Source: Methylophilus sp. (GTDB lineage Bacteria; Pseudomonadota; Gammaproteobacteria; Burkholderiales; Methylophilaceae). Taken from it: a DNA stretch of 64,000 bases. Position numbers and translations under genes: made by a program. The notes under the pieces were generated by a model. That model saw only the letters and a program-made list of their open reading frames with translations. It made no database searches and had not been told where the DNA came from. Of this stretch, positions 1-64,000 are shown one piece after another. Where the stretch lies: the NCBI RefSeq assembly GCF_035460085.1, contig NZ_DATHWZ010000090.1:15006-79005 (forward strand), in the 5' to 3' direction. Every line of letters starts with the position of its first letter. Position 1 is the first letter of the stretch.

Positions 1-497
1 AGGCCCATGTGGCTATCACCCATTTCGCCCTCAATTTCGGCACGTGGTGTCAGTGCTGCCACAGAGTCGACCACCACGATATCCACAGAACCGGAACGCA
101 CCAGCATATCGGCGATTTCCAGGGCTTGCTCGCCGGTATCAGGTTGGGAGATCAACAAATCAGGCACATTCACGCCCAGCTTGGCCGCATACTGTGGGTC
201 CAGCGCATGTTCCGCATCGATAAATGCAGCAACACCGCCTAGCTTTTGCATTTCGGCAATCACGGACAAGGTCAAGGTGGTTTTGCCTGAAGATTCAGGA
301 CCGTAAATTTCGACAATACGTCCACGCGGTAAACCACCAACGCCAAGGGCAATATCCAGGCCTAACGAGCCGGTTGATACTACTTGTAAATCTTCACCGA
401 TATCAGCATCGCCCATGCGCATAATGGAGCCTTTGCCAAATTGTTTTTCAATCTGGGAAAGTGCGGCGGCGAGTGCTTTGCTTTTATTGTCATCCAT
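1..497 (-). CDS. recA: Recombinase A, 5' part (runs off the window start)
   Basis: Not in the ORF track. Manual minus-strand translation from ATG at 497 gives [30 protein letters not shown]...GPESSGKTT...[10 protein letters not shown]...[11 protein letters not shown]...DSVAAL, which is RecA with its Walker A motif. Confidence 0.98.
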
Positions 498-698
498 GCT
501 TGTTGCCTTTTGTGTGTGAGGGAAAAGCGTTTTTCATTTAAACGCTATATAATCAGATAAATAACTGCTAATTATTTCATAAATCGACCATCAGTGATAT
601 GGCATTCGAACGATTAGTGTAGTGAATTGTCAACCGTAATAAGGCATACACGTTTAATAGCCATCATGCTTTGATCGTTTTCCGTGAGAGGAGCCTTT

Positions 699-1049
699 AT
701 GAAGATCGCCAAATATATTTTAGGGATTGCGTTAAGCAGCATTGCCGCATTATCCGCCCACGCTGATAACAACTGGTCGGTAGGTGTTGTGGTAGGCAAT
801 CCATATGCGCCACCACCCGTTTACTATGCACCGCCACCGGTGTATTACGCCCCACCGCCAGTGGTGATTTACCGTCACCCGCACAGCAGTTATTACGGTG
901 CGCCAGCGGTAGGATATGCGCCACCAGCGCCCGGTTTTATCCAGTTTGGTTATAACAACGGTGGCTACCGTGGTTTTGACAGAGGCCCGAGAGGCCCGCG
1001 TGGTGGCTGGGGACGTGGTCACGATCATGATCACCGCCATCACCACTAA
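699..1049 (+). CDS. Secreted Pro/Tyr/Gly-rich low-complexity protein (PXPV-repeat-like) with His-rich C-terminus
   Basis: GAGAGGAG RBS before ATG 699; signal peptide ending AHA; three YAPPPV(Y) repeats; ends GHDHDHRHHH. Confidence 0.8.
   Translation: MKIAKYILGIALSSIAALSAHADNNWSVGVVVGNPYAPPPVYYAPPPVYYAPPPVVIYRHPHSSYYGAPAVGYAPPAPGFIQFGYNNGGYRGFDRGPRGPRGGWGRGHDHDHRHHH
804..866 (+). repeat. Three in-frame 21-nt tandem repeats encoding YAPPPV(Y/V)
   Basis: tatgcgccaccacccgtttac / tatgcaccgccaccggtgtat / tacgccccaccgccagtggtg; the units differ mostly at synonymous positions. Confidence 0.9.
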
Positions 1050-1555
1050 GCAGTATGTTTGATCAGGTTCAGCAAGCCTGCCAGCGCATGACTGGCAGCT
1101 TGCTGGCGGATTTCAGTCCTGCTCCCTTCGTAATAGCAAGTTTCTACCAGCATTTTTTTCGCTTGCTGACCTTTTTGGGTGTTAGCTGCCCAACTGAAAC
1201 ACACCATTCCTATCGGCTTTTCTACAGAACCGCCTCCAGGCCCGGCAATGCCTGTGATTGACGCACTGATTTGGGCACGGCTATGCTGTAACGCGCCAAT
1301 CGCCATCGCTTCTGCGACCGCTTCACTGACAGCACCATGGATCTCAATCAATGATCTAGGCACACCCAGCATATCGGTTTTGGCTTCATTGCTGTAAGTC
1401 ACAAAGCCGCGATCAAACCAGGCTGAACTGCCAGCAATCGCAGTCACTACCTGCGCAACCATACCACCGGTACATGATTCAGCGAGAGCCAACTGCCAGC
1501 CTTGGGCTTGTAGGGCCAGCCCAACGTCCTGGCTTAACGCTTCAATATCTTCCAT
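1046..1555 (-). CDS. pncC: CinA C-terminal family nicotinamide-nucleotide amidohydrolase
   Basis: LALAESCTGG, GSSAWFDRGFVTYSNEAK, GAVSEAVAEAMA, SITGIAGPGGG motifs; ATG 1555 overlaps the pgpA stop codon (TGATG). Confidence 0.93.
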   Translation of the reverse strand: MEDIEALSQDVGLALQAQGWQLALAESCTGGMVAQVVTAIAGSSAWFDRGFVTYSNEAKTDMLGVPRSLIEIHGAVSEAVAEAMAIGALQHSRAQISASITGIAGPGGGSVEKPIGMVCFSWAANTQKGQQAKKMLVETCYYEGSRTEIRQQAASHALAGLLNLIKHTA

Positions 1556-2061
1556 CACAGCCACCATTGAAACAGTTGCAATACCAGGATCGCCATGACT
1601 GCCGCCATTGCATCATCCAGCATGACGCCCAGCCCCCCTTTGATGTGCCTGTCTGCCCAGCTGATGGGAAACGGTTTCCAGATATCGAATAGGCGGAATA
1701 ATATAAACGCTGACAACCCCCAGCCCCAGGTGAATGGCACGGTGATCAATATCGCCGCCATCGCGACTATTTCGTCCCAGACGATGGCGCCATGATCGCT
1801 CACACCTAATGCACGGCCGGTGAATGCACTGCACCAGACGCCAAATAAGAATAGCAACGATACAGCCAGCCACTGTTGCCAATGCGGCAAGGACATAAGG
1901 GCCCAGAATAATGGGAAGCCCAATACAGTTCCTGCCGTCCCGGGTGCTTTAGGGAACAGTCCCGTGCCCAGCCCAAAGCTAAGGAAATGCAAGGGATGCG
2001 AGAAAAGCAGCGCCAGGTCTGGTTCGGTGATCCGCTGACGGTTATTAGCCAAAGTGCTCAT
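1555..2061 (-). CDS. pgpA: Phosphatidylglycerophosphatase A
   Basis: PKAPGTAGT, DHGAIVWDEIV, FRLFDIWKPFPI, GGLGVMLDD motifs; follows thiL as is usual. Confidence 0.95.
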   Translation of the reverse strand: MSTLANNRQRITEPDLALLFSHPLHFLSFGLGTGLFPKAPGTAGTVLGFPLFWALMSLPHWQQWLAVSLLFLFGVWCSAFTGRALGVSDHGAIVWDEIVAMAAILITVPFTWGWGLSAFILFRLFDIWKPFPISWADRHIKGGLGVMLDDAMAAVMAILVLQLFQWWL

Positions 2062-3004
2062 AGCCTTTCTTTGATAATTCAATCTGAGTTTCGCGATCTT
2101 GTACAGTCAGTCCTGGAGCTTCAGTGATACACCCTATGCGCGTTAAAGGCACATCCAGCGCTTCTGAGAATGCGATGACTTCATCACGTCGTTGCGGAGA
2201 TACGGTAAAACATAATTCATATTCATCACCTCCACCGAGCACCGCCTGCTCTAGAACAGACTGGGAGACCTCTGTAAGCAATTGAGGTTTAGGTAATAAC
2301 GCCCAATCAAGCCGGGCACCTTTACTGGAAGCTTTAAGAATATGATTCAAATCGGCCAGCAAGCCATCTGAGATATCGAGTGCAGCATGCGCGATTTCCC
2401 GCAACGCCAGCCCCAAGGCCACACGAGGTTGCGGTTGATGCATGGCAGATGCGAAATCAGCGACATCATCAGCATGCAAATCCAGCTTACCCAGCTTGTT
2501 TTGCAGCCATAAAGCGGCTTTCCCGAGCGTCCCGCTGACCCAGATATCATCGCCCGCCTGCGCTCCACCCCGCTTGATCGCTTTATGTAGTGGCACCTCA
2601 CCAAAAATATTAATGGCAATATTTAATGGCCCACGCGTGGTATCTCCACCAATCACCGAAACGCCATAGGCATCGGCGCAGGCGAACAAACCCTGGCTAA
2701 AGCCTTGCAGCCAGTCTTCTTTAATTTCTGGTAAAGCAATCGATAATGTTGCCCATTTAGGGTTTGCGCCCATCGCAGCCATATCACTGACGTTCACTGC
2801 CATGGCTTTCCATCCGATCGAGTAAGGATCAGCCTCTGCAAAAAAATGCGTCCCGGATACCGACATATCGGCAGAGATGGCCAGTTGATAGCCTGGTGTT
2901 ACAGTGATTAGCGCTGCATCATCCCCTATACCCAGATCGGCTGTATTGAAACCAGCTTTACCAGGCCTGGTAAAATATTGAGCGATAAGATCAAACTCTG
3001 CCAT
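2045..3004 (-). CDS. thiL: Thiamine-monophosphate kinase
   Basis: MAEFDLI start, GIGDDAA, NVSDMAAMG, GGDTTRGP, LDISDGL, GGDEYELCFT motifs. Confidence 0.96.
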   Translation of the reverse strand: MAEFDLIAQYFTRPGKAGFNTADLGIGDDAALITVTPGYQLAISADMSVSGTHFFAEADPYSIGWKAMAVNVSDMAAMGANPKWATLSIALPEIKEDWLQGFSQGLFACADAYGVSVIGGDTTRGPLNIAINIFGEVPLHKAIKRGGAQAGDDIWVSGTLGKAALWLQNKLGKLDLHADDVADFASAMHQPQPRVALGLALREIAHAALDISDGLLADLNHILKASSKGARLDWALLPKPQLLTEVSQSVLEQAVLGGGDEYELCFTVSPQRRDEVIAFSEALDVPLTRIGCITEAPGLTVQDRETQIELSKKGYEHFG

Positions 3005-3356
3005 GCCGCTTTTTCCACCAGCTTTCCAGTAAAATAAACACAAACCAGGCTAAAGCTATTCCCACCAGATCGGCAAACCAATCATAGACGCTGGGTTGGC
3101 GCGTCGTCGTCAGGACACCTTGCAACACTTCCATCAAGCCTCCAAACACCGTCAATCCAAGCAGCATAGCGCGTTTATGCATAGGGAAAGCCATCAATCC
3201 CCAAAACATCACGCCGCCAAAAGCAATGATATGTTCTATTTTATCTTTGTATATTGAGCCATCGTTAGACGGCGGCATTTCTATGAGTAATAAATAGGTC
3301 AGGATGGTGAAACAAGCTATGAAAATCAGGGTGGGAATCTTTTTGTAATTCATCAT
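2991..3356 (-). CDS. VanZ family membrane protein
   Basis: DKIEHIIAF, MEVLQ...R.PSVYDWFADLVG match the VanZ pattern; four hydrophobic segments. Confidence 0.85.
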   Translation of the reverse strand: MMNYKKIPTLIFIACFTILTYLLLIEMPPSNDGSIYKDKIEHIIAFGGVMFWGLMAFPMHKRAMLLGLTVFGGLMEVLQGVLTTTRQPSVYDWFADLVGIALAWFVFILLESWWKKRHGRV

Positions 3357-3964
3357 TCATTCGTTTTTTGACGTTGGGCAGATTTGGGTCTGAAAGACTT
3401 GACAATACTTTCTGCTGTTTGGATATACGGCATAGGGTTTGTGGCTGTGGCCAATAAATCCAGGCAATAAGGCACCGCAGCAAAAATCCCCGGTACCAAG
3501 ATATTACCTTCTGCATCTTTTAATCCTTCCAGTGTTTCCTGGATGGATTTTGGTTGCCCTGGCAAGTTGATTATCAGACATTGTTTGCGAATCACCGCCA
3601 CCTGGCGTGACAAGATGGCCGTGGGGACAAAGCGCAAGCTGATTTGCCGCATTTGTTCTCCAAAACCTGGCATCTCTCTGTCCGCAATCGCCAGCGTCGC
3701 TTCTGGTGTCACATCTCTGAGCGCAGGTCCCGTGCCGCCCGTGGTGAGAACCAAATGACATTGTTCATCATCTACTAATTGCTTGAGCGTGCCAGAAATG
3801 GTCGCCTGCTCATCGGCAATCAAGCGTGTAACGATTTCAAAGGGAGAGGTAAGGGTTTTTTCAAGCCAGGAAGACAGTGCGGGAATCCCCTTGTCCTCAT
3901 AAACACCTTGCGATGCGCGATCACTGATGGATACCAACCCGATGCGCGTGAATTGTTGTTGCAT
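3353..3964 (-). CDS. mog: Molybdopterin adenylyltransferase
   Basis: IGLVSISDRAS.GVYED.GIP, TTGGTGPA.RDVTPEAT, PTAILSRQ, INLPGQPKSI motifs. Confidence 0.96.
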   Translation of the reverse strand: MQQQFTRIGLVSISDRASQGVYEDKGIPALSSWLEKTLTSPFEIVTRLIADEQATISGTLKQLVDDEQCHLVLTTGGTGPALRDVTPEATLAIADREMPGFGEQMRQISLRFVPTAILSRQVAVIRKQCLIINLPGQPKSIQETLEGLKDAEGNILVPGIFAAVPYCLDLLATATNPMPYIQTAESIVKSFRPKSAQRQKTNE

Positions 3965-4082
3965 AACTTGAGGTCTATGTTAAGTTGGTCGGTATTAATA
4001 TGGTGTGTTAATGTACCAGCACATCATAACATCACCCGGCACATCAGTAAGCTTAAAGGTGTCATGCATCATGGAGAATCAG

Positions 4083-4883
4083 ATGAAAGTTTTATACAAA
4101 GTAGCGCATTTCACAGGTAGATTCACCTCGCCCAGCCAGTGGTTGTTCATATTGCCTGCGCTAGTCATCATTACCTTATTCACTTTCTCGAAAACAGTAT
4201 CGGCAGATGACAACCCATACGCCAGCAATTACCAGGCGCAGAATCAGGGTAATCTGCATTCACTGCAAAGCAAACCCGAACCACAATTACTCAGCGGCAC
4301 CCGTCGTGATGATGACAATATCAACATGCTGGAAAACGGTTATGACCTGATGGGCCTGAGCGCATTTGAAGCGGGAGACATCTCACCCGAACAGGCGATT
4401 AGCCATGGCCGTAGCATCCAGGCAGATATGATCCTGGTATATGTTAAAAAATCCGGTAACGCTACACCAGCCTCAAAAATGGAAGTCATTAAAGAAGCCG
4501 TCAAAAAAGGCCAAGCGCTCACCGAAAAAGATATGGCTATCGACCCGGGCAAATATCGCTACTACGCTACATACTGGGCAAAATTGCCACCACCGGTACT
4601 AGGGGTGCATGTGGTTAAGCTGGTCGCCCGCAAATCCTCACAAGAAGATGAACAACCACAAGTGACCGATGCCAGTGAAGGCGTCAGGGTAATTGCCGTG
4701 ATACATGGTTCTGCCGCCGAGCAGGCCGGGGTATTACGCGGCGACCAGTTACTGAGCATCAACCAGGAAAAAGTGAACGATGCTGCGGCTTTATCGAGCC
4801 TGGTCAGGCGCTTCAAGGGCAATACGGTCACTATCAATATCCAAAGACAATCTGAACCGCTTTCGTTAAAGGTCACCCTGTAA
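4083..4883 (+). CDS. Exported/membrane-anchored PDZ-domain protein
   Basis: GGAG RBS before ATG 4083; N-terminal hydrophobic segment; C-terminal PDZ (GVRVIAVIHGSAAEQAGVLRGDQLLSIN); no protease domain recognised. Confidence 0.85.
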   Translation: MKVLYKVAHFTGRFTSPSQWLFILPALVIITLFTFSKTVSADDNPYASNYQAQNQGNLHSLQSKPEPQLLSGTRRDDDNINMLENGYDLMGLSAFEAGDISPEQAISHGRSIQADMILVYVKKSGNATPASKMEVIKEAVKKGQALTEKDMAIDPGKYRYYATYWAKLPPPVLGVHVVKLVARKSSQEDEQPQVTDASEGVRVIAVIHGSAAEQAGVLRGDQLLSINQEKVNDAAALSSLVRRFKGNTVTINIQRQSEPLSLKVTL

Positions 4884-4931
4884 CAGCAAGCCGCTCTGAA
4901 TTATCGACCTCATTAATAGAAAGTGTTTCAC

Positions 4932-6932
4932 ATGTTTCAAGTTACGTTCGAGCATCAGGCAGCCCGCATAGCGTCTGGTCATATCGACGATATCCAGTTT
5001 TTACGTGCGCTGCTTGATGATATCCGTCCTCGTCAATCAACCGATACTGAGAGTGCCAGCAAGTCAATTCAGGCGCTTTGTTTCCTGCTACAGCAGCAAC
5101 CTTCATTTGCGCTGGAATTGCGAAACAGTATCCTGCGTCTCTTGAATGAAAAAAGTGTGATTTCACTGTATTCCGAGCATGGCATTCAGTCTGATTTAGG
5201 ATTTTTTACTGAAACCTACCGGCGCTTTTCCCACAAATTACTGCCCGAAGTCCCTGATCCCAGATACCTGAAAGATGTATTTGGTCAGGTTTTTCACCAC
5301 ACTAATGATGCTAACTGGGTAACCGGCGTGCCGAACACTGTATGGTGTGATTTCATACATACTCTGGCATTGAGCGAGGGTAATGATTTGCAGCAGGAAA
5401 GCTGCATTCAAGAATTGAAGGATGCACTACAGGTGCTCTCTTTCCGCCTATCCGCTTCAGGACTCGACCCGGAGCTTATTTTGCAGCATGAAGACCTGGA
5501 AAATAATGCCTCGCCATTCATTACACAGAATATTGAAATCCAGAAATTCCTGGCACTCTCGGTCACTACTGCAGACGATATACAACATATTTATGATGTA
5601 TTGAAACGTTGCCAGAAACTCAATGATGAAATCCGTAAGGCGAACGCCAAGACAGGGACCAGCATTTCGCTAACCGCCCTGATGCAAAGAATGCAGCAGC
5701 AGATTCATCGTATGCAATTATTGGTGGATATTCTGCATGGTCTGTTACTCAAGCATGATGTGAATGATGCGATTACGCGCTTGTTCAAGCAACTGGTTTA
5801 TGCCGAGTGTAAAAAGAACAACCTTTCAGAATATTGGCGCCATAACACTGAGTTACTGGCTTTGCGGGTGACTGAAAATGCCAGTCACACCGGCGAGCAT
5901 TACATCGCCCAGCATAGGCAGGAGTATTTGAAGCTGATGGGGTCTGCCATGGGCGCCGGGGTGATTATTGCATTTATGGCTATGTTTAAAATCATCATCG
6001 CCAGCTACCACTTCGCGCCTCTGGCTGAAGCCATTTTCTTTAGCCTGAATTATGGGTTGGGGTTTGTTCTGATTCATTTACTGCATTTCACAGTCGCCAC
6101 CAAACAGCCGGCGATGACCGCAGCGACAATAGCGGCCGCCATTGATGATGATGGGCACGATAGCAAAAACATTCACAGCCTGGTCAAGATTGTCGCGCAG
6201 ACCACCAGCAGCCAGACAATCGCCATTCTGGGTAATGTCATTGTCGTGATTCCGATGGCGATGTTTATTGACTGGCTGGTAGTGCAGTATAGCGGCCACC
6301 ACTTTATCGGCGAGGCTAAAGCCAATATCCTGCTTGACTCAAACAACCCGTTGATCAGCCTTAGTGCCCTATATGCTGCGGTGGCGGGGGTTTGCTTGTT
6401 CCTTTCCGGCTTAATTGCTGGTTATCATGACAACCTGGCAGCTTATAACCGCATTCCCGAACGTATCGCCCACCTGCCCCTTTTACAACGCTTCTTGGGT
6501 AAAGAGCGCCTGCTACGTATTTCAGAATACATCCGCCATAATCTGGGCGCGCTGGCCGGTAACTTCTATTTTGGCTGCTTGCTTGGGTTTGCATCCGGGC
6601 TGGGCGTGATGCTTGGTTTACCATTGGATATCCGCCATGTCACCTTTGTAGCAGCATTCTCCGGCTATGCATTCTCTGCACTGGATTTCCAGGTGAGCTA
6701 TTACATACTTGGAACGGCCTTACTCGGCATTTTTGTGGTGGCGACCATCAACTTGCTGACCAGCTTCGGTTTAGCTATTTTTGTTGCTATGAAATCAAGG
6801 CAAGTGCGCTACCGTCACTGGAAAGCTTTTGCGCTGGAATTACTGACTTTGCTCTATCGTCAACCGTGGAAATTCGTACTTCCACCTAAAAAAACTGAAA
6901 TTGAGTCAAGACTTGAAAGAACTAAGCACTAA
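4932..6932 (+). CDS. Gcr-family 'site-specific recombinase' (PF10136-type) polytopic membrane protein; C-terminal half resembles an FNT channel
   Basis: Family motifs ASHTGEHYI, LNYGLGF, VATKQPAMTA, GNFYFG.LLG, LPLDIRHVTF. N-terminal soluble helical region plus about six hydrophobic helices. An in-frame GTG at 4923 is an alternative start. Confidence 0.85.
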   Translation: MFQVTFEHQAARIASGHIDDIQFLRALLDDIRPRQSTDTESASKSIQALCFLLQQQPSFALELRNSILRLLNEKSVISLYSEHGIQSDLGFFTETYRRFSHKLLPEVPDPRYLKDVFGQVFHHTNDANWVTGVPNTVWCDFIHTLALSEGNDLQQESCIQELKDALQVLSFRLSASGLDPELILQHEDLENNASPFITQNIEIQKFLALSVTTADDIQHIYDVLKRCQKLNDEIRKANAKTGTSISLTALMQRMQQQIHRMQLLVDILHGLLLKHDVNDAITRLFKQLVYAECKKNNLSEYWRHNTELLALRVTENASHTGEHYIAQHRQEYLKLMGSAMGAGVIIAFMAMFKIIIASYHFAPLAEAIFFSLNYGLGFVLIHLLHFTVATKQPAMTAATIAAAIDDDGHDSKNIHSLVKIVAQTTSSQTIAILGNVIVVIPMAMFIDWLVVQYSGHHFIGEAKANILLDSNNPLISLSALYAAVAGVCLFLSGLIAGYHDNLAAYNRIPERIAHLPLLQRFLGKERLLRISEYIRHNLGALAGNFYFGCLLGFASGLGVMLGLPLDIRHVTFVAAFSGYAFSALDFQVSYYILGTALLGIFVVATINLLTSFGLAIFVAMKSRQVRYRHWKAFALELLTLLYRQPWKFVLPPKKTEIESRLERTKH

Positions 6933-7018
6933 ACACAATGACGCTCGCAGGCAACTTAGCATCTAAACTGTTTTATGTTTAATTGAACTGCTTTGTTGCC
7001 TATGCAGGGCGGAGTCTT

Positions 7019-7255
7019 TCAAGAAGTTTTTTCTATCAAAAAGTGAAATACCCCGTCTTCCTTTTTAAAAGACAGTAAGTTGACCGGATGATTGGTAATC
7101 AAGGTACGGATATTTTGCTCGCTGCCAAGTGCGGTCGTTTTCACCAGGATAATCTGGCCCGGTGACAGCTTATCTATGGCTTCTTTGGTTTTCAACATCG
7201 GCTCAGGACTCTGCAATCCTGTTAAATCCAGTTCTAAATCAATATTTTGCATCAC
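7019..7255 (-). CDS. TusA/SirA-family protein lacking the catalytic cysteine
   Basis: LDLTGLQSPEPMLKTKEAIDKLSPGQII.V follows the TusA pattern (LD..GL.CP.P...K..L..L..G..L.V), but reads SPEP instead of CPEP; the protein has no Cys. Confidence 0.8.
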   Translation of the reverse strand: MMQNIDLELDLTGLQSPEPMLKTKEAIDKLSPGQIILVKTTALGSEQNIRTLITNHPVNLLSFKKEDGVFHFLIEKTS

Positions 7256-7443
7256 GATAACCCCTCAATCACCAGTACTGCGCTTGCAAGCTCCTGGCCA
7301 TGTTTTTTAATTGTACTGATTGGTTGACAGCAATTGTTTAACACTCGTATTCTATCTATGCGCACCTTATTAAACTTGATCGAATAACCAGCCCGCAACA
7401 AATAAAAGTCTAGCCGCCCAATTTAACGGCCTTGCCTTAAACC

Positions 7444-7971
7444 CTACTCTGTATCTTCATCAGTTGCATTGTGAGTGCTTTCCGCCAAATCCCGTATCAT
7501 TTTGAACAACTCACGGCTGCTCTTGGGCGGTTTGTTGGCTGCTAACTCTTTTTGCGCATTACGAATCAATGTACGCATCTGCTGCACATCAGTACTTGGA
7601 TACTCCACAAGAAACGCTTCAAATGCCTTTGGATCTTCAATCAAGCGGGTACGCCAACGCTCCATCTGATGAAAGCGGGCATTTTCTTCCACATGCTTGC
7701 CTTCCCATTTTTGCAATTGCTCGACGATCGGCGCCAGATCAATGTCGCGCATCAGACGGCCAATATATTGCAATTGACGGCGAATAGCGCCATTGGCAGT
7801 AAGTCGCTTGGCCTCGACAATCGCGTCACTTAAGGCTTCATCCAGTTGTAGCTTCTTTAATCTGTCTTTTGGCAGTTCAAGTAATTGACGACCAATTTCC
7901 TGCGCAGCATCAGCTTCTGCTTTTAATTTAGTTTTACTTGGTTGGGAGTCTTCCATGGGCTTAGCTATCAT
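7444..7971 (-). CDS. yjgA: Ribosome biogenesis factor YjgA (DarP)
   Basis: SKTKLK.EA...QEIG..L, RRQLQYIGRLMR, HQMERWRTRLI, KPPKSSRELF motifs; divergent from pmbA. Start is 7971 or 7956. Confidence 0.93.
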   Translation of the reverse strand: MIAKPMEDSQPSKTKLKAEADAAQEIGRQLLELPKDRLKKLQLDEALSDAIVEAKRLTANGAIRRQLQYIGRLMRDIDLAPIVEQLQKWEGKHVEENARFHQMERWRTRLIEDPKAFEAFLVEYPSTDVQQMRTLIRNAQKELAANKPPKSSRELFKMIRDLAESTHNATDEDTE

Positions 7972-8063
7972 TCGCGGTTCTGCAGTGATGGTAAAAGCAA
8001 TCTCTGCCAAATCACGGTATGATACCAGCTTTAATTGCCAAGCAAAAAACTAGCGCTCACAGC

Positions 8064-9386
8064 ATGCAACTGGAACAACTCAAACAAATCTCTGAAGACA
8101 TTATTCAATTGGCGAAACTGGCAGGCGCAAGCAGTGCAGAAGCAGAAGTCAGTTTTGGCACCGGGCAGAATGTCTCGGTTCGCCAGGGCGAGACTGAAAA
8201 TATCGAATATAACCGTGACAAAGGTTGCTCGGTTACGGTGTATTTTGGGCAGAGAAAAGGCTATGCCAGCACTTCTGACCTGAGTTTGCAGGCGCTTAAA
8301 GACACTGTTGAAGCCGCCTGTAATATTGCGAAATATACTGCGGAAGATCCTTTTTGCGGCCTGGCCGATGCTGAGCGTATGGCAACAGAATTCCCGGATT
8401 TGTCATTGCATCATCCGTGGGCTATCGATGTCGATCAGGCGCTGGCATTAGCCAAGCGATGTGAGTCTGCAGCTCTCGCGGTTGACACGCGTATCAGCAA
8501 TAGCGAAGGGGCAAGCGTTTACAGTCAAAGCGGCGCGTTTGTGTATGCGAATAGCCACGGCTTTGTTGGCGGTTACCCAAGTTCACGCCATAGCATCAGC
8601 TGTTCGGTCATTGCCGAGTCTAACAATCAGATGCAACGCGATTACTGGTATAGCAGTGCGCGCGATGCGCTGGATTTAGAGTCACCCGAACAAGTGGGCC
8701 ACATTGCCGGTTCACGCACGGTCAAGAGATTAGACGCTCGTCCGATCAAGACCGGCCAATACCCGGTCATGTTCGAAGCACCATTGGCGAGTGGCCTGAT
8801 AGGTACGCTGTTGAGTGCAATTTCAGGAGGCAATTTATACAGAAAGTCGTCATTCCTGCTTGATAGCCTGGGGCAAACAATTGCCAGCCCTACATTGCAT
8901 ATCGATGAAGACCCCTTCATCCTCAAAGGGGCGGGTAGCAGTCCGTTTGATAATGAAGGCGTAGCTTGCCAGAAGCGCACTCTGGTAGAAAATGGTGTAT
9001 TACAAGGCTATTTACTAGGCAGTTATTCTGCGCGCAAACTGGGCATGCAATCGAGCGGTAATGCCGGCGGCGCCCATAACATCCTGGTGCGCTCTACCGG
9101 CCACAATTTAGAGCAATTATTACATACCATGGGTACTGGCCTGCTGGTAACAGAGTTGCTCGGTCATGGCATGAATATGATCACTGGAGATTACTCACGT
9201 GGTGCGGCTGGTTACTGGGTGGAAAACGGGGTAATCACCCATCCGGTAGAAGAGATCACGATTGCCAGCAATATGCTGGAAATGCTGAAAGGCATAGTGG
9301 CGATCGGCAACGACATCATCCCGAATAATTCCAAGCTGACCGGCTCTATATTAATTGATCGTATGACCATCGCCTCGGCTGATTAG
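8064..9386 (+). CDS. pmbA: Metalloprotease PmbA (TldE)
   Basis: ETENIEYNRDKG, NSEGAS, MQRDYWYS, SGGNLYRKSSFLLD, FDNEGV, TGDYSRGAAGYWVENG motifs. Alternative start 8019. Confidence 0.95.
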   Translation: MQLEQLKQISEDIIQLAKLAGASSAEAEVSFGTGQNVSVRQGETENIEYNRDKGCSVTVYFGQRKGYASTSDLSLQALKDTVEAACNIAKYTAEDPFCGLADAERMATEFPDLSLHHPWAIDVDQALALAKRCESAALAVDTRISNSEGASVYSQSGAFVYANSHGFVGGYPSSRHSISCSVIAESNNQMQRDYWYSSARDALDLESPEQVGHIAGSRTVKRLDARPIKTGQYPVMFEAPLASGLIGTLLSAISGGNLYRKSSFLLDSLGQTIASPTLHIDEDPFILKGAGSSPFDNEGVACQKRTLVENGVLQGYLLGSYSARKLGMQSSGNAGGAHNILVRSTGHNLEQLLHTMGTGLLVTELLGHGMNMITGDYSRGAAGYWVENGVITHPVEEITIASNMLEMLKGIVAIGNDIIPNNSKLTGSILIDRMTIASAD

Positions 9387-9409
9387 TCCGTTGGATGCGA
9401 TGCAAAATT

Positions 9410-9443
9410 AAAAAGGCTTTGCAATGATTGCAAAGCCTTTTTT
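9410..9443. terminator. Bidirectional intrinsic terminator between convergent pmbA and mlaA
   Basis: AAAAAGGCTTTGCA-atgat-TGCAAAGCCTTTTT perfect inverted repeat with A/T tails. Confidence 0.9.
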
Positions 9444-9501
9444 GTAGCGCTTACCACTAATCGCCAGGTAATACTCAATACCTAAATTGATTAATATCCG
9501 A

Positions 9502-10581
9502 TCATTTAGCTTCCAGCGTTAGCAAGGTTTCATCTATACCCGCGACGACTTCAGTCTTCGCACTTTCCATGGCAGCCGGTTCTTCTGCAGCAGCAGGTTG
9601 TTGGCTCACTTGATCAAGCAATGATGGCAAGGCCTCCTCTGGTACAGCTTCAACGGCCGGAGTTTCAGTCAGATCAGCAGCAATATCAGGCGTGGCTTGC
9701 TCAGCAGACAGAGTTAATTCCTCTACAGCAGTCTGCTGAGACTCTACTGTTGCCGCATCTGTAGCGACCATATCTGCATGCTCTTCAATCGGTGCATCTG
9801 ATTGCAACACCACCGTTTCAGAAGCCTCTGGCTCAGTTGCTGCACCTTTTGCAGCTGGTTCATCTTCTGGCTCAAAGTCATCCTGCAATAACTCTGCCGG
9901 TACAATGCCATCCTGAACCTGGCTTGCACGGCGTTGCAGATAAGCATCACGCATGAAAGCATATGGATCGATAGAAGCATCATCCACCAGATCTTTGGCA
10001 TCCAGCAGTTGCGTACGCCTGTCTATAAACTGCACTAAACGTACCTGGTTGTGCGCGCGGATCTGGCCAGTGTTGTGCAGGTATGTAATCGGATCAGAAG
10101 TCACTGTATCAAATGCCAAGCCGCCCGCATCACGTACAGTGCTAGGGCCCAAGATCGGCAATACCAGATAAGGGCCTGAACCCACTCCCCAGTGACCTAA
10201 AGTCTGACCGAAGTCTTCCTGATGTTTTGGGATATTGTCTTTACTGGCGACGTCGATAATGCCCGCAATACCAAAGGTGGTATTGATCACGAAGCGCCCG
10301 GCATCGGTAAATGCCTGTGCAAATTTGAGTTGCAATAAATCGTTAACAACGGTGGTCAAAGTACCCAGGTTATTGAAGAAGTTGCTGATGCCCGTGCGTA
10401 CCGGTGTTGGTGTCACGGCCTTATACGCCTTCGCAACCGGCTTCATGGCATACTTATCGACCACGTCGTTAAATTTGTAAATCCCGCGGTTAACCCCTTC
10501 CAGCGGATCTTTATTGGTGGTCGCACACCCTGAAAGGCCAACAAGTACGGCAATCAATAAAACGGCTTTTAGTTTTTTCAT
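9502..10581 (-). CDS. mlaA: MlaA/VacJ lipoprotein with long acidic C-terminal extension
   Basis: Lipobox LSGC, DPLEGVNR, RFVINTTFGIAG, EDFGQTLGHWGV.SGPYLVLPILGPST.RD, DPYAFMRDAYLQRR, followed by about 134 extra E/A/P/T-rich residues. Confidence 0.95.
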   Translation of the reverse strand: MKKLKAVLLIAVLVGLSGCATTNKDPLEGVNRGIYKFNDVVDKYAMKPVAKAYKAVTPTPVRTGISNFFNNLGTLTTVVNDLLQLKFAQAFTDAGRFVINTTFGIAGIIDVASKDNIPKHQEDFGQTLGHWGVGSGPYLVLPILGPSTVRDAGGLAFDTVTSDPITYLHNTGQIRAHNQVRLVQFIDRRTQLLDAKDLVDDASIDPYAFMRDAYLQRRASQVQDGIVPAELLQDDFEPEDEPAAKGAATEPEASETVVLQSDAPIEEHADMVATDAATVESQQTAVEELTLSAEQATPDIAADLTETPAVEAVPEEALPSLLDQVSQQPAAAEEPAAMESAKTEVVAGIDETLLTLEAK

Positions 10582-10793
10582 ATTTGTCATTATATTTAAA
10601 TCAAGCGCTTCAATAGCATTAAAAAATTAGCTTAGTGCGTAACAAGCTTTATCACTTGCAAACACCCTGCAATCACTTTTATCGGCGCCGGTTTCAAAAA
10701 TTGAAGGGCAACAACGCTATCGCGATCTACAACGGAATCCTTACTACTACCTTACCAACTGCAGAATAAAACGAGTTTATTCTACATCAAATG

Positions 10794-12230
10794 TCATTTT
10801 TGCTTCACATTATTTTTGTATAGCAATAATGCCTGCTGCCTTTGTAGGGCGTGGTCTACAATCGCCATCGGGTAGTCTATTTGCGGCATACTTACAAACA
10901 AATCCTTTTTGCTTGAAACACCCTCCCATGGGGCATGAATCTTATGGTCATCAAGCCCCGACAACTCAGGGACATATTTACGGATAAACTGCCCTTTTGC
11001 ATCAAATTTCTCCGACTGTGACTGCGGATTAAAAATCCTGAAATAAGGTTGCGCGTCACATCCGGTGGAGGCTGCCCACTGCCAGCCGCCATTATTGGCG
11101 GCAAAATCAAAATCAATCAATTTCTCAGCGAAATACTGTTCGCCCCAACGCCAGTCAATCAACAGATCCTTGACGAGAAAACTGGCTACTACCATACGCA
11201 AGCGGTTATGCATGTAGCCGGTCTGATTCAACTGCCGCATCGCCGCATCCACAACCGGGAAGCCGGTACGTCCTTCACACCACGCAGCAAACCAGTCGCT
11301 GCTATTAGAGTAAGGCAGTTGGTCATATTCCAGCCTGTATGCGCGCTTTTGCAGTTGCAGATCCGGTCGGTGATAACACACCTGAAAGTAAAAGTCGCGC
11401 CAGATCAACTCACTTAACCAGGTGGCTGCACCTTCATTCCCCGCCAGTGACAATTGCCAGGCTGCAAGCGCCAACTGGCGAATCGAGATAGTGCCAAAGC
11501 GCAAATGCACCGACAAATAAGAGACACCTTTGATGGCAGGATAGTTGCGCGCTTCATGATAATCTTCAATGCGCTGTAAAAAGTCATCAAACAACTGTTG
11601 TGCGCCTGTAATACCCGTTGGCAAGCGCATCGTTTTTAAATTGGTACGGGAAAACCCAACGCTCTCCAGCGAGGGCATACTTTCAGCCTTGCAACTGGCC
11701 AACGACTTCAGGTAGCGTTGTACAGGATATGCCTTTAAGTAAAATGGATTCAGTTTGGCCAGATGCGCACGTTTATAAGGCGTAAATACACCATAAGGCT
11801 TGCCTGTCTGGGTAAGGATTTCGTCCTGCTCAAATAGCACCTGATCTTTGAATAAATGCAAGGTTTTGTCTAGGTGCAATAAAGCCTGCGCAACTTGCTC
11901 ATCTCGAGCAATGGCCAGCGGCTCATAATCACGATTGGCGTACACTGCGGCCACTTCAAGCTGCTGCGCCAACTTGGGGATTTCTGCAACAGCTTTGCCA
12001 TGGCGGATTAAAAGGTCGCCCTCCTTTTGCTGCAGCGCCTGTTTAAGCGCATTGAGACTTTCCCAGATAAACTCAACCCGCCGGTCGCACTTATCAGACA
12101 AGGCATCGAGGATGTCGGTATCAAACACAAACGCCACGTACACTTGCTCGTGACGCTTTAAGGCGTGATACAAGGCGGCATGATCATCAATGCGCAGGTC
12201 GCGACGCAACCAGACCAAAGCTTTAGACAT
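10794..12230 (-). CDS. phrB: Class I CPD DNA photolyase
   Basis: True start MSKALVWLRRDLRIDDH at 12230; SYLSVHLRFGTIS, ELIWRDFY, GYMHNRLRM, DFDFAANNGGWQW, YFRIFNP motifs. Confidence 0.96.
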   Translation of the reverse strand: MSKALVWLRRDLRIDDHAALYHALKRHEQVYVAFVFDTDILDALSDKCDRRVEFIWESLNALKQALQQKEGDLLIRHGKAVAEIPKLAQQLEVAAVYANRDYEPLAIARDEQVAQALLHLDKTLHLFKDQVLFEQDEILTQTGKPYGVFTPYKRAHLAKLNPFYLKAYPVQRYLKSLASCKAESMPSLESVGFSRTNLKTMRLPTGITGAQQLFDDFLQRIEDYHEARNYPAIKGVSYLSVHLRFGTISIRQLALAAWQLSLAGNEGAATWLSELIWRDFYFQVCYHRPDLQLQKRAYRLEYDQLPYSNSSDWFAAWCEGRTGFPVVDAAMRQLNQTGYMHNRLRMVVASFLVKDLLIDWRWGEQYFAEKLIDFDFAANNGGWQWAASTGCDAQPYFRIFNPQSQSEKFDAKGQFIRKYVPELSGLDDHKIHAPWEGVSSKKDLFVSMPQIDYPMAIVDHALQRQQALLLYKNNVKQK

Positions 12231-12232
12231 GA

Positions 12233-12700
12233 TTATTCCCGGTGATAAGGATGACCACTTAGGACCGTATGCGCACGATAGAGTTGCTCGGCCAGCATTA
12301 CACGCACCATGCCATGTGGCATGGTTAACTTCGAAAGGCTGAATAACCATTCTGCCTGTACCTTCAATTGCGCGTGTAAACCATCTGCCCCGCCAACCAC
12401 CAGCGACACATCGCGGCCCATTTCCTGCCAACTTTTTAACTTTTCTGCCAATTGCAATGTGGTCACAGCCTGACCACGTTCATCCAGCGCCACCAGGTAA
12501 TCTTTACCAGCAACTTCAAGGATACGTTTGGCCTCAGCTTCTTGTACCACTTCACTGTTTTTACCAGCGGCACGCTTGTCTGGCTTGATTTCGATGATGC
12601 GGGTTTCAAGCTCGCGCGGCATGCGCTTTAAATACTCGGCACAGGCGGACTCAACCCAGTCGGGCATTTTATGTCCCACCGAGATGATATTCAGCTTCAT
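12233..12700 (-). CDS. rlmH: 23S rRNA pseudouridine-1915 N3-methyltransferase
   Basis: MKLNIISVGHKMP, ALDERG, GGADGL, SLSKLTMPHGMVRVMLAEQLYRA, GHPYHRE motifs. Confidence 0.97.
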   Translation of the reverse strand: MKLNIISVGHKMPDWVESACAEYLKRMPRELETRIIEIKPDKRAAGKNSEVVQEAEAKRILEVAGKDYLVALDERGQAVTTLQLAEKLKSWQEMGRDVSLVVGGADGLHAQLKVQAEWLFSLSKLTMPHGMVRVMLAEQLYRAHTVLSGHPYHRE

Positions 12701-12851
12701 GCAGGGATGATGAGAAAGGTGATGCGGGAGAAATTAATATTTGTACTCACACTCAAAACCTTTGTGCAAAAACAAGCTCACTCTGGTGTTGGTGCCTGGT
12801 GCAATTTGCACTTTGTTCTGCGCAGACATAGTGAATTGCAAGCAGCTTAAA

Positions 12852-13226
12852 TTAAGCAGCAGAAGCTGCGCGACGCGATTGCGACTCGCTCCATAACTGC
12901 TCGAGGTTATAGTAGGCACGGGTGGCGGGCACCATGACATGGATGACAATCTCGTCCAGATCAACCAATACCCATTCACCGTCTTTTTCACCTTCGATGC
13001 CACGTGCGTCTACGCCTTTTTCTTTCAGCTTCTCGCGGACATTGTCGGCAATCGCCTTGCATTGGCGTGTGGAATTACCGCTCGCAACAATCATGTAGCT
13101 GGTGAGCGTCGTCATTTTATGCACATCCATGACTGTAATATCAAAGGCTTTAATATCTTCAAGCGCGTCAACGACGGCCAGTTTCATCTCTTCAAGGGAG
13201 ATACTTTTATCTATAGGTTGTTGCAT
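12852..13226 (-). CDS. rsfS: Ribosome silencing factor
   Basis: ALEDIKAFDI, MIVASGNS.RQ, EWVLVDLDEIVIHVM...R.YYNLEQLW motifs; upstream of rlmH. Confidence 0.95.
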   Translation of the reverse strand: MQQPIDKSISLEEMKLAVVDALEDIKAFDITVMDVHKMTTLTSYMIVASGNSTRQCKAIADNVREKLKEKGVDARGIEGEKDGEWVLVDLDEIVIHVMVPATRAYYNLEQLWSESQSRRAASAA

Positions 13227-13244
13227 ACGCACACTCAATGGGAT

Positions 13245-13625
13245 TTAGGCAGCTTGCGCCGGGATATGGTCTTTTTGCTCGACGATACGATTCTGCGCAT
13301 CGACATAGACCAGTTGTGGATGGTAGTTGGCTAATTCAGCTTCAGTATATTGTGAGTAAGAAGCGATAATGATCAGGTCATCCGGATCTGCTTTATGCGC
13401 AGCGGCACCATTGACGGAGATCACACCTGAGTGACGCTCGGCGCGAATCGCGTACGTCGTAAACCGCTCGCCATTGTTGATGTTGTAAATCTGGATCTGC
13501 TCATATTCACGGATATTTGCAGCTTCCAGCAAGGCTTCATCGATGGCGCAACTACCCTCGTAGTGCAGCTCGCTGTGCGTCACCCGCACCCGATGCAGCT
13601 TTGATTTCAACATGGTTCTTTGCAT
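13245..13625 (-). CDS. panD: Aspartate 1-decarboxylase
   Basis: [20 protein letters not shown] (GS self-cleavage site), [16 protein letters not shown] motifs. Confidence 0.98.
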
Positions 13626-13729
13626 TGCATCCCTTCGGTTAATTTCCCGCTAACGCGGAAAAGGTCGTAATTATAAAGTTATCAATAGCTTAGCGCAAAA
13701 TAATTTTCATAAAAACGTGCCGATTTATC

Positions 13730-14584
13730 CTACAGGTTGACTTCACAATTATCAATCAGACGGGTACTCCCTAATTTGGCCGCCGCCAGTATGACGAGTT
13801 CAGTTTCATCTTCTGATGGCTCACTCAAATCTAATTGGGACCGTATCTCTACATAATCAACCTGCCAGCCCTGTTGTTTCAGCACGGAAATGCTTCCCTG
13901 GCAAAGCGCTATGTAATCACGCCTGCCATGCTGCAAGGCAGTTCGCATACCTTGTAATTGCGCATATAACTGGGCGGCCTGATTTTTTTGTTGTGCCGTT
14001 AAATAGCCATTGCGGGAGCTCATCGCCAGCCCTGAGGGTTCGCGCATCGTGTCCATGCCAAGAATCTCAATACCAAAATTAAGCTGGCGTACCAGTGAAC
14101 GTATCACCATCAGTTGCTGGTAATCTTTTTTACCAAATACCGCCAGGTCAGGTTTGACCATATGAAACAACTTTGTGACTACCGTGGCGACACCTGCAAA
14201 ATGGCCTGGCCGGCTGGCTCCGCACAATATATCAGCCAAAGAGGATGGTTGTACAATCACCTGCTGCATTAAATCCTGCCCATTGAAATCAGGGTACACT
14301 TCATCAACCCCAGGCGCAAAAACAACATCTGCACCTACCGCGCGTAATTGCTCAACATCGGCTTGCAATGTACGCGGATAGCTGCCGAAATCTTCATTAG
14401 CACCAAACTGCAGTGGATTGACAAAAATACTGACTACCACAATATCCGTGCGGTTTTTAGCCTGGCTCACCAGTTGGCAATGCCCGGCATGCAAGTTACC
14501 CATGGTCGGCACAAAACCGATACGATTGCCTGCACAACCATCAAGGAAAGCGCGCAACTCGCGCAAAGTATGGAACAACTGCAT
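13730..14584 (-). CDS. panC: Pantoate--beta-alanine ligase
   Basis: FVPTMGNLHAGH, SIFVNPLQF, RPGHFAGVATVV.KLF, FGKKDYQQ, GLAMSSRN, RLIDN motifs. Confidence 0.97.
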   Translation of the reverse strand: MQLFHTLRELRAFLDGCAGNRIGFVPTMGNLHAGHCQLVSQAKNRTDIVVVSIFVNPLQFGANEDFGSYPRTLQADVEQLRAVGADVVFAPGVDEVYPDFNGQDLMQQVIVQPSSLADILCGASRPGHFAGVATVVTKLFHMVKPDLAVFGKKDYQQLMVIRSLVRQLNFGIEILGMDTMREPSGLAMSSRNGYLTAQQKNQAAQLYAQLQGMRTALQHGRRDYIALCQGSISVLKQQGWQVDYVEIRSQLDLSEPSEDETELVILAAAKLGSTRLIDNCEVNL

Positions 14585-14737
14585 GATAGTGCCACCCTTT
14601 GAAGGCTTAAGATCGCAGCAATATAACACAGCGCTGTCTGGCATTCGATGCTGTCAGCCATTTGACAAGCGGGCGAACCAACGCCTATAGTCGGTCATGC
14701 AATCTTGTATAAATAACAATTAAAGGAGTGTGAAGTT

Positions 14738-15154
14738 ATGAGTGTGGCATCCGAATTCAAACAATTTGCGTTAAAAGGCAACGTCATGGATCTGGCAGTC
14801 GGTGTAATCATCGGCGGTGCGTTTGGCAAAATCGTGGATTCTTTAGTCAACGATATCATCATGCCGGTGATCGGCAAGATTTTCGGCGGCTTTGATTTCA
14901 GCAATATGTATTTCCCGCTTAACGGCCAATCTGCCGACCTGGCTTTGGTAGAAGCAAAAAAACTGGGTGCCGTGCTGGCTTATGGTAATTTTATAACCAT
15001 CGTGCTCAACTTCATTATCCTGGCTTTTATCATCTTCCAGATGGTGAAATTCATGAATAGTCTGAAACAAGCTGAACCCGCGCCAGCACCAGCAGCAACG
15101 CCGGAAGATATTGTGTTGTTACGTGAAATTCGCGACAGCCTGAAGAAAAAATAA
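14738..15154 (+). CDS. mscL: Large-conductance mechanosensitive channel
   Basis: [36 protein letters not shown] and LLREIRD motifs. Confidence 0.98.
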
Positions 15155-15175
15155 CCGTTTCAGACATGCATCAAC

Positions 15176-15204
15176 AATAAAGGGCGCTCAAGCGCCCTTT
15201 ATTT
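15176..15204. terminator. Intrinsic terminator after mscL, probably bidirectional
   Basis: AATAAAGGGCGC-tcaa-GCGCCCTTTATT. Confidence 0.9.
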
Positions 15205-15216
15205 AAACCTCAATTT

Positions 15217-15600
15217 TTAAGGCGTTGGTTGTATTTCATAAGTCTGACCCGATGTCGCATCTGAGCCATCATTATTTAAAAAAACAATCACGCTCACCTG
15301 GTCATCAATCAGGTCTAGCTCCGTGGTCGGGTAATAAGCGCCATGCGGATCTTTATTGATGTTGTGGTAATGCCAAATAGAAGCCACTACACGGCCACTG
15401 TCCTTTAGTTTGACATCTTCGGCGCGTGCGGGCTCACCCAGCAACGCAATAATCTCAGAGCGTTTAAGCTTGCCAATGGCAGTGACAAAGCCCTGCTCGT
15501 CTTCCGGGAATTTTTCAGTTGTATTGCCCGCCAGGGCGGTGCTGCTTAAAGTAATCAGCGCCAACGTTGCCAAGCTGGTAAACCAAGATTGTGTTTTCAT
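15217..15600 (-). CDS. Secreted hypothetical protein, possible BamE/SmpA-like fold
   Basis: Signal peptide ending ALA; RSEIIALLGEP...WHY resembles the BamE-type 'V..LLG.P...W.Y' pattern. Confidence 0.7.
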   Translation of the reverse strand: MKTQSWFTSLATLALITLSSTALAGNTTEKFPEDEQGFVTAIGKLKRSEIIALLGEPARAEDVKLKDSGRVVASIWHYHNINKDPHGAYYPTTELDLIDDQVSVIVFLNNDGSDATSGQTYEIQPTP

Positions 15601-15677
15601 TTTAACGCTCCTTTTCAGATAATCAGGCAATCAAAACAACGATTGGTTCTCACCAGCACGGCTCTCAGATAAGAGCG

Positions 15678-16538
15678 TTAAACAGATTCTATCGGATAAA
15701 CTTCTTCTGGCAACTGCTCCATCATAAGCACATGTACCCGACGGCTATCTGCATGCACCACAGTAACACTCAGGTTACCTATGCGGATCTGCTCGCCGCG
15801 TTTTGGTAAATGGCCGAAATGATTAACCACCAGGCCACCTACGGTAGAAAACTCTTCGTCACTGAACTCAGTGCCAATCGTCTCATTCAGCTCGCCAATT
15901 TCCGTCAGCGCCTTGACACGATATTTGCCCGCGTCTTGCAGGATAATATTGCCCTCATCCTCGTCGTCGTCATATTCATCTTCAATATCGCCGACAATTT
16001 GCTCGAGCACATCTTCAATGGTGACCATCCCTGCTACGCCACCATATTCATCCACCACAATGGCGATATGGTTGCGGTTGCTGCGAAACTCTTTCAACAG
16101 CACATTCAAGCGTTTGGATTCAGGAATAAATACAGCCGGACGCAACATGTCGCGTAATTCAAAGGTTTGATTGGCATAATAACGCAGCAAATCCTTGGCT
16201 AGAAGAATCCCGATGACATCATTTTTATCATCTTCGATCACGGGAAAACGTGAGTGGGCGGTTTCGATGACATATGGCAGAAAGGTCTCGGCTGGTTGCG
16301 CAATATCGATCACATCCATTTGTGAGCGCGGGATCATGACATCCCTGACTTGCATCTCGCTAACCTGCAGGACACCCTCAATCATGGCGAGGGAATCGCC
16401 ATCCATCAAGTGGTTTTCATAAGCCCCATGCAGCAACTCAACCAGTTGCTCGCGATCTTCTGGCTCGCGCAGAAGAAAATGACTTAATCGTTCTAATAAA
16501 GAGGGTTTATGGGACAACTTTTCCGGCTCAGAAGCCAT
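15678..16538 (-). CDS. corC: HlyC/CorC family CBS-domain protein
   Basis: VRDVMIPRSQM, HSRFPV, KRLNVLLKEFR.NRNHIAIVVDEYGG, EDVLEQIVGDIEDE motifs. Confidence 0.93.
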   Translation of the reverse strand: MASEPEKLSHKPSLLERLSHFLLREPEDREQLVELLHGAYENHLMDGDSLAMIEGVLQVSEMQVRDVMIPRSQMDVIDIAQPAETFLPYVIETAHSRFPVIEDDKNDVIGILLAKDLLRYYANQTFELRDMLRPAVFIPESKRLNVLLKEFRSNRNHIAIVVDEYGGVAGMVTIEDVLEQIVGDIEDEYDDDEDEGNIILQDAGKYRVKALTEIGELNETIGTEFSDEEFSTVGGLVVNHFGHLPKRGEQIRIGNLSVTVVHADSRRVHVLMMEQLPEEVYPIESV

Positions 16539-16697
16539 ATGTACTGCTGAAAACAGCATCCTGTATAAAGAGATGATTTAAGCATACATTAAAAACGATG
16601 AATATGTCACCTCCGGCCAGTGCCCTGTCAATGGTTTATGCCAGATTTAAGGTGGTTATTGGCACTTTTCGGCACAAATCTGCTAAATTAGCTCACT

Positions 16698-19600
16698 ATG
16701 TTAAATCGCTTTTTCCTCCTGCTGGCTGCGCTGCGTGCATCGCTTATTTTAAAAGTTGTTGCCGGATTACTTATTTTCTATTTTTTGTTCGCCTGGCTAG
16801 CCATTAACCCTCTGGCGAAATGGCTGCTCCCTCAAATCGCCGATACACAATTGGCGAGTAAAGCCACCGTTGAAAAAGTCACTTTTGACCCTTTCCGCCT
16901 GATAGCGAAGATAGAACACCTGACACTGACTGAGAAAAACGGCGCACCGTTAGCGTCTTTTGACAAACTGGTGATAGATATGGAGTTCAGCGGCCTTTTT
17001 AGCTGGGCCTGGAAAATGAGACATATCGAATTAACCGCACCCAAAGTTAACGTCCATATCTCCAAGCAGGGAAAACTCAACTGGTCAGACCTGATTGCCA
17101 AACTTAACGAAGAGCCGTCTCCGCCTGAAAAAAACCTGCCGCGTGTGATTATTGAAAACATTAATATTCGCAAAGGCGATATTGAATATCTGGATGCAAA
17201 GCATTCAACACCCTTGCAAGCCTCTTTAAAACCGCTGGACTTCGAACTGGATGGCTTCTCGACCTTGCCGGAAGACCGCGGTGATTACCTGATTGCCGCC
17301 AGACTGCCTTACCAGGGTGGGACTTTGAAATGGAAAGGTAACTTTGGTGTTAATCCACTGGCATCGCAAGGCTCACTTGCAATAGAAGGTTTGAAAATTG
17401 CGAAGCTAGTGCAATGGGTTAACACTGAAAGATGGCCGTTTCAACCAGATGCAGGCAACTTTTCCAGTCAATTAAACTATGATTTCTCACTACCTGACCA
17501 ACACCCTGAACTGTCAGTGTCCAATGCGACAATTGCGATTGATACATTGGCAGGAAAGCTAGTGCAAGGTGATCGAGTAGCATTGAACCAGATCAAGCTG
17601 CTGATCAAGAAATTCGCGTTTGCACAGCCATCGCACACCACAATTGCGACGCAAGATATTACCGTTAATCTTGATCAACTCAAGTTACAAAAACCGCAAG
17701 CAGAATTCACAATGGCTTCGGCCAATGCCACCTTACCCAGGTTTGAATTTACTGATAAGGACCATCTACAGCTCACTTTCGAAAACCTCAACTTGCAATT
17801 TGCGCAACTGCTCTTGCAGCACCAACAAAAAAGTCTTTTCCAGCTACCTGCCTTATCTGTTGAGCATGTGAGCCTGAATCTGGCCGAACGCCAGGCAGCT
17901 ATCGGCAAAATATTGCTAGCGGATGGCAAATTTTCTGCAAGTCGTCACGCCGATGGCACGCTGGATTGGCAGCAGGCCTTAGCCACCGCAAGCTCATCAA
18001 AAACAGAAGAAAAGCTGCCTGAAAATCAGCAAACATCCGAGGATAAGCAAAAACCGGATGCTCCTTTCCATTTCAATATAGGCGAAGTTGCGCTAGAACA
18101 TTGGCAACTCGCATACCTTGACCAGCAGTTTGCGAAACCATTGGAAGCCAATATCGCCGACTTTAATCTTCATCTGGCGCTAGATCAGCAAACAGACTTA
18201 AAAATTAAACAAATCAAGGCCGAAGCCAAGCAGCTCAGCGTGCAATCGGACAAGAAACCCGTCGCGCAACTGGCCAGTCTCGCGCTCAGTGATAGCAGCG
18301 TGGCATTGGCCCAACAAAAAATCAACCTGGGCGCACTTCAACTCACCGGCCTCAAAACCAGCGTGATCAGGCAAACTGACCAGCAACTAAACTGGCAGGT
18401 ATTACTTGCCCCGGCAAAAAGCGAAAACAAAGGTGGCCCTCCTTCCCAGGTGAGCAACACCTCAGCGCCTGGCAAGCCTGAGGCGACCACGTCTTCCGCT
18501 TCGAAAAAATCTGCATGGGCATTTGGCTTAAACCATTTTGCTTTGCAGCACGCCGATATTCATATTGAAGACAATACCACCTCTACCCCGGTGATATTAG
18601 ATGTTGCAGACGGCAGCGTTGAGGTCGCTGGCCTGAGCCAACAGATGACACGCGCGTTACCGGTGAAAGCTACTTTCAAGGTAAAACAGGGCGGGCAGTT
18701 CAGCGCCCAGGGCAAATTATCTCCTTCACCCTTTAAAACCGACTTGCAATTATCGCTGGTCGATTTATCACTCAAACCATTTGCCCCCTATATCCAGCAA
18801 GTCGCCTTGCTCAACTTGCAAGATGGCAGTGCCAGCATACAGGGAAGACTACAGCAGAGCAGCAGCGGTGCGACCACATTTGATGGTGGTTTCAATGTCA
18901 AAAATTGGTCACTGCTGGAAGAATCCAGCCAGCAACCTTTTCTACGTTGGGAATCATTACAGGGTGATGGCCTTGCGCTTTCGCTTGCACCTAACCGTCT
19001 GCAATTAAACACGTTGACACTGAATAATCCACAAACAAAATTCATCATTTATGCTGACCGTAGCCTGAATATTTCCAAGGTGATGCGAACCTCGCCAACT
19101 GCAACCAGCAGTCAACCAGCAGCCAAACAAACAGAATCCAAACCAACCGGCAGCAATACGCCCCTCGCAGTTGACAATAAGCAAGCTCACGCAAATAACA
19201 ACCCAGGAGACTTTCCTGTCAGTGTGGATACAGTGCGTATCAATGGCGCCAAGCTTGAATTTGCAGACTTGTCATTGCCACAACCGTTTGGTACCAACAT
19301 CCACTCACTAGGCGGAGTAATCAACGGTATTTCAACTAATCCTGTTGCAACAGCCCAGGTAGAGCTTGATGGCAAGGTCGATGAATATGGGGCCGCGCGT
19401 ATCCATGGCTCTTTGCAACCATTCAAAGCGACTGAGTTTACCGATATCAAACTGGCCTTTACCAATCTTGATATGAACCGGCTCACACCCTACTCCGGCA
19501 AATTCGCCGGGCGCAAAATTGAATCCGGCAAACTATCTGTGGACCTCGAGTACAAGATCAAACAGCGCCAGTTGACTGGTGAAAACAAATTTGTGCTCAA

Positions 19601-20402
19601 GAAACTGACGTTAGGTGAAAAAATAGACAGCAAAGATGCGCCTGACCTGCCACTTGATCTTGCTATCGCGATCCTGGAAGACAGTGACGGTGTGATTGAC
19701 CTGGATTTACCGATCAGCGGCAGCCTGGATGACCCTAAATTCAGCTATGGCGGCATTATGTGGAAAGCCTTTACCAATGTGCTGACTAAAATTGTGACCG
19801 CCCCATTCAGTGCATTGGGCAAACTGTTTGGCAGTAGCGAAAAACTGGAGGCTATCGTGTTTGAAGCAGGAAAAGCTGTTATTTCGCCTCCGGAATTGGA
19901 AAAGCTGCACGCAGTCAGCAAAGCGCTGGAAAAACGCCAGCAATTGAAATTAGGCATTGTTCCTGGTTATGACTCGTCGGCGGATACCCGTGCCATCCAG
20001 GAAATGACGCTGCGCAAACAAGTCGCTGAAGAGATGGGTATACGTCTTGAAGCGGGGCAATCGGCTGGCCCGATAGACTTGAACAACCCAAAAGTACAAT
20101 CAGCCTTAAAAGCTTTACACGACCGCCTGACCAATAAAGGCCTGCTCAAGCGCCTCGCAGCTAAACTGGAAAAGATACCCGAAGGTTTTTACACACAGGC
20201 GCAAGAAGCATTAACCACTAGCATTCAGGTCTCAGAAACCGACTTGCAGAATCTGGCCAAATCACGCGCAGATTCTATTCAGAAGGTATTGCAAGAGGCG
20301 GGAGTCACTACGCAAAGGGTTACGTCAGCGACGCCCGTCACGGTCAAAGGGGATAGAAACCAGGTGCCAAGTAAATTGACACTGGATGTGATAAAAAATT
20401 AG
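16698..20402 (+). CDS. DUF748-repeat (AsmA-like) envelope protein with C-terminal OmpA-like region
   Basis: N-terminal TM anchor; four recurrences of a '..G.LNW..L'-like motif; PYSGKFAGRKIESGKLSVDLEY and LPLDLAIAILEDSDGVIDLDLPISGSLDDP.F motifs typical of DUF748 proteins. Confidence 0.85.
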   Translation: MLNRFFLLLAALRASLILKVVAGLLIFYFLFAWLAINPLAKWLLPQIADTQLASKATVEKVTFDPFRLIAKIEHLTLTEKNGAPLASFDKLVIDMEFSGLFSWAWKMRHIELTAPKVNVHISKQGKLNWSDLIAKLNEEPSPPEKNLPRVIIENINIRKGDIEYLDAKHSTPLQASLKPLDFELDGFSTLPEDRGDYLIAARLPYQGGTLKWKGNFGVNPLASQGSLAIEGLKIAKLVQWVNTERWPFQPDAGNFSSQLNYDFSLPDQHPELSVSNATIAIDTLAGKLVQGDRVALNQIKLLIKKFAFAQPSHTTIATQDITVNLDQLKLQKPQAEFTMASANATLPRFEFTDKDHLQLTFENLNLQFAQLLLQHQQKSLFQLPALSVEHVSLNLAERQAAIGKILLADGKFSASRHADGTLDWQQALATASSSKTEEKLPENQQTSEDKQKPDAPFHFNIGEVALEHWQLAYLDQQFAKPLEANIADFNLHLALDQQTDLKIKQIKAEAKQLSVQSDKKPVAQLASLALSDSSVALAQQKINLGALQLTGLKTSVIRQTDQQLNWQVLLAPAKSENKGGPPSQVSNTSAPGKPEATTSSASKKSAWAFGLNHFALQHADIHIEDNTTSTPVILDVADGSVEVAGLSQQMTRALPVKATFKVKQGGQFSAQGKLSPSPFKTDLQLSLVDLSLKPFAPYIQQVALLNLQDGSASIQGRLQQSSSGATTFDGGFNVKNWSLLEESSQQPFLRWESLQGDGLALSLAPNRLQLNTLTLNNPQTKFIIYADRSLNISKVMRTSPTATSSQPAAKQTESKPTGSNTPLAVDNKQAHANNNPGDFPVSVDTVRINGAKLEFADLSLPQPFGTNIHSLGGVINGISTNPVATAQVELDGKVDEYGAARIHGSLQPFKATEFTDIKLAFTNLDMNRLTPYSGKFAGRKIESGKLSVDLEYKIKQRQLTGENKFVLKKLTLGEKIDSKDAPDLPLDLAIAILEDSDGVIDLDLPISGSLDDPKFSYGGIMWKAFTNVLTKIVTAPFSALGKLFGSSEKLEAIVFEAGKAVISPPELEKLHAVSKALEKRQQLKLGIVPGYDSSADTRAIQEMTLRKQVAEEMGIRLEAGQSAGPIDLNNPKVQSALKALHDRLTNKGLLKRLAAKLEKIPEGFYTQAQEALTTSIQVSETDLQNLAKSRADSIQKVLQEAGVTTQRVTSATPVTVKGDRNQVPSKLTLDVIKN

Positions 20403-20461
20403 CTGATGCTTCCGGATCGAGGTCATGAGAGTGCCCTTGATTGATTCGGGAGAAGAAGAGT

Positions 20462-21100
20462 CTACATCACCAGCACAGTCAGTAGCTGCTGGAAAAACCT
20501 CAATAACGGTGACAGGATCATACTTAATACCCCGGTAAATAACAGCGCAATCAAGATCAGCATACCGTAACGCTCTACCTTGGAAAATGCGATAGCTGCT
20601 CGCATTGGTAACAGACTGACTGCAATCCTGCCGCCATCCAGCGGGGGTAATGGCAATAAATTCAGCACTAACAACACCAGGTTAATCTGAATGCCGGCAA
20701 TACTCATTTGTGAAAGAAAATCCTGCGCTGAGAGTGGAAAAAGCTCAATGCGCGCAAGAATCAAACCCCAGCCTATCGCCATCACAAAATTGGAGGCAGG
20801 CCCTGCCAAAGCGACCCACAGCATATCTTTTTTCGGATGGCGCAAGTTTGCGAAATTAACCGGTACTGGCTTAGCCCAGCCAAACAACACACCACCCAGC
20901 ATGACGCTCAAGGCTGGTAATAAAATAGTGCCGAAAGGATCAATATGCTTAAAAGGATTCAGCGTAATCCGCCCCATGCGCTCGGCTGTTAAATCCCCAA
21001 AATATTTAGCGGCATAGCCGTGTGCCGCTTCATGCACGGTAATCGCAAACAGGATGGGTAATGCATAAGCTGCGATTTTTTGTATGACGGTTAATTCCAT
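20462..21100 (-). CDS. Site-2 protease (peptidase M50)
   Basis: HEAAH zinc motif, GWAKPVPVN, AGPASN, NLLPLPPLDGG motifs. Confidence 0.95.
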   Translation of the reverse strand: MELTVIQKIAAYALPILFAITVHEAAHGYAAKYFGDLTAERMGRITLNPFKHIDPFGTILLPALSVMLGGVLFGWAKPVPVNFANLRHPKKDMLWVALAGPASNFVMAIGWGLILARIELFPLSAQDFLSQMSIAGIQINLVLLVLNLLPLPPLDGGRIAVSLLPMRAAIAFSKVERYGMLILIALLFTGVLSMILSPLLRFFQQLLTVLVM

Positions 21101-21133
21101 TTGATTTCAAATTCCATTAATTCCTGACATTAG

Positions 21134-21745
21134 TTAAGGCCAGGGAGCAACACCTGCGCGAACGAGTTCTGGTGGGTCCTGGGTCAAGTCCAGCACTGTC
21201 GTTGCGCCGACATGCGCAATATCGCTGTCTATCACTGCATCGACCTGGTGCTCCAGTGTCTCGCGTATTTCCCAGCCTACCGACATCGGCACGTCATCGC
21301 CAGGCAGTTGCAAGGTCATGCTTATTAAAGGCATGTTCAACGACTCAAGCAATGCCTGCGTTACGATATGCCTGGGTACGCGCAATCCTATGGTGCTACG
21401 TTTAGGGTGCTGCAGTCGGCGAGGCACTTCGCGGCTGGCTTCCAGCAAAAAGGTATAAGCGCCGGGAGTTAAGGCTTTTAGTAACCGGAATTGGCTGTTA
21501 TTTACTTTGGCATAGGTGCCTATCTCGGCCAGGTCGCGGCAGATTAAAGTAAACGGATGGTCATCATCCACGCCGCGCATCCGACGGATACGCGTTTGTG
21601 CATCCTTAAACTCCATCGAGCAGACCAGTGCATAACTGGAATCTGTAGGGCAGGCAATCACACCGCCCTGCTGTATTAACTGGGCTGCCTGTTGGATTAA
21701 TCTGGTCTGCGGATTTTCCGCATGAATAATGAAATATTGTGCCAT
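21134..21745 (-). CDS. yciO: YciO/Sua5-YrdC family protein
   Basis: MAQYF.IH.ENPQ.RLI, PTDSSYAL, PGAYTFLL.A..EVPRRL..PKR.TIGLRVP motifs. Confidence 0.9.
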   Translation of the reverse strand: MAQYFIIHAENPQTRLIQQAAQLIQQGGVIACPTDSSYALVCSMEFKDAQTRIRRMRGVDDDHPFTLICRDLAEIGTYAKVNNSQFRLLKALTPGAYTFLLEASREVPRRLQHPKRSTIGLRVPRHIVTQALLESLNMPLISMTLQLPGDDVPMSVGWEIRETLEHQVDAVIDSDIAHVGATTVLDLTQDPPELVRAGVAPWP

Positions 21746-21750
21746 CGTAG

Positions 21751-22602
21751 TTATTGCAGCAGGCTTGCTTCCGGCCAATCCTGCCAGACAGGCACGCAGC
21801 CGGCTGGCAAATCCGGCAAGCGCCCCATTTCCATGTAGGACATACCAGGCCCATGGTAATCAGACCCTTGCGAAGCTTTCAGGTCAAAACGGTGCGCAAG
21901 TTTGGCAAATTGTGCATATTGTGGTGGCTGATGGCTACCAGTGACCACTTCCAGCGCCACCCCCCCCTGATCCCTGAACTCATTCAATAGCAAATGCATA
22001 TTGACGAAGCCCAGGTCATATCTGCCGGGATGCGCCAGCACCGCTTGCCCACCGCTGTCTTTGATCAGCGTCAGCGCCTCTTGGAGGCTCATCCACTCAT
22101 AATTCACATAACCGGGCTTGCCTTTAACCATGTATTTTTTAAACACGGATTTAATGTTTTTTGCGTACCCCTGTTTCACCAGGAACTGGGCAAAATGGCT
22201 ACGCGTCATCACGCTATCGCCGGAAATTTCCCGCGCGCCTTCATAGGCATTGGCAATACCGGCCTTCGCTAGTCCCTCGGCTATCTGGCGGGCACGCGCA
22301 TCGCGTCCCTCCCGCACTTTGGCAAAAGCGTTCAGCAGTGCAGGATGCTGAGGATTAACGCGCAAACCGACAATATGCAAAGTTCGCTTTTTCCAGGTGG
22401 CTGAAATCTCAACGCCATCAATCAAATGAATGCCATGCAGCTCGGCGGCCACACGTGCACGTGCCAGCCCACTCACTTCATCATGATCGGTCAATGCCAG
22501 CACACGTACACCTTTACTGGCGGCGTGCGCTACAAGCTCCTCAGGCGAGAGCAAACCATCGGACATGGTTGAGTGGCAATGCAAATCGATGGGTACTGTC
22601 AT
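21751..22602 (-). CDS. PHP-domain nucleotide phosphoesterase (YciV/TrpH/Rnm family)
   Basis: DLHCHSTMSDG, LALTDHD, GVEIS, LHIVGL, VLAHPGRY, SQGSDYH motifs. Confidence 0.93.
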   Translation of the reverse strand: MTVPIDLHCHSTMSDGLLSPEELVAHAASKGVRVLALTDHDEVSGLARARVAAELHGIHLIDGVEISATWKKRTLHIVGLRVNPQHPALLNAFAKVREGRDARARQIAEGLAKAGIANAYEGAREISGDSVMTRSHFAQFLVKQGYAKNIKSVFKKYMVKGKPGYVNYEWMSLQEALTLIKDSGGQAVLAHPGRYDLGFVNMHLLLNEFRDQGGVALEVVTGSHQPPQYAQFAKLAHRFDLKASQGSDYHGPGMSYMEMGRLPDLPAGCVPVWQDWPEASLLQ

Positions 22603-22745
22603 GATTGATGATAATGCCGATTCGGTAATTGGGAGGAAACTTCGCCTGTTCTGACCTTTTTAAGGAAACGAACTTTGCAATTCGACAGAAATCATAGCAA
22701 AATAGTGCCCTCACAGATAGCAGGAATTCAGTCACCTGATCCCAC

Positions 22746-23288
22746 ATGCAAGTCATTATCGATTTATTGCCAGTCATCCTCTTTTTCATTGCCTATAAAA
22801 AAGCAGGTATTTTTGTGGCTACTTCAGTTGCCATTGTAAGCACTTTGGTACTGATGTTGATCGTATGGATCAAGCGCGGAAAGATTGACAAGATGCTGAT
22901 GATTAATGGCGCAGTCATCACGGTGCTAGGTGGCATCACCTTATTACTGCACGACAAAACCTATATCATGTGGAAACCAACCGTGATTTACTGGATAGGC
23001 GCATTGGCACTTTTATCCAGTCGCTATGTTTTCCGGAACAACCTGATTGCCCGCATGCTTGGCAAAATCATTGCCCCGCCAAACAATGTATGGGATAAGT
23101 TAAACCTGTGCTGGGTACTATTTTTAGTAGGGTTGGGCAGTTTAAATCTGTATGTGGCTTTTCATTATGATGAGAATGCCTGGGTCAACTTTAAACTGTT
23201 TGGCACTACCAGCATCATGTTCATATTTATTATTTCGCAGGTTTTTTTGCTGAAAGATTACTGGATAGAACATCCACCGGCTGCCTGA
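22746..23288 (+). CDS. yciB: Inner-membrane protein YciB (IspZ)
   Basis: DLLPVILFF.AYK, GGITLLLHDKTYIMWKPT, W.KLN, WVNFKLFG motifs. Confidence 0.95.
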   Translation: MQVIIDLLPVILFFIAYKKAGIFVATSVAIVSTLVLMLIVWIKRGKIDKMLMINGAVITVLGGITLLLHDKTYIMWKPTVIYWIGALALLSSRYVFRNNLIARMLGKIIAPPNNVWDKLNLCWVLFLVGLGSLNLYVAFHYDENAWVNFKLFGTTSIMFIFIISQVFLLKDYWIEHPPAA

Positions 23289-23309
23289 GAAAACTAACGG
23301 ATATACCTT

Positions 23310-23609
23310 ATGTTATACATGATTTATGCTCAGGATAATGCCAACAGCCTGCCCCTTCGCCTGCAACACAGGCCTGCCCACCTGGAGCGCTTGCAACAGC
23401 TGCAATCTGAAGGGCGGTTAATATTGGCAGGCCCCTTGCCTTCCGTAGACAATATAGACCCGGGCGAAGCAGGTTACAGTGGCAGCCTGATCGTGGCTGA
23501 ATTCGAGTCATTAGAGGCGGCTACCGAGTGGGCTGACAGCGACCCGTTCAAGCATGCTGGTGTCTATGCCAACATTCAAGTGAACCCTTTCCGCAAGACG
23601 TTGCCATAA
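23310..23609 (+). CDS. yciI: YciI family protein
   Basis: R...[31 protein letters not shown] motifs. Confidence 0.95.
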
Positions 23610-23872
23610 TGCTGCAAACTGAAATTACGCAACGTCTGCAGGCACTCCAGCCCGAGCAACTCGACATCGAAGACGACAGTGCTTTGCACAAGGGACACGC
23701 AGGAAACACGGGCGGCGGACACTTTACCATCACGGTGAAAAGCTCGCTATTTTCAGGAAAATCACAGATAATGCGCCATCGCATGGTATATCAATGCTTG
23801 CAAGACTTGATGCCTCATCGCATACATGCACTCAGTATCAACGCATTATCTACTGATGAGTCATCTGATTGA
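23609..23872 (+). CDS. bolA: BolA family protein
   Basis: DDSALHKGHAG, GHF...V.S..F, RHRMVY, IHALSI motifs; ATG overlaps the yciI stop codon. Confidence 0.93.
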   Translation: MLQTEITQRLQALQPEQLDIEDDSALHKGHAGNTGGGHFTITVKSSLFSGKSQIMRHRMVYQCLQDLMPHRIHALSINALSTDESSD

Positions 23873-23922
23873 AACAATTCTGTTTTTTAATATTGCACCA
23901 TTTCGTTTTTTAAGGATATTGC

Positions 23923-24738
23923 ATGAAATTTTTGAAAATGATGTTGGCGATTGCATGCTTTAGCGCATTGCCACATGCTTACGCAGCTGATGCTGATGCC
24001 ATTGCTACAGTCAACGGCAAACCGATCAAGAAAACCTGGGTTGAATTCATCTTAAGGGATGCGGAAGCACGTACTGGACAAAAAGCAAACGATGGCATGA
24101 AAGCCGCTGTTGTAAATGAGCTGGTAGGTTCTGAACTGGCTTACCAGGAAGCGCAAAAAGCGGGTATTGATAAACAGCCTGACTTTGTTGCGAGCGAAGA
24201 GCTGGCACGTCGTAAACTGTTAGTGAATGCTTTCCTGGCTGATTTCATCAGAAAAAATCCAGTGACTGAAGCCGAGAAAAAAGAAGGCTATGAGCAGTAC
24301 AAAAAAGAACTGGGTGACAAAGAATACAATGCGCGCCATATCCTGGTGAAAACAGATGCCGAAGCAAAAGCGATTATCGCAGACCTGAAAAAAGGTACCG
24401 ACTTTGCGAAAGTTGCCAAAGAAAAATCACTCGACCCTGGTTCTAAGGAAAAAGGTGGCGACCTTGGCTGGTTCTCTCCGGCCGGGATGGTTAAACCATT
24501 TGCAGATGCATTGTTAGTCTTGAAAAAAGGCGAAACGACACCTGAGCCGGTCCAGTCTCAATTCGGCTGGCATGTGATCAAACTGGTGGATACACGCGCA
24601 TTGCAAGTACCTCCGTTTGACAAAGTTAAAGAAGGCATCGAGCGTACCATTCAGCAACGCAAGCTGGAAAAATACATGTTGAGCCTGAAAGACAAAGCGA
24701 AAATTGAAGTAACAGGTGTTGAGAAAAAAACACCTTAA
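23923..24738 (+). CDS. Periplasmic parvulin-type (PpiC) peptidyl-prolyl isomerase
   Basis: Signal peptide; EYNARHILV, FAKVAKEKS.DPGSKEKGGDLGWF, SQFGWHVIK motifs. Confidence 0.95.
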   Translation: MKFLKMMLAIACFSALPHAYAADADAIATVNGKPIKKTWVEFILRDAEARTGQKANDGMKAAVVNELVGSELAYQEAQKAGIDKQPDFVASEELARRKLLVNAFLADFIRKNPVTEAEKKEGYEQYKKELGDKEYNARHILVKTDAEAKAIIADLKKGTDFAKVAKEKSLDPGSKEKGGDLGWFSPAGMVKPFADALLVLKKGETTPEPVQSQFGWHVIKLVDTRALQVPPFDKVKEGIERTIQQRKLEKYMLSLKDKAKIEVTGVEKKTP

Positions 24739-24758
24739 TCACCTCAGTGTTGATCAGT

Positions 24759-24790
24759 TAAAAGCCAGCTTATGCTGGCTTTTACTTTTT
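24759..24790 (+). terminator. Intrinsic terminator after the parvulin gene
   Basis: TAAAAGCCAGC-ttat-GCTGGCTTTTA followed by a T-run. Confidence 0.88.
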
Positions 24791-24856
24791 ATTCACCCCG
24801 AAATTGCTGTAATCGCCATTTAAGGTTTTACTCACCTCTTGATTCTGCGATAAAAT

Positions 24857-24871
24857 CAAGAATTGTTCTCA
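24857..24871 (+). promoter_or_regulatory. Putative Fur box upstream of feoA
   Basis: CAAGAAT-T-GTTCTCA matches the 7-1-7 variant TGAGAAT-N-ATTCTCA at 11/14 positions; it ends 22 nt before the feoA ATG, just after a TAAAAT -10-like hexamer. Confidence 0.6.
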
Positions 24872-24893
24872 TTTGCAGCTTTGCTTCGCATCT

Positions 24894-25139
24894 ATGCAAC
24901 TCAACGCACTCAAACCCGGTGAATCCGCCCTCATCGAGGGCATCCAGGCTGAACAGGCACTGGTACAACGCCTGCATGCGTTAGGATTTCGCCCCGGAAA
25001 GCAGGTGCAAGTTGTTCGCCAAGCCGCCTTCAATGGGCCATTACATATCCGTATTGGCTCAACAGACGTAGTGATTCGCCTGCAAGATGCGCAGGCCATT
25101 CATTTAGCTAACCCTTCATCTGAATCCCTGTCCGTATGA
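24894..25139 (+). CDS. feoA: Ferrous iron transport protein A
   Basis: L..LKPGE.A.I, RL.ALGFRPG..V.VVRQAAF.GPL.IRIG motifs; overlaps feoB (ATGA). Confidence 0.93.
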   Translation: MQLNALKPGESALIEGIQAEQALVQRLHALGFRPGKQVQVVRQAAFNGPLHIRIGSTDVVIRLQDAQAIHLANPSSESLSV

Positions 25140-26926
25140 AACGTGTTGCTTTACTAGGCATGCCCAACACGGGCAAATCTACCCTGTTCAATCGATTAAG
25201 CGGGGCATCGGCACGCGTCGGCAACTGGCCAGGAATGACGGTAGACTTGCTGAGCGCAAAAATTTTACTCGGGGGCCATATTGCCGAATTAATTGATTTG
25301 CCTGGCCTGTATGACTTGAATGGGTTTTCAGATGATGAAGAGGTCGTCAGACACTTTCTCAGCAATCATCCGATTGATCTGGCATTGATTATCCTCAATA
25401 GCGCACAAATTGACAGGCAACTATCCTTGGCATTGCAACTTCGTGCATTGGGTTTGCCAACCATCTTGCTTTTAAACATGGAAGATGAAGCGAAACGTGC
25501 TGGTATCACCATAGACACCAAGCAGATGAGCGAAGAACTGGGCATGCCAGTGATGACGATCAGTGCAAAATACGGAAATGGCTGCCCGCAAGCGTTGCAA
25601 TTGGCCGCCAGAGTGCTGGAGAAAAAAGTACCCGCCAGTGACCCACAGTTGATGGCAGCCCAACTGCAAGCTGATAATGCCGTAGAAGAGGAAATGCAAC
25701 GCATTATTGACCGTTCTGTGCAAATGCCTTTGCAGTTGAATACATCGACAACTGATCGCATTGACCGTGTATTGCTACACCCCTGGCTAGGCTTACCGTT
25801 ATTTTTTCTGGCCATCTTCCTTTTATTCCAGTTCATCTTCACGATTGGTGCTCCACTACAAGAAGCGACTGCCTGGATTTTCGACACCGTGCGCAGTGAA
25901 TTACTGGATCCCGCATTGTCAGGACTGCCAACCTGGCTGAACGGATTATTGCTGGATGGCCTTTACACAGGCTTGAGTACGGTCGCAGCTTTTGTGCCCA
26001 TCATTGTGCTGTTCTTCCTGGTCATGAGTATGGTTGAAGATAGCGGTTATTTATCACGTGCCGCTTTCCTGATGGATACTTTGATGGCAAAAATGGGGAT
26101 GGATGGCCGCGGGTTTGTCATGGTACTGATGGGGTTTGGCTGTAACGTACCTGCGCTGATGGGCACCCGTGTCATGCGTAGCCGCCCCATGCGTTTGCTG
26201 ACCATGCTGACGATACCATTATCACTGTGCTCGGCACGCTTGCAGGTGTTCCTGTTTATGATCGCTATCCTATTCCCTCCTTCTCAGGCGGCAATGGCAC
26301 TGTTCTCGCTATACATGGTGAGTTTTTTCACTATTTTTTTTACTGCTATCCTGTTCAAGCAGAAATTCGCCAGCAGTGAGCCATTTGTACTGGAACTACC
26401 ACCGTATCGTTTCCCCACCCCGAATCAAATCTGGATGCGTGGCTGGCAAGAAGTGAAACATTTCCTCTATCGTGCAACCAAATTCATCGTCATCGGGGTG
26501 TTGATGGTCTGGCTGTTAACGCATTTGCCTACGACGGCAATACCCGCCAGTTCAGAAACGTGGGCGGGCAGCATAGGCCGCTTTTTTGCACCTGTGCTGG
26601 ACCCGATCGGTATTGATAACCACCTGGCGATTGCCTTGATTTTCGGCTTTGTCGCCAAAGAAATTGTGGTCGGTTCGCTGGCCGTGATTTATGGTTTGCA
26701 GGGGGATGCGCTTAGCCATCAGATCGCCGCCAATATTGACTGGGTACAAGGCATGAGTTTTATGCTGTTTACGCTCATTTATACGCCTTGCCTGTCCACG
26801 ATTGCCACCTTGCGGTCAGAAAGCAAAAGTCGCGCATTTATGTGGCTTTCGCTGGCTTGGTCACTCGGCCTGGCCTGGCTAATCAGCCTGGCCTTCTATC
26901 AAAGTGCGCGCGCGCTCGGCTATTAA
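25136..26926 (+). CDS. feoB: Ferrous iron transport protein B
   Basis: GMPNTGKSTLFN, GNWPGMTV, DLPGLY, NMED G-motifs; EDSGYLSRAAF, GFGCNVPA, YTPCLSTIA motifs. Confidence 0.97.
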   Translation: MKRVALLGMPNTGKSTLFNRLSGASARVGNWPGMTVDLLSAKILLGGHIAELIDLPGLYDLNGFSDDEEVVRHFLSNHPIDLALIILNSAQIDRQLSLALQLRALGLPTILLLNMEDEAKRAGITIDTKQMSEELGMPVMTISAKYGNGCPQALQLAARVLEKKVPASDPQLMAAQLQADNAVEEEMQRIIDRSVQMPLQLNTSTTDRIDRVLLHPWLGLPLFFLAIFLLFQFIFTIGAPLQEATAWIFDTVRSELLDPALSGLPTWLNGLLLDGLYTGLSTVAAFVPIIVLFFLVMSMVEDSGYLSRAAFLMDTLMAKMGMDGRGFVMVLMGFGCNVPALMGTRVMRSRPMRLLTMLTIPLSLCSARLQVFLFMIAILFPPSQAAMALFSLYMVSFFTIFFTAILFKQKFASSEPFVLELPPYRFPTPNQIWMRGWQEVKHFLYRATKFIVIGVLMVWLLTHLPTTAIPASSETWAGSIGRFFAPVLDPIGIDNHLAIALIFGFVAKEIVVGSLAVIYGLQGDALSHQIAANIDWVQGMSFMLFTLIYTPCLSTIATLRSESKSRAFMWLSLAWSLGLAWLISLAFYQSARALGY

Positions 26927-27085
26927 CCAGCCAGAACCTGAATTCAAGCGCTGATTAGCCTAAACCATTTAACGGCCACTGACTGCGGGTTGTATTTTAT
27001 CCAGCGCTTGTTTTTGACACTGCGGGACTGTCCGCTTTCTGCTAAAATAGCGGTTTGAATTTTCACCGAAAAATCCAATCGCCTC

Positions 27086-30000
27086 ATGTCTAATCAAGCG
27101 CAATTTTTAAGCCTGCGCGGCAGTGCCGCACTCTCCCAGTTCCGTCTCGATAAACTCTACAGCACACTCAAAGCCAGCGCCCCTAATATTGCGCATATCA
27201 CCACAGAGTTTGTGCATTTTGCTTTTAGCGAAATCGCATTAAGTGCGGCAGAGCAAGATACCTTGCAGCAGATCTTGACCTATGGCCCGAAAACCAAAGC
27301 CGAAACCACTGCCGGCGAACTGTTATTGGTGATTCCACGTATAGGCACGATTTCACCATGGGCTTCACGTGCAACAGATATTGCGTATAACTGTGGCTTG
27401 CATTTATTACGCCTTGAACGCGGCATTGCCTATTACGTCACCACCCATAATGGTCAGCCCCTGACTGATGCTGAAAAACAGGCTTTGCGTGCAGTGATAC
27501 AAGACCGTATGACTGAAACTGTCATTTACAGCGTGGCGAATGCCGAAAAGCTGTATCACCATGCCGACCCGAAACCATTAGCTAGCATTGATATCTTGGC
27601 CGGTGGTAAAACAGCACTCGAAGCCGCCAATAATGAAATGGGCCTGGCGCTGTCTCCGGACGAAGTAGATTACCTGCTTGAGAATTACCTTAAAATGGGC
27701 CGCAACCCGACCGATGTCGAGCTGATGATGTTTGCGCAGGCCAACTCCGAGCATTGCCGCCATAAAATCTTTAATGCCGACTGGGTGATCGACGGTGTAC
27801 AACAAGAGTTGTCGCTATTTAATATGATCCGCAACACGCATAAGCTGAATCCAGGCACAACCGTGGTCGCTTATTCGGATAACAGCTCGATTGTGCAAGG
27901 CCAGAAAACCAAACGTTTTTACCCATCTGCCGACCAAAGCTACCAGTTCGTTGAAGATGACATGCACTACCTGATGAAGGTAGAAACGCACAACCACCCA
28001 ACCGCCATTTCGCCCTTTGCGGGTGCAGCCACTGGCGCAGGTGGCGAGATCCGAGATGAAGGCGCTACCGGTATCGGCTCCAAACCCAAAGCGGGCCTGA
28101 CTGGATTTTCGGTCTCTAACCTGAACCTGCCTGACTTTGAGCAGCCCTGGGAAAATTACTATAAGCAATCGAACTACGGTAAACCTGGCCGTATTGCCAG
28201 CCCGTTGCAAATCATGATCGACGGCCCACTAGGTGGTGCTGCGTACAACAACGAATTTGGCCGCCCTAACATTGCCGGTTACTTCCGCACCTTTGAACTT
28301 GAAGCTCGTGGGGTCGATGGGCAACCTGAAGTACGTGGTTACCACAAACCAATCATGCTGGCCGGTGGTGTCGGTAATATTTCCGGCAGTCACAGCCATA
28401 AACATAGCATTCCTGCGGGTGCAGCACTTATCCAACTTGGTGGTCCAGCCATGCTGATCGGCCTTGGCGGCGGGGCGGCTTCGAGTATGGATACTGGTGC
28501 TAACACTGAAAACCTTGACTTTGATTCAGTGCAACGGGGCAACCCTGAGTTGCAACGCCGCGCCCAAGAGGTGATAGACCGTTGCTGGCAGTTAGGCGAC
28601 AAAAACCCGATTGTCAGCATTCACGATGTCGGTGCCGGTGGCATCTCCAACGCTTTCCCTGAGCTGGTTAACGATGCCAAAGTCGGTGCGATATTCCAGT
28701 TACGCGATGTGCATAACGAAGAACCAGGCATGGCTCCACGTGAATTATGGAGTAACGAAGCGCAGGAACGTTACGTACTGGCGGTAACCCAGGATCAGTT
28801 GCCATTATTTGAAGAAATCTGTGCCCGCGAACGCTGCCCGTTTGCGGTGGTGGGAATTGCTACCGCTGAGCGTCATTTGACCGTTGAAGACAGCCACTTT
28901 GCCAACAAACCGGTCGATATGGATTTATCCGTTTTACTCGGCAAACCGCCAAAAATGTTGCGCGACGTAAAGTCCACCAAAAAAGCCCTGACCACATTCG
29001 ATACCAGCAAGATTGACTTACAAGATGCGGTCGCCCGCGTATTGCGTTTGCCAGGCGTGGCCGATAAAACTTTTTTGATTACCATAGGCGATCGCACGGT
29101 AACCGGCCTGATTGCGCGTGACCAGATGGTCGGACCGTGGCAAGTGCCGGTCAGCAATGTGGCAGTGACTTGTGCCGGTTATGAAACCAACGAAGGTGAA
29201 GCGTTTGCCATTGGCGAAAAAGCACCTTTAGCTTTGCTGGATGCACCGGCTTCCGGCCGTATGGCAATCGGTGAAGCGATTACCAATATTGCCGCCGCTG
29301 TGATCAGCGAGATAAGCAATTTGAAACTGTCGGCAAACTGGATGGCCCCAGCGGGCCATCCCGGTGAGGATGCTGCTTTATACGAAACGGTCAAAACCGT
29401 GGGTATGGAGCTATGTCCTGCACTTGGTATCAGCATCCCGGTGGGTAAAGATTCCATGAGCATGAAAACCGTGTGGAATGACGACGGCCAGAACAAAGCC
29501 GTCACATCACCAATTTCACTGGTGATTTCAGCCTTTGCGAATACCCCGGATGTTCGCAAAACACTCACGCCACAATTGCGTACTGATCTTGGCGAAAGTG
29601 AGTTGATCCTGATTGACCTGGGCAATGGCAAAAACCGCATGGGCGGCTCGTCACTGGCGCAAGTGTATAGCCAGTTAGGTGACACAGTGCCGGATGTCGA
29701 TCAACCGGCACAACTGAAAGCATTTTTTGCTGCCATCCAGCAACTGAATTCAGATGGCAAACTGTTGGCTTACCACGACCGTTCTGATGGCGGCCTGTAT
29801 GTGACCCTGGTCGAGATGGCTTTTGCCGGCCATTGTGGGTTGACTGTTGATCTGGGTAGCATTCCGGGGGACAGTATCAGCGTATTGTTCAATGAAGAAC
29901 TGGGTGCCGTTCTGCAAGTACGTGCATCTGAAGCAGCCGCGATTAGCAACGTCTTGCACCAATCACTGGGCAACAGCGTTCACCGGATCGGCAACGTTAA

Positions 30001-31009
30001 CCATGGTCATGACATTGTCATTAACCATGGCGCAACGCATTACCAGGCCTCCCGTATAGATCTGCATCGCATGTGGTCTGAAACCACTTATCGTATGCAA
30101 AGCCTGCGTGATAACCCGGCCTGTGCGCAGCAAGAATATGACCGCATCCTGAATGCCGATGATATTGGCCTGCACGCAAAATTAACATTTGATATCAACG
30201 ACAATATTGCCACTCCCTATATCAATACCGGCAAACGCCCGAACATGGCGATCTTGCGCGAGCAAGGCGTTAATGGCCAGACCGAAATGGCCGCTGCATT
30301 TGACCGTGCCGGCTTTAATAGCGTGGACGTGCATATGAGCGACGTGATCAGTGGTCGCGTATCACTCATGGACTTCGCTGGCCTGGTGGCTTGTGGAGGT
30401 TTCTCGTATGGCGACGTGCTGGGTGCCGGTGAAGGCTGGGCCAAATCCATCCTGTTCAACAACCGTGCACGCGATGAATTCAGCAACTTCTTTAACCGTG
30501 CTGATACGTTTGCTTTAGGCGTGTGTAACGGTTGCCAGATGATGAGCAACCTGCATAGCATTATTCCCGGTGCCGACCTATGGCCACATTTTGTGCGCAA
30601 CAAATCCGAACAATTCGAGGCACGCTTTGCGCTGGTAGAGATTTTAAGCTCGCCATCGATCTTTTTTGATGGCATGGCAGGCAGCCGTATGCCTATCGCT
30701 GTCGCCCATGGTGAAGGATTTACGGAATTTCCTGATGCTAACGCTGTCACAAGTGTGCTAAAACAACAGTTGGCAAGTGTCCGTTTTGTGGACCATGCGT
30801 CAACGCCTACGGAAGTGTATCCGTTTAACCCTAACGGTTCTGCCCAGGGGTTAACCGGCTTCACCACACCAGATGGCCGATTCAGCATCATGATGCCACA
30901 TCCGGAACGTGTGTTCAGGACGGTTCAGAACTCGTGGCATCCGGATGACTGGCAAGAAGATAGCCCATGGATGCGTATGTTCCGCAATGCACGCAAGTTT
31001 GTCTCTTAA
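27086..31009 (+). CDS. purL: Phosphoribosylformylglycinamidine synthase (large, single-chain)
   Basis: [56 protein letters not shown] motifs; 1307 aa. Confidence 0.99.
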
Positions 31010-31096
31010 GCAGTTGTTTAGCTCAAGATAGAAAGTAAAAGTAATAAAGCAAAGTAGTTAATTTTAAAAAATGAAAATCAGGTGTTTGGAGAAATT

Positions 31097-31582
31097 ATGA
31101 AATCAATTAAATGTTTACTGGCCTTAGTCGCACTGTCATTTTCACTGCAGGCATTCGCATTGTCTGACGAAGATTACATGGCATTCACCGAGGCTTTAAC
31201 CGGTGGTAATGTGAAAGTGGTTAAAAAATTCGTGGAGTCAGATCCGACGTTAATCAACCAGAAATTTTTTGCTTGGGAACCTTTGCAAATGGCTGCTTCC
31301 AAGGGTCAAATGGAGGTGGTGAAATACCTGATTTCAAAAGGTGCTGATAAAGACTATGTTCATCCAGCCAGCCAGAACACCGCTTTTCATATGGCTGCTT
31401 TTATTGGTGACGAAAAATTAATGAGATATCTGGCCGCGCAAGGGGCTGATGTGAATAAAAAACTGAAAGGTGATGTTTCACTGATCCGTTATTTCAGAGA
31501 AGAACACAACGAAAAAATGGTTGCGTTACTCACAGAGCTTGGCACTAAAGATGACGGCTGTAAGGAAGAAAAGTGCTTTTAA
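31097..31582 (+). CDS. Exported short ankyrin-repeat protein
   Basis: GGAG RBS; signal peptide ending AFA; repeats PLQMAASKGQMEVVKYLISKGAD and TAFHMAAFIGDEKLMRYLAAQGADVN; C-terminal CKEEKCF. Confidence 0.88.
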   Translation: MKSIKCLLALVALSFSLQAFALSDEDYMAFTEALTGGNVKVVKKFVESDPTLINQKFFAWEPLQMAASKGQMEVVKYLISKGADKDYVHPASQNTAFHMAAFIGDEKLMRYLAAQGADVNKKLKGDVSLIRYFREEHNEKMVALLTELGTKDDGCKEEKCF

Positions 31583-31607
31583 TGCTTGATAAATACCATC
31601 ATTAAAT

Positions 31608-31641
31608 AAAAAACGGTCATGTTTTCATGGCCGTTTTTTTT
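31608..31641 (+). terminator. Intrinsic terminator after the ankyrin gene
   Basis: AAAAAACGGTCATG-tttt-CATGGCCGTTTTTTTT (one G-U pair). Confidence 0.85.
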
Positions 31642-31773
31642 GCATTCAATCCCCGTCATTCAGCTATGTAATGTTGAGTAAGATGATTCTCTAATGTAAC
31701 CTGAGTCACGCACATCCCTGCTTTGACTTTAGAATAATATAAAACAAGAATAATGAAACCAGTCTTTGGGGGA

Positions 31774-32154
31774 ATGATGAAACGATTGCAACTTAGTATT
31801 GCACTATCTTGTTGCTGGATGTGGATAGCATCTTTTTCACTTTATGCTGAAGAAAATAATGCACAAAAAAATATCTCTCACGCGACAACGACGTTAGCTG
31901 CCTCTTGTGCTGCTTGCCATGGGCCGCAAGGCAACAGTTTGGGGGGAACGCCCACCCTCGCGGCGCTGAATAAGGAATATTTTATTCAACGCATGCAGGG
32001 TTTTAAAAATGGGGCAATCTCATCTACCGTGATGCATCATCATGCCAAGGGGCTCAAGGATGAGGAAATCACCGCATTGGCAAGTTACTTTGCTACCCAG
32101 CAAAGACACACGCCCACAGTAGCGCCACACCAGCCTTTTGAGGGAGCACAATAA
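31774..32154 (+). CDS. fccA: Monoheme c-type cytochrome, flavocytochrome c sulfide dehydrogenase cytochrome subunit
   Basis: Signal peptide; single CAACH (31906-31920), P.LA, Met ligand in STVMHHHAKG; stop overlaps the fccB start. Alternative start 31753. Confidence 0.85.
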   Translation: MMKRLQLSIALSCCWMWIASFSLYAEENNAQKNISHATTTLAASCAACHGPQGNSLGGTPTLAALNKEYFIQRMQGFKNGAISSTVMHHHAKGLKDEEITALASYFATQQRHTPTVAPHQPFEGAQ

Positions 32155-33449
32155 TGCGACTGAACAAACACCTCACTTCCGCCCATGACCTGTCATCCCG
32201 CAGACAATTCGTACGCTCAGTCATCTATGGCGGCCTCGCTTTTTATGGCATGCCGGCTTTTGCACGTGCCAGTAAACCGCCACTGGGACATGTCGTTATC
32301 GTAGGCGCCGGATTTGCCGGGCTGACAGCCGCCAAATATTTGCGCGAATGGAGTATGGGCAATATCAAGGTCAGTATTGTTGAGCCGAATCCACAATTTA
32401 TTTCCTGCCCGCAAAGTAACCTGGTGTTAGGTGGCAGCCGCACGCTGGATGAATTAAGTTTTTCCTATGATTTGGCACGCAAGCGGCATGGCCTGCAATG
32501 GATTAAAGATACGGTCACTGCGGTAGATATCGCAAACAAACAGGTCACCTTGTCACGCGGAAATTTACGTTATGACCGCCTGGTGCTGGCGCCAGGTGTA
32601 GATTTTGATTACAGCCGAATCCCTGGAATGTCTTCACCGGTTGATGATGTTCCACATGCCTGGAAAGCGGGCAGGCAAACCTTGCAATTACACCAGCAAC
32701 TTGAAAGCATGCCGGATGGCGGCGTGTTTGTGATGACGATTCCGGCGGCCCCCTACCGTTGCCCCCCCGGGCCTTATGAACGCGCTTGCCAGGTCGCACA
32801 TTATTTAAAACAAAACAAGCCACGTAGTAAAGTGATTATCCTGGATGCCAATGCTGATATCACCTCTAAAAAAGGCTTGTTTCTGCAGAGCTTTCAAGGC
32901 GCCTATCAGGGCATCATTGAATACCATAACAACAGTAGCATCCTGCAATTAGATACCGCCAGTAAAACTATCAAGACAGACTTTGAGACAGTCAAAGCGG
33001 ATGTCTTAAATGTTATTCCGCCGCAATTAGCAGGCAAAGTGGCTCAAACTGCGGGGTTGGCAAATGTGGATCAGCGCTGGTGTGAAGTAGACTTTACGAC
33101 CTATGCTTCAAACGTAAACCCGGATATACATATCATTGGTGACAGTATTTCGGCAGGTTTGCCGAAATCTGCCCATATGGCCACTTCGCAAGCCAAAATC
33201 TGCGCCGCCGCTATAGTCGATATTCAGTCCGGTATCCCGCCGAATCCGCTGCCGGTATTTGCCAACACCTGCTACAGTTTTGTCGACGATAAACAGGCTA
33301 TGCATGTGGCCAATGTCTACCGTTATGATCCCGCCAAAAAATCCATGGTATCCGCCGAAGGCGGTGGCGTATCCACCAAGGCCTCAGTACAGGAGGGTGA
33401 CTATGCACAAGCCTGGGCGCAGAACATCTGGGCAGACACGTTGACATAA
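32154..33449 (+). CDS. fccB: Flavocytochrome c sulfide dehydrogenase flavoprotein subunit
   Basis: Tat motif SRRQF; GAGFAG FAD-binding; SCPQSN (flavin-attachment Cys); YRCPPGPYERA and NTCYSFV (redox disulfide cysteines); PKSAH motif. Confidence 0.92.
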   Translation: MRLNKHLTSAHDLSSRRQFVRSVIYGGLAFYGMPAFARASKPPLGHVVIVGAGFAGLTAAKYLREWSMGNIKVSIVEPNPQFISCPQSNLVLGGSRTLDELSFSYDLARKRHGLQWIKDTVTAVDIANKQVTLSRGNLRYDRLVLAPGVDFDYSRIPGMSSPVDDVPHAWKAGRQTLQLHQQLESMPDGGVFVMTIPAAPYRCPPGPYERACQVAHYLKQNKPRSKVIILDANADITSKKGLFLQSFQGAYQGIIEYHNNSSILQLDTASKTIKTDFETVKADVLNVIPPQLAGKVAQTAGLANVDQRWCEVDFTTYASNVNPDIHIIGDSISAGLPKSAHMATSQAKICAAAIVDIQSGIPPNPLPVFANTCYSFVDDKQAMHVANVYRYDPAKKSMVSAEGGGVSTKASVQEGDYAQAWAQNIWADTLT

Positions 33450-34720
33450 TGGCTGAGCGCTTGAATTTTGACATCGCAATTAAACTATCAAAACGCCTGC
33501 TGTCGGGCATTTTCGGATTATGTAGTTTCATCGCTATAGCTATTACGCAAACCCAGGCTTTTGCACAGTCCGAGATCACGGCTCAAAAACAAACGACAAC
33601 ACCAGTTTCGCTGAAACAAGACCCAAAAGTGCAAACGGCGTTGTCCAGATTAACAATAGCAAATGGTCTAAAAATCGAACTTTTCAGTGATGTAAGCCAA
33701 TGGGGCTCGCCTCGCATGATGGCTCTGGACAAGCAGGGACGCTTGCTGGTGAGCATGACTGATCAAGGTCGCATTATTCGATTGAACCGGCAGGCAGAAG
33801 TTGAAATGATTGCCCAGGGACTGGATACGCCGCATGGCATCGCGCTGCTGGGCGAGGATTTGTTGATTGCCGAGCAGACAGGCGTGGTGAAACTGGCGAA
33901 ACAAGGTGATCACTGGGGCTCACCGCAGCCGTTCATCCGCAACCTGCCAGGCGGCGGGCACAGCGCGAAAACGGTAAAAGTATCTCCTGATGGTTTTATC
34001 TATATCAATGTCGGTTCCAGCTGCAATGTATGCCTTGAAGAGAATGCCATGCGGGCCACCTTACTCAGGTTTACTGCAGATGGCCGGCCGGCTGGGGCTT
34101 TGCAAACGGTTGGCTGGCATAAACAAGGTGCCATCTGGGCTACCGGGCTGCGCAACACGCAAGGGTTTGCCTGGCAGCCTGAGACAGGCGACCTGTTTGC
34201 TACCAATAATGGCGCCGATAACAGGAGTAGCTCAAAAAATGGTCCCGTGAATGATGATTTGCCGCCCGAGCATGTCAACCTCATAGAACCAGGTAAACAC
34301 TATGGCTGGCCGCATTGCTGGGCAGATCCGAAAAATGCCGGGCAAATGTTTAAAGACCCAAACTTTGGGGGCGAAACCGATATTTGCAAGCAATCGCAAG
34401 CACCTGCCATGACCTTGCCGGCACATAGCACACCCATAGGGATCACATTTTTACACCAGAGTCGTTTGCCGGAAACCATGAAAGAAGATGCAATTGTCGC
34501 TTTGCACGGCTCATGGAATCGAAAGCAACCGAGTGGATATGCTTTATACCGTGTAAACTTCAGGAACCATCAGCCTGTCGCCACCGTCCCATTCATTGAA
34601 GGTTGGTTGCAAGGCAACCAGTCGTGGGGAAGGCCAGTGGATGTGATTGTTGGCGCTGACGGCTGGTTATATGTCAGTGATGATCAAACTGGCTGGATTT
34701 ATCGTATTCGAAGCGACTGA
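33449..34720 (+). CDS. PQQ-dependent sugar/sorbosone dehydrogenase-family beta-propeller
   Basis: GGHSAK, YINVGSSCNVC, ATGLRN.QG, W.P..G.L, HYGWP.C, AHSTPIG, ALHGSWNR..PSGY, WGRPVDV...DG.LYVSDD motifs; TAATG overlap with fccB. Confidence 0.88.
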   Translation: MAERLNFDIAIKLSKRLLSGIFGLCSFIAIAITQTQAFAQSEITAQKQTTTPVSLKQDPKVQTALSRLTIANGLKIELFSDVSQWGSPRMMALDKQGRLLVSMTDQGRIIRLNRQAEVEMIAQGLDTPHGIALLGEDLLIAEQTGVVKLAKQGDHWGSPQPFIRNLPGGGHSAKTVKVSPDGFIYINVGSSCNVCLEENAMRATLLRFTADGRPAGALQTVGWHKQGAIWATGLRNTQGFAWQPETGDLFATNNGADNRSSSKNGPVNDDLPPEHVNLIEPGKHYGWPHCWADPKNAGQMFKDPNFGGETDICKQSQAPAMTLPAHSTPIGITFLHQSRLPETMKEDAIVALHGSWNRKQPSGYALYRVNFRNHQPVATVPFIEGWLQGNQSWGRPVDVIVGADGWLYVSDDQTGWIYRIRSD

Positions 34721-34799
34721 ATCAGGTTGCAATCTCTAAGCGGAATCCCCACTTGGGAAATAGAATCAGCCTAGCAGCTGATATTAAGAGGAGCAAGAC

Positions 34800-35384
34800 A
34801 TGAAACAAATTTTAATCGCTGCTGGTGGCTTGATTTGTGCAAGCTGGATCAGTCTCTCAAGCGCGGCTACCACCCCGGCTTTGGTTATTCAGGTACCGGA
34901 TACGTTTTACCAGCACCCGGTACGTTTATTAAACCCTTATGCCAATTACTGGCATAACCGTGGAGAATCGGCAGATAAAGTGAGCGCATCTGCTTTTCAG
35001 TCACAGCATTACACAACCTCCAGTTGCAAAGCAGATGCGAATGGCCAGGCGTTGGTGGTGATTGAGCCAAATATGTTTTACAACCCGCAAATGGGCGTAT
35101 TTCATAGCCAGATCACTGCCCGTGTTTACACCAAAGCCAGCGCAGAGAGCGCCTTGGGCAAACCATTATTGACTGCCAAAGGCGAAGGCCAGTCGCGAGG
35201 CTGGATTACCTACAATGTTGAAAACTTTGCCCAGAAATCTTACCAGCAGGCATTCAACCAGGTAATCGAGAAATTACAGAAAGATCCTGTCTTCAAACAA
35301 TCGGTAGAGCAGGGTTCTGTACAGAATTTTGAAGCACTATGCGATAGTATCAATACCATTACTCAACCAAAACTATTCTTTTAG
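34800..35384 (+). CDS. Secreted hypothetical protein
   Basis: GAGGAG RBS; signal peptide ending SSA; 194 aa; no family recognised. Confidence 0.8.
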   Translation: MKQILIAAGGLICASWISLSSAATTPALVIQVPDTFYQHPVRLLNPYANYWHNRGESADKVSASAFQSQHYTTSSCKADANGQALVVIEPNMFYNPQMGVFHSQITARVYTKASAESALGKPLLTAKGEGQSRGWITYNVENFAQKSYQQAFNQVIEKLQKDPVFKQSVEQGSVQNFEALCDSINTITQPKLFF

Positions 35385-35392
35385 GAGCAACC

Positions 35393-36268
35393 ATGTTGTC
35401 TGGCTATCGTCACCGTGTTATTTCAAGCCTGTTTGCAGCAACGCTTTTTTCCCTAGCCAGCCATAGCTATGCTCATGGGTTAGACCCGGTTAACGGATTA
35501 TTGACACCTGAATCAGTCATCCAGGCAGCAGATGGCAAGCTCTATGTATCAGAAATCAACGAGTTTGGTAAAGATGGTGATGGCCAGATTCGCGTGATTG
35601 ATCATGGCAAATCCAGCGTGCTGGTGCAGGGGCTGGATGACCCAAAAGGATTGACTATCATCGGCAGTGACCTGTTTGTAGCTGATAAAAGCAGAATCTG
35701 GCGTGTGCCTCTCAACCAATCCCCAGTCAAAGCGGAAGTGCATATTGCAGCGACTGAGTTTCCTCAAGTGCCGCAATTCTTGAATGACCTGGCTGCAGAT
35801 GCAAATGGCAACCTCTATGTTAGTGACAGTGGCGATATCATGGGTACGGGCAAAGGCGGTGCTATTTATAAAATCACTCCGCAACGCAAACTCACCTTGG
35901 TGATTGATGGCAAAGCAGATCCGCGTGTCCTGGCACCAAACGGTTTGTTGGCCGATGCCAAAGGCGAGCACCTGTTAATCGTGGATTTCACCTCCGGTAT
36001 TCTTTACAACTATGACTTGGCTGGACGCAAGTTACAGGAAATCGCCAGTGGTTTTGGCGGGGCCGATGGCATCGTTCGCCAGGCAAACGGCACGATTTAT
36101 GTAAGTGACTGGAAAAACGGCAAAGTTTACCGTGTTGATAACGACAAGGCTGTGTTGCTTAAAGAAGGCTATCAATCAGCTGCGGATATCGCATTGAGCC
36201 AGGATGACCACCACTTGCTGGTGCCGGACATGAAAGCTGGCGCACTGGATGTTATCCGCCTGAAATAG
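35393..36268 (+). CDS. Exported SMP-30/gluconolactonase/LRE-family beta-propeller
   Basis: Signal peptide; TPESV, DDPKG, FLNDL..D..GNLYVSDS, APNGL, GADGI, AADIA...LLVPDM blade motifs; AGGAG RBS. Confidence 0.85.
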   Translation: MLSGYRHRVISSLFAATLFSLASHSYAHGLDPVNGLLTPESVIQAADGKLYVSEINEFGKDGDGQIRVIDHGKSSVLVQGLDDPKGLTIIGSDLFVADKSRIWRVPLNQSPVKAEVHIAATEFPQVPQFLNDLAADANGNLYVSDSGDIMGTGKGGAIYKITPQRKLTLVIDGKADPRVLAPNGLLADAKGEHLLIVDFTSGILYNYDLAGRKLQEIASGFGGADGIVRQANGTIYVSDWKNGKVYRVDNDKAVLLKEGYQSAADIALSQDDHHLLVPDMKAGALDVIRLK

Positions 36269-36288
36269 CGACTCTGTCACTCGCAGGC

Positions 36289-36314
36289 AAAAAAAACCAC
36301 GCTTGCGCGTGGTT
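36289..36314 (-). terminator. Intrinsic terminator for the minus-strand small gene
   Basis: AACCACGC-ttgc-GCGTGGTT preceded on + by an A8 run, which is a U-tail on the - strand. Confidence 0.75.
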
Positions 36315-36388
36315 AAAGTGAGAGGATACACACGAAACCGCTAATTGCCTCAGCTATACCGCAGGGAATACAGCTAGCCTTGGCAACA

Positions 36389-36583
36389 TCACAGTGACTT
36401 GCTTTGCGCAGTTTTTTTGTCAACCTCCTTTTGGGGATTGACCACTGGCTGCGCACCAGCGTGTTTGGCAGACCTGAGATGCTTGTTCATCTCGACTTGT
36501 TCTTGAGGAGTCGGGTTGGTTCTCGCAGTACAGGCAATCGAAACCAGCAAGCCCAGCATTACGATTGAACGCTTCCTCATCAT
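36389..36583 (-). CDS. Small exported protein (about 63 aa)
   Basis: Strong TAAGGAG RBS 5 nt before the second ATG (36580); basic-then-hydrophobic signal ending IAC; dedicated terminator downstream. Confidence 0.65.
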   Translation of the reverse strand: MMRKRSIVMLGLLVSIACTARTNPTPQEQVEMNKHLRSAKHAGAQPVVNPQKEVDKKTAQSKSL

Positions 36584-36680
36584 CGCTCCTTACATATGTT
36601 CCAATGGCGCTTTTTTTAATGTTTTCATCGCACGGCGACATGTATTCCGTGTCATCACGATTGCAGAATACGCCCCTCCC

Positions 36681-36697
36681 CTTACAGCCAACTTACA
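36681..36697. promoter_or_regulatory. CTTACA-N5-CTTACA direct repeat (11-bp period), candidate OmpR-family operator
   Basis: cttacagccaacttaca lies in the divergent intergenic region between the small exported gene and the response regulator. Confidence 0.45.
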
Positions 36698-36757
36698 AAC
36701 CAAAAAGACAGATAATTTGGAGTACACTGCACTCGTTCATATTGATTGGCAGACATA

Positions 36758-37435
36758 ATGCGCTTATTAATTGTTGAGGATGATCTGGTCATTGCAAATG
36801 GGTTGGTACGTGTACTGACGCAGGCAGAATACGCAGTGGATCATGTAGCAGATGGCAAGCAGGCAATCCGTGCGATTCAGGATGGCGTTTATGACCTCGT
36901 CATCCTGGACCTGGGATTGCCGACCATGGACGGCACGCAGGTATTATCACATTTGCGACAACAGGCGAATCCGGTGGCGGTGCTGATACTGACAGCCCGG
37001 GAAGATATGGCTACACGAGTACAGGCGCTGGATCTCGGTGCCGATGACTTCCTCACCAAACCGTTCCACCTTGAAGAACTTGAAGCGCGCGTGCGTGCGC
37101 TCATAAGGCGCAGTAAACTTGGCAACAACCTACCGCTTCAATGCGGCAACCTGAAGCTTGATGTGCCTAACAAGTTAGCCAGTATCAATGAGCAACCCAT
37201 CACCTTGTCCGCCCGCGAACTCCACCTGCTGGAAACCCTGATGATGCGCATGGGCAAGATTATTGCAAAAGAGCAGATCATGGAATCACTGTGTAATTGG
37301 GATGAGTCGCTCGGTGACAACGCGATTGAGGTCTATATCCACCGCCTGCGCAAAAAGATAGAACCCAGTGGTGCGCATATCCGCACCGTGCGTGGACTGG
37401 GTTATATGCTGGAAGCTGAACATCCTAATCCATGA
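36758..37435 (+). CDS. OmpR-family response regulator (TctD/QseB-like)
   Basis: MRLLIVEDD, LVILDLGLP (phospho-Asp), LILTA, GADDFLTKPF, NAIEVYIHRLRKK, IRTVRGLGY motifs. Confidence 0.95.
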   Translation: MRLLIVEDDLVIANGLVRVLTQAEYAVDHVADGKQAIRAIQDGVYDLVILDLGLPTMDGTQVLSHLRQQANPVAVLILTAREDMATRVQALDLGADDFLTKPFHLEELEARVRALIRRSKLGNNLPLQCGNLKLDVPNKLASINEQPITLSARELHLLETLMMRMGKIIAKEQIMESLCNWDESLGDNAIEVYIHRLRKKIEPSGAHIRTVRGLGYMLEAEHPNP

Positions 37436-38877
37436 TGGCACCGCCTCGCTCACTTAAAAACCAGTTAAGGTTATGGTTGCTGCTCACCATGCTGGTTGTT
37501 TTGGGTATATCAGCTGCCATTTCATACTCGCGTGCCTTGCATTATGCGACCCAAGCTTATGACCAGGCACTGCTGCGGACCGTGCTGGCGCTTTCCGATG
37601 AGGTGATCGTCGATGAGCATAACCAGGTCAAGATCGAACTGCCCGAAATCGCCAGCCATTTATTGAGTTATAACGAAGGCGATCATATCTATATCCGCAT
37701 CACCGCCCCTGATGGGAAACTGGTGTTTGGCGAAGCTCACCTGCCCCTGCCTTCACATCCGGTGATTGGCAATCAAGAGGTGTATTACAACAGCACGTAT
37801 AAAGACGAGCCCATCCGCGTCGTTACCTTTGCGTTACCGGTCAGCCCAGACGCCAACGCGCGCAATATCCTGATCAGCATGGCAGAAACGACGGCAAAAC
37901 GTGATGCCATGGTGGCGGAAATGGTAGAGGAAATGCTACTGCCACAGGTATTGATGATGATTCTGGCGGCGATTGTCATCGAGTTAGGCATTTTCTTCGC
38001 ACTCAAGCCGATGCAGGATTTGAAAGATGCACTCCATGAGCGTTCTCACCGCGACCTGAGTTCACTGGATACTGACTCTACCCCGCTAGAGCTGCAACCT
38101 TTAGTGCAAGCGATGAATGCATTATTAAGCCGTGTCAAAGCCGGCTTACAGCAGCAGCAGCAATTTATTGCCGACGCTTCGCACCAGTTGCGTACCCCGA
38201 TTGCCGGTTTGCAGGCACAAGCCGAGCTGGCGCTGCGCAGCGATCCACCTGAATCTGTGAAAGAACCTCTCAATTTCATCCTGCGCAGTACCACACGGCT
38301 GTCCCATTTGATCCAGCGCCTGCTCAGCATGGCCAGGACGGATGCAGCCACCACACAACTGAAATTCCAGCCAGTATCGCTGACTGATATTATTTATGAA
38401 GAATGCGCACGCTGGATTGGCCCCGCCAGTGACAAAGGTCTGGAACTTGAAGTATTGATTGAGACACAGCAGGACCATGTCTGGGGAGATGCCTTGATGC
38501 TCTCGGAAATGCTGAATAACCTGCTGGAAAATGCCGTTCTTTACACGCCTACACAAGGCTTGGTACAGATCCGGCTGTGGCATGCAGGAAAACATGTCTT
38601 CCTCCAAGTGATGGATAGCGGGATTGGTATTCCGCCAGAACACAAAGCATTGATATTCGAACGTTTTCATCGACTGAATCCCAATCAAGGGAACGGCTGC
38701 GGCCTGGGATTAGCCATTGTTGCCGAAGTCGCCGAACATCATAACGCCACCATTACCCTCAGCACAGGGCTCGAACACCCGGTCACCCACGACACCGGCA
38801 GCCAATTCACGGTAAAATTCACGTGCTATGACACCCTGCCTCAGAACACACGCGCTGCAAGCACTGACCCTAAGTGA
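37432..38877 (+). CDS. Sensor histidine kinase (TctE/QseC-like)
   Basis: Two TM helices, AYDQAL sensor start, HAMP, FIADASHQLRTP H-box, NLLENA, DSGIGIP, GCGLGLAIV motifs. Confidence 0.95.
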   Translation: MMAPPRSLKNQLRLWLLLTMLVVLGISAAISYSRALHYATQAYDQALLRTVLALSDEVIVDEHNQVKIELPEIASHLLSYNEGDHIYIRITAPDGKLVFGEAHLPLPSHPVIGNQEVYYNSTYKDEPIRVVTFALPVSPDANARNILISMAETTAKRDAMVAEMVEEMLLPQVLMMILAAIVIELGIFFALKPMQDLKDALHERSHRDLSSLDTDSTPLELQPLVQAMNALLSRVKAGLQQQQQFIADASHQLRTPIAGLQAQAELALRSDPPESVKEPLNFILRSTTRLSHLIQRLLSMARTDAATTQLKFQPVSLTDIIYEECARWIGPASDKGLELEVLIETQQDHVWGDALMLSEMLNNLLENAVLYTPTQGLVQIRLWHAGKHVFLQVMDSGIGIPPEHKALIFERFHRLNPNQGNGCGLGLAIVAEVAEHHNATITLSTGLEHPVTHDTGSQFTVKFTCYDTLPQNTRAASTDPK

Positions 38878-39634
38878 CCCGCAATTGAAATGCACACTGG
38901 TGCATAGGCTATGGGAAGACTTTAGTGCGGGCAAGCTGCCATTAAATCCATCAGCACGATTAGCTGCTGACGCAACAATCCCGGGAAGACCTGCCCGCCC
39001 GGCACTGGTTGCACCCAGGCTGCTTAAACGCCGTGCCATGAATACCATTGAAGGGCGTGCTGCCTTGATCCATGCGCTCGCACATATCGAATTCAATGCC
39101 GTCAACCTCGCGCTTGATGCTGTCTGGCGCTTTAGCGAAATGCCGGTGGTCTATTACAGCGACTGGCTACAAGTGGCCAAAGAAGAGGCTTATCACTTTA
39201 CGCTGTTGCAAAACCACCTACATACGCTTGGATTTACATATGGTGATTTTGATGGCCATAACAGTTTGTGGGAAATGGTCGAAAAAACGCAATCTGATGT
39301 ACTGGCACGCATGGCGCTTGTTCCGCGCACGCTGGAAGCGCGAGGCTTGGACGCCAGCCCGCCGTTAAAACAAAAACTGGCACAAGCAGGTGACCATGCT
39401 GCCGCCGCCATACTGGATATTATTCTGCATGACGAAATCGGCCATGTTGGCATTGGTAACCGCTGGTATCACTGGCTATGTGATCAGCGTGGCCTGGATG
39501 CACTGAAGACTTTTGACCAGTTATGCCAGGCGTTCAAAGCGCCGCAACTAAAACCGCCTTTTAACATGGATGCGCGTAAAAAAGCCGGATTTACCGAACA
39601 GGAATTAGCTTATCTGAATGGCGAGTTTACTTAA
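38828..39634 (+). CDS. DUF455 ferritin-like di-iron protein
   Basis: PGRPARP, LIHALAHIEFNAVNLALDA, EEAYHF, VPRTLEARGLD, DEIGHV, P.N.DAR..AGF motifs. The start is uncertain and overlaps the kinase end. Confidence 0.9.
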   Translation: MTPCLRTHALQALTLSDPQLKCTLVHRLWEDFSAGKLPLNPSARLAADATIPGRPARPALVAPRLLKRRAMNTIEGRAALIHALAHIEFNAVNLALDAVWRFSEMPVVYYSDWLQVAKEEAYHFTLLQNHLHTLGFTYGDFDGHNSLWEMVEKTQSDVLARMALVPRTLEARGLDASPPLKQKLAQAGDHAAAAILDIILHDEIGHVGIGNRWYHWLCDQRGLDALKTFDQLCQAFKAPQLKPPFNMDARKKAGFTEQELAYLNGEFT

Positions 39635-39932
39635 GCTCACGGTTTATGACAGCCTCAATACTTATCAGGTGAGAGCATCCGCATCACCCGTCCAACCTGT
39701 CCAGTCACTTCGGGATCACATCTCCGCAGCCTTGCACTTGCAACCGTCTATTTTTAGTCTCGATACCCGGCAAATCTTTGGTTTTAAAAGAATAAACTGC
39801 AAATTGATAGAAGAACTATCTTCTGTTTACTCAATCGTAATGTGCATGGGTTAGTTACAATGAGAGTTCATATTTAACCTGCCAAAGATGACCGTCAGGT
39901 GTTTTAAATGATACAACAAGGAACTAAGTGAA

Positions 39933-40679
39933 ATGAATTGCGGCAAGTGTAATCCCCAGCAACTGGGAATCGATTTCTCAATGGCTTTCCAGCCGATTGT
40001 TGCATTCAATGAAAAGCGCACCTGGGGGTATGAGACCTTGGTTCGTGGGGTCAACAATGAGCCCGCCTCTTTCATTCTGGACCAGGTTAACGAATCAAAA
40101 GTGCACAGTTTTGACCAGATCATCAGGTCACGTTCGATCAGGCTTGCCCATTCGCTGCAATTTGACCAGATTCTCTCTATCAACTTCTTGCCTAATGCTG
40201 TCTATAAACCTGAAAACTGTATTCAGTCGACCCTGAAGGTGTGTGATGAATTGGGTTTTGATAAAAAACGCATTATGTTCGAGGTGACAGAAATAGAAAA
40301 AATCACTGACCATGCCCATTTAAAGAATATTTTTACCGAATACAAAAAACACCAGTTCCTGACGGCGATTGATGACTTTGGCGCAGGTTATTCCGGACTG
40401 AACCTGCTGGCTGAGTGGCAACCGGATATTATTAAACTGGACATGAATTTGATTCGCGATATTGATCAGAATAAAACCAAGCAATTAATCGTGAAAAGTA
40501 TTTTAGATGTATGTAATGGCCTGAATATCAAAGTAATTTCGGAAGGCATAGAAACGGTGGGGGAATTGTCAGTGATGGTGGATTTTGGCGTGGATCTTTT
40601 CCAGGGCTATTATTTCGCCAAACCTCTTTTTGAGAATTTACCTGTCGTTCCTGAAGCATGTTTTACCCTGCACGCTTAA
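39933..40679 (+). CDS. Stand-alone EAL-domain c-di-GMP phosphodiesterase with N-terminal CxxC
   Basis: AFQPIV, ETLVRG, SINFLPN, FEVTE, IDDFGAGYSGL, IIKLD, EGIET, QGYYFAKP motifs; begins MNCGKC. Confidence 0.92.
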   Translation: MNCGKCNPQQLGIDFSMAFQPIVAFNEKRTWGYETLVRGVNNEPASFILDQVNESKVHSFDQIIRSRSIRLAHSLQFDQILSINFLPNAVYKPENCIQSTLKVCDELGFDKKRIMFEVTEIEKITDHAHLKNIFTEYKKHQFLTAIDDFGAGYSGLNLLAEWQPDIIKLDMNLIRDIDQNKTKQLIVKSILDVCNGLNIKVISEGIETVGELSVMVDFGVDLFQGYYFAKPLFENLPVVPEACFTLHA

Positions 40680-40833
40680 CCGCTGGTTGATCAAAAAAAA
40701 GCAACTTAAAAATGTCTTCTCACTTTAGATCTTGAGCGATTTTAGCTATTTATCTAATACGTTTTATCTAATCCGCTACATTTAAAATTTACGGCCATCA
40801 AGAATGTGGACTACCTGAGGCTTCTATTTCTTG

Positions 40834-42180
40834 TTAAGCCAACCATTGCGCCACTGCGCCCACCACACCGCTCACCACAATGACAATAGCCACATTCAGG
40901 CGATATTTGAGCACCGCCGCCAATACAAAGATACTGAGCACAACAGAAAACCATTCTATACCATTCGCCAACCCCTGCGGCCAGTAGATATGCCAGGCAA
41001 AAAATAAAGCCAGATTGAAAATAACGCCCACCACGGCGGCAGTCACGGCAGTTAAGGGTGCGGTAAACTTGAGATTTCCATGAGTGGTTTCAATCAAGGG
41101 GCCACCAAGGAAAATAAAAATCAGGCTGGGTAAAAAAGTAAAGAACGTCACTATGGTTGCCGCCACAAAGCCTGACAAACCGGCATGGCCAACACCTAGC
41201 ACTTCGGTGTTCCAGCCACTGACATAAGCAACAAATGTCACTACCATGATCAATGGGCCAGGCGTAGTTTCGCCGAGTGCCAGCGCATCCATCATCTGGT
41301 CTGCTGTTAACCACTGATAGTGCTCAACAGCCCCTTGATAAACATAAGGCAATACCGCATAAGCGCCACCAAATGTGAACAGCGCTGCCTTGGTAAAAAA
41401 CCAGCCCATCTGCGTGAAAGCGCCTTGCCAGCCATACAGGCCAACCAGTATCAGCATAGCTGTTGCCCACAGGCTAATGCCCCATGAGATCACGTGCCGG
41501 AAACGCTGCCAGCTAAATATTGCATGGGCCGGGGTCGGAGTAGCGTCATCAATCAATGCCGGATAATGGGTTTGATAGTCGACAGCATGACCGCTGACCT
41601 GTTGGAAATAATGAGGCAGGTAATAGCCACCTGCCACACCAGCCAGTGCGGCGAATAAAACAATGAGCGGAAACGGTAGCTTGAAGACAAAAATACCGAT
41701 AAATGCCAGGATGGCAATGCTCCATAGCAATGGATTTTTCAAGGCTTTGCTACCTATGCGGTAAGCAGCAAACAAAACAATCGCAATCACCGCCGGTTTG
41801 ATGCCATGAAAAATACCCGCCACGGCGGGAACTGAGCCATACGCCATATATACCCAGCCTAAAGCAACAAGCATGAAAAATGAAGGCAGGAAAAACAGGA
41901 TGCCGGCTATCAGGCCACCGGCTGTGCGGTGCATGAGCCAGCCAATATAAGTTGCCAGTTGCTGGGCTTCAGGACCTGGCAATATCATGCAATAGTTCAG
42001 CGCATGTAAAAAACGGCTTTCGGATATCCAGCGTTTCTGTTCAACCAGGTCGTGGTGCATCAGCGCAATCTGCCCGGCGGGGCCGCCAAAGCTGATACAC
42101 CCCAACTTGAACCAATACAGACTGGCTTCCGCTAACGAGACGGCTTTAGGGGGAGAGTCTGTTTCAGTACTTAAACTCAT
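40834..42180 (-). CDS. chrA: Chromate efflux transporter (long-chain CHR)
   Basis: ISFGGPAGQIA, MILPGPEAQQLA, FTFGGAYAVLP, GETTPGPL motifs in two homologous halves. Confidence 0.93.
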   Translation of the reverse strand: MSLSTETDSPPKAVSLAEASLYWFKLGCISFGGPAGQIALMHHDLVEQKRWISESRFLHALNYCMILPGPEAQQLATYIGWLMHRTAGGLIAGILFFLPSFFMLVALGWVYMAYGSVPAVAGIFHGIKPAVIAIVLFAAYRIGSKALKNPLLWSIAILAFIGIFVFKLPFPLIVLFAALAGVAGGYYLPHYFQQVSGHAVDYQTHYPALIDDATPTPAHAIFSWQRFRHVISWGISLWATAMLILVGLYGWQGAFTQMGWFFTKAALFTFGGAYAVLPYVYQGAVEHYQWLTADQMMDALALGETTPGPLIMVVTFVAYVSGWNTEVLGVGHAGLSGFVAATIVTFFTFLPSLIFIFLGGPLIETTHGNLKFTAPLTAVTAAVVGVIFNLALFFAWHIYWPQGLANGIEWFSVVLSIFVLAAVLKYRLNVAIVIVVSGVVGAVAQWLA

Positions 42181-42249
42181 GACGCTGCCTTTTCAACAGT
42201 ACTGGGCTCATTGTGATCATTTGCCAATATGACGACAATGGCATCACAA

Positions 42250-43089
42250 CTACATGATTAACATGTTTGCCACGCCATCCAGGCCGACGAAATTCAATGC
42301 ATATTTGGCTTGTTGCTGCACCACAGGCTTGGCGTGATACGCCACCCCTACTTCGGCGACAGACATCATTTTCAGATCATTGGCGCCATCACCAATTGCT
42401 ATCGTCTGTTTGGCTGTTAAACCAAGTTGATCGCGCAACTTGACTAGCTCATCGGCCTTACGTTGGGCATCGACAATATCGCCCAGCACTTGCCCGGTCA
42501 GTTTGCCATCAACGATTTCCAGCGTATTCGAAACTGCATAATCAAGCCCCAGTGTTTTTTGTACATAATTGGCAAACACGGTAAAGCCGCCAGAAACCAC
42601 CATGGTTTTGATACCGTGTTCTTTACAGATACCTATCCAATGCTGTACACCGGGATTAAAGCGCAAACGTTCATCAATTACCTGCTGCAACGCTGATTCC
42701 GTCAACCCCTTGAGCAGGGCAACACGCTTACGCAAACTGGCAGAAAAATCCAGCTCGCCGCGCATGGCCGCTTCGGTAATCTCTGCCACCTGCGGTTTGA
42801 TGTGCATCATATCTGCGATTTCATCTATGCATTCGATCGAAATCAGGGTGGAATCCATATCCATGACGCACAGGCCAAATTTTGCCAGGCGATGCGCGTC
42901 TTCAACCAATGCATAATCAATTTGCTGACTGGCACAAAACGCTTTCACTTCGACATAATCGCCATCGGCAACCGGCAGGTAATACGCATGCTGAGCGACT
43001 TGTGCAAACTGGTTGTAGCCGCCAACCAGGCCATGAATGTGCGTGAGATGCGCCATGCTGATGGCAGGCCCTTGAACCACTAAACGCAT
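42250..43089 (-). CDS. serB: Phosphoserine phosphatase
   Basis: MDMDSTLI..ECIDEIA, AMRGELDF..SL..RV.LL, VVSGGF, GDGANDL motifs. Confidence 0.95.
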   Translation of the reverse strand: MRLVVQGPAISMAHLTHIHGLVGGYNQFAQVAQHAYYLPVADGDYVEVKAFCASQQIDYALVEDAHRLAKFGLCVMDMDSTLISIECIDEIADMMHIKPQVAEITEAAMRGELDFSASLRKRVALLKGLTESALQQVIDERLRFNPGVQHWIGICKEHGIKTMVVSGGFTVFANYVQKTLGLDYAVSNTLEIVDGKLTGQVLGDIVDAQRKADELVKLRDQLGLTAKQTIAIGDGANDLKMMSVAEVGVAYHAKPVVQQQAKYALNFVGLDGVANMLIM

Positions 43090-43254
43090 GATGAAATCAA
43101 CTCGAATGTAAATGCTGGATTATACCAGTGGAAGCCACAAAGCCTGATTTGTATTGTTGAGGGCATATTTCTGTTTTAGGATTTTCACGCGCGATGGTAT
43201 GCTTGCCAAAAAATTTGAAAACATTAGTTCTCAACATCTTACCTGGGGAAAGTA

Positions 43255-44025
43255 ATGAAACAAGATTCTCAAACGTTACCATGGCTGAACTTGCCTAACC
43301 TGCCATTGCCACTTAAGGCATTATTCGTCGGTTATTTGCTGGTGATTGGCGTTGGCTTGTGCATGGCCGGTCTGCAGATCATGCTGACACACGGCATGGC
43401 TGATGGTAAATTTGGTTTGTCCGTGAACGACATTGTTTATAGCTATTATGGCGACCGCAGCGGCACCAAACTGGCGAGCAAGCTAAACGGCTCCATGTCT
43501 GACAAGGCGCCGCTTGAAGTACGCCAGGATATCATCAAATGGGCGCAGTTGGGCGCACCCCAAGACCAGTGGGAATCGCATTACAAACAGGTTTTTGCCC
43601 AGCACTGTGTCATGTGCCACAGTAATATTCCCGGTATTCCCGACTTTACCAAATATGAAGAAGTGAAAGCGCGTGCCGAAGTGAACGAAGGCGCTACCAT
43701 CAGTGGCCTGACCAGGGTGTCGCATATCCACTTGTTCGGTATCAGTTTTATCTTCTTTTTCATCGGCCTGATTTTCAGCTTTGCGGTGAATGTGCCGAAA
43801 ACAGCGAAAGTGATCGCTATTGGCTTCCCGTTTGCGTTTTTGATCGCCGACGTTATGTCCTGGTGGCTCACTAAGTGGTCGCCGCATTTCGCCTGGCTGA
43901 CCATTATTGGCGGTATGGGTTACAGCCTCGCTTCCACTTACATGTGGGTGATCAGCATGTACCAGATGGTCGTGTTATCGCGCAATGGCAAAGTCTATGG
44001 CAATGCCTGGGCACAAGACCTGTAG
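43255..44025 (+). CDS. Uncharacterised membrane protein with one CXXCH heme-c motif and an HxH motif
   Basis: N-terminal TM, soluble domain with CVMCH (43606-43620), then VSHIHLFG and three further hydrophobic helices. Confidence 0.85.
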
Positions 44026-44042
44026 TCCATTGCCCTCACACT

Positions 44043-44079
44043 AAACAAAAAACCGTACTCAAGTACGGTTTTTTTGTTT
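44043..44079. terminator. Strong intrinsic terminator between the CXXCH gene and sucC
   Basis: AAACAAAAAACCGTAC-tcaa-GTACGGTTTTTTTGTTT. Confidence 0.9.
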
Positions 44080-44144
44080 GTAGCCTAGCTTTGAGTGGGT
44101 ATTTGCGCGAAAATGACAGCTTAATCATAAAAACAGTTTATTTC

Positions 44145-45314
44145 ATGAATCTGCACGAATATCAGGCCAAACAATTACTGCAAAAGTATGGTTTGGTCAC
44201 ACCTGCCGGCCTGGTGGTCCAATCCGAAGAAGCCGCTGCAGCGGCTACCAAAGAACTGGGTGGAGAAGCCTGGGTGGTGAAAGCCCAGGTACATGCTGGT
44301 GGCCGCGGTAAAGCTGGTGGTGTAAAAGTGGTGAAATCCGCCCTGGAAGCACAGACAGTGGCTGGCGGCTTGCTCGGCAAACACCTGGTGACGTATCAGA
44401 ATGCGCCTGATGGCCAGCCTGTGCATCAGGTACTGGTAGAGCAAACGCTGCCGATTGCACGAGAACTGTATCTTTCAATGCTGGTAGACCGCAGCCTGGA
44501 ACGCGTGGTCATGGTCGCTTCGAGTGCGGGCGGCATGGATATTGAGGAAATTGCGGCCACGCAACCGGACAAGATTCTGCAGGAAATCTGCGATCCTTTG
44601 AACGGTCTTGTGGATTACCAGGCGCGTAACCTGGCATTCGGCCTGGGTTTGAGCGGCGACCAGATTGCGGCTTTTACCAAGCTGGCCAAAGGCTTGTACA
44701 AACTATTCAAGGATAACGATTTATCCTTGCTGGAAATCAACCCGCTGGTGGTGACCAGCGAAGGAAAACTGGTCGCACTCGATTGCAAAATGACCGTCGA
44801 TGATAACGCGCTATATAGGCAGAAACCGTTTGCAGAAATCCGCGACTGGTCACAGGACGATGCCAAGGAAGCTGAAGCACATCACAGCGGACTCAATTAC
44901 ATTGCCCTGAACGGCAATATCGGCTGTATGGTCAACGGCGCTGGTCTAGCAATGGCGACCATGGACCTGATAAAACTGCATGGCGGCATGCCGGCCAACT
45001 TCCTCGATGTCGGCGGTGGCGCCACGGCTGAAACCGTGACCAAGGCATTCAAAATCATCCTGGCTGACCAGAACGTGAAAGCCATCCTGGTGAATATTTT
45101 TGGCGGCATCATGCGCTGCGACATTATTGCGACAGGCATCATCACGGCAGTGAAAGAAGTCGGCATGACTATTCCGGTGGTCGTGCGCCTGGAAGGCACT
45201 AACGTAGAACTGGGCAAACAAATGTTGCGCGAAAGCGGCCTGAATATTATCTCGGCAGAAGGTTTGACCGATGGGGCGAAACAGGCAGTTAAAGCAGTAA
45301 GCGAAGGTGTGTAG
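44145..45314 (+). CDS. sucC: Succinyl-CoA synthetase beta subunit
   Basis: True start MNLHEYQAK at 44145; [45 protein letters not shown] motifs. Confidence 0.98.
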
Positions 45315-45316
45315 TC

Positions 45317-46198
45317 ATGGCGATTCTAATCAATAAAAATACCAAAGTATTGTGCCAGGGCTTTACCGGTAAACAGGGCACATTCCATTCTGAACAGGCC
45401 TTGGCTTACGGTACCCAGATGGTCGGTGGCGTGACACCAGGCAAAGGCGGTCAGCAGCATTTGAACCTGCCAGTGTTTAACACAATGCGCGAAGCCGTGA
45501 AAGAAACCCAGGCCAATGCCAGCGTGATTTATGTGCCGCCGCCATTTGCTGCCGACTCCATTTTGGAAGCTGCCGATGCAGGTATAGAACTGATCGTCTG
45601 CATCACGGAAGGTATCCCGGTACTGGACATGCTGAATGTGAAAGCGGCCTTGCTTGCTAATGGCACCAAACTGATTGGTCCAAATTGCCCGGGCGTGATC
45701 ACGCCAGACGAATGCAAAATCGGCATTATGCCGGGTAGCATCCATAAACGCGGCAAAGTGGGCGTGGTCTCCCGCTCCGGCACATTGACTTACGAGGCAG
45801 TGCATCAAACCTCTGCGCTTGGCTTGGGTCAAACCACCTGTGTCGGCATTGGTGGCGACCCCATCAAAGGTCTGAACTTTATTGATTGCCTGGCACTCTT
45901 CCAGAATGACCCGGAAACCGAAGCGATAATCATGGTCGGTGAAATTGGGGGTAGCGATGAAGAAGCCGCGGCTGACTTTATCAAACACCACGTGACCAAA
46001 CCAGTGGCTGCTTACATTGCGGGCTTAACCGCACCTAAAGGTAAACGCATGGGCCATGCCGGAGCCATCATCTCAGGCGGCTCTGGTCGTGCAGAAGACA
46101 AAATCACAGCCCTGGAATCTGCAGGCTGCGTGGTAGCTGACTCCCCCGCCGGCCTGGGTGAAGCGGTATTGGCGGCGATTCAACGTGCTGCAAAATAA
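45317..46198 (+). CDS. sucD: Succinyl-CoA synthetase alpha subunit
   Basis: [38 protein letters not shown] (phospho-His) motifs. Confidence 0.98.
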
Positions 46199-46214
46199 AC
46201 TGTTAGGAGACAGC

Positions 46215-47270
46215 ATGAAGCGTATTCCACGGACCACATACTGGACCAGCCTGTTGTTGTGCGGCACCGTGCTGTTGCTTGGCCTATCCCTGACAACTGA
46301 AGCTGCAAGCAAAAAGAAAAGTAAAGCAGGCCCTGACGAAACGACTATCATAGATAAATCAGCACTGGATGCAGCACCGGTTGATGCTAGCGCAAATATC
46401 TCATATCTTTTGATTGCAGCATCCAAAGGTGATGTCGCAACGGTAAAAGCACTGCTTAAAAGCGGTGCCAACCCGAATGTCGCAGATGCTGAAAAAATCA
46501 CACCTATCATGTATGCCGCACGTAAAAACCAGGCAGAAGTCATACGTGTCTTATTGGAAAGTGGCGCCAGCATTAATGCCAAAGACCAGGGCGGCTGGAC
46601 TGCACTGATGTTTGCCGCCAAGAAAAATAACCTTGATGCCGTTAAAGTGCTGCTGGATAAGGGCGCTGACGTTAAAGTCCGTGACCCCGACGGCTGGAGT
46701 GCGCTTGGTCTTGCCGCTACATCTGGTTACAGTGAGGTGGTTGGCATGATCATTGCAAAAGGCTTCGATGCCAATGTACGTGCCGGGGATGGAAAAACCG
46801 TGCTGATGTATGCGGCCAAAAGTGGCGATGTGCCTACCATCACTAAAATTCTTGAGAATGGCGCTGATCCTAACCTGAAAGACAAGTTAGGTACTACCGC
46901 GTTGATGATTGCTGCCAGGGAAGGTTTGTCGCCTGCAGTGATTTACCTGGTAGAGCATGGTGCCAAAATCGATGAAGAAGACGAGCATGAATGGACAGCC
47001 CTGACCTGGGCAGTCAAAAAAGACCAGCAAGAAGTCGCCAAAGCCCTGCTCGAACGCAAGGCGGATATTGACCATGAAGATAGCGAAGGTACCCCGCTGC
47101 TGCATCTGGCGGTCAGCAACAACTCCCCTGACATGGCGGAGCTGCTGATCAAGCACGGTGCAGATGTCAAAACGCGTGATCAATATGGCCTCACCGCCTA
47201 TGTATATGCGCTTAAAAACCAGAACCCGGCCATGGTCGAACTGATCAAAGCTGCAGGTGGTAAATATTAA
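46215..47270 (+). CDS. Exported ankyrin-repeat protein (nine repeats)
   Basis: AGGAG RBS before ATG 46215; signal peptide ending TEA; nine consecutive ~33-aa T/SxLxxAA...GAD repeats counted by eye. Confidence 0.92.
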   Translation: MKRIPRTTYWTSLLLCGTVLLLGLSLTTEAASKKKSKAGPDETTIIDKSALDAAPVDASANISYLLIAASKGDVATVKALLKSGANPNVADAEKITPIMYAARKNQAEVIRVLLESGASINAKDQGGWTALMFAAKKNNLDAVKVLLDKGADVKVRDPDGWSALGLAATSGYSEVVGMIIAKGFDANVRAGDGKTVLMYAAKSGDVPTITKILENGADPNLKDKLGTTALMIAAREGLSPAVIYLVEHGAKIDEEDEHEWTALTWAVKKDQQEVAKALLERKADIDHEDSEGTPLLHLAVSNNSPDMAELLIKHGADVKTRDQYGLTAYVYALKNQNPAMVELIKAAGGKY

Positions 47271-47280
47271 TGACGACTGC

Positions 47281-48882
47281 ATGAAACTCGCTATTGCTCA
47301 AATGAACAGCATGGTAGGCGCCATGCAGCAGAATGCTGAACATATTCTGGATTTAGCCAAACAAGCTTACGCTGAAGGCGCCCGCCTGTTATTGACCCCA
47401 GAGTTATCGCTGTGCGGATATCCACCGGAAGACCTGCTGTTCAGGCAGGACTTTTACGCAGCCAATCAACGCTCATTGCAATGGCTTGAACAGCATTTAC
47501 CTAGTGACATGGCGGTGGTGATCGGCCATCCCCAGGAAGTGGCGGGCAAGCGCTATAACGCTGCTTCAGTGATTCATTCCAGACGTATCCAGGCTACTTA
47601 CCACAAACACAATTTACCTAACTACAACGTCTTTGATGAAGAACGTTATTTTGAAGCGGGTGATGTTCCGGTGGTGTTTGAATGGCATGGTTCCCGCTAC
47701 GGCATTCTCATCTGTGCAGATATCTGGGAACCTGGGCCGGCATTACAGTCGCTACAAGCCGATGCGCAGGTGCTGTTGGTGATTAATGCCTCACCTTACC
47801 ACATGCAAAAGCAGTTGACCCGCTACCAGGTGTTGCGCGACCGCATCCAGGAAAACGGGCTAGCGATCATTTATGCCAATATGGTCGGCGGGCAAGACGA
47901 ACTGGTCTTTGATGGCGGCTCTTTCTCCATGAACAGCCAAGGCAAACTCATGCAGGAAATGTCTATGTTTAGGGATGGCCTTGGATATGTCTCGCTGAAG
48001 GATAATCAACCGCTTGCAGCAGACATCACTGAACACTTGCCTGTGGAGGCCAGTGTATATCAGGCCTTGCAGCTCGGCCTGAAAGATTATGTGAATAAAA
48101 ACCGGTTTCCCGGTGTGGTGTTAGGATTATCGGGTGGCATCGATTCTGCCTTGACGCTGGCTATTGCCGTAGATGCTTTGGGAAAGGAGCGCGTTAAGGC
48201 GGTGATGATGCCCTCGGAATTCACTGCTGATATGAGTATTGACGATGCCGCAGAAATGGCAAGGTTGCTGGATGTGGAATATAGCGTATTGCCAATCAAA
48301 CCTTTATTCAATGGGTTTTGCGAAACACTGGCTAAAGAGTTTTCCGGCAAAGCATTTGATACCACTGAAGAAAACTTGCAAGCGCGTATCCGTGGCATGC
48401 TGCTAATGGCAATCAGCAACAAGTTCGGCAATATGGTGATCACCACCGGGAATAAATCAGAGACAGCCGTTGGCTACAGCACATTGTATGGTGACATGGC
48501 GGGTGGGTTTGCGCTGATCAAGGATGTGCCAAAAACACTGGTTTACAAGCTGGCACGTTATCGCAACAGCCTCGGCCTGGTGATCCCGGAAAGAATCATC
48601 ACGCGTCCGCCGAGCGCCGAACTGCGTGCTGATCAAACTGACCAGGATAGTTTGCCAGCCTATGAGGTACTGGATGCCATTATGGAAGCTTATGCCGAGA
48701 AAGACCTTGGCATTGAAGATATTATCCAAAAAGGCTATTCAAGGGCTGATGTAGAACGGGTGACACGCCTGATAGATCGTAACGAATATAAACGCAGGCA
48801 GGCTGCAGTAGGTGTGCGTATTACTGAGCGAGGGTTCGGGAAAGACCGTCGCTATCCCATCACCTGTCACCTTTCATTTTAA
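47281..48882 (+). CDS. nadE: Glutamine-dependent NAD+ synthetase
   Basis: Nitrilase domain (PELSLCGY, YHK..LPNY.VFDE.RYF, IC.DIW); synthetase motifs GLSGGIDSA, ENLQARIRG, TGNKSE, YGDMAGG, PPSAEL, EYKRRQ. Confidence 0.97.
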   Translation: MKLAIAQMNSMVGAMQQNAEHILDLAKQAYAEGARLLLTPELSLCGYPPEDLLFRQDFYAANQRSLQWLEQHLPSDMAVVIGHPQEVAGKRYNAASVIHSRRIQATYHKHNLPNYNVFDEERYFEAGDVPVVFEWHGSRYGILICADIWEPGPALQSLQADAQVLLVINASPYHMQKQLTRYQVLRDRIQENGLAIIYANMVGGQDELVFDGGSFSMNSQGKLMQEMSMFRDGLGYVSLKDNQPLAADITEHLPVEASVYQALQLGLKDYVNKNRFPGVVLGLSGGIDSALTLAIAVDALGKERVKAVMMPSEFTADMSIDDAAEMARLLDVEYSVLPIKPLFNGFCETLAKEFSGKAFDTTEENLQARIRGMLLMAISNKFGNMVITTGNKSETAVGYSTLYGDMAGGFALIKDVPKTLVYKLARYRNSLGLVIPERIITRPPSAELRADQTDQDSLPAYEVLDAIMEAYAEKDLGIEDIIQKGYSRADVERVTRLIDRNEYKRRQAAVGVRITERGFGKDRRYPITCHLSF

Positions 48883-48933
48883 TTATTCCATTTCAGCACC
48901 GTGGCATTTGAATTAAAGGCAGCGGTTGCGTAG

Positions 48934-49302
<369 letters not shown>

Positions 49303-49379
49303 CCGCTGAAACTTGTTAATGCGCACAACGGCAGCTTTACCTCAAGTTGCCACCCCTCTGTAAATCACCAGGAAAATCA

Positions 49380-49724
49380 ATGAGTTTTACCCTGCTTAAA
49401 ACCATTGTACTACTTAGCATTTCAAACCTGTTTATGCTGTTTGCGTGGTATGGCCACCTCAAAAACCTCAGTACAAAACCCTGGATAATCGCCGCACTCA
49501 TCAGTTGGGGTATTGCCTTGGTGGAATACCTGTTTCAGGTGCCAGCCAACAGAATAGGCTTTACCCAGTTCAATCTGGCACAACTAAAAATCCTGCAGGA
49601 AGTCATCACGCTGGTGATCTTTGTGCCATTTGCCATTTTCTACATGCAACAGCCATTGAAATGGGATTATCTGTGGGCAGGCTTTTGCATCCTCGGTGCA
49701 GTGTATTTTATTTTCCGCACCTGA
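49380..49724 (+). CDS. DMT family small membrane protein (DUF486-type)
   Basis: SNLFM.FAWYGHLK, SWGIA..EY.FQVPANRIG, QLKILQEVITL motifs. Confidence 0.92.
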   Translation: MSFTLLKTIVLLSISNLFMLFAWYGHLKNLSTKPWIIAALISWGIALVEYLFQVPANRIGFTQFNLAQLKILQEVITLVIFVPFAIFYMQQPLKWDYLWAGFCILGAVYFIFRT

Positions 49725-49854
49725 CGTTCATATCCCGCTTCTACCACGTTTCATTTCTTGATGACCCTATCGGGCTATATCCTTCCATAGTCCGCATCAT
49801 TATGATTGCCACATCAACAAATCAGATCAACAACGTTAATCAGGGAGACATACA

Positions 49855-50346
49855 ATGAAAAAATTTCTAACCGCAGCTTTGATGTTAGCCAGTACTTCTG
49901 TTTTCGCTACAACCACTACGTTCAGTGGCTATGACCAGCCAGGTACAAACAATTCAAAAACCACAAAAATCAGTATTTCCTACACAGATAGCAGCTTCGA
50001 CCTGTCAGGCGTGCTGGATCCAAGTTTTAGATTGATTAATGAAAATAACTCAGGCTTGTATAACGGTTTAACATTAATCAGCGATGCCGATGATACTTTT
50101 ACATATTCACCAATCATCCTGCCTTTGCACGACTTTGACCTGACAAGATATACATTCAGTTTCTCAAATCTGGCAGCCGGCACTTATACATTACAATTCA
50201 ACTTGATCGCTGGTGGCAACTACACTGGTAGCTACACCATCTCTCCTGTGACTGTACCGGTACCAGAACCAGAAACCTATGGCATGATGCTGGTGGGTCT
50301 GGGCCTGATGGGTACTATTGCATTGCGACGCCAGAAAAACCGCTAA
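49855..50346 (+). CDS. PEP-CTERM sorting-domain surface protein
   Basis: GGGAG RBS; signal peptide; S/T/N/Y-rich body; C-terminal VPEPETYGMMLVGLGLMGTIALRRQKNR. Confidence 0.93.
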   Translation: MKKFLTAALMLASTSVFATTTTFSGYDQPGTNNSKTTKISISYTDSSFDLSGVLDPSFRLINENNSGLYNGLTLISDADDTFTYSPIILPLHDFDLTRYTFSFSNLAAGTYTLQFNLIAGGNYTGSYTISPVTVPVPEPETYGMMLVGLGLMGTIALRRQKNR

Positions 50347-50362
50347 TTTCTTAGCATGTCTT

Positions 50363-50399
50363 AAATAAAAAAGCCTCATTGAATGAGGCTTTTTTATTT
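50363..50399. terminator. Bidirectional intrinsic terminator between the PEP-CTERM gene and kdsB
   Basis: AAATAAAAAAGCCTCAT-tga-ATGAGGCTTTTTTATTT. Confidence 0.9.
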
Positions 50400-50450
50400 T
50401 CCAATCTAATCGGCTTGCTCAAATTGCCAAGGGCTAACGAGCGCCCTCCC

Positions 50451-51194
50451 TTATTTCAATCGCGAAAAGATGTCACGCACGGCATCCAGATCGGCCTGTG
50501 TATCCACACCGCTAGCCGGCGCATTTTCAGTGATCGTCACTGCAATTTTATAACCGTGATATAACACCCGCAACTGCTCTAGGCTCTCGATTTTCTCTAG
50601 TGCAGTGACAGGTAAACCGGCATACTGTTTGAGAAAACCGACACGATAGGCATAAATGCCAATGTGCCTATGGGCGACTAACTGCTCACGGTATTCAGCA
50701 TCCCGTGGATAAGGAATAGGCGCACGGCTGAAGTACAGTGCCTGGCCATTAGCATTTAACACCACTTTGACAATATTGGAACTCTCAAAGGCTGCCATGT
50801 CATGAATGGGATGGCAAGCCGTCGCCATGGCTGCTTGTGTATCCTGCGCCAAAGCCTGCGCGACTTCATTAATTAACAATGGGTCGATCAAGGGCTCATC
50901 ACCTTGCACGTTGACCACAATCGTCTCATCTGACCATCCCATTGTTTGCACGACTTCGGCAATGCGGTCAGTGCCCGAAGGATGATCTTCACGCGTCATG
51001 ACAAAGGCGAATCCAAATTGCTCAGCCACTTGCGTGATAGGTGCGTGGTCAGTGGCAATCACAACTTCACTGGCCTGGCTTTTGCTGGCAAGGATAGCCA
51101 CCTGAATCACCATAGGTTTACCGGCAATATCGAGTAAGGGTTTGCCCGGAAGACGGCTACTGGCAAAACGGGCAGGAATAACCACTTTAAACAT
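50451..51194 (-). CDS. kdsB: 3-deoxy-manno-octulosonate cytidylyltransferase
   Basis: VIPARFASSRLPGKPL, HPSGTDR, VNVQGDEP, YFSRAPIP, HIGIYAY, ESLEQLR motifs. Confidence 0.98.
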   Translation of the reverse strand: MFKVVIPARFASSRLPGKPLLDIAGKPMVIQVAILASKSQASEVVIATDHAPITQVAEQFGFAFVMTREDHPSGTDRIAEVVQTMGWSDETIVVNVQGDEPLIDPLLINEVAQALAQDTQAAMATACHPIHDMAAFESSNIVKVVLNANGQALYFSRAPIPYPRDAEYREQLVAHRHIGIYAYRVGFLKQYAGLPVTALEKIESLEQLRVLYHGYKIAVTITENAPASGVDTQADLDAVRDIFSRLK

Positions 51195-51203
51195 ACGACT
51201 ACC

Positions 51204-51386
51204 CTATTCTGTATATTCGTGTTCTTCCAGCCGGCGGGCTTCGTCTTCCAGCATCACAGGGATACCATCACGTACCGGATAAGCCAGGCGCGCAGACCTG
51301 GATATCAGCTCCTGCTTTTGTTTATCATATACCAGCGCCCCTTTGGTGACCGGGCAGACCAGAATTTCCAGTAACTTGGGATTCAT
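51204..51386 (-). CDS. ycaR: Trm112 family protein
   Basis: [13 protein letters not shown]...[17 protein letters not shown] motif; between lpxK and kdsB. Confidence 0.95.
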
Positions 51387-52402
51387 TTTAAATTTCCTTC
51401 GCGTTTTTTTAGCAGGTCAACCATGCAATCTGAGAATGTTTGCTGATGCCCTACCGGCGCCAGTTCGGCGGTGACCGGGAGGAACCATGCATTTGCCAAA
51501 TCAAGATGTCGACATTTTACGGCATCTTTCTCGGTCATCAGTATGGTTTTAGCTGTTGCACTCTCAAAATCCTTTTCAGTATATGCGTAATGATCCGCAA
51601 AAACTCTGGTTTCAAACACTAACCCCATGGCTGAAACCGAGTTGAAAAATCGGTGCGGGTGCCCTATTCCTGCGATTGCCAATAGCGGCCTCTGTTGCAA
51701 CGCCTGTACGCTAATCTTGCTGGCAAAATCAGAAACAGCCGTCCACTGACGCGCTTGTAATGATTGTTGGAAGCAGGCGGCTTTTACCCTAACGATAGGT
51801 AATTGCCCGGTTTCAACGATGACATCCACTTTTTGCAAGCGGCTCGGAGACTCGCGTAATGGCCCTGCAGGTAATAAACGACCGTTACCCAAGCCGTGCG
51901 GACGTTGCACAACCGCAATTTCAATATCCCGCTGCAAAGCATAATGTTGAAGGCCATCATCACAAATAAGGACATTCATTTGCGGATACCTCTGTAATAA
52001 AGCACGACCACTTTCTGCACGTAACGGGTGGACCCATACCGGGCACCGAGTCCGCTGTGCGATCAGCACCGGCTCATCGCCATAGTCCGCAGGCTCACTG
52101 GTAGGGCCGACTTCACCAGTTCTCTGGCCGCCATAACCGCGACTCAAAATGCCAGGATGATAACCTGCTGCCCGCAATGCATCTGCAAGGTAAATGACCA
52201 GGGGAGTTTTGCCAACGCCACCGACTGAAATATTGCCCACCACAATAACGCTGACCGGTAACCGTGTGCTGGGCAGAATCCCTAATCGATACAGCGACCT
52301 GCGCAATGCTGCCAGACCTGCGAACAGCCATGCGAATGGCAACAGCAGGCATTGCGCCCAGCCTGTATATTGCCACTGCTGTTCAAACCATCTGCGCCAC
52401 AT
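51383..52402 (-). CDS. lpxK: Tetraacyldisaccharide 4'-kinase
   Basis: [56 protein letters not shown] motifs. Confidence 0.97.
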
Positions 52403-54156
52403 TAATCGTCTTGAAACTCTTTGTGATAAAGCCTGTTGTAGTAGCCATTCAGCGCCAGCAGCTCTTGATGTGAACCGGTTTCAATAATTTTGCCGTGATC
52501 CATCACGAAAATACGGTCAGCATTTTCAACGGTACTCAACCGGTGTGCAATCACAATAGTCGTCCGGTTTTGCATCAACCTATCCAGCGCATTTTGCACA
52601 TGCAACTCAGACTCACTATCCAGTGCAGACGTGGCTTCATCCAGCAATAGTATCGGCGCATTTTTCAGGATGGCACGCGCAATCGCGATGCGTTGCCTTT
52701 GACCGCCAGACAAACGCACACCACGATCGCCTATTTCACTTTGCAAACCTAACGGCATGTGCTGTATAAATTCCCAGGCATTGGCGGCTTTGGCTGCGGC
52801 AATCACTTCTTCTTCGCTGGCATTGCGTAACGCGCCATAGGCAATATTATTGAAGATGCTGTCGTTGAATAGCACGATATCCTGGCTCACCAGTGAGAAC
52901 TGTGCACGCAGGCTACTCAGCTGATAATCGCGTACATCCACACCATCAAGCGAAACCGTGCCCTCCTGAACTTCATAAAAACGGGGCAACAGGTTGACCA
53001 GTGTGGTTTTGCCACTGCCGGAACGACCGACCAGCGCCACTTTCTCACCAGCCCGCACATCAAAACTAAGCTTGTTTAATGCGCTTTTCTTCGCCTGAGG
53101 GTAACGCACGGTCACTTCCTTGAAGCTCAGCTCTCCGCGTGCATGCGCAACGCGGTAGTCGCCACTCTCGCGCTCGTTATCCAGATCCATCAGCTCGAAT
53201 ACACTCTGTGCAGCTGCCAGGCCAACCTGCACATCCTCATTTGCAGCCGTGATATGTTTAATGGGCGCGATCAGCATCAGTAAGGCGCCAACAAAAGCGG
53301 CAAATTCACCTACTGTGAACTGCCCCAATGCGTAGTACACCACCAAACCCAAAGCCACCGCAGATAAAATCTCGATAACAAAGCTATTCAGGCCGGATAT
53401 CCTGGCAGTGCGTAATTCCAGCGTGCGATTTTTTGCGACCACGTTGGCAAATCGCTCATTCTCGAAGGTTTGCGCACCAAAAATCTTGACTATGCGTTGT
53501 GCAGAAATGGCCTCTTCTGCTGTTTTAGTGATTTCTCCCACTGCTTCCTGTACCTTTTTAGCATTGGCGCGCAACTTCGGTGTAGAGCGGGCAAGATACA
53601 TGGCCATTAATGGCGCCACGCCAGCAAACACCAGCGTCAGCTTCCAGTCCAGGTAAATCATGTAGGCAACCAGGCCAATCACGGTCAGCACATCACGTAA
53701 GACATTTAACGCAGAACGGGTGACAACATTAGAGAGACGCTCAATGTCATAAGTGAGTTTAGAAACCAATAGTCCGTTGGAATTGGCATCAAAAAAACTG
53801 ACTGGCAACATCAATAGCTTGGAGAACACCTGGTTACGCAAGATCTCAACCACTCGGCGCGCAACAATACGCAGACTATATGATGAAAAGAAACCGGCCA
53901 GCGCACGCACAGCCATCAGGCCAAACAACATCAAAGGCAATAGCAGCATTTCCTGCGCAGACGCTTTCACAAATCCATCATCAGTGATTTTTTTGATCAA
54001 AGCCAGAAAAGCTGTATTACTGGTGGACAATACAGCCGTTGCCAGCATAGAGACTAAGAAGTGCAGCTTGAATTGCCAGGCGTAAGCAATTAATCGCCGG
54101 TATAACTGGCCGGGATTAACGATTTTTGTCTGTTCAGATTTCTGTCTACGGGACAT
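52402..54156 (-). CDS. msbA: Lipid A export ABC transporter
   Basis: TM domain plus GRSGSGKTT, LSGGQRQR, LLLDEATSALD motifs; TAATG coupling to lpxK. Confidence 0.96.
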   Translation of the reverse strand: MSRRQKSEQTKIVNPGQLYRRLIAYAWQFKLHFLVSMLATAVLSTSNTAFLALIKKITDDGFVKASAQEMLLLPLMLFGLMAVRALAGFFSSYSLRIVARRVVEILRNQVFSKLLMLPVSFFDANSNGLLVSKLTYDIERLSNVVTRSALNVLRDVLTVIGLVAYMIYLDWKLTLVFAGVAPLMAMYLARSTPKLRANAKKVQEAVGEITKTAEEAISAQRIVKIFGAQTFENERFANVVAKNRTLELRTARISGLNSFVIEILSAVALGLVVYYALGQFTVGEFAAFVGALLMLIAPIKHITAANEDVQVGLAAAQSVFELMDLDNERESGDYRVAHARGELSFKEVTVRYPQAKKSALNKLSFDVRAGEKVALVGRSGSGKTTLVNLLPRFYEVQEGTVSLDGVDVRDYQLSSLRAQFSLVSQDIVLFNDSIFNNIAYGALRNASEEEVIAAAKAANAWEFIQHMPLGLQSEIGDRGVRLSGGQRQRIAIARAILKNAPILLLDEATSALDSESELHVQNALDRLMQNRTTIVIAHRLSTVENADRIFVMDHGKIIETGSHQELLALNGYYNRLYHKEFQDD

Positions 54157-54177
54157 GCAAACTCTCGGGGGATACTA

Positions 54178-54208
54178 TAAACAAATAGCCCGCCAAAGTT
54201 GACGGGCT
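54178..54208 (-). terminator. Terminator-like hairpin between exbD and msbA
   Basis: On the - strand AGCCCGTCA-actt-TGGCGGGCT (one G-U pair) is followed by ATTTGTTT. Confidence 0.5.
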
Positions 54209-54245
54209 TGTTTGCAGGCAATCACAGCAAGCTGCAACTCACACA

Positions 54246-54674
54246 TTAATTTGAGTTCACCTGTGTTGCAAAGGTGATATGGGTGTAATTCGCCATGCGG
54301 GAGGCTTCCATAATATTAATTACCGACTGATGCGTGGCTTTTGCATCGGCGTTGATGATGATGGTGGGTTCCTTACCGGCCGGGCCGCTGGCGGCTGCTT
54401 GCGTTAATGCGTTAGACAAGTCGGCGACTACCGCCCCATTCGCTTCTTTACCGTTTACCAGATAACGGCCACTGGCATCGACTTCAACCGTAATCGTCAA
54501 AGGTTTTTCCTGCGGCGAACTGGCGTCTGCGGTCGGTAAGTTGATTTGCAGTTCGCTGGTACGTGAAAAAGTGGCACTGACGATCAGGAAAATAATAATC
54601 ACCAGCAACACATCAATCAGTGGAATAAAGTTAATTTCTAACTCTTCGTCGCGGACACCACGCTTGAAATTCAT
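54246..54674 (-). CDS. exbD: ExbD/TolR family protein
   Basis: EINFIPLIDVLLVIIIFLIV, INLP.A, I.AD..A.HQ.V..IM motifs. Confidence 0.93.
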   Translation of the reverse strand: MNFKRGVRDEELEINFIPLIDVLLVIIIFLIVSATFSRTSELQINLPTADASSPQEKPLTITVEVDASGRYLVNGKEANGAVVADLSNALTQAAASGPAGKEPTIIINADAKATHQSVINIMEASRMANYTHITFATQVNSN

Positions 54675-54710
54675 AAATTACCTTGGCCTTGAATCTTGAC
54701 TGCGATCAGC

Positions 54711-55316
54711 TTAATTGCGATCGCCATGAATAATTTCAACCAGCTTGATGGCTTGCTGTTCCATATCCACCAGGAAACCGTCTACTCTACTGCGGAAATA
54801 GCGGTAGGCAATCATGGCTGGCACAGCGACCACAATACCCGCGGCCGTGTTGTAAAGTGCCACTGAAATACCGCGTGCGAACTGGGCCACATCGTGGCCG
54901 CTGTTGGTGAACGAACCAAACAGTTCGACCATACCAATCACAGTACCCAATAAGCCGAGCAATGGCGCAACGGTGGCGATCGTGCCCAGGGTTGGCAGGT
55001 ACTGCTCCAGCTTGTGGGCTACGGCACGGCCAGTTTCTTCAATCGCTTCTTTAGTGATTTCACGAGAATTACCGATATTGGCGAGTGCGCTGGCAAAAAC
55101 TTTGCCTAACAGGGAGTGTGCTTCCAGGCGGCTTAAGGTCTCACGGGTGATGCCACCCTGCTTGAGCCAGTTTTGTACTTCAGGCAATAATTGATCAGGA
55201 GTGACGACTGATGCGCGCAAGGCCCAGGAACGCTCCACAATAATCGCCAGTGCAATGACTGAAGCAATAACCAGAGGCCAGATTGGCCATCCGGCCGCTA
55301 AAATGATTTCCCACAC
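54711..55316 (-). CDS. exbB: MotA/TolQ/ExbB proton channel protein
   Basis: AGWPIWPL, TIATVAPLLGLLGTV.GM, GISVALYNTAAG motifs. GTG 55316 preferred because GGAG lies 8 nt upstream; the track start is 55325. Confidence 0.92.
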   Translation of the reverse strand: MWEIILAAGWPIWPLVIASVIALAIIVERSWALRASVVTPDQLLPEVQNWLKQGGITRETLSRLEAHSLLGKVFASALANIGNSREITKEAIEETGRAVAHKLEQYLPTLGTIATVAPLLGLLGTVIGMVELFGSFTNSGHDVAQFARGISVALYNTAAGIVVAVPAMIAYRYFRSRVDGFLVDMEQQAIKLVEIIHGDRN

Positions 55317-55400
55317 AGCAAACACTCCAGTTGTTTTTAAACTTCCGCTACTTTAGCGTTAACCAGCCTTAAGGGCAAGTTTTGTCCAGTATCTGCGCCG

Positions 55401-57806
55401 TTACAATTCCCAGTAATGCGGTTCTATTTGCCGCCAGCGTTTTACTTCTGGCACCTGGCCTGATAAGAAATCAATCAAGATGGCGCCATCGTTGTCAGAT
55501 CGCAAGCTTATCGTGCCGATTGCTTCATAACGTGAAATTACTTCCGGTTTGGGATGCCCGAAGCGGTTAAGATAACCCACAGTAGCGATGGCAATCGCAG
55601 GTCGAGTCGCGTTAACAAAACCGATATTGGAAGAAGTTTTACTGCCATGATGCGGCATGGTCATCACGGTTGTCGCTAACTGATCCGGCGATGATTCCAG
55701 CAACCAGCGTTCGGCTTCTTTCTCGATATCACCCGTCAGCAGCAAGCTGCCATGCGATGATTTAATCTGAAGCACACAACTTTTATCATTATCTTTTACA
55801 TCCGAATTCTCGTTTTTGGCGGGGGAAAGCATGCGGAAACTAATATTGTCCCACTGCCATTGCTGACCCTGGTAACAAGGTTGCTGTCGCAAAATTGGCG
55901 GAGTTGGCAACCCTTGAATTTGTTTGAAGAAATCAGACGCCGGCGTCAGTGAACTCAATAGCTCTCCTGCCGATACACCAGCTAGCACTGAAGCCATCCC
56001 ACCAGAATGGTCGTTGTCATCGTGAGAAATCACCACTGTATCCAGATAACTCACGCCCAGATGACGTAAATAAGGAAGTACGATGCGCTGACCAGCATCG
56101 CTTTCCTCATTGTAAGCGGGCCCGGCGTCATAAAGCATACTATGGTGCGCAGTCTGCACCAGCACACTGAGTCCCTGCCCGACATCCAGCACCGTTACCC
56201 GCATTTGACCCGGCTGCAATGCGACTTGCCCAGGCATCAATAATAGTGGAAGCCATAATAGTAGTCCGGCCCAGCGCAACGGCCAGCCTCGCGGCATTAA
56301 CCACACCAGCATACCAGCCATCGCCAGCAGCCAGGCCCAGATTGGTGGCGTGGATAAATAACAGACCGCGCCCGGCAATTGACGTAACCATAGCAATCCA
56401 TGCGCGCACCACTCCCACAGCGTAGCGGCCAGGTGTAACGAAAAGTCGAGTGGCAGGATAGCGCCAGCGATGGCAAGCGGCACGATAGCCAGGCTGACTA
56501 CCGGAATCGCAAAACCATTTGCAAGTGGCGAAACCAGTGAAAGCTGGTTGAACAGTAAAATAAGTACCGGTACAAATGCCAGCGTAATTACCCACTGGGT
56601 TTGCAATGCACTTTGCCACCAGCGCGCTGGTCGTAGCCGGCCACTCATGGCAAAGGCCAGAATAGCCACTGCACCGAATGATAGCCAAAAACCCGGCGCC
56701 ATTACCGCCCAGGGATCCAGCACCAGCACTACCCATACCGCAGCACTTAATACCCAAGAAAAAGGTAATCGCTGCTTGAGGCTAAGCATGGCAATCATGG
56801 TCAGCAACATCAATAATGTACGTTCGGTGGGGATAGAAAAGCCGGCCAAGGCAGAATAGGTAATCGCCACTAGCGCACCGCCGGCGCCGGCTGCCAGCCT
56901 TGATGGTATTCGCAATGCCAGACGTGGTCGCAGCCTCCAGATCCAGCCGATGAAGAGATATCCCATAGAAGCCAGCATGGTGATGTGCAGGCCTGAAATA
57001 CTGACTAGATGATTGATACCCGTATCCACAAACAGCTGCCAATCTGCCCTGGCAATCTGGCTATCATCACCGATCACTAACGCTCGCAGTACGGCACTTT
57101 GCGGGGTGATTCCCAACACTTTTTCTATGCGATGCCCCACAGTAGCACGCCAATAAGCAATCAAGGCCGATGGTTGCCACACTAGTCTTTGCAACCGGCG
57201 CATTGGCGTTTTGCTCACAATAGCTCCACTCGCGCCGATGTTATTTGACAGGCACCAGGCGGCATAATCAAAGCCATGCGGGTTTCTGGTTCCATGCGGG
57301 CGCTTTAGTCTGACACTCCATTGCCAACGCTCCCCTGCTTGCAAAGTCGGGAACACAGATGACGCTTTGACTGACTCGCCACGGTAAGATTGATTATAGA
57401 GATGCAATCGTACCCGCTTAGGCATGGGGCAATCTGCCTTGAAACTGCGCTCAATAGCAAAGTCCACATGTTGCCCGCGGGCATCACGTTCAGGCACACT
57501 GACAATCACGCCCTGGACAGGAATGACTTGCTGCTCACACGCTGAAGGTAATTGTGACTGTAATCGATACCAAGCGCGCATTTGCGACCAGGCGAAACCC
57601 ATGACCGCCACCAGCAGTATCAGAAATAATTTACGAAAACTGGATTGATATGATTGAACACGAAAGTGTTCTGGAAACCTGCAAATAAGCCAGCTGGCAC
57701 TTAACACACCGAGCCAGCCTAGCCATATGCCTAAAGACCACAATCGCGGTTGTTGCTGAAACAGCCACACACCAAACAATAACCCGACTGTGGCGCCCGG
57801 CAGCAT
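55401..57806 (-). CDS. comEC: DNA internalization competence protein ComEC/Rec2
   Basis: NPHGFDY, GINHLVSISGLHI, GFWLSF, DVGQG, SHDDNDHSGG, LLTGDIE, PHHGSKTSS, NRFGHP motifs. Confidence 0.96.
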   Translation of the reverse strand: MLPGATVGLLFGVWLFQQQPRLWSLGIWLGWLGVLSASWLICRFPEHFRVQSYQSSFRKLFLILLVAVMGFAWSQMRAWYRLQSQLPSACEQQVIPVQGVIVSVPERDARGQHVDFAIERSFKADCPMPKRVRLHLYNQSYRGESVKASSVFPTLQAGERWQWSVRLKRPHGTRNPHGFDYAAWCLSNNIGASGAIVSKTPMRRLQRLVWQPSALIAYWRATVGHRIEKVLGITPQSAVLRALVIGDDSQIARADWQLFVDTGINHLVSISGLHITMLASMGYLFIGWIWRLRPRLALRIPSRLAAGAGGALVAITYSALAGFSIPTERTLLMLLTMIAMLSLKQRLPFSWVLSAAVWVVLVLDPWAVMAPGFWLSFGAVAILAFAMSGRLRPARWWQSALQTQWVITLAFVPVLILLFNQLSLVSPLANGFAIPVVSLAIVPLAIAGAILPLDFSLHLAATLWEWCAHGLLWLRQLPGAVCYLSTPPIWAWLLAMAGMLVWLMPRGWPLRWAGLLLWLPLLLMPGQVALQPGQMRVTVLDVGQGLSVLVQTAHHSMLYDAGPAYNEESDAGQRIVLPYLRHLGVSYLDTVVISHDDNDHSGGMASVLAGVSAGELLSSLTPASDFFKQIQGLPTPPILRQQPCYQGQQWQWDNISFRMLSPAKNENSDVKDNDKSCVLQIKSSHGSLLLTGDIEKEAERWLLESSPDQLATTVMTMPHHGSKTSSNIGFVNATRPAIAIATVGYLNRFGHPKPEVISRYEAIGTISLRSDNDGAILIDFLSGQVPEVKRWRQIEPHYWEL

Positions 57807-57814
57807 GATATCAG

Positions 57815-58522
57815 TTACACCGGGGTAAGCGCTGGCTCGGAAACAGATTCAAGAGGTTGCAATGTGCCGTCTTGCAACCGGTATTGCTTGTGCATGCGCG
57901 CAGCCAATGTTAAATCATGCGTCACCACCACCAGCGCAGTGCCGCGCTCAACCTGGATGTTTAACAATAACTCAAACACCTGCTCGGCGGTTTGCCGGTC
58001 CAGGTTACCGGTAGGTTCATCTGCCAGCACGCAGCGTGGCTCTGTCACCAGCGCACGTGCAAGTGCAGCCCGTTGTCGTTCACCACCGGACAATTCGCCT
58101 GGGGTATGTTCAAGGCGATGTGCCAGACCCACCAGCGTCAAATAATATTCTGCTTGCGCCAGTGCCTGCGCGCGCGGAATGCGGCGGATAAACAAAGGCA
58201 TGGCCACATTTTCAAGCGCACTGAATTCTGGCAACAAGTGATGAAACTGGTATACAAAACCCAGGTACTGGTTACGCATGGCGCTTTTTTCTACCTCGGA
58301 TAGCGTCGTCAACGGTTTACCCAACCATTGCACTTCGCCGTGTGTGGGGGCATCCAGACCGCCTAACAAATGCAGCAGCGTGCTTTTGCCGCTCCCTGAA
58401 GCGCCGACAATCGCTATGTGCTCACCGGCTGCCAGGCTTAAATCCACACCAGTCAATACCGATGTATCCAGGCCCTGATAGGTTTTAGCCAAACCCTGGC
58501 ACTGCAAAATCAGATTACTCAT
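57815..58522 (-). CDS. lolD: Lipoprotein-releasing ABC transporter ATPase
   Basis: [58 protein letters not shown] motifs. Confidence 0.96.
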
Positions 58523-59822
58523 AGCGCAAGGCCTCCGCCGGATTCATTCTGGAAGCGCGGCCACTTGGATACAGCGTCGCCACTAGGCTCAGGAATATGG
58601 ACAAGCCGATAATCGTAGTCACGTCCGACCACATCAGCTTGGAAGGCAGATCACTAATGTAGTACACATCTTTAGATAAAAACTGCACATTAAAAGTACG
58701 CTCTATCCATGGCACCACCGTTTCAATATTCAACGCCAATATCACCCCCAGCAGTGCGCCTGACACGGTGCCTATCACACCTATCATGGCGCCTTGCACC
58801 ACAAACATCCGCCGGATCGCCTGTGGCGTCGCTCCCATGGTACGCAAAATGGCGATGTCTGCACGCTTGTCTGTCACCGCCATCACCAGGGTCGAGACGA
58901 TATTAAACGCTGCCACTGCCACAATCAGCGCCAGAATAATGAACATCACACGTTTTTCCAGCTGAATCGCTTTAAAGAAATTGGCATGCTGCTGCGTCCA
59001 ATCGGTAATGTAGTAGTTAGGCCCCAACGCTTGCATCAACTCATTACTGACACGGTCGGCAGCAAACAGATCGGCCAGTTTCAAACGCAAACCTGACACC
59101 TGGTCACCCATGCGATACAGCTTGGCCGCATCATCCAGATGGATCAGCGCCAGTCCGGCATCATATTCATACATACCTACCTGGAAAATACCTGTCACGG
59201 TAAATTGCTTGATGCGCGGCACCAATCCCGCTGGCGTTACCTGCCCTTGCGGCGCCATCAGCACCACTTTCTCACCTATGCGCACGCCGAGTGACTGCGC
59301 CAGATCACCACCGAGGACGATATTGAATTTTCCGGCTTGCAAATCCTGCAATTTGCCGATTTTCATTTGCGTCGATAAATCCGACACTGCGCCTTCGGCT
59401 GCAGGCAGCACACCACGAATCAACACACCTTGCACCGCCTGGTCACGCGTCAGCATGCCTTGCGCCATTACATACGGCGCCATGCCTTGCACCGGGCTGG
59501 AGAATGTTTTCGGTGGTAAGGATAGAATCTGGCTTTGCACATGCTGCCAGTCTGACAATCCAGCCTCAAAACTGCGTACTTCTATATGCGACGCCACACC
59601 CAGAATGCGTTTGCGCAACTCGTCCTGAAAACCGTTCATTACGGACAATACAACAATCAACGCCATCACACCCAAAGCGATGCCTATCATGCTGGTCAGT
59701 GAGATAAACGATATAAAATGATTGTTACGCTTGGCCCGCGTATAGCGCCAGCCTATCCACAACTCATAAGGTAACCGTTGGGCCAGCCTGTGTTTAAACG
59801 CAGAAAAAGAAGCTTTATTCAT
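58515..59822 (-). CDS. lolC: Lipoprotein-releasing ABC transporter permease (single LolC/E-type)
   Basis: [57 protein letters not shown]....PAEALRYE motifs. Confidence 0.93.
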
Positions 59823-60076
59823 GCTCGCATGTTAACAGGTTTAAAGCGCAATTTGATTGCAAAACGTAGGTTTAAACTAGCTGCCAATACATAGAGGCAG
59901 GTTTCAAACCGATAAAACGGCAGATGTCACAAATAAAGAGCGTGTGCGATTAATTGTCAGCCAAGTCTTACGTACAAATACAAAATACTCCGACTTATCT
60001 CCTGGTACATTCTCGATAATATGCTTCACAGGTCGATGACCAATACGAAATCCAAAAAACTAAGGAGACTTACATC

Positions 60077-60280
60077 ATGAATAAAGACATTTTCGAGGGT
60101 AACTGGAAACAACTTAAAGGTAAGGTTCAAGAGCAATGGGGCAAGTTGACCAATGATGACCTTGACGTAATCGAAGGTAAACGCGAACAAGTGGTTGGTA
60201 AAATCCAGGAGCGTTACGGCATCACTAAAGATGAAGCTGAAAAGCAAATCAACACATGGGAAAACGATCATCGCGAATAA
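60077..60280 (+). CDS. CsbD family stress protein
   Basis: MNKDIFEGNWKQLKGKVQEQWGKLTNDDL..IEG.REQ..GKIQERYG motif; AAGGAG RBS. Confidence 0.95.
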   Translation: MNKDIFEGNWKQLKGKVQEQWGKLTNDDLDVIEGKREQVVGKIQERYGITKDEAEKQINTWENDHRE

Positions 60281-60296
60281 TGCATGATTGATTCTT

Positions 60297-60326
60297 AAAA
60301 AAGGACAAGCCAGCTTGTCCTTTTTT
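60297..60326. terminator. Bidirectional intrinsic terminator between the csbD-like gene and ppc
   Basis: AAAAAAGGACAAGC-ca-GCTTGTCCTTTTTT. Confidence 0.88.
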
Positions 60327-60366
60327 GTTGTTTAAAATTACCTTTTTAGAACACAAAACCTTAAAA

Positions 60367-63156
60367 CTAGCCAGTATTCCTCAATCCAGCCGCAATCCCG
60401 TTAATCGTCAACGGAATCGCCAGCTTCAGCTTTTCATCCGTCTCGCCGTTGCGGTAACGTTGAATCATTTCCACTTGCAGGTGATTGAGTGGATCCAGGT
60501 AAGGCAAACGCTCACGTATCGATTTTGCCAATACCGGCTGGCTGGCAAGTCTTTGCGTGCTTCCAAGTAACAAATTCACTACCTCTGTGGTCAATTTGTG
60601 TTCCTGCTCTATACGGCTAAAAATTTCTTCACGCAAAGTGCGGTCAGGCAGCAGGTGTGCGTAGTGCCTGGCGACGATGAGGTCGGTTTTGGCTAGCACC
60701 ATATCCACGTTATTGATCAACGTTTTGAATATAGGCCAGCCAAGCAGCATCTCTCTTAGCAATGCCAAACGGGACTCTTTATCACTGCCTGGTTGGTGTA
60801 GGTATTGATGAATTGCACTCCCCAATCCATACCAGCCTGGCAACAATAAGCGGCACTGCCCCCATGAAAAGCCCCAGGGGATGGCGCGCAAGTCTTCAAT
60901 GCGCCGCGTAGATTTGCGTGAGGCCGGGCGGCTGCCTAGATTCAATCCGGCAATCTCCTCAATGGGCGTGGTACTGAAAAAGTATTCGGCAAAGCCTGGT
61001 GTTTCATAAACCAGGCTGCGGTATGTGGTCATGGCAGTGGCGGAAAGAGTTTCCATCACACTCTCGAATGCACGCCGTTTAGCCGGCTCCAACTGATCAG
61101 AAGGAAATAGGCTGGCATCAAGCGTCGCGGCAATCAGCGTTTCAAGATGCTGGCGCCCGACCACCGGGTCTGCATATTTATTGGCAATAATTTCACCTTG
61201 CTCGGTTAGCCTGATCTGGCCATCCACAGTACCTTGCGGCTGCGCCATAATCGCCTGGTAAGTAGGCCCGCCGCCACGACCCACCGTGCCACCGCGTCCA
61301 TGAAACAAGCGCAACTTCACTTTGGCCTGCTGGAACAACTCCACCAGTGAAATTTCAGCCTTGTATAACTCCCAGTTAGAAGTCAGGAAGCCGCCATCTT
61401 TATTGCTGTCAGAATAACCCAGCATGACTTCCTGCTCGCTGCCCTGATTGCGGATCACGTGGCGAATCCCCAGCAAACTCAGCCATTTACCCATGATCAT
61501 AGGTGCATCACGCAGGTCGGCAATGGTTTCAAACAGGGGAACGATATTTAAATCTAACTGGATATTCGCCGAACCCCACACACCTCGCAGTAAGCCAGCT
61601 TCGCGTTGCAGCAGGGCCACTTCCAGCAGGTCAGACAGTGTTTCAGTATGCGAAATAATATATTGGCGTACGGTATGGTGACCAAAGCGCTCACGCATTT
61701 CGCGTACAGCTTCCAGCACACCGATTTCTTTGTGCACCAGCTCGGAATATTGCTGGAAAGGCGAAAACAGCAGCCGTGGCTGTTTCAACTCTTCCAGCAA
61801 TATGCCTATTTTTTCATCTTCATTAAATTCAGCATAATCAAACTCATAACCGGCTTTCTGCAATAGCTCGGTAATCAAGGCTTCATGCACATCTGAAGAC
61901 TGGCGTACATCCACGGTCGCCAGATGAAAGCCAAAAGACTCGATCGCTTTCATCAGCTTGCCAAGGCGTGGGTAGATCAGGGCCTCCCCGTGATGTTTGC
62001 GTAACGAGTCAGCAATGGTTTGCAATGATTGCAGTAGCGCTTCATAGCCATCATAGGGCTGAACGTCAATATCGCCGTTATCTGCCCAACTACAAGTCGG
62101 CAACAGGTATTTGGCTGTCAGTAGCAAACGGTCATGAATGCCATTGAGTGCCAATCGATAAGGCTCATCCATACGGTGTGCAGACTGGTCACGCGACGCT
62201 TTGGCGAGCGCCAGCACGCCCTCTTCAACTGCAATCAGGCGCGTGGAGACGCCGAGTTCACGTTTGAGCTGGGCCAGTTCATCCAGGTAAAAGCGCAGCA
62301 CAGTCGCAGCCTGCAAGCGCACTGCTTCAGTCAGGGTGGTGCCATCTACAAATGGGTTACCATCCCGGTCACCCCCTATCCAGCTACCCATACGTAAAAA
62401 AGCTGGTAAGTGGTATTGACTACCGGCCGGCATTAGCGCTTCAAGGTCACGTTCCAGATCCTGCAACAGTTCAGGAATGGCATGCAAAAACGTGCTCTCA
62501 TAATAGGTCAGCGCGTTTTCTATCTCATTCACTACCGTCAATTTTGAAAAACGCAGCATGCGGGTTTGCCACAAGGCAGATACAGCGCCCCGTAGCAGCA
62601 AAGTATTACGCGCAAGCTGGCGTTCTGTCAGTAAGTGCGCACGCTCTGCCAGCAACTCTACAATGCGGCGCTCAATGTCGAGCACACTTTTGCGTTGCAC
62701 TTCGGTTGGATGCGCTGTTAATACAGGCGAAACCAGTGCATCATCAAAAAACTGGCGCAAGGCATCAAACGGTACTGCCTGATCGCGTAACTGTGCCAAT
62801 GAATGCGCCAGCATTCCGGCGACCGGTATATCCTGGCTTGAGTTAGCTATTTGCTGGCCATACAAATCTTCAGCCAAGTTCACCAGATGTTTGTAGTAAC
62901 TGAGCGCGCGGACGACACACACGGTTTGTGCTGGCGTCAGCGCTGCCAGCAATTGTTCCAGCTGCAATGAGGCATTCTGGTCGTGCGTGTGGTGAAATTT
63001 GGTCGCCGCCTGGCGGATAGCGTCGATCTGTGTAAAAGCGGCTGGCCCATCCACTTCCTGGATGGCCTGGTCGAGTAAACTCCCCAATAGCAGGATATTG
63101 TCCGCCAGCCGCGCTTCTGCCGAAACGGTGGCGCTGGCCATTTGTTTTTTTATCAT
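60367..63156 (-). CDS. ppc: Phosphoenolpyruvate carboxylase
   Basis: VLTAHPTEV, GSWIGGDRDGNP, MLGYSDSNKDGG, FHGRGGTVGRGGGP, LRAIPW, GIAAGLRNTG motifs. Confidence 0.98.
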   Translation of the reverse strand: MIKKQMASATVSAEARLADNILLLGSLLDQAIQEVDGPAAFTQIDAIRQAATKFHHTHDQNASLQLEQLLAALTPAQTVCVVRALSYYKHLVNLAEDLYGQQIANSSQDIPVAGMLAHSLAQLRDQAVPFDALRQFFDDALVSPVLTAHPTEVQRKSVLDIERRIVELLAERAHLLTERQLARNTLLLRGAVSALWQTRMLRFSKLTVVNEIENALTYYESTFLHAIPELLQDLERDLEALMPAGSQYHLPAFLRMGSWIGGDRDGNPFVDGTTLTEAVRLQAATVLRFYLDELAQLKRELGVSTRLIAVEEGVLALAKASRDQSAHRMDEPYRLALNGIHDRLLLTAKYLLPTCSWADNGDIDVQPYDGYEALLQSLQTIADSLRKHHGEALIYPRLGKLMKAIESFGFHLATVDVRQSSDVHEALITELLQKAGYEFDYAEFNEDEKIGILLEELKQPRLLFSPFQQYSELVHKEIGVLEAVREMRERFGHHTVRQYIISHTETLSDLLEVALLQREAGLLRGVWGSANIQLDLNIVPLFETIADLRDAPMIMGKWLSLLGIRHVIRNQGSEQEVMLGYSDSNKDGGFLTSNWELYKAEISLVELFQQAKVKLRLFHGRGGTVGRGGGPTYQAIMAQPQGTVDGQIRLTEQGEIIANKYADPVVGRQHLETLIAATLDASLFPSDQLEPAKRRAFESVMETLSATAMTTYRSLVYETPGFAEYFFSTTPIEEIAGLNLGSRPASRKSTRRIEDLRAIPWGFSWGQCRLLLPGWYGLGSAIHQYLHQPGSDKESRLALLREMLLGWPIFKTLINNVDMVLAKTDLIVARHYAHLLPDRTLREEIFSRIEQEHKLTTEVVNLLLGSTQRLASQPVLAKSIRERLPYLDPLNHLQVEMIQRYRNGETDEKLKLAIPLTINGIAAGLRNTG

Positions 63157-63214
63157 GGTGTCTTCTCCCCTTGCTCAGTGATACACTAGCAACAAGCAGG
63201 CCACCTCTATAAAG

Positions 63215-63235
63215 TGATTTTTTATTTAAAAATCA
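63215..63235. promoter_or_regulatory. AT-rich inverted repeat upstream of ppc, possible operator
   Basis: TGATTTTT-tattt-AAAAATCA, about 60 nt upstream of the ppc start. Confidence 0.3.
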
Positions 63236-63409
63236 TAAGCTTGCAAAAACTACATTTGGAAAATCATCTTCATGCATTTAAAAATGCACCGATTTGGCCC
63301 AGATTCAAATATTGCCAGGGGTATCGTTAGATGATGTCCCTCTGCTGCAACAAAGAAACGGCACAATGAAATATATGACGCACCATGGTCATAGGGATGG
63401 GTAAAACAG

Positions 63410-63619
63410 ATGGATGAAAATCGATTGATGCAACAACTGCTGAATATCTGGCAAGCCATGGCCCCGCAAGGCTTATGGGTTCAGGATGGCTTTTTGTTGT
63501 TCATGTGTGTGATTGCGGTCTTGATGCTGTTTTTTTCAGGCACAGTGATAGGTCTTTTTTTACAATCGCTATGGGGGATTTTTATTACCCATCGTCACTC
63601 TGTAGAGTCTGAAAGTTAG
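63410..63619 (+). CDS. Small hypothetical membrane protein
   Basis: 69 aa with one long hydrophobic stretch; fills the gap between ppc and the next gene; weak RBS. Confidence 0.4.
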   Translation: MDENRLMQQLLNIWQAMAPQGLWVQDGFLLFMCVIAVLMLFFSGTVIGLFLQSLWGIFITHRHSVESES

Positions 63620-63634
63620 TTAGAAATCATCGGA

Positions 63635-63895
63635 TTACTTCAGGCCAAAAGCCAATAACTGCCTGAGGGCTTCCAGTTCCCTTTCTATATCATCTGCATA
63701 ATCCTCATACTGACGGCCGCCGGTTTTCGCATACCAGTATTTACTGTTCCAGGTATCCCCTTCGACTTTATGCAACACTGCATGTATCCAGTTTGCCGTG
63801 GAGTCACTGTAATCCTGCGCAATGTTATGCGCAGCATCCCAGTCACCCGCTTGTGCGAGCGTCACGGCTTCCAGTAAATGCGCATGGTTAGACAT
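63635..63895 (-). CDS. Hypothetical protein (86 aa) coupled to gloA
   Basis: True start MSNHAH at 63895 overlaps the gloA stop (ATGTCTAA); W..AH.IAQ...[16 protein letters not shown] pattern seen in a family of unknown function. Confidence 0.8.
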
Positions 63896-64000
63896 GCTCC
63901 GGATACTCGATAGTCCCTTTCTGGATGAATTCAATCTTATAGCCGTCCGGGTCTTCAATAAACGCGATGATGATAGTGCCATGTTTCATTGGTCCGGCTT
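63888..64000 (-). CDS. gloA: Lactoylglutathione lyase (glyoxalase I), 3' end only
   Basis: Not in the ORF track. Manual translation gives [36 protein letters not shown], the typical GloA C-terminus. Confidence 0.9.

Follow-up and report, generated by a model that had tools for sequence, protein, structure and literature searches.

The 'site-specific recombinase' of Methylophilus (Gcr-type, PF10136) is most likely a channel-like membrane protein related to the FNT family

Thousands of database entries label the proteins of Pfam family PF10136 ('SpecificRecomb', Gcr-type) as site-specific recombinases, and some name them 'TatB'. What kind of protein this is becomes a question at a locus of Methylophilus, found in a 64,000-nucleotide stretch of one contig (the window). 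The coding sequence occupies positions 4932..6932 of the plus strand, to which all features below belong, and by the ORF list and its translation it yields a product of 666 aa from an ATG preceded at 9–10 nt by a GAAAG motif; an alternative GTG start at 4923 would give 669 aa. The protein matches PF10136 over its full length (E 3.4e-223, 743 bits, residues 20–651 against profile positions 3–639 of 639), which is its sole Pfam match at E ≤ 10. The family is at least 4,968 clusters strong at a 90% identity cut-off, and its members agree in length and architecture; in the Methylophilus protein, hydropathy confines the hydrophobic segments to residues beyond ~330. The initial annotation of the locus proposed that this 'recombinase' family may be a mis-annotated, regulated anion channel of the FNT type, and this central idea is supported by the profile comparisons, the predicted fold and the conserved Thr and His residues described here. 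FNT (formate/nitrite transporter) channels (Pfam PF01226, Form_Nir_trans) include FocA for formate, NirC for nitrite, HSC/FNT3 for hydrosulfide and PfFNT for lactate.

The name of the family comes from Gcr ('gonococcal recombinase') of Neisseria gonorrhoeae, which belongs to the same Pfam family; the gonococcal homologue at the candidate gcr locus shares 33% identity with the Methylophilus protein over 87% of the query. In the 1997 work of Rozsa, Meyer and Fussenegger, a gonococcal clone with gcr reportedly allowed the inversion of a Moraxella pilin segment in Escherichia coli. It is to this work (PMID 9079926), as cited in PMC11208160, that the recombinase annotation has been traced. Gcr is upregulated in a meningococcal recG mutant, and proteomics filed the Gcr-type protein under DNA repair because of its name (PMC5063381). 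The inversion result, the response to recG and the presence of a gonococcal homologue speak for a new kind of site-specific DNA recombinase or invertase, one that is bound to the membrane.

Against these points, the sequence, the predicted fold and the gene context make such an enzyme highly improbable. Neither Pfam at E ≤ 10 nor a PDB profile search returned a recombinase catalytic domain of the Ser, Tyr or DEDD/Piv-IS110 type, in agreement with the initial annotation, which had seen no recombinase motif, and in NCBIfam there is only a chance-level match to Avd (E 0.057). Within residues 1–305, the soluble part, the 128-sequence family alignment offers no conserved nucleophile: Tyr stays below 50% in every column, and Ser is never invariant, coming closest at S244 (84%) and S194 (80%); R260 is the only invariant residue. 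The flanks of the gene contain only short, chance-level inverted repeats, with no tRNA and no invertible segment. Each of the six genomes sampled from the window's GTDB order has a single PF10136 copy, and the neighbours are unrelated housekeeping genes (thiL, pgpA, cinA, mog, darP and pmbA). The family is virtually absent from phages (2 of 50,697 records) and from true plasmids: 17 of 72,556 'plasmid' records hold a PF10136 protein, and most of these, among the matches listed, are replicons of 0.4–4 Mb. Finally, the protein is polytopic, and its AlphaFold2 (AF2) models adopt the FNT fold in Foldseek searches, as detailed below. The recombinase function ascribed to Gcr is unsupported by the sequence, structure or context of the Methylophilus protein, and we conclude that this protein is not a DNA recombinase and that its family was historically mis-annotated.

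Sequence profiles relate the membrane half of the protein to FNT channels. When an alignment of 128 PF10136 sequences (30–56% identity) was compared with one of 31 FNT sequences by hhalign, query residues 308–453 were paired with FocA residues 10–139 (Prob 94.5%, E 8e-8), and the sub-alignment 300–460 gave Prob 95.4% and E 1.9e-8. Overall, TM1–TM3 matched with Prob 94–95%, E 2e-8 to 1e-7 and scores of 59–65, whereas a reversed FNT profile and 20 column-shuffled FNT profiles stayed at noise, with scores of 11–19 and Prob <1%. An FNT HMM run with --max matched 127 of the 128 family members colinearly (median 14.5 bits, maximum 25.4), as against a median of −1.7 and a maximum of 4.2 bits for reversed family sequences. 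Six FNT-invariant positions are occupied by identical, family-invariant residues (FocA/query: G23/G321, G42/G343, G78/G377, T91/T390 and G120-N121/G434-N435). By these profile comparisons, the resemblance of the first TM half to FNT channels is beyond chance.

Simpler searches gave no such signal. The PF01226 HMM itself had no match at E ≤ 10 in the protein, its TM domain or 10 relatives by hmmscan, and none in a six-frame search of the protein's own genome; the 666-aa protein thus stays below the PF01226 gathering score of 34.6 bits. Precomputed faint PF01226.24 matches on two relatives were not reproduced by local hmmscan. BLASTP found no similarity between the protein and FocA, phmmer and hmmsearch found no match for it among PDB sequences, and the second TM half gave no hhalign signal with FNT channels in local, global, low-mact or sub-region runs. 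A weak 'GN' match of residues 536–548 to FocA TM6 was rejected because it conflicts with the topology, and an internal-repeat test of the first half against the second was not significant. The profile check suggested by the initial annotation therefore has a divided outcome, significant for TM1–TM3 and negative for the PF01226 HMM. The same is true of its six by-eye pairings with FocA. All six peptides lie where they were placed (ASHTGEHYIAQ at 317–327, SAMGAGVIIAF at 338–348, LNYGLGFVLIHLLHFTVAT at 372–390, IAILGNVIV at 430–438, ALYAAVAGVCLFL at 479–491 and LDIRHVTF at 565–572), and the FocA strings paired with them all occur in FocA of E. coli K-12. The first four pairs, including T390 with T91, were recovered by profile–profile alignment; the last two (TM4, and LDIRH with GFEHS) were recovered by no sequence method, and are consistent with the structural match.

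The structural match comes from two AF2 models, both built without templates. The full-length model has a pLDDT of 94.5 and a pTM of 0.90; an independent TM-only model, built from 11 other sequences, has a pLDDT of 82.9. Both show six TM helices, with breaks in the second and the fifth that DSSP places at H363–383 / loop 384–391 / H392–404 and at H516–560 / loop 561–569 / H570–583. The structural check suggested by the initial annotation came out in its favour: of the solved structures, only FNT channels superpose on the models. Against the PDB, Foldseek returned a probability of 1.00 for FNT channels only (HSC, PfFNT, FocA and NirC), with TMt of 0.67 for HSC 3tdo_A (326 columns), 0.58 for NirC 4fc4, 0.57 for PfFNT and 0.54–0.56 for FocA 9g49. 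The protein thus reaches TM-scores of 0.54–0.67 to solved FNTs, yet lacks a PF01226 HMM match. For the TM-only model, FNT channels take all of the first 12 places (E 2e-3 to 1e-2, TMt 0.56–0.66, TMq 0.44–0.49); non-FNT matches in this search have TM-scores of at most 0.22, and FNT is the only fold above 0.5. Aquaporins/MIP form a fold class related to FNTs, with an hourglass of 3+3 TM helices and two re-entrant or broken elements meeting mid-membrane (PMC9380403); none was among the best 50 Foldseek matches of either model, and the PF10136 protein, unlike aquaporins, has no NPA motifs.

Could the FNT resemblance nevertheless be spurious, a helical-bundle or compositional likeness in an unrelated membrane protein, amplified by the training of AlphaFold2 on FNTs? 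The negative PF01226, BLASTP and phmmer searches and the silent second half would agree with this, as would Foldseek E-values that over both models are modest (2e-3 at best, up to 0.5). We nevertheless consider it improbable, given the noise-level controls, the colinear match of all but one family member to the FNT HMM, the six shared invariant positions, and the recurrence of one broken-helix topology in models from different alignments, with FNT alone exceeding a TM-score of 0.5. An FNT-type fold and common ancestry with FNT channels are, in our judgement, very probable. Of the refuting outcomes that the initial annotation had named, none came up in the computational checks.

The first half of the pore domain can be followed helix by helix. 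A pre-membrane helix (residues 298–324 by DSSP, 5823..5903) pairs with the FocA N-terminal helix at about 10–26; in hhalign, residues 308–328 fall on FocA 10–30, with G321 on G23. TM1 (residues 329–358, 5916..6005; hydropathy, hhalign and DSSP) contains the invariant G343, matching FocA G42, and the invariant K353. TM2a (363–383, 6018..6080; hhalign and DSSP) carries the invariant Y374, G377 and F378, which align with F75, G78 and L79. The TM2 break (384–391, 6081..6104), equivalent to the FNT omega-loop, is seen as a DSSP break and overlaps the family signature ATKQPAMT, which was found in at least 597 relatives or species genomes when genome contigs were searched; its T390 aligns with FocA T91 in hhalign. 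There follow the half-helix TM2b (392–404 by DSSP, 6105..6143; helix 93–107 in the TM-only model) and TM3 (410–454, 6159..6293), where G434-N435 matches the FNT-invariant G120-N121.

The second half is drawn from DSSP and hydropathy. TM4 (478–505 by DSSP, 6363..6446) coincides with a hydropathy peak at 477–495, and is followed by a basic cytoplasmic insertion (506–535, 6447..6536) with an invariant R511. This insertion of ~30 residues is absent from classical FNTs; in FocA, TM4 leads to TM5a within a few residues (FocA sequence; FNT topology, PMC9380403). TM5a (6537..6611; hydropathy and DSSP) is the membrane part of helix 516–560. The TM5 break (561–569, 6612..6638), equivalent to the FNT S-loop, is a DSSP break in both models and ends in both with the invariant H569. 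Half-helix TM5b (570–583, 6639..6680) is likewise present in both models, and TM6 (590–622, 6699..6797; hydropathy and DSSP) contains the invariant N607, S611 and F612. A C-terminal extension of ~40 residues, a further addition relative to FNTs, forms cytoplasmic helices (627–665, 6810..6926; DSSP) with conserved P645 and P651.

The strictest conservation in the family lies on the two pore-forming loops. The Thr and His codons singled out by the initial annotation, at 6099–6101 and 6636–6638, do translate to T390 and H569, and their conservation across PF10136 was borne out: among 128 representatives, T390 is Thr in 127 and Ser in one, and H569 is His in all. K391 (127/128) and P393 (128/128) are similarly constrained, and D566 and R568 are nearly invariant in the TM5 break. 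In FNT channels, the Thr and His of the pore loops are used for translocation, and H209 closes the S-loop, which connects TM5a with TM5b (PMC9380403). Its position in the models and its invariance suggest that H569 corresponds to H209; this equivalence is positional only, because the second TM half gives no sequence signal.

In short, FNT channels and the PF10136 protein have in common the six-TM fold, broken TM2 and TM5, a Thr on the first break and, by its position in the models, a His ending the second, as well as the TM1–TM3 glycines, the GN motif and a cytoplasmic helix before TM1. They differ in their loop motifs, which are ATKQPAMT and PLDIRH in the PF10136 protein and LFT(S) and GFEHS in FNTs, and in their pore residues. 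In the aligned half, FocA K26 is replaced by Y324 and D88 by T387, and E208 would be replaced by R568 if H569 is H209. Further conserved polar pore residues of FocA are K156, N172, E208, N213 and N262 (PMC9380403), for which K463 (68%), N607 (100%) and N501 (99%) are candidate equivalents in the unaligned second half. The pore loops in turn carry extra conserved charges, K391, D566 and R568, that are atypical of FNT pores. Since FNT polar residues have been lost and loop charges gained, the chemistry of the pore may differ from that of known FNTs, as may perhaps the function.

In front of the pore domain lies an N-terminal domain, presumably cytoplasmic (residues 1–300, 4932..5831), where FocA has ~30 residues. 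The domain of ~310 aa expected by the initial annotation is all-helical in the full-length AF2 model (only helices by DSSP, pLDDT mostly >93) and confidently packed against the TM domain. Pfam, PDB-sequence and Foldseek searches gave it no match of weight, and no recognisable enzymatic or signalling fold. It has been asked here whether this domain is the active part, with a real FNT-type domain serving, without conducting, as an anchor or ligand-sensing 'transceptor' in signalling or scaffolding. The size of the domain, its confident packing, the charged loop residues just named and a gene context without transport-related genes would fit. We judge this unlikely, however: conservation is higher in the TM domain (mean top-residue frequency 0.54 vs 0.39 in the N-terminal domain), it peaks on the very loops that hold the translocation residues, and a signalling or enzymatic fold is not to be recognised. 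We propose instead that the N-terminal domain is a gate or sensor.

The gene context does not point to a substrate. Neighbour clustering across 10 + 80 other genomes found no conserved neighbour gene and no transport-related gene; synteny is only lineage-local: thiL recurs in 3 genomes, and genes specific to Oxalobacteraceae do so in no more than 14 of 80. The upstream PDZ protein and the downstream TusA-like ORF were considered as partners and rejected, these neighbours not being conserved. The initial annotation had suggested relevance to formate metabolism or to the FccAB sulfide system of the window. Neither link finds support: no neighbour is conserved, and FccB lies 26 kb from the gene, for which reason the connection with FccAB was rejected. 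Of 11 PF10136-positive genomes, 4 also carry PF01226, so the family and classical FNTs are not mutually exclusive. Named relatives occur in Methylophilaceae, Rhodocyclaceae, Oxalobacteraceae, Neisseria, Burkholderia, Comamonas and Ralstonia, and also in Acinetobacter/Moraxellaceae and others.

The best explanation, in our view, is that the gene product resides in the inner membrane and that its C-terminal ~320 residues (about 308–625) form a divergent FNT-type, aquaporin-like pore domain. Its two mid-membrane breaks would carry T390 and H569 as counterparts of FocA T91 and H209, and the pore domain would be fused at its cytoplasmic N-terminal helix to the ~300-aa all-helical domain. In FocA, PflB gates the channel by way of this N-terminal helix. 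By analogy, each protomer, in a pentamer as in FNTs, would let a small monovalent anion or its conjugate acid pass through its own pore, with the built-in N-terminal domain controlling access at the cytoplasmic mouth. Taken as a whole, a divergent FNT-type pore under N-terminal control, and not a recombinase, is a reasonably probable account; that a small anion or weak acid is conducted by it is somewhat more probable than the opposite. A bolder version is quite possible, if a little short of probable: PF10136 would be an unrecognised, deeply divergent FNT branch in which a built-in gate or sensor of ~300 aa replaces PflB, a charged pore centre (T-K-Q / D-x-R-H) selects a different substrate, and the 'Gcr recombinase' activity was indirect or an artefact.

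The membrane half is related to FNT channels and the pore Thr and His are conserved; therefore, the PF10136 protein is most likely a regulated channel for small anions rather than an enzyme acting on DNA. In our literature search, no publication was found that links PF10136 or Gcr to FNTs. If the protein is an FNT-type pore, a false recombination gene would be removed from betaproteobacterial genomes, Neisseria included, and a channel family studied for gating and proton coupling would gain a new architecture. The family would also provide a directly testable candidate for an as yet unassigned flux of small anions in methylotrophs, denitrifying Rhodocyclaceae, Burkholderia, Acinetobacter and Neisseria.

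The PF10136 protein is most likely not a recombinase. It is encoded by the open reading frame at 4923/4932-6932 (+), comprises 666 aa from the ATG at 4932, and has all of its hydrophobic segments C-terminal of residue ~330, as judged by hydropathy. In Pfam, it is a full-length member of PF10136 ('SpecificRecomb', E 3.4e-223), the sole family matched at E<=10, and NCBIfam returned a chance-level match alone. The recombinase label is traceable to Rozsa et al. 1997 (PMID 9079926). That study reportedly used an inversion assay in E. coli. As the initial annotation had noted, recombinase motifs are lacking: no serine-, tyrosine- or Piv/IS110-type recombinase domain was found in the protein (Pfam, E<=10), and residues 1-305 hold no conserved Tyr and no invariant Ser, every Tyr column in the family alignment being below 50%. 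Neither meaningful inverted repeats nor a tRNA were found near the gene, which is single-copy. It is carried by all 6 genomes sampled from the order and by 11/151 sampled Pseudomonadota. PF10136 genes occur in 2 of 50,697 phage records and in 17 of 72,556 'plasmid' records; among the 'plasmid' records listed, most are replicons of 0.4-4 Mb, including whole-chromosome-sized entries of A. baumannii and N. gonorrhoeae. The two phage records (CAKLQH020000002.1 and CAKLQF020000003.1), each of 254 kb, are titled 'Acinetobacter phage MD-2021a'. Both of their genes gave 37.2% identity and 349 bits, and the A. baumannii 'plasmid' records gave the same identity and 348-349 bits; the phage records may be misfiled bacterial DNA.

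When 1.84 billion representatives were searched exhaustively, 1,757 clusters at 50% identity were retrieved, and the ~650-700-aa architecture is constant across the best 150 of them. The near relatives belong to Methylophilus and other Methylophilaceae, and carry the name 'site-specific recombinase' or, surprisingly, 'preprotein translocase subunit TatB'. The latter name is borne in NCBI/UniRef by the family members P0015, P0016, P0422 and P0438. This seems to be the family's second wrong name; the sole resemblance to TatB is a chance-level one, between residues 138-193 and the TatB amphipathic helix (E 0.78-1.6).

The predicted structure resembles the formate/nitrite channels (FNT; PF01226), the fold proposed by the initial annotation. 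The template-free AlphaFold2 model of the full protein (pLDDT 94.5, pTM 0.90) was based on A1, an alignment of 128 diverse family members that are 30-56% identical to the query. A second, independent prediction, for the TM domain only (pLDDT 82.9, pTM 0.81), used A3, an 11-sequence TM-domain alignment drawn from other genomes. Common to both models is the helix order of a pre-membrane helix, TM1, broken TM2 (residues 363-383, loop 384-391, 392-404), TM3, TM4, a basic cytoplasmic insertion of ~30 residues, broken TM5 (residues to 560, loop 561-569, 570-583) and TM6. T390 and H569 lie at the ends of the TM2 and TM5 breaks, the same locations as those of T91 and H209 in FocA, in which T91 is at the tip of the omega-loop that joins TM2a to TM2b and H209 ends the S-loop that links TM5a with TM5b (PMC9380403). 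Based on position and invariance, we infer that H569 would be the equivalent of FocA H209. When the full model was compared with the PDB by Foldseek, FNT channels were the sole matches at probability 1.00, with TM-scores of, for example, 0.67 by target for HSC (3tdo_A, 326 columns), 0.57 for PfFNT and 0.54 for FocA (9g49). TM1-3 by themselves could not give a target-normalised score of 0.67, which requires that the second half superposes on FNT as well. For the TM-only model, FNTs took the first 12 places (E 2e-3 to 1e-2, TMt 0.56-0.66, TMq 0.44-0.49, 318-352 columns), with NirC below them and all non-FNT matches at TM <=0.22.

The peptides on which the FNT proposal was built were all found by translation at their reported coordinates, as were the codons of T390 (6099-6101) and H569 (6636-6638), and the FocA strings quoted alongside them were all correct against the retrieved and translated E. 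coli K-12 focA. Conservation of the two residues across PF10136 is nearly complete in A1: position 390 is T in 127/128 members and S in one, and position 569 is H in 128/128. They lie in the near-invariant motifs A-T-K-Q-P-A-M-T-A and P-L-D-I-R-H, respectively. The octapeptide ATKQPAMT was found in at least 599 stretches of species-representative genomes, 597 of the 599 listed encoding relatives. Conservation is higher in the TM domain than in the N-domain (residues ~1-300), with mean top-residue frequencies of 0.54 vs 0.39.

At the sequence level, profile methods support a relationship to FNT, with a signal limited to the first half of the TM domain. Hhalign of A1 against A2 (31 FNT sequences: FocA and 30 PF01226 genes found in sampled genomes of Pseudomonadota) paired query 308-453 with FocA 10-139 (Prob 94.5%, E 8e-8, 127 columns), and the sub-alignment 300-460 reached Prob 95.4% and E 1.9e-8. 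The real comparisons scored 59-65, and the controls, a reversed and 20 column-shuffled FNT profiles, scored 11-19, that is, noise. With filters off, an HMM built from A2 gave a colinear match (FNT positions <=25 onwards vs protein positions 290-380 onwards) in 127/128 family members, with a median of 14.5 and a maximum of 25.4 bits, vs -1.7 and 4.2 for reversed sequences. Residues that are invariant in FNT and identical and invariant in the family are G23/G321, G42/G343, G78/G377, T91/T390 and G120-N121/G434-N435, and the FNT pore-lining F75, L79 and L89 are paired with Y374, F378 and V/L/I388. Hhalign reproduced exactly the by-eye pairs ASHTGEHYIAQ~AEEAGVYKATK, SAMGAGVIIAF~LAITAGVFISI, LNYGLGFVLIHLLHFTVAT~ICFSLGLILCVVCGADLFT (T390~T91) and ILGNVIV~YFGNLVG. 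The profile check proposed for the TM region thus succeeded in the first half and failed for residues 455-666, which gave no FNT signal in any hhalign mode tried, and for the PF01226 HMM, which matched neither the protein, its TM domain nor ten relatives. BLASTP against FocA yielded non-colinear scraps only, and PDB sequence searches found nothing. Two PF10136 proteins (P0395 and P0408) carry a precomputed PF01226.24 match in the protein collection that was not reproduced by local hmmscan with PF01226.23; it appears to be a faint match that fits a remote relationship. A six-frame search of the organism's own genome with the PF01226 HMM found no match, i.e., no classical FNT.

The PF10136 gene is surrounded by housekeeping genes (cinA, pgpA, thiL, mog, one for a PDZ protein, darP and pmbA), with the cinA-pgpA-thiL cluster at 1046-3043 (-). 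In two further genomes of the order (L046 and L050), thiL and the PF10136 gene are immediate neighbours, which is lineage-local synteny only; no conserved neighbour was found across 10 genomes (7-kb flanks) or 80 further named genomes (3-kb flanks). The 292-aa PDZ protein (4005-4883, +) has a hydrophobic segment at its N terminus and a PDZ domain at its C terminus, and its gene, which ends 48 nt upstream on the same strand, is no conserved neighbour of PF10136 genes elsewhere. Convergent with the PF10136 gene is a 78-aa TusA-family ORF (7019-7255, -; PF01206, E 1e-17) carrying GLQSPEP, in which Ser stands in place of the TusA catalytic Cys (E. coli motif GLRCPEP); none of 10 other genomes has such an ORF beside its PF10136 gene. 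PF10136 and PF01226 co-occur freely across genomes. Genomic context indicates none of formate, nitrite or sulfide specifically as substrate, and the earlier link to formate finds no backing there. The sulfide dehydrogenase that had been brought into connection with the gene does exist, with an FccB flavin-binding domain at ~33249-33443 (+; PF09242, E 7e-25), and lies 26 kb away.

We classify PF10136 as a divergent branch of the FNT superfamily with a new architecture; literature searches yielded nothing connecting PF10136 or Gcr with FNTs. The protein would most likely form an FNT-type pore, with T390 and H569 forming the central site. No relatives of the ~300-aa N-domain were detected by Pfam, PDB sequence search or Foldseek. 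In FocA, the N-terminal helix mediates PflB-dependent gating (PMC9380403); since the N-domain is fused directly to the corresponding helix, it probably governs the cytoplasmic mouth of the pore. Compared with classical FNTs, the family has extra invariant charges (K391, D566 and R568), replacements of K26 by Y324 and, if H569 = H209, of E208 by R568, and two additions, the TM4-TM5 insertion and C-terminal helices, which together suggest a substrate or coupling other than in classical FNTs.

Follow-up and report, generated by a model that had tools for sequence, protein, structure and literature searches.

Gene organization

The window, by which we mean the whole stretch of DNA from a methanol-using Methylophilus that was analyzed (64 kb), contains an ATG-started open reading frame of 256 amino acids at 43255..44025 on the forward strand. 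This frame had been proposed as a gene from the letters alone, and it is indeed a real gene, conserved across homologues, with a product 99% identical to that of a Methylophilus flavus locus. It is present as a single copy in the source genome and, as the original prediction held, it is monocistronic, standing alone between a divergent upstream neighbor and a terminator. The neighbor, whose divergent orientation had also been read correctly, lies at 42250..43089 on the reverse strand and encodes a HAD-family hydrolase, first read as serB, while sucC (start 44145) and then sucD follow downstream. The terminator, first placed at 44043-44079, was found as a hairpin at 44047-44074 plus a T run. 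The elements of the locus are the following.

43255..44025, forward strand: gene for a probable four-helix membrane cytochrome c of the PF27139 family (open reading frame; 2987 homologues at E ≤ 0.001)

43175..43203, forward strand: promoter-like block, with a putative weak -35 element (TTTAGG/TTAGGA) followed by TGG-TATGCT, which is extended -10-like (from the sequence)

43244..43251, forward strand: putative ribosome binding site, GGGGAAAG, immediately 5' of the ATG (from the sequence)

44047..44082, forward strand: intrinsic-terminator-like hairpin of 12 pairs (44047-44074) plus T run (sequence scan)

The promoter-like block at 43175..43203, of the form ...TATTTCTGTTTTAGGATT...GATGGTATGCTTG, is found again 5' of the gene in the Methylophilus loci that were compared, and the automated promoter scan did not call it. 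A near-palindrome 5' of the start was considered as an operator and dropped because it is conserved only in the closest relatives.

Family assignment and annotation

Our search returned 2987 homologues at E ≤ 0.001, represented by 572 clusters at 50% identity. The family was assigned through the precomputed matches of these homologues and through Atlas clusters: all of the best 120 of the 2987 homologues, which are 70-93% identical to the query over the full length, carry a precomputed PF27139.1 match, and the Atlas contains the exact window sequence, its nearest clusters being 97-100% PF27139. By these matches, the protein is a member of Pfam PF27139 (Aq_1264_TM). The family takes its name from an uncharacterized Aquifex aeolicus protein.

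The Pfam entry gives no function, our full-text literature search found no paper on PF27139 or aq_1264, and a literature search on the four-helix/heme-c architecture found nothing relevant. The family had been supposed to be undescribed, which is not so, as it is already catalogued, though without a recorded function. PF27139 is thus a widespread, catalogued family without a studied member, and its architecture, in which a heme-c domain interrupts a four-helix bundle, has no characterized counterpart. Public records call its members "hypothetical" or, often, "elongation factor-1 alpha"; the latter label is wrong, because both the membrane topology and the heme motif contradict it.

The named carriers include Methylophilaceae, Gallionella, Hydrogenovibrio, Thiomicrorhabdus, Sulfurivirga, Methylococcaceae, Nitrotoga, and Hydrogenothermus, together with the heterotrophs Colwellia, Thalassotalea, Agarilytica, and Pseudohongiella, and PF27139 is carried by Aquificota as well. 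Searches beyond the family gave little: neither Pfam, in a copy without PF27139, nor NCBIfam had anything above cut-off on the window protein, phmmer found no match among PDB sequences (best E-value of 0.93), and a Protein Atlas search with PF27139 excluded gave no usable match. We discounted a match to PalH/RIM21 as compositional (E-value of 0.0019, with 17.7 bits where the cut-off is 34.1).

Topology and the four-helix bundle

Hydropathy and an AlphaFold2 model of the full protein, built on 62 relatives (mean pLDDT of 93.5 and pTM of 0.83), both give four long helices at residues 18-46, 149-174, 182-208, and 210-239, in keeping with the arrangement first read from the sequence, that is, one transmembrane helix, a soluble domain, and three more hydrophobic helices. 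Helices 1 and 2 are joined by a loop of ∼100 residues that contains the CVMCH motif. The parts of the protein are as follows.

43306..43392, forward strand: transmembrane helix 1, a predicted signal-anchor (residues 18-46), with His46 at its periplasmic end (hydropathy, AlphaFold2)

43393..43698, forward strand: predicted periplasmic heme domain (residues 47-148) with five short helices (AlphaFold2, charge counts, domain fold)

43495..43497, forward strand: Met81 of GSMSD, candidate sixth (distal) heme ligand (conservation)

43606..43620, forward strand: CVMCH heme-c attachment motif (residues 118-122) with Cys118, Cys121, and His122 (conservation, PDB profile search)

43699..43776, forward strand: transmembrane helix 2 (residues 149-174; hydropathy, AlphaFold2)

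43723..43731, forward strand: His157-Ile-His159 at the periplasmic end of helix 2 (conservation; helical in AlphaFold2)

43798..43878, forward strand: transmembrane helix 3 (residues 182-208), with Asp199 (43849-43851) and Trp203-Trp204 near its periplasmic end (AlphaFold2)

43882..43971, forward strand: transmembrane helix 4 (residues 210-239) with the invariant Gly220 (AlphaFold2)

Averaged over 62 relatives, the number of lysines plus arginines is 2.8 in the N-terminal tail, 2.1 in loop 2, and 2.2 in the C-terminal tail versus 0.9 in loop 3. These counts obey the positive-inside rule, which supports a predicted periplasmic location for the CxxCH loop, and we infer from the same counts that both termini are cytoplasmic. 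The claim that CxxCH sits in an exported domain is therefore upheld at the level of prediction, by positive-inside counts in 62 relatives. The parts left on the cytoplasmic side are small, with an N-terminal tail of ∼17 residues, a loop of ∼10 residues, and a C-terminal tail of ∼15 residues.

The heme-c motif and its resemblance to cytochromes c

We assessed conservation in two sets of sequences, one of 329 unique near-full-length relatives aligned to the family profile, which is skewed toward closer relatives, and a diverse one of 78, comprising the query and 77 cluster representatives. CxxCH is present in all 329 relatives, Met81 in 325, and Trp96 in 328. In the diverse set, Cys118 is kept in 76/78 sequences and both Cys121 and His122 in 78/78; several of the exceptions to conserved residues in this set resemble fragments. 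The coordinates first given for CVMCH (43606-43620) were right, and both motifs on which the original prediction drew are retained among the relatives, CxxCH in 329/329 and HxH in 325/329. As a measure of the chance level, four stop-to-stop frames of at least 100 amino acids within the 64-kb window contain CxxCH; a chance origin is excluded for the motif of this gene because it is conserved across relatives.

In three sequences of the diverse set, position 81 is occupied by histidine instead of methionine. Histidine also serves as a heme axial ligand, and this exchange is consistent with the pattern expected of such a ligand. The source genome harbors a CcsA/CcmC-type maturation gene (PF01578, one match, scoring 159.5 bits where the cut-off is 29.9).

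A search of the family profile against all PDB sequences retrieved 33 chains at E ≤ 10, nearly all of them c-type cytochromes or heme-c subunits by their printed names, and the matches align on the segment formed by a helix and CxxCH. Among them were a cytochrome c555 trimer (E-value of 3.6e-6), 4rlr (0.0045), hydrazine synthase alpha (0.018), CcoP (0.03), and FoxE (0.041); 4rlr is listed as "Cytochrome c, 1 heme-binding site" and we take it to be PccH. A Pfam scan of 62 members pointed to the same group, with sub-threshold matches throughout, to Haem_bd in 23, Cytochrome_CBB3 in 19, PccH in 12, and Cytochrom_C in 12, and on the window protein itself no cytochrome c model of Pfam or NCBIfam reaches its cut-off.

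At the level of fold, we modeled the periplasmic domain alone (residues 45-156, pLDDT of 78). FoxE ranked first for this domain in Foldseek, as a weak match with an E-value of 7.4, and in VIA, too, the best match was FoxE (5mab_A), with a weak Z score of 4.4, an rmsd of 2.7 over 64 residues, and 25% identity. Neither the whole model nor the domain gave anything at E ≤ 0.001 in Foldseek against the PDB, and VIA alignment of the whole model against the PDB retrieved just generic four-helix bundles with Z scores of up to 8.0, which is below the meaningful level for helical bundles. Only c-type cytochromes thus resemble the heme segment, FoxE and PccH among them, through matches that are weak and are reported here for the first time.

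FoxE (5mab) and 4rlr share with the window protein a helix followed by CxxCH. Both are soluble proteins, whereas in the window protein the domain is flanked by a membrane helix on either side, and the methionine proposed as a ligand precedes CxxCH here but follows it in FoxE and 4rlr. Cytochromes cy and c552 are known for a single anchor helix with a flexible linker; like them, the window protein would have a single heme-c domain at the periplasmic face and exchange electrons at the cytochrome c level, but it carries this domain on a rigid bundle of four helices in which particular His, Asp, Trp, and Gly residues are invariant. The NapC/NirT/NrfH/CymA quinol dehydrogenases combine a single helix with four CxxCH motifs. 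They resemble the window protein as membrane-bound c-type cytochromes with heme beside the membrane surface, whereas the latter has four helices and one CxxCH, and no sequence or fold similarity to this group was found.

Taking together the topology, the maturation gene, the matches to cytochromes c, and the pattern at position 81, we consider it very probable that PF27139 proteins bind a His/Met-ligated heme c covalently on the periplasmic side. The same CxxCH could in principle act as a redox-active dithiol or bind a metal, in a protein that is not a cytochrome at all, a reading that draws on heme attachment being a prediction and on the lack of any cytochrome model above threshold. The histidine of CxxCH is, however, invariant along with both cysteines (329/329), the residues leading up to the motif align with the N-terminal helix in c-type cytochromes of known structure, and position 81 is a conserved Met/His, so that we find this reading highly improbable.

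A conserved His/Asp/Trp rim and its proposed role

The HxH motif was expected to lead into a membrane helix, as it does: His157-Ile-His159 (43723-43731) belongs to helix 2. Among the 329 relatives, HxH is kept in 325, with His157 in 325 and His159 in 328, and further along the sequence Asp199 is found in 326, Trp203 in 320, Trp204 in 296, and Gly220 in all 329. The diverse set retains His157 in 73/78, His159 in 76/78, and Asp199 in 69/78 sequences. His46 behaves differently, as it is present in 298/329 relatives but in just 32/78 sequences of the diverse set. In the AlphaFold2 model, His157 and His159 lie within helix 2, with some two turns between them and its periplasmic start, and Asp199 and Trp203/Trp204 are found on helix 3 at a similar depth.

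The HxH motif had also been read as a set of heme-b or copper ligands, and for this we found no supporting evidence. Residues i and i+2 on a helix face different sides, and because both histidines are helical in the model, their joint chelation of one metal or heme is unlikely; no conserved partner histidine is present, as no other transmembrane helix in the diverse set (n = 78) has a comparably conserved histidine. Proteins of the cytochrome b561/CybB type have four conserved heme-ligand histidines on at least two transmembrane helices. We considered such a four-helix di-heme b arrangement and rejected it, because the membrane histidines His157 and His159 are on one helix, His46 is poorly kept, and none of the other helices has a comparably conserved histidine. 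The simplest reading is that the rim formed by His157, His159, Asp199, Trp203, and Trp204 receives the heme edge and propionates and is not a second cofactor site; a proton site or a signaling relay is a conceivable alternative.

The same residues can be read as a quinone site, formed by His157/His159 and Asp199 beneath the heme, in which case the protein would be a compact quinol:cytochrome c oxidoreductase, maybe a reversible one. The near-invariant His/Asp/Trp cluster, judged from the AlphaFold2 positions and the 329 relatives, does lie at the depth of periplasm-facing quinol sites. Histidine and a carboxylate are a common quinol-site pair, and such a pair is present at the candidate site. 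The physiology of many named carriers, as we read it, fits as well, with donors that enter at the level of cytochrome c. The protein nevertheless has no similarity to known quinol dehydrogenases by sequence or fold, a single one-electron heme fits two-electron quinol chemistry poorly, and the gene is also carried by heterotrophs (Colwellia, Thalassotalea, Agarilytica, and Pseudohongiella). We therefore regard a quinol:cytochrome c oxidoreductase, the role proposed originally, as decidedly unlikely.

Gene neighborhoods and possible cytochrome partners

In most lineages, the neighbors of the PF27139 gene are housekeeping genes without a redox partner. Methylophilaceae-type loci have the order HAD hydrolase, PF27139 gene, and sucCD (among 80 loci, the hydrolase was found in 31 and sucC in 33), Gallionella-type loci combine gltBD, hemE, priA, the PF27139 gene, and a FAD oxidase, and marine metagenome loci place the gene with mutY, yggX, AsmA, and an alanine symporter or with a RuBisCO-cbbQO cluster.

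A single-copy, monocistronic gene in housekeeping-type neighborhoods across most lineages is what speaks for an assembly or maintenance factor with a housekeeping role, in which His157, His159, and Asp199 would form a transient metal or heme site serving respiratory complexes and heme c would donate or withdraw an electron. The hemE neighbor in Gallionella and a hemN neighbor in a family of another class (f35, described below) point in this direction too, and a Trp-rich rim beside conserved histidines recalls heme-handling proteins. Against this, the two histidines of HxH, being on a helix, should not be able to chelate one ion jointly, no locus that we examined links the gene to oxidase assembly genes, and neither Pfam, NCBIfam, nor the Protein Atlas gave any similarity to known assembly factors. 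We give this explanation little weight and consider it improbable.

Family f35 departs from the housekeeping pattern. Its genomes harbor two PF27139 paralogues with 53-57% and 38-42% identity to the query, and the gene order around the second could be followed in 13 loci, using crude gene calls (the longest non-overlapping open reading frames). Immediately downstream of this paralogue is a monoheme cytochrome c gene in 9/13 loci, and a three-domain cytochrome c gene lies downstream on the same strand in 11/13. Beyond the cytochrome c genes, hemN is present in 13/13 loci, a truncated globin gene was found in 7/13, and a cca-type gene (CCA-adding/poly(A) polymerase family) lies immediately upstream in 8/13. 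The position of this paralogue immediately upstream of two cytochrome c genes is a new observation. A Planctomycetota cluster in the Atlas (547 amino acids) combines PF27139, in 79% of its members, with Cytochrom_C, in 50%. Both the f35 neighbors and the Planctomycetota combination fit a role alongside periplasmic cytochromes.

Linkage to an ECF sigma factor in one marine clade

Eight clusters of 475-507 amino acids consist of a complete ECF sigma factor followed, in frame, by a complete PF27139 domain. The sigma half scores above the Pfam cut-offs for Sigma70_r2, r4_2, and ECF, and the fused PF27139 domains are 54-59% identical to the query, with CxxCH, HIH, and the aspartate intact. In metagenome contigs L145, L146, and L147 the fusion is a single open frame, and it is truncated in L148. 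The sigma and PF27139 genes are separate in L149, L151, and L155; in L149 and L151 the sigma gene precedes the PF27139 gene on one strand, with gaps of 28 and 13 nucleotides. In the marine operon, genes for a DUF4142 protein and a cupredoxin come first, followed by those for the sigma factor and the PF27139 protein. In a tree of 133 leaves, the sigma-linked PF27139 copies form one clade with a support of 0.996. This adjacency to, or fusion with, an ECF sigma factor in one marine clade is a new observation, and the fact that an in-frame fusion is kept across several diverged clusters suggests that the sigma and PF27139 proteins touch.

The linkage is confined to this clade. It is present in 7/77 metagenome loci with a PF27139 gene, and no ECF sigma factor stands beside the PF27139 gene in any of 100 genome loci or anywhere within the 64-kb window. 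A search for longer proteins of 658-2000 amino acids with the family alignment retrieved no fused form; among nine longer representatives, the extension contains an SPW domain in one and nothing in the others. Among the matches listed in 400 genomes of the class, three of them flagged as unpublished, none spans both fusion halves, and no fused form was found in 32 genomes from the order of genome G380.

The sigma factor itself, of 244 amino acids, has a conserved C-terminal extension of its own (YEFGxHHCD). The same sigma factor is found without a PF27139 gene in L154, next to a decayed PF27139 remnant in L152, and in L160, where a TM_HPP membrane protein takes the +1 position; the latter protein is unrelated to PF27139, as hhalign of the family against it gave a probability of 0.2.

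The ECF classification uses the presence of a membrane protein at position +1 to recognize putative anti-sigma factors, and it describes both four-helix and six-helix anti-sigma factors as well as a sigma/anti-sigma fusion (ECF36s3) (PMC7826278). The PF27139 protein resembles the polytopic anti-sigma factors NrsF/OsrA of ECF16 and the four-helix candidates of ECF36 and ECF209 covered there (PMC7826278) in its +1 or fused position, and this in the marine clade only. It differs from polytopic ECF anti-sigma factors in being without a cytoplasmic sigma-binding domain and in that the link is missing from nearly all other lineages. In the portion of this work consulted, we found no ECF group matching the marine sigma group; ECF220 was considered and rejected since it comes from Polyangiaceae (PMC7826278). 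DUF4142 and HPP receive no mention in the part of its supplement 1 that we consulted. No anti-sigma Pfam domain was detected in the window protein, and our literature search found no heme-c anti-sigma factor.

The sigma linkage points to signaling over bulk electron flow and leads to the explanation of PF27139 proteins as heme-based transmembrane redox sensors or regulators, in which the state of the periplasmic heme would alter the bundle and thereby control a cytoplasmic partner. In the marine clade, the partner would be the ECF sigma factor and the PF27139 protein an anti-sigma-like tether. Eight clusters with the sigma factor fused in frame to an intact PF27139 domain, the adjacent separate genes in sister contigs that fall in the same well-supported clade (0.996), and the +1 criterion for putative anti-sigma factors in the ECF classification (PMC7826278) all argue for this. 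Set against it, the link is restricted to one clade (7/77 metagenome loci and 0/100 genome loci) and the window is without an ECF sigma factor. The protein has almost no cytoplasmic portion and no known anti-sigma domain was detected in it. A six-coordinate His/Met heme is, as a general rule, more typical of electron carriers. The sigma factor also has its own extension and occurs without PF27139 (L154) or with TM_HPP (L160), and therefore the membrane protein may be a member of the regulon and not its regulator.

On balance, we consider a sensor possible but unlikely. The suggestion of a redox sensor made at the outset thus gains from the ECF sigma factor adjacency and fusion in one marine clade and finds no such link in the window or in 100 genome loci. 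The more specific proposal that PF27139 proteins are c-heme transmembrane sensors of the cytochrome c/cupredoxin pool, acting via the His/Asp/Trp rim and controlling the ECF sigma factor in the marine clade, is in our judgment a little less likely again. If it were correct, the marine module would be an anti-sigma-type regulator with a covalent heme sensor and without a canonical anti-sigma domain, and the stand-alone Methylophilus copy would signal to another partner.

A proposed membrane-fixed heme-c module

The reading that we prefer, tentatively and with a confidence somewhat short of even, is that PF27139 proteins are membrane-fixed His/Met heme-c modules that swap electrons with periplasmic carriers, with bc1 and cbb3 as possible membrane partners. 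The heme would be joined to Cys118 and Cys121 by the System II maturation machinery, with His122 as its proximal and Met81 as its distal ligand, and the bundle of four helices would carry the heme domain on its periplasmic rim. The protein could then serve as a one-electron carrier fixed in the membrane and acting at the cytochrome c level, passing electrons to or from soluble periplasmic carriers, that is, cytochromes c and, in one clade, a cupredoxin, and to or from membrane complexes.

The cupredoxin gene in the marine sigma-linked operon supports a carrier, as do FixO (of the cbb3 oxidase) and cytochrome c1, both of which were found in the source genome. The carrier reading is weakened because the neighbors in most lineages are housekeeping genes, the cytochrome models stay below their cut-offs, the structural resemblance to cytochromes is weak, and the sigma linkage favors signaling. 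Cytochromes c with a membrane anchor are known to use a single helix for it, and a four-helix bundle with invariant polar residues exceeds the needs of an anchor, which also counts against this reading.

Methylotrophs and the oxidizers of iron, sulfur, and nitrite, many of which carry PF27139, have c-type cytochromes at the center of their respiration. If the family consists of electron carriers, current models omit a link in the periplasmic electron paths of these organisms, and if it consists of sensors, it would represent a new coupling of periplasmic redox state to transcription. PF27139 proteins are small and easily expressed targets for heme and redox assays. As to expression of the gene itself, our search returned only short contigs, one of which, of 153 bases and from a soil RNA library, covers positions 43882-44030.

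Linkage of the membrane cytochrome to ECF sigma factors

In several marine metagenome contigs (L145-L151 and L155), the PF27139 membrane cytochrome is either fused in frame to an ECF sigma factor or encoded directly downstream of one, and genes for a DUF4142 protein and a cupredoxin precede this unit in all of them. The fused protein has 507 aa and its PF27139 part is full. Two examples of the linkage are

L147:1617-3140, ECF sigma factor linked to PF27139
L151:2087-3623, ECF sigma factor linked to PF27139

The same type of sigma factor, with its conserved C-terminal extension (YEFGxHHCD...), was also observed on three other contigs that lack an intact PF27139 partner:

L154:9941-10675, sigma factor without a membrane partner
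L160:8807-10245, sigma factor whose stop codon is overlapped by a gene for a TM_HPP protein
L152:1492-2700, sigma factor with the remnant of a decayed PF27139 gene

The second PF27139 paralogue of f35, a family of another class, belongs to a gene cluster (L119-L130 and L132) with the order (Fe/Mn superoxide dismutase), cca-type gene, PF27139, monoheme cytochrome c, three-domain cytochrome c, hemN and truncated globin.

Family annotation and profile matches

Public records of PF27139 homologues widely carry the label "elongation factor-1 alpha" for this membrane-protein family, which looks like a propagated annotation error. Searching other genomes with the family profile returned many weak matches (E values of 1e-4 to 1e-5), all confined to profile positions ∼95 to 145 and lying in open frames that were either long (800 to 1000 aa) or small (∼140 to 150 aa). 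These are probably other heme-c proteins having a helix-CxxCH segment in common with the family.

Upstream region and other genes in the window

A near-palindrome lies between the promoter-like block and the putative ribosome-binding site of the gene and is conserved in the closest relatives only:

43215-43234, TTGAAAAC-ATTA-GTTCTCAA

Elsewhere in the window, a gene for a small cytochrome c (133 aa) sits directly 5' of one for a 431-aa flavoprotein of the flavocytochrome c sulfide dehydrogenase type (31753-33449, forward strand), and a glucose/sorbosone dehydrogenase-like gene comes next. Downstream of sucCD, ankyrin repeats make up nearly the entire 370-aa protein encoded at 46158-47270 (forward strand), a gene that recurs at this position 3' of sucCD in Methylophilaceae loci.
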